DNA of 25,139 bases from a virus (lineage: Duplodnaviria; Caudoviricetes), in the IMG/VR virus record IMGVR_UViG_3300033067_000076, positions 1 to 25,139 of that record; one strand, written 5' to 3'. Positions 1 through 25,139 of the stretch are shown here, piece by piece. Made by a program: the position numbers and the translations under genes. The notes beneath the pieces were generated by a model. It ran no database searches and was not told the DNA's origin. It worked only from the letters and a program-made list of their open reading frames with translations. The stretch's first letter is position 1. Every line of letters begins with the position of its first letter.

Positions 1-380
1 GAAGCCCATGCCATAAGGAATTCCACGAATTCGCTGGCTTGTTCTTTTGAAAAGTTACGGGTTTGAAAGCCAAGCTGGACAATTCCTGTTCCATCAAGGT
101 TAGGAATCACTTTTCCATTGCTTATGCCTTGTTCACGCACGAATTGGTCCACCAAAAGTCGCTTGAAGTCTTCTGCCGACCATTTCGCACCTAGATGCTG
201 CGCCTGTTTAGCAATCTGTCCAATCAATTCGTGATAAAGACGTTCCTGTTCACGGCTTTTACTCTGCTCTTTGATTTCCAGCGTCAGCTTTTTACCGCTT
301 GCCAAGGCTGCTTTGACTTTAGGCCAAAGACCGTTCATCAAAGCAGAGGCTTGCTCTTGGCTGTCTAGGTCGTACTTCAT
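1..380 (-). CDS. ninB: NinB/Orf-family recombination protein (3' end truncated by the window; not in ORF track)
   Basis: Hand translation from ATG at 380: MKYDLDSQEQASALMNGLWPKVKAALASGKKLTLEIKEQSKSREQERLYHELIGQIAKQ...KWSAEDFKRLLVDQF...VIPNLDGTGIVQLGFQTRNFSKEQASEFVEFLMAW. The pattern matches the NinB family. ATGA overlap with the upstream gene. Confidence 0.8.
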   Translation of the reverse strand, partial: MKYDLDSQEQASALMNGLWPKVKAALASGKKLTLEIKEQSKSREQERLYHELIGQIAKQAQHLGAKWSAEDFKRLLVDQFVREQGISNGKVIPNLDGTGIVQLGFQTRNFSKEQASEFVEFLMAWA

Positions 381-631
381 TCCAGCCTATTTGCAACCAA
401 AGTTGCATATCCAGCAATGTCATGCCACGAATCATGGTAATTTGGGTCACCATTAATAATTCTTGCCATCTTGTGAGCAATCATCTCAAGTGCTTCACGT
501 TGGTCAAATTGCAAACGACCCCAACCATTTTTTGTTTGCATAGTTATTTTGATTTGTTGCGATATATCAGCATGGTCTTTAAATTCACCATAACGTGTGC
601 CACGCTCAATCAATGTGTCTTCAATGTTCAT
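377..631 (-). CDS. DUF6378-like phage protein
   Basis: ERGTRYGEF...KMARIINGDPNYHDSWHDIAGYATL motif. Coupled by 4-nt overlaps on both sides. Confidence 0.75.
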   Translation of the reverse strand: MNIEDTLIERGTRYGEFKDHADISQQIKITMQTKNGWGRLQFDQREALEMIAHKMARIINGDPNYHDSWHDIAGYATLVANRLE

Positions 632-891
632 ATCACACCAATCATTCTTAAAGCCTGTTCTGGCCCTTCAATTCGTTCTAACCTACCACCAACCCACTTT
701 GCGAAAAAATCTTGTTGTAGCTTCGTTAAAGCCTTTTTAGGGCCACTTTTGCACTCAACCAAGTAAGTTACGCCACCGTAGCCAACCAGTAAGTCCACAG
801 GCAAGCCAATAATCCAGACGTAAGCACCAGCAGCGCGTAAAGCACTAACGATTTGCTCTTGTGTAGCATCAACACGGGCTGCGTATCTCAC
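628..891 (-). CDS. VRR-NUC-like PD-(D/E)XK nuclease (putative junction resolvase)
   Basis: RVDATQ..IV.ALR, DLLVGY...LVECK and LT..Q..F motifs. GTG start overlaps the upstream stop. Confidence 0.75.
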   Translation of the reverse strand: MRYAARVDATQEQIVSALRAAGAYVWIIGLPVDLLVGYGGVTYLVECKSGPKKALTKLQQDFFAKWVGGRLERIEGPEQALRMIGVI

Positions 892-1043
892 TTGGTCTCC
901 AAAGGTAACTCAACGACAGGCAAAGCCAACATATTTTCTTTAGCGTACTCAAACCCAAGGTCGTATGCGTTTGACATTGCTGTGATTGTGTTTTCATCGC
1001 ATCCAACGCCTCGCAGCATGGAAATCATGTCGTCTTTTGTCAT
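888..1043 (-). CDS. Hypothetical protein, 51 aa (not in ORF track)
   Basis: MTKDDMISMLRGVGCDENTITAMSNAYDLGFEYAKENMLALPVVELPLETK*. Fills the gap exactly, with a GTGA overlap into the 628..891 gene. Confidence 0.7.
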   Translation of the reverse strand: MTKDDMISMLRGVGCDENTITAMSNAYDLGFEYAKENMLALPVVELPLETK

Positions 1044-1081
1044 TTTGTTTTTCCCCCACCACGTTTACGCCATCCACTCAT
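1040..1081 (-). CDS. 13-aa minigene MSGWRKRGGGKTK
   Basis: ATG overlaps the TGA of 1078..1317, and its own TGA overlaps the ATG at 1043. Confidence 0.45.
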   Translation of the reverse strand: MSGWRKRGGGKTK

Positions 1082-1317
1082 TGATTTTTCTCACGGAGTT
1101 TTGCTTCGACTAATAGACAAAATTCACGACCACCGTAAGTTGTTACGCAAAGTTTTCTGATTTCCTCATCGGTCAAATCAACCCATGTGCGCTGTGGTGC
1201 TCGTTCTAAGTTTTGTATGCGCTCCACCAGTTGAAGCAACAACATAGCCACTTCATCTCGGTCGAGTTCTCCACTGTTGGCAAATAAGTTACGAATGTCT
1301 TTTTCTGTTGTGTCCAT
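1078..1317 (-). CDS. Hypothetical phage accessory protein (C-terminal PQRTWVDLTDEEI...EAKLREKN module)
   Basis: ORF track. The RBS TAAGGA lies in the upstream gene end. Confidence 0.7.
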   Translation of the reverse strand: MDTTEKDIRNLFANSGELDRDEVAMLLLQLVERIQNLERAPQRTWVDLTDEEIRKLCVTTYGGREFCLLVEAKLREKNQ

Positions 1318-1349
1318 GTCTTAGTCCTTAATGCCGTGGGCGGCTTCGA
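1315..1349. repeat. Direct repeat A, copy 1 (33/35 identical to 1842-1876; perfect 25-bp core)
   Basis: catgtcttagtccttaatgccgtgggcggcttcga. On the minus strand it encodes EAAHGIKD*, an RBS and the next ATG. Confidence 0.95.
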
Positions 1350-1548
1350 CCATGTCAATCAAAATTGATATGTCATCCCATTTCATTCTGTGCTTTTCAA
1401 ATTCTGTCATTACATCAAGTCTCTGTTCATGCGTCAGTGGTTTACGATGGGTTTCTAATTGCGCAATACGAGCCAACAACTTTGATTCTTTTGCTTGATG
1501 CGCTTGTTGAATTTCAGCGCAGATTGCTGAGTGTTTTGCTGGACTCAT
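1321..1548 (-). CDS. Hypothetical protein, 75 aa (start revised to MSPAKHS...)
   Basis: ATG at 1548 overlaps the TGA of 1545..1844 and follows GAAGGGGG. Ends RKPLTHEQ...VEAAHGIKD. Confidence 0.7.
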   Translation of the reverse strand: MSPAKHSAICAEIQQAHQAKESKLLARIAQLETHRKPLTHEQRLDVMTEFEKHRMKWDDISILIDMVEAAHGIKD

Positions 1549-1844
1549 GCCGCACCCCCTTCTGATTTTGCAATGGCGGCGCGAGCGCGGCTCTGTGCCC
1601 ACTGCTGAAACTGGTCGCGCATTTCTTCGTACCAATCTTTCGGATCGGCATCGGCAATGTATTTCAACTCAGCTAGTAGTTCAGTGTTCAGTTGGTACAA
1701 ACGGCGCAGTTCATCGGCGGCTGCATCCATCAACTGATCCTCTTGCCGACAATAGCCTCCCGGTTCGTACTCGCTAATTTGTGGATATTCTTGAACTGCC
1801 AACTTAAGGTCGCCAGCCAACCATAATGCGATAGGTTCTGTCAT
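1545..1844 (-). CDS. Hypothetical phage accessory protein
   Basis: ORF track. RBS TAAGGAG. AADELRRL...ELLAELK...ARAAIAK pattern typical of phage accessory ORFs. Confidence 0.7.
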   Translation of the reverse strand: MTEPIALWLAGDLKLAVQEYPQISEYEPGGYCRQEDQLMDAAADELRRLYQLNTELLAELKYIADADPKDWYEEMRDQFQQWAQSRARAAIAKSEGGAA

Positions 1845-1876
1845 GTGTTACTCCTTAATGCCGTGGGCGGCTTCGA
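1842..1876. repeat. Direct repeat A, copy 2
   Basis: catgtgttactccttaatgccgtgggcggcttcga. Encodes EAAHGIKE*, RBS and ATG on the minus strand. Confidence 0.95.
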
Positions 1877-2774
1877 TGGCTCGGACAAGTTCGTAATACT
1901 CAATCGGATAAAGAGTGATGCCTTCTTCGTCGCTTGAACGCCATCGCATGTTCGGGTTGATCTTGTTTTCGATGGTGCGTAATTCCTCATCCATCAGCGG
2001 ATTGCGCTGTGGTTGGGTGGTGTCTGCGCGAACATAAACAATGTCGTTGTCAAACACTTGCTCATCGCACCAACAGACATCAATCAATTCTTTCCATTTG
2101 GCATCCTCTGGACACTCATCGCCAACCTGCAAATAAATGGTTTTTGGCGCATCTGGAAATGCCACAGGCTCCTGCTCTGGCTTTTTGGATTCGGCTAAAC
2201 CATAAGGGCCACATAGCGCATATACAGCGTTTTGCACTAGCGCATCAGGGTCAAAATCCAATTCTTTTCCGCAATTGGTTGCTCCACGGATTGCGTAGCG
2301 AACAGCAGACACAACAGCATCACGAAGTGCATGAGTCAGGATTGGCTTGCCAAGTTCGTTTGGTTCATCTGCATCACCCTCATACTGACGTTCTGCGTAT
2401 AGCCAATGGTCTTTTGGAAGCGGATATGACATAACTGCAAACGCACTACCATCAGGCAAAACAGTTACAGGCTCCTGCTCTGGCTTTTTGGGTTGTGCCG
2501 TAGGTACGGGTGGATGTGTGTAGAGAGCTTGAACTTCTTTGGCGATTGCTACTGCCAGTTCACTGTCCATTGTCTTGTTGGCGTTTTCCTCATAGCACCA
2601 GCCACGGGCGACAGCACCTAAGATGCTTTCCCACGCCACAGGCTCTACCTGTTCATTGCTTTGCTGTGCCAATAAATCAGCAGCAGTCATCAATATCTCG
2701 TAATCCCTTGGCAACGTCACTGTTGGATGCTTTGCCATGTCACGCAATTGTTCGATGATTTCATCTTTTTTCAT
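1848..2774 (-). CDS. Mosaic multi-module accessory protein, 308 aa, with three xEPV(A/T) linkers (start revised to MKKDEIIEQL)
   Basis: ATG at 2774 overlaps the TGA of a 35-aa upstream ORF and follows GAGG. Linkers EQVEPVAW, KKPEQEPVT and KKPEQEPVA. Ends IEAAHGIKE. Confidence 0.75.
   Translation of the reverse strand: MKKDEIIEQLRDMAKHPTVTLPRDYEILMTAADLLAQQSNEQVEPVAWESILGAVARGWCYEENANKTMDSELAVAIAKEVQALYTHPPVPTAQPKKPEQEPVTVLPDGSAFAVMSYPLPKDHWLYAERQYEGDADEPNELGKPILTHALRDAVVSAVRYAIRGATNCGKELDFDPDALVQNAVYALCGPYGLAESKKPEQEPVAFPDAPKTIYLQVGDECPEDAKWKELIDVCWCDEQVFDNDIVYVRADTTQPQRNPLMDEELRTIENKINPNMRWRSSDEEGITLYPIEYYELVRAIEAAHGIKE
2164..2188. repeat. Direct repeat B, copy 1 (perfect 25 bp)
   Basis: acaggctcctgctctggctttttgg. 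Encodes KKPEQEPV on the minus strand. Confidence 0.95.
2467..2491. repeat. Direct repeat B, copy 2 (303 bp = 101 codons from copy 1)
   Basis: acaggctcctgctctggctttttgg, identical to 2164-2188 and in the same reading frame. Confidence 0.95.
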
Positions 2775-2878
2775 AGTGGAGCCTCTGGCAGTTGTGCGCG
2801 TTGTTGTTGCGCGTATTCTTTGATTTGCTTTGCTGTCCACGGTGTTGGTGGATGTGTTGGGAAAGGCCAATTACACAT
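2771..2878 (-). CDS. Hypothetical Pro-rich peptide, 35 aa (not in ORF track)
   Basis: MCNWPFPTHPPTPWTAKQIKEYAQQQRAQLPEAPL*. AAGGA upstream, ATGA overlap downstream. Confidence 0.6.
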   Translation of the reverse strand: MCNWPFPTHPPTPWTAKQIKEYAQQQRAQLPEAPL

Positions 2879-3014
2879 AGTCATCATCCTTTTTATCGCC
2901 AGGCTCTACGCCAGTTCCATGACACTTGCGGCAAGCTGCACCGTCATAGTCGCCTTCACCGCATCCATGACACCAGCTACATTCTTCGTAATCGTCATCT
3001 TCGTATTCGCTCAT
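2871..3014 (-). CDS. Small acidic DnaJ-type zinc-finger protein, 47 aa (not in ORF track)
   Basis: MSEYEDDDYEECSWCHGCGEGDYDGAACRKCHGTGVEPGDKKDDDYV*, with two CxxCxGxG motifs. RBS GAGGTG and ATGA overlap. Confidence 0.75.
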   Translation of the reverse strand: MSEYEDDDYEECSWCHGCGEGDYDGAACRKCHGTGVEPGDKKDDDYV

Positions 3015-3199
3015 TTGGTCACCTCTGCGTCAACAATGCGAATCAAGGCAGCAATCATGTCCTTGGCTTGGTCTTTGGTCAGCGTAACGTGGCAACGGGC
3101 AGCTTCTACCACCACGTTTATCCAAACACCGTCTTCATGTGCGTCAACATGAATGTGGCGGCGCTTGCGTGTCGTTTCAATTCTTGTATCGAGTTCCAT
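3011..3199 (-). CDS. Hypothetical protein (start probably MELDTRIETT; alternative start 3214)
   Basis: ORF track. AAGGA RBS precedes the ATG at 3199. Confidence 0.65.
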   Translation of the reverse strand: MELDTRIETTRKRRHIHVDAHEDGVWINVVVEAARCHVTLTKDQAKDMIAALIRIVDAEVTK

Positions 3200-3210
3200 T
3201 TCATATCCTT

Positions 3211-3384
3211 TCATTTACGTTCATTTACTCGTTCTCTTACCGCTTCAACCAACCCAACCCACAACCCAGATTGATCGTCTTCAAGTTCTTGCGCCCTTTG
3301 CTTGGCGTAAGCTATCCAGCCCTTCTGTAAAGCCATCTTTGTCAGATGCTCCACTTGTTGCTCGAATACTTGGTTGAAATCCAT
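3211..3384 (-). CDS. Hypothetical helical protein, 57 aa (not in ORF track)
   Basis: MDFNQVFEQQVEHLTKMALQKGWIAYAKQRAQELEDDQSGLWVGLVEAVRERVNERK*. Fills the gap and ends at the next gene. Confidence 0.65.
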   Translation of the reverse strand: MDFNQVFEQQVEHLTKMALQKGWIAYAKQRAQELEDDQSGLWVGLVEAVRERVNERK

Positions 3385-3487
3385 CTAAGTCGCCTGTCAG
3401 TTCAAGTGCTTTGTTGATTGTGTCTAGATTATAAGACAGATTATCCTTGATTCCGTCAAGAATTTTGTTTGCTTGAAAATAGTTCAT
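3281..3487 (-). CDS. Hypothetical protein (INKALELTGDL motif)
   Basis: ATGA-coupled to the initiator gene. Its 3' half overlaps 3211..3384 in another frame. Confidence 0.6.
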   Translation of the reverse strand: MNYFQANKILDGIKDNLSYNLDTINKALELTGDLDGFQPSIRATSGASDKDGFTEGLDSLRQAKGART

Positions 3488-4299
3488 ACTTTGTTGCCTT
3501 TAAGCAACTCGGCAATCTTGGCCTGTATTTCAGCATTTGGCTTGGCAGCCCTCTTTGCGTCTTCCTCAATCTTGCGTAGCGCAGCGTCTTGGTTTGGCGG
3601 CGTTGGCGTTGTAACGTGAGCCACATCGTATTTGTTTGCAAATGGCTGACGCTCGTTTGTTTTAAGCCATTCAGCCTGCAAACCTTGCGAACCTCTTGCA
3701 CACCAGATGGTTAGGAAAGCGTTTAGGCTAATTCCTGCCTTCTTAGCCTCATCAACAGCAGAACTTAAAACAGTCTCAGTTACTGGCGCTTTCTTAGCTT
3801 TTCGCAATTGCAACCAATCACGCCAAACATTTTCTAAAACACCATCAGGGCAAGCAACGACAGTTGCGGCAACCTTGGTTGCTTTCTTTTCCTTTTCCTT
3901 TTCCTTTCCATTCCCTTCCATTCCTAATGGTAGGACTACGGTAGCAGTAACGGAATCATCCAACACATCACACAAAGCCTTTATTTTGCTTGGGTTTTTC
4001 TTATTGATAACTTGATGCTTTGCAAAGTTGCATATGTGACCGTATTTCTTTCCATCATATCCTTTGTAAAGCTCTATGTAACCAATACGGTGAAGCTCAT
4101 CAATCATTACCGTAATAGTGTTGGAAAGCTCCCGTAGTGGAAAAATGTCAGATTCAATCAATTTTGGATGGGCATTGAAATAGCCTTCATCGTCAGCATG
4201 ATTAAGCAAGCCTATTGCCAACAATGCAGCCTCTGGGCTTACAGAAGCCAATGATTCATCACGCCAAAAGTCAGGCTTGATAGTTCTAATTCGTGCCAT
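3484..4299 (-). CDS. Phage replication initiator / replisome organizer (lambda O-like position)
   Basis: N-terminal MARIRTIKPDFW...ADDEG wHTH-type domain, charged linker GMEGNGKEKEKEK, C-terminal W.DWLQLRKAKKAPVTET...RG.QG...EW domain. Lies downstream of cro. Confidence 0.8.
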   Translation of the reverse strand: MARIRTIKPDFWRDESLASVSPEAALLAIGLLNHADDEGYFNAHPKLIESDIFPLRELSNTITVMIDELHRIGYIELYKGYDGKKYGHICNFAKHQVINKKNPSKIKALCDVLDDSVTATVVLPLGMEGNGKEKEKEKKATKVAATVVACPDGVLENVWRDWLQLRKAKKAPVTETVLSSAVDEAKKAGISLNAFLTIWCARGSQGLQAEWLKTNERQPFANKYDVAHVTTPTPPNQDAALRKIEEDAKRAAKPNAEIQAKIAELLKGNKV

Positions 4300-4666
4300 T
4301 GTGCTTCTCCAAGAAAAGTTTTGTTAATTCATCTTTTGTAAAAGAACCCAAAACATCGCACAAGCTATCGAAATCGTAAGAACCCCAATATCCCATTCTT
4401 ACCAACGTAAGCAAAACATTGGCTTTTGACGCTTCCAATTCGGCGTGTTCATCTAAATGACATTCAGCGCATAAAGTTACAAGTTCATCAACGTCATAGT
4501 CCCACGGCCCTTCCGCATAGGGTCTGTAAACTGGATGATGTGCGTTTAATGTTTTGTCTGCTTTTTTGCAGCAACGACAAGTCCATTTATCACGCTCAAA
4601 CACACGCAAACGCATTTGCTGCCAACGAGGGTCAAGCAGCTTTTCTGAATAGGTCTTTTTTGCCAT
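4286..4666 (-). CDS. HNH endonuclease (zinc-binding; start revised to MAKKTYSEKL)
   Basis: DPRWQ..R..V.ERD...CRCC...LNAHH...LVTLCAECH...H. GCGGAG RBS upstream of ATG 4666. Confidence 0.85.
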   Translation of the reverse strand: MAKKTYSEKLLDPRWQQMRLRVFERDKWTCRCCKKADKTLNAHHPVYRPYAEGPWDYDVDELVTLCAECHLDEHAELEASKANVLLTLVRMGYWGSYDFDSLCDVLGSFTKDELTKLFLEKHNGTN

Positions 4667-4673
4667 AAGGCTT

Positions 4674-4757
4674 CTCCGCAAACTCCCAGAAAGAAACATA
4701 GGCAGGCGGGGAGTACGCTTTTCGGTCAGCTAATTACTTCTGACCTAGCCCTGTTTC
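4674..4757 (-). ncRNA. Candidate structured 5' leader RNA (three-way junction with possible pseudoknot)
   Basis: Minus strand: GAAACAGGGC/GCCTATGTTTC outer stem, GGTCAG/CTGACC stem, GCG/CGC stem with loop TACTCCC complementary to downstream GGGAGT, next to the RBS. Confidence 0.55.
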
Positions 4758-4763
4758 AAAACA

Positions 4764-5069
4764 TTATACCTGTTTCACAAAGATTCCGTCTTTGTTGAGA
4801 AAACCTTTGCGATCTTTGATTTCGTTGTAAGCGCTTTCAAAACAAGTCACAAGGTCAAGGTCAGCACAAGCGCAACCCATTACCAAGGTTACAAGAATGT
4901 CGCCGTATGCGTCTGCCATTGCAGCCCTGTCGTTAGCAGCAAAAGCATCAAACAGTTCAATCAGTTCTTCACGGGTTTTAAGCGCCTGTGCGTAAGGTGT
5001 GCTGTTTTGCACAATTCCACGCTTTTCGCCCCATTGCACAACTTTCATTTCGATTTCTGAATAACTCAT
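4764..5069 (-). CDS. MazG-like all-alpha NTP pyrophosphohydrolase
   Basis: QALKTREELIEL...DAYGDILVTL...AYNEIKDRKG...GIFVK pattern. Confidence 0.85.
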   Translation of the reverse strand: MSYSEIEMKVVQWGEKRGIVQNSTPYAQALKTREELIELFDAFAANDRAAMADAYGDILVTLVMGCACADLDLVTCFESAYNEIKDRKGFLNKDGIFVKQV

Positions 5070-5236
5070 TTTTTGTCTTTCAATAGTTCAGGAAAATGCA
5101 ATTGAATCTGCCAGATGCGAGACTTTGGGATAACCCCGTTTTGCTTCCATAGCCAAACAGTCCCACGCTCAACGCCAAGCAGACGCGCAAGCTCACTCTG
5201 TGAGCCTACTTTCTTGATAAGATGGTCTATGTTCAT
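5066..5236 (-). CDS. cro: Cro-like HTH regulator, 56 aa (not in ORF track; probably leaderless)
   Basis: MNIDHLIKKVGSQSELARLLGVERGTVWLWKQNGVIPKSRIWQIQLHFPELLKDKK*. First gene of the leftward operon, with ATGA overlap into the MazG-like gene. Confidence 0.85.
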   Translation of the reverse strand: MNIDHLIKKVGSQSELARLLGVERGTVWLWKQNGVIPKSRIWQIQLHFPELLKDKK

Positions 5237-5242
5237 GCCAGT

Positions 5243-5271
5243 AGTGTAAAGAAAAATTGACGAAAATACAA
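5243..5271 (-). promoter_or_regulatory. Leftward sigma70-type promoter for cro
   Basis: TTGTAT-17 nt-TACACT, then 6 nt before the cro ATG, with no SD sequence. Confidence 0.65.
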
Positions 5272-5296
5272 CACAACAAAAATATTTTTGCGATTG

Positions 5297-5326
5297 TTGA
5301 AAATTCTGTCAATTTTCCTGCACAAT
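5297..5326 (+). promoter_or_regulatory. Rightward sigma70-type promoter overlapping a candidate operator
   Basis: TTGAAA-18 nt-CACAAT. Contains TTGAAAATTCTGTCAA, similar to TTGACGAAAATACAA at 5257-5271. Confidence 0.5.
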
Positions 5327-5371
5327 ACATTCATCCCGTAGCGCAACGCAAGCGGTAACTTAGGAAACACA

Positions 5372-5566
5372 ATGAAACTCAACGACACCACCCGCACATT
5401 CCCACGCACACTTGAAGAAGCGTTCCCAGACAACGTTCAAGACCAAGAACGTCTGCAACAAGGTCAATGGATGGAACAACACCAATCTGACTACGAAAAA
5501 TATCTCAACATTGTCTATTCATTTGCCGCTGGTTTTGTCGTGGCAATGATTGTATTTGGAGCCTAA
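5372..5566 (+). CDS. Hypothetical protein with C-terminal transmembrane helix
   Basis: TRTFPRTLEEAF N-terminus, hydrophobic IVYSFAAGFVVAMIVF end, AGGA RBS. Confidence 0.75.
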   Translation: MKLNDTTRTFPRTLEEAFPDNVQDQERLQQGQWMEQHQSDYEKYLNIVYSFAAGFVVAMIVFGA

Positions 5567-5568
5567 AC

Positions 5569-6099
5569 ATGAAAACATTTAACGAGCTACGCAAAATCAG
5601 CGTCATTGACAAGATGAAAAAGAAAGGCAGATTTAATTATCTGTCTTGGGCTTATGCAGTTGATGTGCTTTTGCAAGAAGATAAAGATGCAAATTGGGAG
5701 TTCAAAGCGCCCCAAATGTTTGGCGAAACAATGATGGTCTTTTGCACTGTGACTGCTTTCGGAGCGTCACGAACAGCGTTTTTGCCAGTTATGAACAACA
5801 ATAATCAGGCAATAGCAAACCCTGACGCAAACCAAGTAAACAAGGCTATGCAGCGTTGTTTGGTTAAGGCAATAGCTTTGCATGGAATTGCGCTTTACAT
5901 CTTTGAAGGCGAGGATTTACCAGAAGAAGGTGACGAGCCAGATCAGCCTGTTCAAAAGTCAAAAATCACAGATGATCGTCTAAGTAAAGCCATCGAAAAA
6001 ATATTGTCTGGCGACTACACAACTAAAAAGTTGCTTGATACGTTTGAACTTACTCAAGAGCAAATTGACACAGTAGATAAGGCGATTGCAAATGCGTAA
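5569..6099 (+). CDS. sak: Sak/DUF1071-like single-strand annealing protein
   Basis: KKG..NYLSWAYA...LPVMN..N.AI...NKAMQRCLVKAIALHG..LYI..GEDLP. GGAG RBS. Confidence 0.85.
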   Translation: MKTFNELRKISVIDKMKKKGRFNYLSWAYAVDVLLQEDKDANWEFKAPQMFGETMMVFCTVTAFGASRTAFLPVMNNNNQAIANPDANQVNKAMQRCLVKAIALHGIALYIFEGEDLPEEGDEPDQPVQKSKITDDRLSKAIEKILSGDYTTKKLLDTFELTQEQIDTVDKAIANA

Positions 6100-6379
6100 A
6101 CCACATAAACACGCAGCACTTATCAAGGCTTGGGCTGATGGGGCTGAAATTGAATATCGTGATCGTCATAACCCTTGGACACTTTTGCCACAACAAGGAG
6201 ATTGGGACGATCATCCTAATTTTGAATACCGCATCAAGCCAGAGCCAAAGCCTGACTATGTAGAGTATTTTTGGGCAACCTTTACAGATGTTTTGCTTTC
6301 ACACAAAAGAAACGAACACAACCTCAAACTCACCTTTGATAGTGAAACAGGTAAACTTAAATCAGCAGAGGTAATTTAA
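6092..6379 (+). CDS. Conserved phage hypothetical protein (start MRKPHKHA)
   Basis: PHKHAALIKAWADGAEIE...EYRIKP...LKLTFDSETGKLKSAEV. Overlaps both neighbours. Confidence 0.75.
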   Translation: MRKPHKHAALIKAWADGAEIEYRDRHNPWTLLPQQGDWDDHPNFEYRIKPEPKPDYVEYFWATFTDVLLSHKRNEHNLKLTFDSETGKLKSAEVI

Positions 6380-7005
6380 TGTTAAAAATTCGCGCATCCT
6401 CACTCTCCGACATAATGACCGACCCAAAAGGCAAGGATGAAACATTGTCCGTAGGAGCAAAGACAGCTATCACCAAGCAAGCAAAAGAGTTTGTTTATGG
6501 CTATGACGAACGCTTCTCTAGCAAGTACACCGAAAAGGGTCTGCTCGTTGAAGATCGTTCAATCGAGTTGCTTAACTCTGTGTTGTTTGCAGACTTTAAG
6601 AAGAACACAGAGCGCAAAACAAACGATTGGCTAACTGGCGAGGCTGACATTGTTGCTGACCGCATCATTGACATTAAGTCCAGTTGGTCATTGGCAACGT
6701 TCCCATGCCTTGCAGCAGAAGGCGAGAACAAAGGTTATGAATGGCAACTCCGAGCCTATATGATGCTTTGGGACTTGGATTCAGCACAGATTGCATATTG
6801 CCTTGTTAACACGCCTGACCACTTGGTAGGGTTTGAAGATAAGGCATTGCATCAAGTTGAGCATATTGCGCCAGAACTGCGCGTGACATTGCTCAACTAC
6901 AAACGCGACAAAGCACTTGAAGACAAAATAAAATTCAAGGTTGACGAAGCGCGTAAGTTTTACGATTTGGTCGTGAAGCAAATTTCAGATGAACACTCTA
7001 AGTGA
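6379..7005 (+). CDS. YqaJ/lambda-exonuclease-like PD-(D/E)XK exonuclease
   Basis: IRASSL, KG...ED, GEAD...IIDIKSSW, YEWQLRAYM motifs. Located next to the Sak-like gene. Confidence 0.8.
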   Translation: MLKIRASSLSDIMTDPKGKDETLSVGAKTAITKQAKEFVYGYDERFSSKYTEKGLLVEDRSIELLNSVLFADFKKNTERKTNDWLTGEADIVADRIIDIKSSWSLATFPCLAAEGENKGYEWQLRAYMMLWDLDSAQIAYCLVNTPDHLVGFEDKALHQVEHIAPELRVTLLNYKRDKALEDKIKFKVDEARKFYDLVVKQISDEHSK

Positions 7006-7015
7006 AGGAAAGAAA

Positions 7016-7273
7016 ATGGCAATAGTTTATGAAGTGACAGTCAAGGCTGGCACATACCAGAAAGACGGTCAAGAGAAAGTGCGTTATCAGCGTATTGGTA
7101 GCGTTATCGAGACGAAAAAAGGCCCAATGCTGAAACTCGACCAAGTTCCATTGGTTGAAGGCGGTTGGGAAGGGTGGGCGTATTTGTTCACACCAAAGAC
7201 TGATGAACAAAAAGGAGTGCCACAGAAAAAATCTAACGATGGCTTCCCAGAAGACGAGGATATGCCGTTTTAA
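7016..7273 (+). CDS. Putative single-stranded DNA-binding protein (start MAIVYEV)
   Basis: Beta-rich core and acidic tail EDEDMPF typical of SSB. GAAGGA RBS. Follows the annealase and exonuclease. Confidence 0.7.
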   Translation: MAIVYEVTVKAGTYQKDGQEKVRYQRIGSVIETKKGPMLKLDQVPLVEGGWEGWAYLFTPKTDEQKGVPQKKSNDGFPEDEDMPF

Positions 7274-7280
7274 TTGATTT

Positions 7281-7363
7281 TGGTGGGAAAGCGGATTCTA
7301 AGCGCCACGGGATATATCTGAAAACGCAGCGACCTCTAGCGCAAAGTGCAGCGAGTACCACCA
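7281..7363 (+). ncRNA. Candidate structured intergenic RNA (long hairpin with loop-E-like internal loop)
   Basis: TGGTGG/CCACCA closing stem, GAAA opposite GAGTA, GC/GC, then CTaaGCGC/GCGCaaAG. Occupies the only long gap (111 nt) inside the rightward operon. Confidence 0.5.
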
Positions 7364-7384
7364 CCCATTTGCATAGGAACGAAT

Positions 7385-7687
7385 ATGTTTAAATTTTTCA
7401 GAGCAAGAGCAACAGACGCAATCACCAGCTTCCAAGCGGCTGATTCAATCAAAGACGTAGCAAAGATGCACCAAGAAGTTATTGTGGCTGCGTTGCAACG
7501 ATTTGGCCCAATGGGTAAAGATGGCATTGCCAACCAAACAGGCTTACAAAGCAATCAAGTAGCAAGACGTTTGAGTGAGTTAGAAAAGATGGATTTGATA
7601 GAACAGACAGGCATTACAGTCAAATCAAACAGCGGCAGGCAAGAGCGTGAATGGCGCATCAAGCCAATGCAACAGGAGTTGCTATGA
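7385..7687 (+). CDS. Winged-HTH DNA-binding protein (start MFKFFRARATD)
   Basis: ARATD..TS..AA N-terminus, then GKDGIA..TGL.SNQVARRLSELEKMDLIE..G...KSNSGRQEREW. AGGA RBS. Confidence 0.75.
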   Translation: MFKFFRARATDAITSFQAADSIKDVAKMHQEVIVAALQRFGPMGKDGIANQTGLQSNQVARRLSELEKMDLIEQTGITVKSNSGRQEREWRIKPMQQELL

Positions 7688-7956
7688 CTGACAAAGAACT
7701 GCTAGAGCTGGCTGCTAAAGCGGCTGGAATTAAAGATGAAATGTGGCTGTGGGATTGGTGGAACCCACTAACAGACGATGGCGATGCGCTGCGGCTGGCT
7801 GTGACGTTGATGCTTGATATTTGTTGCCATGAAAGAGGCGCTCATGTTGATGGAGCAATGCGGGAGCATCACACAGAAGAATCTGGAGACGACCCATACG
7901 CAGCAACCCGACGAGCAATCGTAAGAGCAGCCGCTGAGATTGGAAAGGCGCTGTGA
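7684..7956 (+). CDS. Conserved phage hypothetical protein (start MTDKELLELAAKAAG)
   Basis: WNPLTDDGDALRLAV and ATRRAIVRAAAEIG motifs. AGGAG RBS and ATGA overlap. Confidence 0.75.
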   Translation: MTDKELLELAAKAAGIKDEMWLWDWWNPLTDDGDALRLAVTLMLDICCHERGAHVDGAMREHHTEESGDDPYAATRRAIVRAAAEIGKAL

Positions 7957-8009
7957 TTGAACTTTTGATAATCGGACTTTTTATTGATTGGATGCTAGAT
8001 GACTGTTAA
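7953..8009 (+). CDS. 18-aa hydrophobic minigene MIELLIIGLFIDWMLDDC
   Basis: GTG overlaps the upstream TGA, with GAAAGG upstream. The stop overlaps the start region of 7999..8250. Confidence 0.4.
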   Translation: MIELLIIGLFIDWMLDDC

Positions 8010-8250
8010 TGCTTTTTCCCCAAAATACGTTGAAACGTATATGCCAGAATTTATTTCTTCTATCCGTAAAGAAGCAGATGCCAAAGCAAATGGCGTGAAG
8101 TACGGAACGATGGCACGAGCCACACGCGAAAGCAATGGCATAGCCAAGACAAGCCCGTTAAGTGACTTTCCAAAGACTAAACGCGTTTCTATTGAAAGAA
8201 CTGAGTTTTACACTTATTCAAAGGCAGGTATGCCAAAGGGGGTCAAATGA
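7999..8250 (+). CDS. Hypothetical protein
   Basis: ORF track. ATGA overlap with the next gene. Confidence 0.65.
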   Translation: MTVNAFSPKYVETYMPEFISSIRKEADAKANGVKYGTMARATRESNGIAKTSPLSDFPKTKRVSIERTEFYTYSKAGMPKGVK

Positions 8251-8441
8251 GTGATGGCGGCAAGGGCGACAAGCAGCGACCAACAGACCACAAGAAATGG
8301 TCAAGTGGTTACGACAACATCAAATGGACAAAAGAAGAAGATGAAGAATTTGAACGAATCACCAAAGTACAAGACGGTACTAGCCCCCAACGCACCTTGG
8401 CCCAAGCAAGAAGTGCAAAAGAAACCTTACCGCCAACGTGA
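8247..8441 (+). CDS. Small phage protein with GGKG..RP...YD.I.W motif
   Basis: MSDGGKGDKQRPTDHKKWSSGYDNIKW. AAGGGGG RBS. Confidence 0.65.
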   Translation: MSDGGKGDKQRPTDHKKWSSGYDNIKWTKEEDEEFERITKVQDGTSPQRTLAQARSAKETLPPT

Positions 8442-8586
8442 AGTTGGATTGAAAACGGTAAGAATTTCGTCAGAAAATGGGTCTTTAGACTATTTCCTGA
8501 AAACACATGAAGAACTTAATCAATCAAAGATTGCCACGAAATCTCGAATCCGTGACAAGTTATCGGGGCGATTCAAGAGTAATTGA
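8341..8586 (+). CDS. Hypothetical basic protein (start MKNLNESPK uncertain)
   Basis: Part of the 8251..8586 ORF, with VLAPNAPWP motif. Overlaps the previous gene in another frame. Confidence 0.5.
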   Translation: MKNLNESPKYKTVLAPNAPWPKQEVQKKPYRQREVGLKTVRISSENGSLDYFLKTHEELNQSKIATKSRIRDKLSGRFKSN

Positions 8587-8707
8587 AGGCTGGATGGGTC
8601 GTCAACAACGCCTTGCAGCCGTCAGAGAACAAAAGCTCTGGCGGTGCAAGGTGTGTGATGAATACTTCCAAACACTAGGCGAAGCAAAGGAGCATCGACA
8701 TGGATAA
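8507..8707 (+). CDS. Small C2H2-like zinc-finger protein (start uncertain)
   Basis: WRCKVCDEYFQTLGEAKEHRHG, i.e. CxxC-x3-F-x8-HxH. Confidence 0.55.
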   Translation: MKNLINQRLPRNLESVTSYRGDSRVIEGWMGRQQRLAAVREQKLWRCKVCDEYFQTLGEAKEHRHG

Positions 8708-8804
8708 CATCACACTGATTTCAGCCATTTTGCTGGCTGGCGCAATCATCTTTATTGGAGTGTTTGCGCTTGTTGCCGCTTTGATGGTCGCGCTTGACGA
8801 TTAA
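8700..8804 (+). CDS. Single-pass membrane peptide, 34 aa (not in ORF track)
   Basis: MDNITLISAILLAGAIIFIGVFALVAALMVALDD*. AAGGAG RBS. The stop overlaps the endolysin stop head-on. Confidence 0.7.
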   Translation: MDNITLISAILLAGAIIFIGVFALVAALMVALDD

Positions 8805-9250
8805 GCGTGATATTCGGCTTCCGTCAGGATGCCTGGCTTGTACTTTCCTTCAGGCTTGAAAATAGTCAGTTCTTGCTGGCGCATTTCAGGAGCAAAAGAA
8901 ATGTGCATCCAGCGACCATATTCGTGAATCATTTGGTCAAACTTGATGCCAGCTTTCTTTACCAGTTGGCAAAGTTCATAAGGCGTATGTGCAGATGATG
9001 AACAGTCAATAGCCCAACCATCCATGTGGCTAGAAATCTTTGAACCACCCACAGCTTCATTCACGGCCGGCAGGCGCAACCAAGAATTAACGCGCAACGC
9101 TCCAGTAGCAGAACGCACCATTTCCATGTGTTCAGCGGCAATCTTCATGTTCTGAAGTTGCTTTTCGCTTGGCTGGTTGTCAATGTGCATACGGACAGCG
9201 GTTTCGCTGTATGTGCCTTCTTCAAGAGTGAAATGTTCACTTAGCTTCAT
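8801..9250 (-). CDS. Endolysin, peptidase M15 family
   Basis: LSEHFTLEE, SWLR...N.AVGG...SSHMDGWAID, FDQMIHE...WMHISF (zinc ligands H, D, H). Confidence 0.9.
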   Translation of the reverse strand: MKLSEHFTLEEGTYSETAVRMHIDNQPSEKQLQNMKIAAEHMEMVRSATGALRVNSWLRLPAVNEAVGGSKISSHMDGWAIDCSSSAHTPYELCQLVKKAGIKFDQMIHEYGRWMHISFAPEMRQQELTIFKPEGKYKPGILTEAEYHA

Positions 9251-9410
9251 CGGGTGTCACAACGCCAATAATGCCTGTAACGGCAATGCCTATGGTGATG
9301 ATCGTTTCTGCCATCTCTGGCATGATCGGCACACCCAACGCTGTCAGAATTAGGACGATGCCACGCCAAGTTGACGCTTCTTTGAGACGGTTATAAATAA
9401 ATGGTTTCAT
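9237..9410 (-). CDS. Putative holin, 57 aa, two hydrophobic segments (not in ORF track)
   Basis: MKPFIYNRLKEASTWRGIVLILTALGVPIMPEMAETIITIGIAVTGIIGVVTPDEAK*. Immediately upstream of the endolysin. Confidence 0.7.
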   Translation of the reverse strand: MKPFIYNRLKEASTWRGIVLILTALGVPIMPEMAETIITIGIAVTGIIGVVTPDEAK

Positions 9411-9412
9411 TT

Positions 9413-9616
9413 TTATAGTCCTATTAATTTTTTAAAGAACTCAGCACCAACGCCAGGGCCAAGAAGCACAACCGCCATCACCGCATACAGCAAGTATTCG
9501 ATTTTGTTCATGCGCTTATCGCCAGTCTCCAGCGTCTCGTTAATCTTCTCGTATCGCAGAGCGCATATTTCCTCGTGCGTATTCAGGCGAGCTTCGGTTT
9601 CGTCAATCGTTGCCAT
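9413..9616 (-). CDS. Lysis-associated coiled-coil membrane protein (XhlA/holin-like)
   Basis: HEEICALRYEKI...RMNKIE followed by one transmembrane helix. Located in the lysis cassette. Confidence 0.65.
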   Translation of the reverse strand: MATIDETEARLNTHEEICALRYEKINETLETGDKRMNKIEYLLYAVMAVVLLGPGVGAEFFKKLIGL

Positions 9617-9618
9617 GT

Positions 9619-10146
9619 TTAACTCTTTTGAATGTAAGCCAATGCGTAATAAGCTGGCAAGTTTGAGCCTGTGCCTGTGGTGTTTGATGTAGCGCCAACC
9701 ACATACGAGTTACCAGCGCCAACCACAAATTTGTCACGCAAGTCAGGTGTACCGTTTGAACCGTTACAAAGAACGTAGCCAGTTGGGATGCTTCCAATAG
9801 CACCAGACCACATCAAAATGCAACCTGACGGAACTTGTGAAGTAGCTGGCGCACTTGTCAAGATGCCTGCAATGTTGTCGTAAGTCTGAATTACAACGTT
9901 TGCAGAATCAGCCAAAACAAACTTGTACGAACTGCCTTCAGTCAACCAAATCTCAGAAGGTGGGCGACCATCAGTTCCCAAAACGATTGGGTTGGTGTTG
10001 GCAATCAATCCTGAATTGCTTGTGTAAGTTGAAAGTGGCGTAGATGAACCAGCTACATAGGTGTAAAGCAAACCGCCTGCAAGTGGGATGCCTGTGGTGG
10101 TAAAGAACTGAAAGCCGTTACCGATGGGGGATAGATTGACTGCCAT
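9619..10146 (-). CDS. Short tail protein: tailspike head-binding-like N-terminus plus tail-collar domain
   Basis: QFF...G.PLAGG.LYTY.AGS.TP..TY...NTNPIVL..DGR, then PSGCILMWSG....P.GY.LCNG.NGTPDLRDKFVVGAG and NLPAYYALAYIQK. Confidence 0.8.
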   Translation of the reverse strand: MAVNLSPIGNGFQFFTTTGIPLAGGLLYTYVAGSSTPLSTYTSNSGLIANTNPIVLGTDGRPPSEIWLTEGSSYKFVLADSANVVIQTYDNIAGILTSAPATSQVPSGCILMWSGAIGSIPTGYVLCNGSNGTPDLRDKFVVGAGNSYVVGATSNTTGTGSNLPAYYALAYIQKS

Positions 10147-12167
10147 TATTTTTCCTTACCAATGTCTGAAATTTTTACGCCTGCACCTGGCTTTAATGTC
10201 TCTGCAACTTGCTTGTTGGCTGCGCGTCTTTCCAAAAATTGACGACCCATTGTGCCAATTGGCAAGCCTTTAGCGGCAACATTTACGCCTGCTTCAGCAG
10301 CGCCTTTTGCATACTTAGAAGCCATGTTTGCCACAGAAGTGTTTGATTCGTTTACAAAAGAACCACGTGGTCGAGCTTCAATCAACTGACCTGTTTTTGC
10401 TAAGTCTTTGATTTGTTGAGCATCTTCACCAAACAATGTTGTGAGCTTTTTGTTCACATCAAGGTTGTTGACCATTTGTGTGAACTTGCCAGTTTTAAAG
10501 TTACCACTTGCATCAGTTGATTCACGAATGATGTAATCCAAAGTGCCAGCGCGTAACTGCTTAATGGCATCTGGATTGTCTTTCAACAAATCCATTGCTT
10601 TAGTAAAATCAGCGTTCTTTGAGCGCAACACAACTTTAGGAATAAAGTCTTTGGTGTCAGCGCCACCATTAACAATGTCAGCATAGACAGAGTTGTAAGT
10701 GTCTTTGCGCTTGTCTAACAAATCAAATTCAGACTTGGCCAGGCTTCTGGCCTTGTCAGCAACAACTTTAGCTTCTGCTGTTTCATTCAACAAAGGCAAC
10801 TTTTCCAATTCGCTTCTTGCCAAAGTCAAAGCATGAACAGCATTTCCATCATCAGCGCGTTGAGCCTTACGAGTTTCACGCGCAATCTGTGTGCGTAAAT
10901 TCTCATATTGAGCGAAATTCATTGGCTTACCACCTTGGTAAGATTCAATCTTGCCTTTAATTACTGGTGGCAGAAAATCAATATCTTCATTGGCAGTCAA
11001 CGCTTTCATTGCGTTTTCGCCAAAAGCCTTGCTGTCAACTTCAATCTTGCCTGCGCCTAATTGGTCAAGTGCATCGTAAGCAGATTTGATTTCGGCTTGA
11101 CGAAGATTGTTAATTTCTTTAAATGATTCGATTGCACGTTCAGCGTTGGCAACGTAATCAGTTTCAAAAGTGCCTTCAGCGGTTTTTTGCTTGATTAAAT
11201 TGGCGTTTTCTTGCAATGCTTTGTTTTGCTCATTGAAATGCTGTGACAGCTTTTCTTTCATGCCACGTTCATTGCGTTCAAACGAAATAAGGCTTGGGTC
11301 TTGTGTTGCCTGACCTTTAGTTAATCGTACAGGAACAGGCAAAGTGTCAGCAACAATTTGGTTTTCCAAAGCGGCTTTATTTACTTGCTCTGGCTTCATG
11401 GCTTTAAGTTCAGCCGCTAATTCAGGCGTAGCACGATTAATAGCTTCATCAAGCATTGCCTGATTTGTAGCCGCAGCCGCACCGCCAGATTGCATTGAAC
11501 TTGGCTGACCACGTTCAACACGGACAGTTGGCAACTCAGATTTCAACTTTTGGAATCCTGCTTTCATTTGAGCAGGAGCGCCCATTGCTTGTTGCGTAGC
11601 AGGAGCTGCCAAAGGAGCAAAGCCAGCAACTTCAGGCACACCAACAGGCGGCAATTTGCTTGCTTCAAAGGCTTGTTGAAGTCCTTGAATGTACTCTTGG
11701 CCTTTAGCTGTACGTGGTTGATAAGTCATTTGACCCATCAAATTTTTGGCTTGTTCTTCACCAGCTTGCACACCTTCTTTAGTGCCAAACTTGCCAGAAC
11801 GAGCAGCAGCAACAACGCCAGTAGCAGCAGCCAAAGGAGCAGCAACAGCACCAGTAAGTGCAGTCAATGCAGTTTCACCAGCACCAATAGCAGCCTCGCC
11901 CAATTGTTTTCTAGTCTCAAAGCCTTTTCTAATTGCTTCTCCAACAATGTTGCCAGACTGTTGCTTTAGTTGAGCAGGAGTTGCCGCAGGCGTAGATTCC
12001 CACAAGTCAGCAATTGTTGCGCCTTGTGGTTGTTCTGGAATTTGCTCGTTAATTTCAATACCGTTTTTGTAGGTACTAAACGATTTTTGTTTAGGTGCAA
12101 TAACGTTAGAAGCGCCACCTTTAGGCTTTACTTCTGGTTCACCCCAAAGGTCAGCGACTGTTGCCAT
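10146..12167 (-). CDS. Large DNA ejection/transfer protein (P22 gp16-like position)
   Basis: 673 aa, Ala/Lys/Gln-rich and helical, LTKGQAT.D motif. Third of the internal-protein trio. Confidence 0.65.
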   Translation of the reverse strand: MATVADLWGEPEVKPKGGASNVIAPKQKSFSTYKNGIEINEQIPEQPQGATIADLWESTPAATPAQLKQQSGNIVGEAIRKGFETRKQLGEAAIGAGETALTALTGAVAAPLAAATGVVAAARSGKFGTKEGVQAGEEQAKNLMGQMTYQPRTAKGQEYIQGLQQAFEASKLPPVGVPEVAGFAPLAAPATQQAMGAPAQMKAGFQKLKSELPTVRVERGQPSSMQSGGAAAATNQAMLDEAINRATPELAAELKAMKPEQVNKAALENQIVADTLPVPVRLTKGQATQDPSLISFERNERGMKEKLSQHFNEQNKALQENANLIKQKTAEGTFETDYVANAERAIESFKEINNLRQAEIKSAYDALDQLGAGKIEVDSKAFGENAMKALTANEDIDFLPPVIKGKIESYQGGKPMNFAQYENLRTQIARETRKAQRADDGNAVHALTLARSELEKLPLLNETAEAKVVADKARSLAKSEFDLLDKRKDTYNSVYADIVNGGADTKDFIPKVVLRSKNADFTKAMDLLKDNPDAIKQLRAGTLDYIIRESTDASGNFKTGKFTQMVNNLDVNKKLTTLFGEDAQQIKDLAKTGQLIEARPRGSFVNESNTSVANMASKYAKGAAEAGVNVAAKGLPIGTMGRQFLERRAANKQVAETLKPGAGVKISDIGKEK

Positions 12168-13477
12168 TATTGTGTCAATCCCATTTGTTTGAGTAGTTTC
12201 ACACGGCGACCAAAATCAGCTCTTTCGGCCTCGGACATTCTGGCTTTCATTTTAGCCACATCCTCTGGGGTTGCTTCTTGGAACAAGCGTGGGTCAGCCA
12301 CTTGGTTGAACACATTGAGCTTTTCTTGGTATTTTGCAGAATCTTGAGCAACAGGAGCAAGGAACTGTGCTTTTGCTTGATTCATTTTTTCAACGCCAAT
12401 CAATTGGTCAGCAATGCCCTTAATCGCTTTTTCGTTCAACTTCTTATTAGGAGTTGCAATCTCAGCCAAAGCGCGAGCTGCATCAGTATTCCCGCCAGCC
12501 ATTGCCAACAACGCAGAATTTTTTGCCAATTCTTCAGTAGAAACTTTTTCTGCTTCATAAGCAGAAATGCCAGCAGCGTTAAGAATACCAGCCGCCAATT
12601 CTTTACGTTGACCACCAACACCTGTGAACGCATCAGGAGCAAATTTCTTGATGTTTTGATAAATGCCGATTCGTTGCTGTGCTTTGTTTGCAGCGTCAGA
12701 AGTTGCTTTCCAATCTTCACTTGTCACACCAGTTGCGGCAGAAGCAGATGGTGACATGCCAGTTGCTAATTTTGGAGCGCCAGTGGCTTGTGCGCCTGCT
12801 GGACCTTTAACGTAAGGAGTGCCAGGCGGCAAACCAGTTCCATCACCAGCCTGAGAAACCAACTGTTGTGTTGGCGGCAATTCTTGTGTGTAAGCAGTGC
12901 CAGGCACAATTGAACCCGCAGGTTGTGGGCCAAACTCACCCGTTTGAATTGTGTAACCAGAAGAACCTGTGTTAATACCAACACCACTTGCACCAAGCGC
13001 AGATGTACGAGCGCCTTCATCCAAACCTTGAATGTGACGTTCTTTGTAATACTGACGCAAGGCCGCTGGATTTGTTGTCGCCAATTCAATGTATGGCGCA
13101 AGCAATTGGTCTGCTTGTTCTGGTGGGATGCCCAAAGCCTTTGCTGTGGTCATACCATTGCGCTTAACAAGTTCAGCTAACTTTGCAGGGTCAACAGCAC
13201 TTGGGTTCTGCTCTGCGGCAATAACCAAAGGATTGTTAATCATTGAAATCTGACTGTCAGCAATGTGCTTAAAACGCTTCTGTTGCAGACCCATTGTGTC
13301 TGTTTCAGTCTTTAGCTTTGATTGCTTTGTAGCTTCTTGTGCTTGCTCAAGAGCCAAAGGATTTACTTGTTCAGCTTGACGGTATGCTTGTGCGCCACGG
13401 GCAATATTAAGCATATCACCAAGGCTAACGCCTTCTGGCGGCTTGATGCCTAATGCAACTGGTGTGAAATCTGCCAT
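12167..13477 (-). CDS. DNA ejection/transfer protein (P22 gp20-like position)
   Basis: 436 aa, Ala/Gln-rich and helical, no Cys. Assigned by synteny. Confidence 0.65.
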   Translation of the reverse strand: MADFTPVALGIKPPEGVSLGDMLNIARGAQAYRQAEQVNPLALEQAQEATKQSKLKTETDTMGLQQKRFKHIADSQISMINNPLVIAAEQNPSAVDPAKLAELVKRNGMTTAKALGIPPEQADQLLAPYIELATTNPAALRQYYKERHIQGLDEGARTSALGASGVGINTGSSGYTIQTGEFGPQPAGSIVPGTAYTQELPPTQQLVSQAGDGTGLPPGTPYVKGPAGAQATGAPKLATGMSPSASAATGVTSEDWKATSDAANKAQQRIGIYQNIKKFAPDAFTGVGGQRKELAAGILNAAGISAYEAEKVSTEELAKNSALLAMAGGNTDAARALAEIATPNKKLNEKAIKGIADQLIGVEKMNQAKAQFLAPVAQDSAKYQEKLNVFNQVADPRLFQEATPEDVAKMKARMSEAERADFGRRVKLLKQMGLTQ

Positions 13478-13486
13478 GATTGTTCC

Positions 13487-14272
13487 TTATCCAATATTTA
13501 CGTCAATTGGTTGTTGAACTGGATTTCCAAAACCCTGTGGAGTTGTCGTTGGCATAGTTTGTGGCTTTAACAATTGAGAAAGCATATACCCATTAGCGCC
13601 ACCAGTTAAACCACCAGAAATGGCATTTGCAGAACCAATAGTTCCAGCAGCTTGTGCAGAACCAGCATTAGAAATTGCGTTTCCAATGTTTGCGCCTGTT
13701 TGCGTACTCATTTGACCAGTTTGACCAAGTGAAGTTTGACCCAAACCAGCAATCGAAGCTAATGTGTTGTAAATGTTGCCACGTTGAGTTTGGAAACGAT
13801 TAAACGCATTGCCAAATTCTTGGCTTGCTTGACCTTGTGTGTAGTCTTGCAAGCCAGCCAAAGCATTGCCACTCAAAGCGCCGCCACCAAGGTTTGCCTG
13901 ACGCATTGCTTGGTCTTGACCCATCTTCAAGCGGAAAGCGTAGCCAGGGTCAATGCCTGCTGAAAAATCTTCAGGCGTAAATTGTTTTGTTAGGTAACCA
14001 GAGCCAGTTTGTGGAGTTCCAACAGGATTGCCAGCTTCATCATAAGTTTGATATTGACCAGAACCCAATGCTCCAATTTGAGACAAAGCGCCTTGACCCG
14101 CAGAACGATAGCCTGTTTGTTGCTTGTTCTGAAGGTCAAACATTTCCTTTTGCAAGGCCGCAGATTCTCTTGCGGATTGAGCTTGGATATTTGCAGCATC
14201 TTTTGATGCCTTAGAACCCATGTAGCCGCTAATTAAGCTACTACCTACAACTGCTGCTGCTACCCATGACAT
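13487..14272 (-). CDS. DNA ejection/pilot protein (P22 gp7-like)
   Basis: Hydrophobic Gly/Ala N-terminus, DPGYAFRL..G, GG.LSG.AL..LQ.Y.QG.ASQE, Gly/Ala/Gln-rich. Confidence 0.75.
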   Translation of the reverse strand: MSWVAAAVVGSSLISGYMGSKASKDAANIQAQSARESAALQKEMFDLQNKQQTGYRSAGQGALSQIGALGSGQYQTYDEAGNPVGTPQTGSGYLTKQFTPEDFSAGIDPGYAFRLKMGQDQAMRQANLGGGALSGNALAGLQDYTQGQASQEFGNAFNRFQTQRGNIYNTLASIAGLGQTSLGQTGQMSTQTGANIGNAISNAGSAQAAGTIGSANAISGGLTGGANGYMLSQLLKPQTMPTTTPQGFGNPVQQPIDVNIG

Positions 14273-14273
14273 A

Positions 14274-14717
14274 TTATTTACCCTCTAAAGCCTGCGCTTT
14301 AAGTTTGTTGCTTGAATCAAACAATGCCAGTTCATCTGGCTCAATCAATTCTTTTTCAATTTTGTCCAAATTGATTTTGTTGGTTTTATGAAAAGTGATG
14401 CCAATTGCATCTGTAACAGCCAAAGTTACGCGCTTAGTTCCTGCTTTTGAAGCAATCACATCACCTTCATTCAACGTGACCATGCCTTTTTCTGACCAAG
14501 CAATAATTTGCCCCTTGGCACACAAAAAGAAATGGTCTTTTTTGTGAACTTTTCCAACAATCAATGTCCCTGCTGGCCTTGTCAATTTTCGACAGTACAT
14601 ACCACCAGAAAAATAATGTTCAGTCTGCAACTCGGCTTGAGGCATTTGCATCATTTCGTGTTGCAAACGCTCAATTTCCTCAAGCGTTGGAACGTTATTT
14701 TCAACAAGTTCTGTCAT
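14274..14717 (-). CDS. Cupin-like protein in the tail/ejection module (start MTELVENN)
   Basis: HYFSGGMYCR....PAGTLIVGKVHKKDHF.L..KG.I...GTKR.......IT.H beta-barrel pattern. Confidence 0.6.
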   Translation of the reverse strand: MTELVENNVPTLEEIERLQHEMMQMPQAELQTEHYFSGGMYCRKLTRPAGTLIVGKVHKKDHFFLCAKGQIIAWSEKGMVTLNEGDVIASKAGTKRVTLAVTDAIGITFHKTNKINLDKIEKELIEPDELALFDSSNKLKAQALEGK

Positions 14718-14718
14718 G

Positions 14719-14961
14719 TTACTGATTGTAATAGGGAACTTTAAAAGGTTGCCCATTTACAGTGATGTTTATGAAGCCAACAGGGTTAGCTGGCAACGTT
14801 GGACCGCCTGATTGCGTAGTTGCAGAATCAGACGATGAAAAGTTCAACAAGTTCAAAAAGAACTGCTGCCACGCCCTTGTTGGTCGCTTTGTCTGTCCGT
14901 CAAGGAACTCAGATTGCGGATAAGGGTTGACTTGTGGGGATGAATAAAGACCGCTTGACAT
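14719..14961 (-). CDS. Small virion protein following the nozzle (tail needle/plug position)
   Basis: P....FLD..T.RPTRAWQQFF and LPANPVGFI.ITVNG...KVPYY. Syntenic with P22 gp26. Confidence 0.55.
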   Translation of the reverse strand: MSSGLYSSPQVNPYPQSEFLDGQTKRPTRAWQQFFLNLLNFSSSDSATTQSGGPTLPANPVGFINITVNGQPFKVPYYNQ

Positions 14962-17168
14962 TAGTTATCCGCTCCACTTGCTTTAAGGTTTGCAGACACA
15001 ATCACAGCCTTAATTGGGTCTGTAATCGCCACTTCAAAGATTCGGTCACGCGCCATGCCCAATCTACGCCAAATGGCACGATTCTTGTATTGGCCTTGTT
15101 TACCAATGCCAACCCAATACTCACGCGACCAAGTAGAACCACCGTCATTTGACCAACGAAGCATGGCCTGTGGATTTACGTTAGCCGATGCAGTACCAGT
15201 TGAGCCAGCAACAGCCAAGCCAGCAATGGCGATACCAGCAATAGCAGAACTGTTTGCGGTGTTGGAAACGCCCGACAAACCCACGCCAGGCTGAAACTGA
15301 ATCTGCAATTCATCAAAATACTGACGTTGCAAGTCAGAAACCAAGTGTGGGCAACGGCGCAATCTGCGAATCTCGCCACCATCGTCTGTGTAGTTTTCTG
15401 TGTCCAACAGGTAAATCTTGCCGTTTTCCCAATCGCCAACGTAAACATTGCCTTGGAACGAAGCCGAGCAATTGGAACGATGGCGGTGATAAACGTTGTT
15501 TGAATCAACCCACAACCACTTGTGCCACATCGTTGTTGATGTGTCATAAGCCCATGTAAGGTCAATGCTTGGGAACGAAATCACATAGATTTCATGGCCT
15601 TCAAGCTGGTATGTGTAGGCAACGGCATCCGTAATGTCTTGGTTCAACAAGCTGTTTTCCACTGCATGAGTAGAAATGCGTGTTGGCGTGTAGCCGTTCA
15701 TCTGGACAATCATGCCCTGACCACGGTTGTTGCGTGACAAATAGGCAAACGAGTTACCCAATCGAGCCATTGAATACTCAGCGGCAATGCCGTGTTGGGT
15801 AGAAGTGCCAGGGATGCGCTGGAATGGAAACGGAAACGCACCCACATCAGTCCACACTTCCGAAGATTCTTCACCCAACAAGTAAACTTCACGATGGTCA
15901 ACAATCAAAGAAACAAGATTGTCAGGCGCACCGTCTTTGCTGGCAAAACTCAAGTTACCGCTAATTGGCGACAAAGTGTTTGTTGCGCCCCATTGCTGTG
16001 AATTAGGGCGGTTGTAAACAAAGTAATTGTCAACAATGTCAACTGTGTTTGCACCGCTAAATGCGCCATCTGTGCTTGGCATTTGGGTGAAGTTCAGCAA
16101 ATACATGGTCACTGAAGCCACATATTGATTTGAACTAACTGTGTAAGTACCTGTTGAGCCAGAACCTGTGCCAAATGCTTTGACGATAGTGCCTGACGTT
16201 ACGCCAACACCTTGAACGGCTTGACCAAGGTAAACCACGCCACTTGCCACGTTTGTAATGGTCATGGTGTCGTTTGCTACGGCATAAGTCAAACCAGTTG
16301 GTGTGCCAGCCGTTGTTACTACGCCAGAACCAGTTGCGGTTGTTGACAATGTGAATGTCGTTGTCCCGTTTGTGGCGATGATGTAGTAAGTGGTCGGGTT
16401 TGAATAGCCAGTAATCGAGCCTGTGCCACCATAAGTGCCACTGATTTTGACGGTCTGACCAACCACAAGGGTTTGACCAGCAGCAGTACAAGAAAACTGA
16501 CCAGCAGTTCCCGTAATAGTCACACCACTTAAAGTCTGACCAATTGAAGCCGTAACAGTAGCGCCAGCCTGAACACCGTTCATTCGTTGGCTTGTTACAG
16601 TCTGCGATTGATTGACCGTGTATGTTCCTGTACCACCTGAACCAGTACCTAAACCAGTAATGATAGTGTTTGGCAACATACCAACGCCGAAAATCTGTTG
16701 ACCGACACGAATAGTGCCTGACTGAACAGAAGAAACAGTTAATGTAGTGCTAGACACAGAACCAACAAAATTGGTCACTGGCAAGCTGTTAATGCGCCAT
16801 GTGTAGCGGTAAGCACCATCGACAATATATACGTTTATGCCATTATCGGAAATGCCAACACGACCTGACGTTGAATTCAAGAACCCAATCAAATAGTAAG
16901 AGCCTGTGGCGTTAATCGCATAAACATACGGCCCTGAAACAGCAATCATCAACTGACTGCCAGAAATGGTACGCATACCGCGCACTTCTTGTTCGGCAGG
17001 CAGTTGAACGAATTGTGTAAGGCCAGGCGTAGGGTAAAGCGCAACAATGCCACGCTCACCCGCTTGTTTCATCGGGTCAATTTCACCAAAAAAGTTAATC
17101 AGCTCTTGAGCATCTTGGTAGATGGATGGAGCTTCATAGCTTGGCCCGATAAAACCAAAATCTGCCAT
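14961..17168 (-). CDS. P22 gp10-like tail hub/nozzle (packaged-DNA stabilization protein) with inserted Thr/Gly-rich domains
   Basis: [57 protein letters not shown] and [14 protein letters not shown] motifs. Confidence 0.88.
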
Positions 17169-17171
17169 AGA

Positions 17172-17702
17172 TTACTCGTAAAGAATGTTGATTGAGCCAG
17201 CGTCAAAGGTGTCAGTGCCGTTAACTGTGGTGATGCGTACACGGTCAAGAGTTCCAGCCAAAGAAATTTGGCCAGAAGTTGCTACGGTTGCACCAGATGC
17301 AGTGTTGAGAAGACAGCCTTGAGAAACCCAAATGTTTGCAGATAGCAGTGAAAAGGTAATAGAGCCATAGCGCACAGAACCAGCACCTGCAACACCAGTA
17401 GGTTCCATGAAAAAGCCTGTTGAACCTGAAATGTATTGACCAGCGCTTGTTCCGTAGGATGCGACTGCGTTATATCCAGTTGTTGTTACAGAGCCTGAAC
17501 CAAGCTGAAGCTGTACGATACTTGAACCGTTTGTGCTCACACCTGTAAACATGACAGTAATACGTTTTACCCAAGAAGGGATAGACGTAAAGTCAATAGA
17601 AGTGCCAGATGTGCTTGCTACGGCTGTGCCAGCTTGGATGCCGTTATACACAGCACCTGAGTTTGTTGTGACCCCTGCGGAGCCGTTGATTACAACTGAC
17701 AT
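17172..17702 (-). CDS. Short tail-fibre/tip protein, paralog B (start MSVVING)
   Basis: AGTAVASTSGTSIDFTSIPSWVKRITVMF...LDRVRITTVNGTDTFDAGSINILYE, shared with 18169..18738. Confidence 0.7.
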   Translation of the reverse strand: MSVVINGSAGVTTNSGAVYNGIQAGTAVASTSGTSIDFTSIPSWVKRITVMFTGVSTNGSSIVQLQLGSGSVTTTGYNAVASYGTSAGQYISGSTGFFMEPTGVAGAGSVRYGSITFSLLSANIWVSQGCLLNTASGATVATSGQISLAGTLDRVRITTVNGTDTFDAGSINILYE

Positions 17703-17704
17703 AT

Positions 17705-17989
17705 TTACCCCACCATCCAAGATGTTCCGTTGTCATAAACTGGAACGGTTACAGCCCCACCGCCAACAACGGCAGACAAAGCAACAGGAGTTAAAGCGTT
17801 TGAAACAAAAGCACGACGACCAGCATTGCCAGCGGCAGGCAAAGTTGCGACTGTGTAAACTGGAAATTTCACACCAGTTGACAAAATAGACAACATTGTT
17901 GTGCCATTGCTTTGCAGTTCTAGCGTTCCACTGGTGTCTGCCGTCTGGACTAAACCAGACGATGTTGATGCGTTAATAAGAACAGACAT
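17705..17989 (-). CDS. Short fibre-like virion protein
   Basis: ADTSGTLELQSNGTT and YTVATLPAA...GRRAFVSNA...GGGA..VPVY.NGT.W.VG. Confidence 0.65.
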   Translation of the reverse strand: MSVLINASTSSGLVQTADTSGTLELQSNGTTMLSILSTGVKFPVYTVATLPAAGNAGRRAFVSNALTPVALSAVVGGGAVTVPVYDNGTSWMVG

Positions 17990-17991
17990 GG

Positions 17992-18159
17992 TTATTGACC
18001 TTCTGTTGGGGCTTCTTGCGCAGCTTGTTCAGCGGCAGCAGCTTCTGCGGCTTGTTGAGCCAACGAAGCGTTGTATGCTTCCAACTCAGCGCCTTGTAGT
18101 TCAACTTGTGTAGTTTGACCAGTTGCCAAATCAACGATGATGCGTGTAGGTGTTGTCAT
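17992..18159 (-). CDS. Putative tail-fibre assembly/chaperone-like protein, 55 aa (not in ORF track)
   Basis: MTTPTRIIVDLATGQTTQVELQGAELEAYNASLAQQAAEAAAAEQAAQEAPTEGQ*. TAAGGA RBS. Follows a fibre gene. Confidence 0.65.
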   Translation of the reverse strand: MTTPTRIIVDLATGQTTQVELQGAELEAYNASLAQQAAEAAAAEQAAQEAPTEGQ

Positions 18160-18168
18160 GGTGTTTCC

Positions 18169-18738
18169 TTATTCGTAGAGGATGTTAATAGAGCCAGCGT
18201 CGAAGGTGTCTGTACCGTTGACGGTGGTGATGCGGATGCGGTCTAGTGTGCCACCAAGAGATATGTTCCCACCACCAACTAAACTTGCTGGTTCACTTGA
18301 TGAAGCACTAAGTTGTGATGCCCATAGATTAGAGCCTAAAGTATTTAAGATGACACTACCACTAATAGAGACACCTGCGTTATTTGGGTTAATGCCAAAT
18401 CCTGTTGTATATGAAGATGTTGAAACACCTGTTCCCAAACGTGACGATGCTGACACATAACCAGATGATGTAACACTACCAGCGCCAAGCTGAACAAGAA
18501 GGTTTGATGTGCCGTTTGTACTTACACCAGCAAACATCACGGTAATACGCTTGACCCACGATGGAATTGAAGTGAAATCAATTGAAGTGCCTGACGTAGA
18601 TGCAACAGCAGTGCCAGCAGTAAATGGGAAATGCGTACCAGTGGCAGAGCCAATGGTTGCGGTGAATGTGCCAGCTACGGCAGGAACAGTAATCGTGCCT
18701 GAACCCGATGTGTCGCCAGTAAGAACTAAAGAGCCCAT
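18169..18738 (-). CDS. Short tail-fibre/tip protein, paralog A
   Basis: N-terminal GDTSGS.TIT.PAVAG. C-terminal domain paralogous to 17172..17702. Confidence 0.7.
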   Translation of the reverse strand: MGSLVLTGDTSGSGTITVPAVAGTFTATIGSATGTHFPFTAGTAVASTSGTSIDFTSIPSWVKRITVMFAGVSTNGTSNLLVQLGAGSVTSSGYVSASSRLGTGVSTSSYTTGFGINPNNAGVSISGSVILNTLGSNLWASQLSASSSEPASLVGGGNISLGGTLDRIRITTVNGTDTFDAGSINILYE

Positions 18739-18747
18739 ATTATTTCC

Positions 18748-19203
18748 TTACAGAATGACCCAACGGCTACCGTCAGGGATTGTCACGGCTTTACCGCTTG
18801 CAATTGTGATTGGACCAACGCTGTTTGCGCTACGACCTGTGGTGATAGTGTAATCGGCAGTAATTGTCATGTTGTTTTCAAACAAACAGTTATTTGCACC
18901 CATGTAAGCCGCTGTTGACTGACTTGTGCCATCAGCAAAATTAATGCTACCGCCAACATCCAAATTGCCAGTGAGTGTTAAATCATTGGTAATGTCAATT
19001 GTGTTAGTAATTGTTAAGTTACCGATGCTGACGTTTTGACTTGCATCAATGTTGATTGCATCCAAACCACCTGTTTGAAGCGCCAAAGTAGCACCATTTA
19101 AGATGCCACTGATTGATTCACCATCATAAGTGCTGGCATTAACGTCATTGAGCCAATCTGCAGCAATTACGGTCTGGTTGTTAATAAACGTGGTCGATGC
19201 CAT
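18748..19203 (-). CDS. Short fibre/adaptor protein
   Basis: N-terminal ADWLNDVN anchor-like motif. C-terminal SVGPITIASGKAVTIPDGSRWVIL matches the end of the 899-aa fibre. Confidence 0.65.
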   Translation of the reverse strand: MASTTFINNQTVIAADWLNDVNASTYDGESISGILNGATLALQTGGLDAINIDASQNVSIGNLTITNTIDITNDLTLTGNLDVGGSINFADGTSQSTAAYMGANNCLFENNMTITADYTITTGRSANSVGPITIASGKAVTIPDGSRWVIL

Positions 19204-19212
19204 GTCAGTTCC

Positions 19213-20193
19213 TTAGATAAAGCCGCCAGTGAGAATCCAGCCAGCATCTTTTGCTTTGTTGACCAGAAGCGCATCAGGGTAACGAGCCACTTGCAATGGC
19301 GACATATTTGTTCGTTTCAATGTAGCTTTTGCCTGTGCAGCGTAAGCGTTAATCATTTGAATCTGAGTGCCGTTGACTTTGCCGTACATAGGCATCAAAC
19401 GCTCTGCCAAGCACCAACGCAACGCCATTGAATAGCCTTGTGGCAAGACTACATCTTCATAAAGAGTGCCGTAGCGCGTGAACAAGGTGTTTGCAAACAA
19501 GTGCATTTCACCTTGCGATGGGCTAGGCCAGACAAACAAGTTGCCTGATTCTTCATTTGGGTTGTAGTAAATCGCTTTAGGCCAAGGACCGTTGAGCGTT
19601 TTCAAGCCAATCATTTGATAGTCTTGCAAAGCCAACACGGAAATTGGATAGTCCAGACCACCGCTGTTGATTGGCTGACCGTTTGACGTTGTGTTGATAC
19701 GCACAAACGCAGAATCAATGCTCAAAGGCTTTTGATAGTTTGCTGTGATGGTCGTAGCAGCCACGTTTTGCGGGATGCTTACCTTGTATGTACCAGCTTC
19801 AATGACGTTACCGCCAGCGCCTGTGATTTCAAGGGTAATTCTTGTTCCAGCAATAATGCCGCCACCACTTAAAAGCTGACCTTGTGCCACAGCGCCTGAA
19901 TTGACGCTTGTAACAGTAAGAATGTCGCCAGTAATCGAGCCTTCAAATGAAGCGCCGATAAAGTTGGTTGTTTCTGGGTATGGGCCAAGGCTGTATTGGA
20001 CTTGTCCTTGAATGACAGGGAAAATGATTTCCGTGACGTTGAAAACCATCATGTTCTCGTTTGACCATTGGTCAACCAAGTCATTCATCATTTCAAAGGC
20101 ATCTTGCGCTGCTTCAGGCGTGGGTGTTTCACCAGCTTCCAACGCGCCAATGTCTTTCAATGCCCTCGAAATTATATCAATGGGTTTCGTCAT
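19213..20193 (-). CDS. P22 gp4-like head-tail adaptor with an inserted beta domain
   Basis: [11 protein letters not shown]....GETPT...AQDA...NDLVDQW and LPQGY..ALRW.LA.RL.P.YG patterns. Upstream of the gp10-like gene. Confidence 0.78.
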
Positions 20194-20684
20194 TATTGAT
20201 TCCTTGCGTATGCGCCATGATACAAGTTTCTAGCCTCAATAGCGGCAAGTTCAGCCAATTCAAAATCTTTGAAATAGCCAATTTGTTTTGGTTTTTTGTT
20301 TACTTGGCAATTAACAACCCATTGCTGTCTTGTTTTTATCCATGCAACACCTCTAACGCCAGATGTGTTATTTTTTTGAATCTTTGAATTGCAATTGTTC
20401 TGCGAACGTGTTGCTGCTCTCAAATTTTCAATTTTGTTATTGCTTGGATTTCCATCAATGTGGTCAACAAAATCAGGCATGAAACCATTTTTGATGCAAA
20501 AAACTAGTCTGTGAACTAAGTAATTTGTTCCATCAATCCCAACATGGTAGTAGCCCTTGTCTTTGAGACTGCCAGCTTCTTGACCAACTTTAATTCTTTT
20601 TGCTTTAGAAATTTTCCAAAACAGTTTTCCATCACGATACTCAAACAGCTCGTCTAAATATTCTTTGGAAATTTGTTTTGTCAT
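20193..20684 (-). CDS. HNH-AP2 homing endonuclease
   Basis: HRLVF...[23 protein letters not shown], then [11 protein letters not shown]...W......IGYF...E.A..A AP2-like domain. Visibly AT-richer than its flanks. Confidence 0.9.
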
Positions 20685-20992
20685 TTCATATCCAATGTGA
20701 ACACTTGTGGAACCCAGGGCGGCAAGACTTTCTCTGTCCTCAATGCTTCAAGCTGTTCCGTTAGCCTTGATTCTATGATATTTTTGCCGTATTGAATAGC
20801 CTCTTGCTTAATCCAGCCAACCACAATTTGTTCTGTGATTTGGTCAAAAGGCACAGACAAAACAGGGTCGCCAAACTTCCAATGGCCTTCTGTTTCCACA
20901 GACTTGCCTTCTTCAGACAAAGTAACGTGGTATTTTGCTTGTGTAATCAAACCATCTTTGGCTTGAATTTCAAGAATTTTCCATTCAAACAT
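20681..20992 (-). CDS. Hypothetical tail-fibre-associated protein
   Basis: FEWKI...VPFDQITEQIVVGWI...LPPW. Directly after the long fibre gene. Confidence 0.65.
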   Translation of the reverse strand: MFEWKILEIQAKDGLITQAKYHVTLSEEGKSVETEGHWKFGDPVLSVPFDQITEQIVVGWIKQEAIQYGKNIIESRLTEQLEALRTEKVLPPWVPQVFTLDMK

Positions 20993-21001
20993 GGCTTTCC
21001 T

Positions 21002-23701
21002 TTATAAAACAACCCAACGCGAACCGCTTGCCACAGTCACAGATTGCCCTGAAGCAACAGTAATTGGACCAGCAGACATGGCGCTTGAGCCGCTTGGAAT
21101 TGAGTAACTTGCAGCCACAGTTTGACTGTTAATCACAATTCCGTTGGTTGCATTGACCAAAGCACCTGTGACCGTACCGCTTGCGGTGAAGTTTGTGGAA
21201 CTTGTCGTTCCTGTGCTTGGGTTGTATTGCAGTTTTGTTGACGATACGTTTTCACCAGTAATTGAACCTGTTGTTGCGCTTGTAAACGTCAAGTAACGGG
21301 TTGAATTTGTGGTTGTGTCATCAGTAATCGTGATGCCAGTTGAAGGAGCAGCAGCCCAAGATGGCACACCAGCCGCCAAGGTCAAGATTTGACCGTTAGA
21401 GCCAGCCGCCAGCAAGGTTGTAGAGCCTGGACTTGCCTGATATGGCAAAGAACCAGCAGCACCGCCAGCAATGTTTGTTGCCGTGGTCGCACTCGTTGCT
21501 GTTGCCGCATTGCCACCAATTGAAAGACTTGAAGCCGTACCTGTCAAACCCGTACCAGCGCCAGAAAAGCTGGTTGACGTCAGAACGCCCGTAGACGGGT
21601 TAAATTTGTACTTGGTAGAGCTGACATACTCAGTTGATGCTGCGCCTGTTGTAGCGTCTGCAAACAACGGATAGCGCGTGGCATTGGTGGTTGTATCGTC
21701 AGAAATCGTAATGGCTGAAGCAGGCGTTGTCCAAGTAGGAGCGCCAGAACCATTTGAAGTCAAAACCTGACCTGTTGTTCCTACGCTACTAAATGCGTAA
21801 GCAGTACCAGTGCCATAGGGAACAGCACCAGCAGTAGGAGTAGCCGTTCCATTTGTACCGCCATTTGTAATTGCAACAGTTCCAATAATGTGTTGAACTT
21901 CAACAGATTTGTTTTGGATTGCAACCAATAACTTGCCATTTACGCCGTGGCTGTAAAGCACAACACCGACTTGAATGGAATAGTTTGGCGATGTGGGTTC
22001 TGTTGCCGTATATGCACCAGCAACAGACGCAGACAAGTAAACAGCATTTCCATCAGCAAATGCAGATGTGTCAAGACCGTTTACTGTGCCATTGATGGTC
22101 ACATAACCAAAACCATTGTTTGTAATGTCAGTGGTTGTAACGCCAATCACATCAGCTGTTGTGTATGACGTAGCAATTGCCTTAGTCACCAATGGCGTCT
22201 GACCTGTCGCACCGCTAATGTAAACAACCGTTCCGTTTGCAATGGTTGAACCTGTCTGATTTCTTACGCGAACAATCTGTTCTTGTCCGATATTGACGGA
22301 CATTTGCGAATTGTCGTTGTAATAGTTCAGCGTTTTAGCTGTTGAATCATAGAAAACACGGCCTTCTGTGTATGTTGGCGCAGTTGTTGGCGTGTAAGCT
22401 GTGTAGTCAGAAACCGTTGGGTTGTTCAGTGTTGCAGCAGTAGCCAAAGCCACCACAGTTCCTGTGCCAGTTGTACTGTAAGACGTTCCCCAAGCTGTGC
22501 CTGTTGAAAGTGGAATACCAGAAGCAGGGTAGACCATTGGCGCAGCATTAGAAATAGAAACAGCCGCAGAACCGTTGTAGGTTGCTGAAGATGCCGTAAT
22601 TCCAGAGCCAAACGTCAGGTTGTAAAGGTTTCCACCCAACGCAACACCAGAAATAGTGCTATTAGCCAGTTGAGCATTAGAAATCGTGCCACTCAAATCG
22701 GTTGTTGGGATGCTTGAAACGGCTGTCAATGCAGCAGTTCCAGTTCCTTTAACGTAACCTGTGAGTGTTGTTGCGCCTGTGCCACCGTAAGAAACATCAA
22801 TTGTTGATGCGTTCCATGTTCCAGCAGTCAAAGTGCCAACACCAGTAATGCCAGTGTAAGAACCAGACAATCGAGCAGAATCAATCGTGCCAGATGTAAT
22901 TTGAGTGCCAGCAATAGCAATGTCTTGGTCTGTCAGGCTGGTCAGTTGACCTTGAGCATTTACAGCAACCGTAACAGTCTTTGATGCAGAACCCTTTGTC
23001 GCAGCCGTAACGCCAGTATTTGTGATGCTGAACGTATTGGCGGCAAGCGTTAAGCCTGTGCCTGCAAAGTAAGTTCCAGCACCTGCAAATTGCACCCAAG
23101 GCATTGCAGTAACGTTAATTGTTCCAGTATCAGCAGCAACGCAAACCCAACCTGTATCTAAGTTAGTTGAGCCGTTTAAAGCGACTGTGTAAGCACCTGG
23201 CACTTCTGACCATACATCCATGTCGGTGGAACGTGTCCAAGCGCCAACAGATGCAATGTAAATGCCGTTCAAAGATGAAGTTGTTTGATTTTTAACCAAT
23301 ACACGGTCACCAGCCAAGGTGGTGTAAGTGTCAATGGTTTGTAGTCCAAGAAGGACAATATCAGTAGTTGTTGCACATTTAACGGCTTGCTTTGGAGCCA
23401 AACCTTGCGCAACAGAATCAACATACAACTTATTTGCAATATCTGTGTTACCACTTGGAGCCGTGGCAACTTGACCAGTTGTCGTTGAAACATTGGTAAA
23501 AACGCCCGTTGAAGGCGTAGTAGCGCCGATTGTTGTTGAATCAATCGTGCTGTTTGTGATGTGCAGACCTGATTGGTCTGGGTTCACAGTCGCATAAAAC
23601 GGCTGTCCCTGACCAATGAAGGTTTGAAATTCACCGTCAACATCAAAATACGCCTGAACAGGCAGTAAATTCTGGTCTTCGGTCTTGGCAGGGTCAGCCA
23701 T
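21002..23701 (-). CDS. Long Thr/Ser/Gly-rich tail fibre protein
   Basis: ANKLYVD, GDRVLVKNQT...NGIY, VNAQGQLTS, GGTGATT, and two internal repeats GQ.LT....P.W...DDTTTN.TRY..F...VSSTK...NPSTG. Confidence 0.85.
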   Translation of the reverse strand: MADPAKTEDQNLLPVQAYFDVDGEFQTFIGQGQPFYATVNPDQSGLHITNSTIDSTTIGATTPSTGVFTNVSTTTGQVATAPSGNTDIANKLYVDSVAQGLAPKQAVKCATTTDIVLLGLQTIDTYTTLAGDRVLVKNQTTSSLNGIYIASVGAWTRSTDMDVWSEVPGAYTVALNGSTNLDTGWVCVAADTGTINVTAMPWVQFAGAGTYFAGTGLTLAANTFSITNTGVTAATKGSASKTVTVAVNAQGQLTSLTDQDIAIAGTQITSGTIDSARLSGSYTGITGVGTLTAGTWNASTIDVSYGGTGATTLTGYVKGTGTAALTAVSSIPTTDLSGTISNAQLANSTISGVALGGNLYNLTFGSGITASSATYNGSAAVSISNAAPMVYPASGIPLSTGTAWGTSYSTTGTGTVVALATAATLNNPTVSDYTAYTPTTAPTYTEGRVFYDSTAKTLNYYNDNSQMSVNIGQEQIVRVRNQTGSTIANGTVVYISGATGQTPLVTKAIATSYTTADVIGVTTTDITNNGFGYVTINGTVNGLDTSAFADGNAVYLSASVAGAYTATEPTSPNYSIQVGVVLYSHGVNGKLLVAIQNKSVEVQHIIGTVAITNGGTNGTATPTAGAVPYGTGTAYAFSSVGTTGQVLTSNGSGAPTWTTPASAITISDDTTTNATRYPLFADATTGAASTEYVSSTKYKFNPSTGVLTSTSFSGAGTGLTGTASSLSIGGNAATATSATTATNIAGGAAGSLPYQASPGSTTLLAAGSNGQILTLAAGVPSWAAAPSTGITITDDTTTNSTRYLTFTSATTGSITGENVSSTKLQYNPSTGTTSSTNFTASGTVTGALVNATNGIVINSQTVAASYSIPSGSSAMSAGPITVASGQSVTVASGSRWVVL

Positions 23702-23710
23702 AAAACCCCC

Positions 23711-24046
23711 TTAGAAAGCGATTGGGGTAACGTAAACGATAGAAGGGCCAGCAGCAGAACCAATCATTCGCACATAAGTGGGAGTGGTAGGAACGCCAAA
23801 CATGATTGCATCATTCATTGAAGGTGGCAACACAAAGTCACCAGTTGTCGAGCCGCTGACTGGCAGCACAGGAGCGCCAACACCAGCAGGGCCAAACTTC
23901 ACTGCAACGCTGGTTGCGCCAGTGTTAATCAGGGAAACGAAGTTACATTGAATGTTGGGGTCGTTGTTGACCAAGCGTTCTGTGGTAGCGGTTGCGCCAG
24001 CAGATACTGCGACTGTTGGGCCGACTACACGAAAAGGAGTAGACAT
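23711..24046 (-). CDS. Small beta-rich virion protein
   Basis: 111 aa, INTGATSVAVKFG...IVYVTP. AAAGGA RBS. In the structural operon. Confidence 0.6.
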   Translation of the reverse strand: MSTPFRVVGPTVAVSAGATATTERLVNNDPNIQCNFVSLINTGATSVAVKFGPAGVGAPVLPVSGSTTGDFVLPPSMNDAIMFGVPTTPTYVRMIGSAAGPSIVYVTPIAF

Positions 24047-24075
24047 AGATGTTCCTTTGCAAAGATGGGCGGATT

Positions 24076-24738
24076 TTACCTATTTCTTAGGTAATTTCCT
24101 AGGTTGCCCTGAAAGATTTTATAGCCAACATGACCCATTTCAATTTCAGGGTCAACCCAAACCTGACCGCCAATCTTACGCCAGCGGATGCAGAAACTGT
24201 AATCTTCACCCCATTTGTAACCATCTTCAAAAACATGGTCAAACAATGGATAAAACTGTTTATCACGTTCGGCTGTGTAGAAATGACGTTCTGGGTATTC
24301 AGCAATCATGCGCTCAATACAGTTGCGGCTTATCTTCATAAACCCTGTTGGCACAGATTTGACTTCCAAAAGACCAGTGGCAGGGTCTGCCCATAGTTCT
24401 TTTTTGTCAAGATAGTGGAGTTGGTAGGTGATAGGGTCACGGCGACCAGGGTAGATGCCTGCAACCAAATCAACAGGAGCGTCAACCAGCTTAAGCAAAG
24501 CACCAGCCTCCCAAGTGACGTCTGAATCAATGAAGATTAGTTCATCGCAGTCAGATTCCCAAAAGCGGGTGGCAATTACGCCACGACTGTCAGCAATTAG
24601 GGCATTACCAATATCGTCAACCAATGTGAACCTGTCGCCCCTTTTGACCAGTTCAATGGTGTCGTTGATTAGAGAACGCATTGTTCCCATGTGAACCACG
24701 CCCGTGTATGCGGGAATGGCAATCATTATGTGTTTCAC
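24076..24738 (-). CDS. GT-A fold (GT2-like) glycosyltransferase
   Basis: IMIAIPAY, LIADSR, LIFIDSD (DxD), PTGFMKISR, GEDYSFC.RWR..GG..WVD and GHVG. GTG start after GAAGGA. Confidence 0.8.
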   Translation of the reverse strand: MKHIMIAIPAYTGVVHMGTMRSLINDTIELVKRGDRFTLVDDIGNALIADSRGVIATRFWESDCDELIFIDSDVTWEAGALLKLVDAPVDLVAGIYPGRRDPITYQLHYLDKKELWADPATGLLEVKSVPTGFMKISRNCIERMIAEYPERHFYTAERDKQFYPLFDHVFEDGYKWGEDYSFCIRWRKIGGQVWVDPEIEMGHVGYKIFQGNLGNYLRNR

Positions 24739-24752
24739 TCTTTTTCCTTCAC

Positions 24753-24788
24753 AAAAAGAAACGCCACCCGATTTTACTCAGGTGGCGT
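24753..24788 (-). terminator. Rho-independent terminator after the decoration-like gene
   Basis: ACGCCACCTGA-GTAAAA-TCGGGTGGCGT hairpin followed by TTCTTTTT. Confidence 0.8.
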
Positions 24789-24805
24789 AAAGGCAACCGC
24801 AAAAA

Positions 24806-25039
24806 TTAAGCTGTAACGCCGATGTTTTGCAGTGCTGTGATGATAGCGTTAGTTGCTGCAACGAATTCAGCAGTTGTAGGGGCAGCGGTCAATGCTGTGA
24901 TTGCGCCTGCTTGAACAACTGGAGTTTCGCCATAGAAACCGACTTTGCCACCAGCGATGCCGAGCAATACGCCATCAGCGGCGCTACCGTTAAGCAAATA
25001 AACTGGGGTTTGGGTGGATGCTGGTCCTGGATTAGACAT
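24806..25039 (-). CDS. Putative capsid decoration/head fibre protein
   Basis: KVGFYG.TPVVQ...NAIITALQNIG. Directly after the coat gene, with TAAGGA RBS. Confidence 0.6.
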   Translation of the reverse strand: MSNPGPASTQTPVYLLNGSAADGVLLGIAGGKVGFYGETPVVQAGAITALTAAPTTAEFVAATNAIITALQNIGVTA

Positions 25040-25065
25040 GATGTTTTCCTTAAAAAGAATGATTT

Positions 25066-25088
25066 AGAAATGGGGGGCGAACCCCCCA
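25066..25088 (-). terminator. UUCG hairpin after the coat gene (weak terminator or stabilizer)
   Basis: TGGGGGG-TTCG-CCCCCCA followed by TTTCT. Confidence 0.65.
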
Positions 25089-25095
25089 AGACTGA

Positions 25096-25139
25096 TTAGG
25101 ATGCAACGCGGCAAGCCAATTCAGGGTACAGAGGAGCCC
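25096..25139 (-). CDS. 3' end of major capsid protein (P22 coat-like), partial
   Basis: ...APLYPELACRVAS* resembles the C-terminus of P22-type coat proteins. Position fits, but only 13 sense codons are visible. Confidence 0.65.
   Translation of the reverse strand, partial: APLYPELACRVAS

Follow-up and report, generated by a model that had tools for sequence, protein, structure and literature searches.

The stretch of viral DNA analysed here (the window; 25,139 nt, positions 1 to 25,139 of IMG/VR record IMGVR_UViG_3300033067_000076) contains a leftward operon headed by a gene encoding a Cro/YdaS-like helix-turn-helix protein (5236-5066, minus strand), with a sigma-70-like promoter upstream of it (5312-5284, minus strand). 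A MazG-like gene (4764..5069, minus strand; PHROG 1992 and 715) lies upstream of the leader described below, and the first gene under the leader encodes an HNH endonuclease of 126 aa (4286..4666, minus strand; PHROG 119, E=7e-15), the stop of which is overlapped by 14 nt by a replication initiation protein gene (3484..4299, minus strand; PHROG 1408, E=1e-43). Between the Cro-like gene and a rightward Sak/exonuclease operon (5233-5372) lie divergent promoter-like sites, and no gene for a CI-like repressor is obvious in this interval.

Architecture and family of the leader

The leader element occupies positions 4682-4757 of the minus strand, and its parts, all on this strand, are arranged around a three-way junction. 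Stem P1 comprises a 5' strand (4748..4757), supported by the Rfam match, the fold, and covariation, and a 3' strand (4693..4703), which pairs with 4757-4748 with one bulge and is followed by a U-rich linker. Hairpin P2 (4724..4745) has 6 bp and a 10-nt loop, L2, and hairpin P3 (4706..4718) carries an anti-Shine-Dalgarno-like loop, L3 (4715-4709), with both hairpins supported by covariation. The junction strands are UA (4747-4746), GAAAA (J2/3, 4719..4723), which equals the consensus core of the Rfam family int-alpA (RF02996), and CU (4705-4704). Downstream of P1, L3 is complementary to two sites, forming six Watson-Crick pairs with GGGAGT (site A, 4682..4687; pseudoknot A), a putative proximal decoy, and showing partial complementarity to the Shine-Dalgarno (SD) sequence GCGGAG (site B, 4674..4679; pseudoknot B), which lies 7 nt before the ATG at 4666. 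The -10-like hexamer TATAAT (4763..4768) is positioned 5 nt before P1 and overlaps the MazG-like stop. An in-frame ATG inside P1 (4699), given as the start in the open reading frame (ORF) list, was rejected as the start of the HNH gene, having no SD before it, with relatives starting at the equivalent of 4666.

The three-way fold of the window copy lies 0.8-1.0 kcal/mol above the minimum-energy fold, and a 116-nt stretch shows no excess stability in folding energy relative to its shuffles (z = -0.75, 46 of 200 shuffles equally good). As the window copy alone folds no better than shuffles, the reality of the element rests on its relatives.

No Rfam match is observed over the window at the gathering threshold, and int-alpA surfaced only in E-value mode, with the element scoring 28.5 bits, 7.3 bits below the gathering threshold of 35.8 (E=8e-4 in 601 nt; E=7.5e-6 per genome). 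All 71 model positions (1-71) are aligned with no broken pair flagged, and the junction bases CUAG, CGAAAAGCG, and CGCCUG equal the int-alpA consensus, with the P2 of the window element being longer than that of the Rfam family. Closely related copies exceed the cut-off, including L005 (same HNH gene; 36.7 bits) and L046 (same P2 arm; 37.8 bits). Of the virus records chosen for searching, 45 of 50 and 42 of 48 match int-alpA, compared with 0 of 14 control genomes. Among descriptor-picked loci, 20 of 20 cellular ones, from genomes that span several phyla, and 14 of 20 viral ones score above the cut-off. Amongst loci fetched by the initiator protein alone, the element is present by pattern in 31 of 53, with three more variants (L008, L010, and L023) showing compensatory core changes by eye. 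These matches indicate that the element is almost certainly a divergent member of a catalogued orphan family, scoring below its cut-off, with no new family required.

Family int-alpA is typed in Rfam as "Gene; sRNA", and its model has the same three-way junction and junction bases as the element, with the 3' end of the model (consensus AAGGG) corresponding to site A. As displayed, the Rfam model contains no pseudoknot, stops short of site B and the SD, and does not annotate L2 as self-pairing. Relative to that structure, the two-site pairing of L3 and the self-complementary L2 predicted here are additional features, with the family itself already catalogued. The motif is said to originate from Weinberg et al. 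2017. The word "alpA" occurs 0 times in the main text of that paper (PMC5737381), and a literature search, with subscription papers mostly outside its coverage, found no functional study of int-alpA; uses of the term list its presence in STEC genomes without study, or elsewhere denote gene order. Copies of int-alpA occur in genomes of many bacterial phyla, with ~3,200 to 8,100 stored IMG/VR stretches matching our search patterns, the looser of which yields many chance hits.

To the window were added 533 fetched loci, giving 292 descriptor hits and 223 unique elements, a few of which are probably chance hits and were kept in the set. The descriptor required the junction words and stems P1-P3 and made no demand on pseudoknots or L2; the junction core is thus imposed by the search patterns, and its invariance is not an independent result. 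Covariation was assessed in the subfamily closest to the window, using an alignment of 57 rows including the window, drawn from 61 candidates. In this alignment 90.7% of cells are paired, compared with 78.1±0.6% in shuffles, and 214 cells are changed on both sides, compared with 77±7, with slid controls reducing the paired fraction to 42-55%; two of five whole-structure measures are not clearly above shuffles (21 and 106 of 500). P2 is paired in 95.9% of cells, with 4 of its 6 pairs changing on both sides, and P3 in 100%, with 2 of 3 pairs covarying. All five aligned pairs between L3 and site A change on both sides.

The covariation across homologs thus argues that the element is a genuine RNA with a conserved fold, located where a phage message for nuclease and replication genes begins. 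It upholds two proposals of an earlier note on this DNA, namely the three-way junction and a pseudoknot between the P3 loop and GGGAGT 3' of P1, and each part which that note had named (TATAAT, P1, P2, GAAAA, P3, its loop, GGGAGT, and the ribosome binding site, RBS) was found again at its place on the minus strand. The same note could assign the RNA to no named family, and counted a match to a described Rfam family as removing its novelty; the full-length int-alpA match overturns the first point and, at the level of the family, removes that novelty.

Promoters and genes around the family

Across the family, -10-like hexamers are found 3-10 nt before P1 in 102 of 209 elements, with a peak at exactly 5 nt (51), suggesting that the RNA probably begins at P1. 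A consensus promoter scan did not list TATAAT at 4763..4768, with no adequate -35 present.

From 111 distinct downstream proteins, 90 were scanned after near-duplicates and short, doubtful ORFs were left out. Initiators, primases, loaders, and a helicase account for 24 of these and nucleases for 23 (21 HNH), with 3 tail proteins, 2 integrases, one each of an antirepressor, Rha, ParB, and an unnamed family, and 34 proteins without a family. The name int-alpA, which refers to a position upstream of integrase or AlpA genes, does not fit the window, where an HNH gene is found instead.

Among 29 loci encoding the N-terminus of the window's initiator, the search pattern located the leader in 15, in every case 288-576 nt upstream, with the gene between leader and initiator being the 126-aa HNH, a 176-aa HNH, or an 80-aa ORF. 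As this intervening gene swaps among relatives, the leader stays with the slot while the genes change. With other initiator N-termini the leader lies directly before the initiator, in some cases with the same upstream MazG end (L031, L033, and L034). The suggestion that the HNH gene may have inserted between leader and initiator is compatible with such a swapping gene slot. The idea of a cis-acting switch on the replication genes agrees with the conserved junction, the covarying pseudoknot, and the alternative pairing at the RBS described below, with the correction that the gene directly controlled would be the HNH gene, and the initiator would be controlled only through its overlap and coupling with HNH.

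The same slot is filled at L006:1605-1755, L021:1074-1224, and L015-L018:2390-2500 by other leaders that look structured and repeat a word close to the RBS, C4-like by eye; searches of L006, L021, and L015 returned no Rfam match at E up to 0.05. A need for RNA-level control in the slot before the nuclease or initiator is suggested. Further copies of int-alpA immediately follow tRNA genes or clusters and precede initiator genes (L347:681-1275 and L335:59-415), with L335 holding two copies ~350 nt apart that differ in L2 word and L3 code. Copies also precede a tail assembly chaperone or tail genes (L308, L113, and L321), with L464 listed alongside these and its downstream protein giving no family hit, and one copy (L535, G029:C1:6216-6285) precedes an ORF, the start of which, judged by eye, presumably resembles IS200/IS605 TnpB-like proteins. 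In L407 and L164 a terminator-like hairpin follows the int-alpA copy in place of a nearby start codon, and these are possible stand-alone forms. Within the window, a second HNH-like ORF (163 aa; 20193-20684, minus strand) lies among structural genes with no int-alpA match before it.

Predicted pairing partners of loops L3 and L2

The pairing of L3 was assessed in 220 elements with at least 70 nt of downstream sequence, representing 161 distinct L3 loops, 141 of which have a usable ATG. The best L3 helix in the 45 nt after P1 contains at least 6 Watson-Crick pairs in 105 of the 161, compared with 12.8±3.3 for swapped partners. Two separate helices, each of at least 5 pairs, are found in 97 of 161, compared with 7.2±2.5 for swapped partners (maximum 16 in 200 permutations) and 4.3±1.7 for shuffled regions, and with swaps confined to identical-L2 groups the two helices are seen in 63 of 105, compared with 6.6±1.9. 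Helices A and B share at least 3 loop bases in 126 of 138 cases, and are therefore mutually exclusive. Site A starts a median of 16 nt after the junction, and site B ends a median of 7 nt before the ATG and overlaps the predicted SD by at least 2 bases in 96 of 141. Helix A is longer than helix B in 81 of 141 elements, equal in 37, and shorter in 23, with the strength of B varying widely and its helix falling below 4 bp in 22 of 141. At the level of sequence, these are the mutually exclusive pairings at the RBS expected of a riboswitch-type expression platform, and two-site translational control by L3 is likely. The alternative pairing of the loop with the RBS, proposed from the window, is supported across the family, with the window copy itself offering only 4 perfect pairs, or 6 with one C-C mismatch.

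Loop L2, the self-complementarity of which had gone unmentioned in the earlier note, contains a palindrome of at least 4 nt wholly inside the loop in 41 of 63 distinct loops, compared with 16.9±3.1 in shuffled loops (maximum 28 in 2000). Palindromes of 6 nt are present in 16 distinct loops, compared with 1.8±1.2 in shuffles, and 11 different central words are represented. The excess remains when one loop is taken per sequence cluster (23.5 of 33 compared with 9.8±2.4), and the expectation from other hairpins of the same loci is 10.6 against the 41 observed, this control leaving out loops with pairing ends. In contrast, L3 loops, used as a control, are depleted in palindromes (11 of 159 compared with 25 expected). 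Six further distinct P2 arms carry GACG tetraloops. Counted per element (n=223), a palindrome lies in the loop in 157, and in 7 more if the closing pair is counted with it; GACG tetraloops are present in 20, and 39 show neither feature.

In the self-pairing columns of L2, both partners are changed in 30 and 15 of the 57 aligned sequences, and loops that are almost the same differ through paired substitutions preserving self-complementarity, for example AATT/AGCT, CATG/CGCG, and GCGC/GGCC; as is sought in a kissing loop, the self-complementary word is kept through compensatory change. The word is commonly off-centre, with spare bases more numerous on the 5' side in 33 loops, equal in 6, and fewer in 2 (n=41). 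Since a palindrome's four innermost bases are unable to pair inside a single hairpin, and self-complementarity would be superfluous for an antisense partner, pairing between two copies of the leader is the simplest reading of L2. The pattern is probably the signature of kissing-loop homodimers, and pairing of L2 with a second leader copy in vivo is somewhat favoured. Many L2 words are just 4 nt, and it is doubtful that kisses of this length form at cellular mRNA levels.

The L2 and L3 modules reassort, with the same L3 found with three L2 words (L019, L020, and L025) and the window's P2 arm occurring with three different L3 loops. Two int-alpA matches per genome are present in 7 of 98 searched records, two of which entered the count twice, and a model search of the window's own record gave no second match. 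Amongst paralogous copies, including those of L020 and L335, the L2 word differs in 6 of 7 parsed pairs and is the same in one, with 2 pairs unparsed, and we judge these differences within one genome to be compatible with chance. In the window, L2 contains the word TAATTA (4731..4736, minus strand), a kissing-loop or dimer site predicted from the family statistics, the self-duplex of which has a predicted energy of -0.4 kcal/mol, among the weakest of the L2 words. Both the L3 and the L2 features are weak in the window copy.

Proposed mechanism, alternatives, and known systems

We propose, with a probability of about 0.55, that the int-alpA leader is a two-state translation switch on the HNH/initiator message, with leader-leader pairing as the predicted trigger. 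Transcription would start at P1, 5 nt after the -10 box, followed by formation of the three-way junction that is supported by covariation. L3 would then pair first with the complementary site A, which is transcribed sooner and in most cases offers the stronger match, leaving the SD free (ON). As leader RNA builds up with rising genome copy number, two leaders may kiss through L2, which would remodel the junction and move L3 to the SD (OFF), resulting in negative feedback on nuclease and initiator. The direction of this last step, with the dimer as the OFF state, is the least certain, and the reverse polarity is possible. The idea that L2 pairing drives the switch is tentative, and it is rather doubtful that int-alpA leaders are self-sensing RNA switches in which the L2 kiss flips L3 from the decoy onto the RBS. 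Copy-number feedback is less obvious for the 3 tail proteins among the downstream genes, and 34 of the 90 have no family.

Were such self-sensing to operate, translation of initiator and nuclease would track leader concentration, and hence genome copy number, without a protein, metabolite, or antisense gene, and the interchangeable palindrome words would set apart specificity groups when related phages co-infect. A switch driven by homodimerisation would amount to concentration sensing by a self-pairing cis leader, which we have not found described for bacteria or phages, and would provide synthetic feedback circuits with a small part that can be recoded. Should the two-site pseudoknot alone prove correct, it would still account for an orphan family of Rfam and for the restraint that phages place on nucleases and initiators. 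The covariation gives a concrete mechanism, testable with few mutations in a 95-nt RNA.

The same two-site switch might instead be triggered by a protein or metabolite bound at the conserved junction, as in a riboswitch or autogenous control, with the L2 palindrome incidental or otherwise used. The junction bases match the Rfam consensus across many phyla, and SD-sequestering pseudoknots are a standard riboswitch expression platform, both of which agree with this alternative. However, the genes downstream have no relation to one another (HNH, initiators, primases, integrase, antirepressor, and tail chaperones), so that they point to neither a common ligand pathway nor one autogenous protein, and the compensatory retention of L2 self-complementarity is left unexplained; a ligand- or protein-triggered switch is therefore considered unlikely.

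Alternatively, helices A and B may share L3 in equilibrium as a fixed dampener, holding toxic nucleases and initiators at low levels. The number of nucleases downstream (23 of 90) and the wide range of B strength, as in a tuning dial, are consistent with such a role, as are the RBS-sequestering structures described for I-TevI, mobE, and segB (PMC3014915), to which the leader would be comparable. A fixed dampener would, however, need no usually-stronger decoy, conserved junction, or conserved self-complementary loop, and is judged quite improbable.

Palindromes near a -10 box are typical operators, and with a Cro-like gene heading the operon, the L2 palindrome could be a DNA operator for a dimeric regulator just 3' of the promoter. 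Against this, there are 11 different L2 words, close relatives that share both the downstream gene and L3 carry different words (L019, L020, and L025), one P2 arm precedes different genes, and the word lies away from the centre of the flanking inverted repeat in 35 of 41 loops. Furthermore, G-U pairs occur in the stems (56 of 620 in P2) and GACG is no DNA palindrome, making an operator highly unlikely. A transcription attenuator formed by P1 and a U-tract, or a self-processing RNA as the earlier note had allowed, is likewise very improbable, given that a U-rich linker follows P1 here and in the Rfam consensus but at least 5 U in the 8 nt after P1 are found in just 36 of 161, that no minus-strand terminator was called in the window, that the covarying sites lie downstream of the would-be termination point, that no ribozyme family in Rfam matched either at the gathering threshold or at E up to 10, and that the hammerhead strand, which we take to be CUGANGA, is absent from the junction of the element.

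The proposed two-state switch has partial counterparts in known systems, with the mechanism itself not described in the literature searched for dimerisation in combination with phage leaders and for nuclease pseudoknots, for which subscription papers were mostly outside coverage. The structures at the RBS of I-TevI, mobE, and segB are simple hairpins relieved by a later promoter. In T4 I-TevI, Aeh1 mobE, and segB (PMC3014915), as is predicted for int-alpA, the RBS of a phage nuclease gene is masked by RNA structure, whereas the int-alpA loop is predicted to choose between a decoy and the SD.

Retroviral dimer-linkage loops (PMC7357161 and PMC516450) provide a close likeness to L2, with the palindromic loop of the HIV-1 DIS and the GACG loops of MoMuLV and MoMuSV both presenting a self-complementary loop word with spare flanking bases, and with variants keeping self-complementarity. 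The GACG tetraloops of these murine retroviruses form homodimers through two C-G pairs (PMC7357161, PMC516450). Retroviral kissing loops differ in linking genomes for packaging, whereas L2 of int-alpA lies in a phage or prophage mRNA leader and is tied to a pseudoknot at the SD; the likeness is one of analogy without homology, and the int-alpA dimer is a sequence-based prediction.

According to the review PMC7357161, most known riboswitches act as monomers. Pseudoknot riboswitches described there resemble int-alpA in using loop-SD pairing as the expression platform, and the kissing hairpins of guanidine-II resemble it in their two-pair C-G kisses. In contrast to guanidine-II, no ligand is known for int-alpA, and each leader has a single such hairpin, so that the predicted kiss must be intermolecular.
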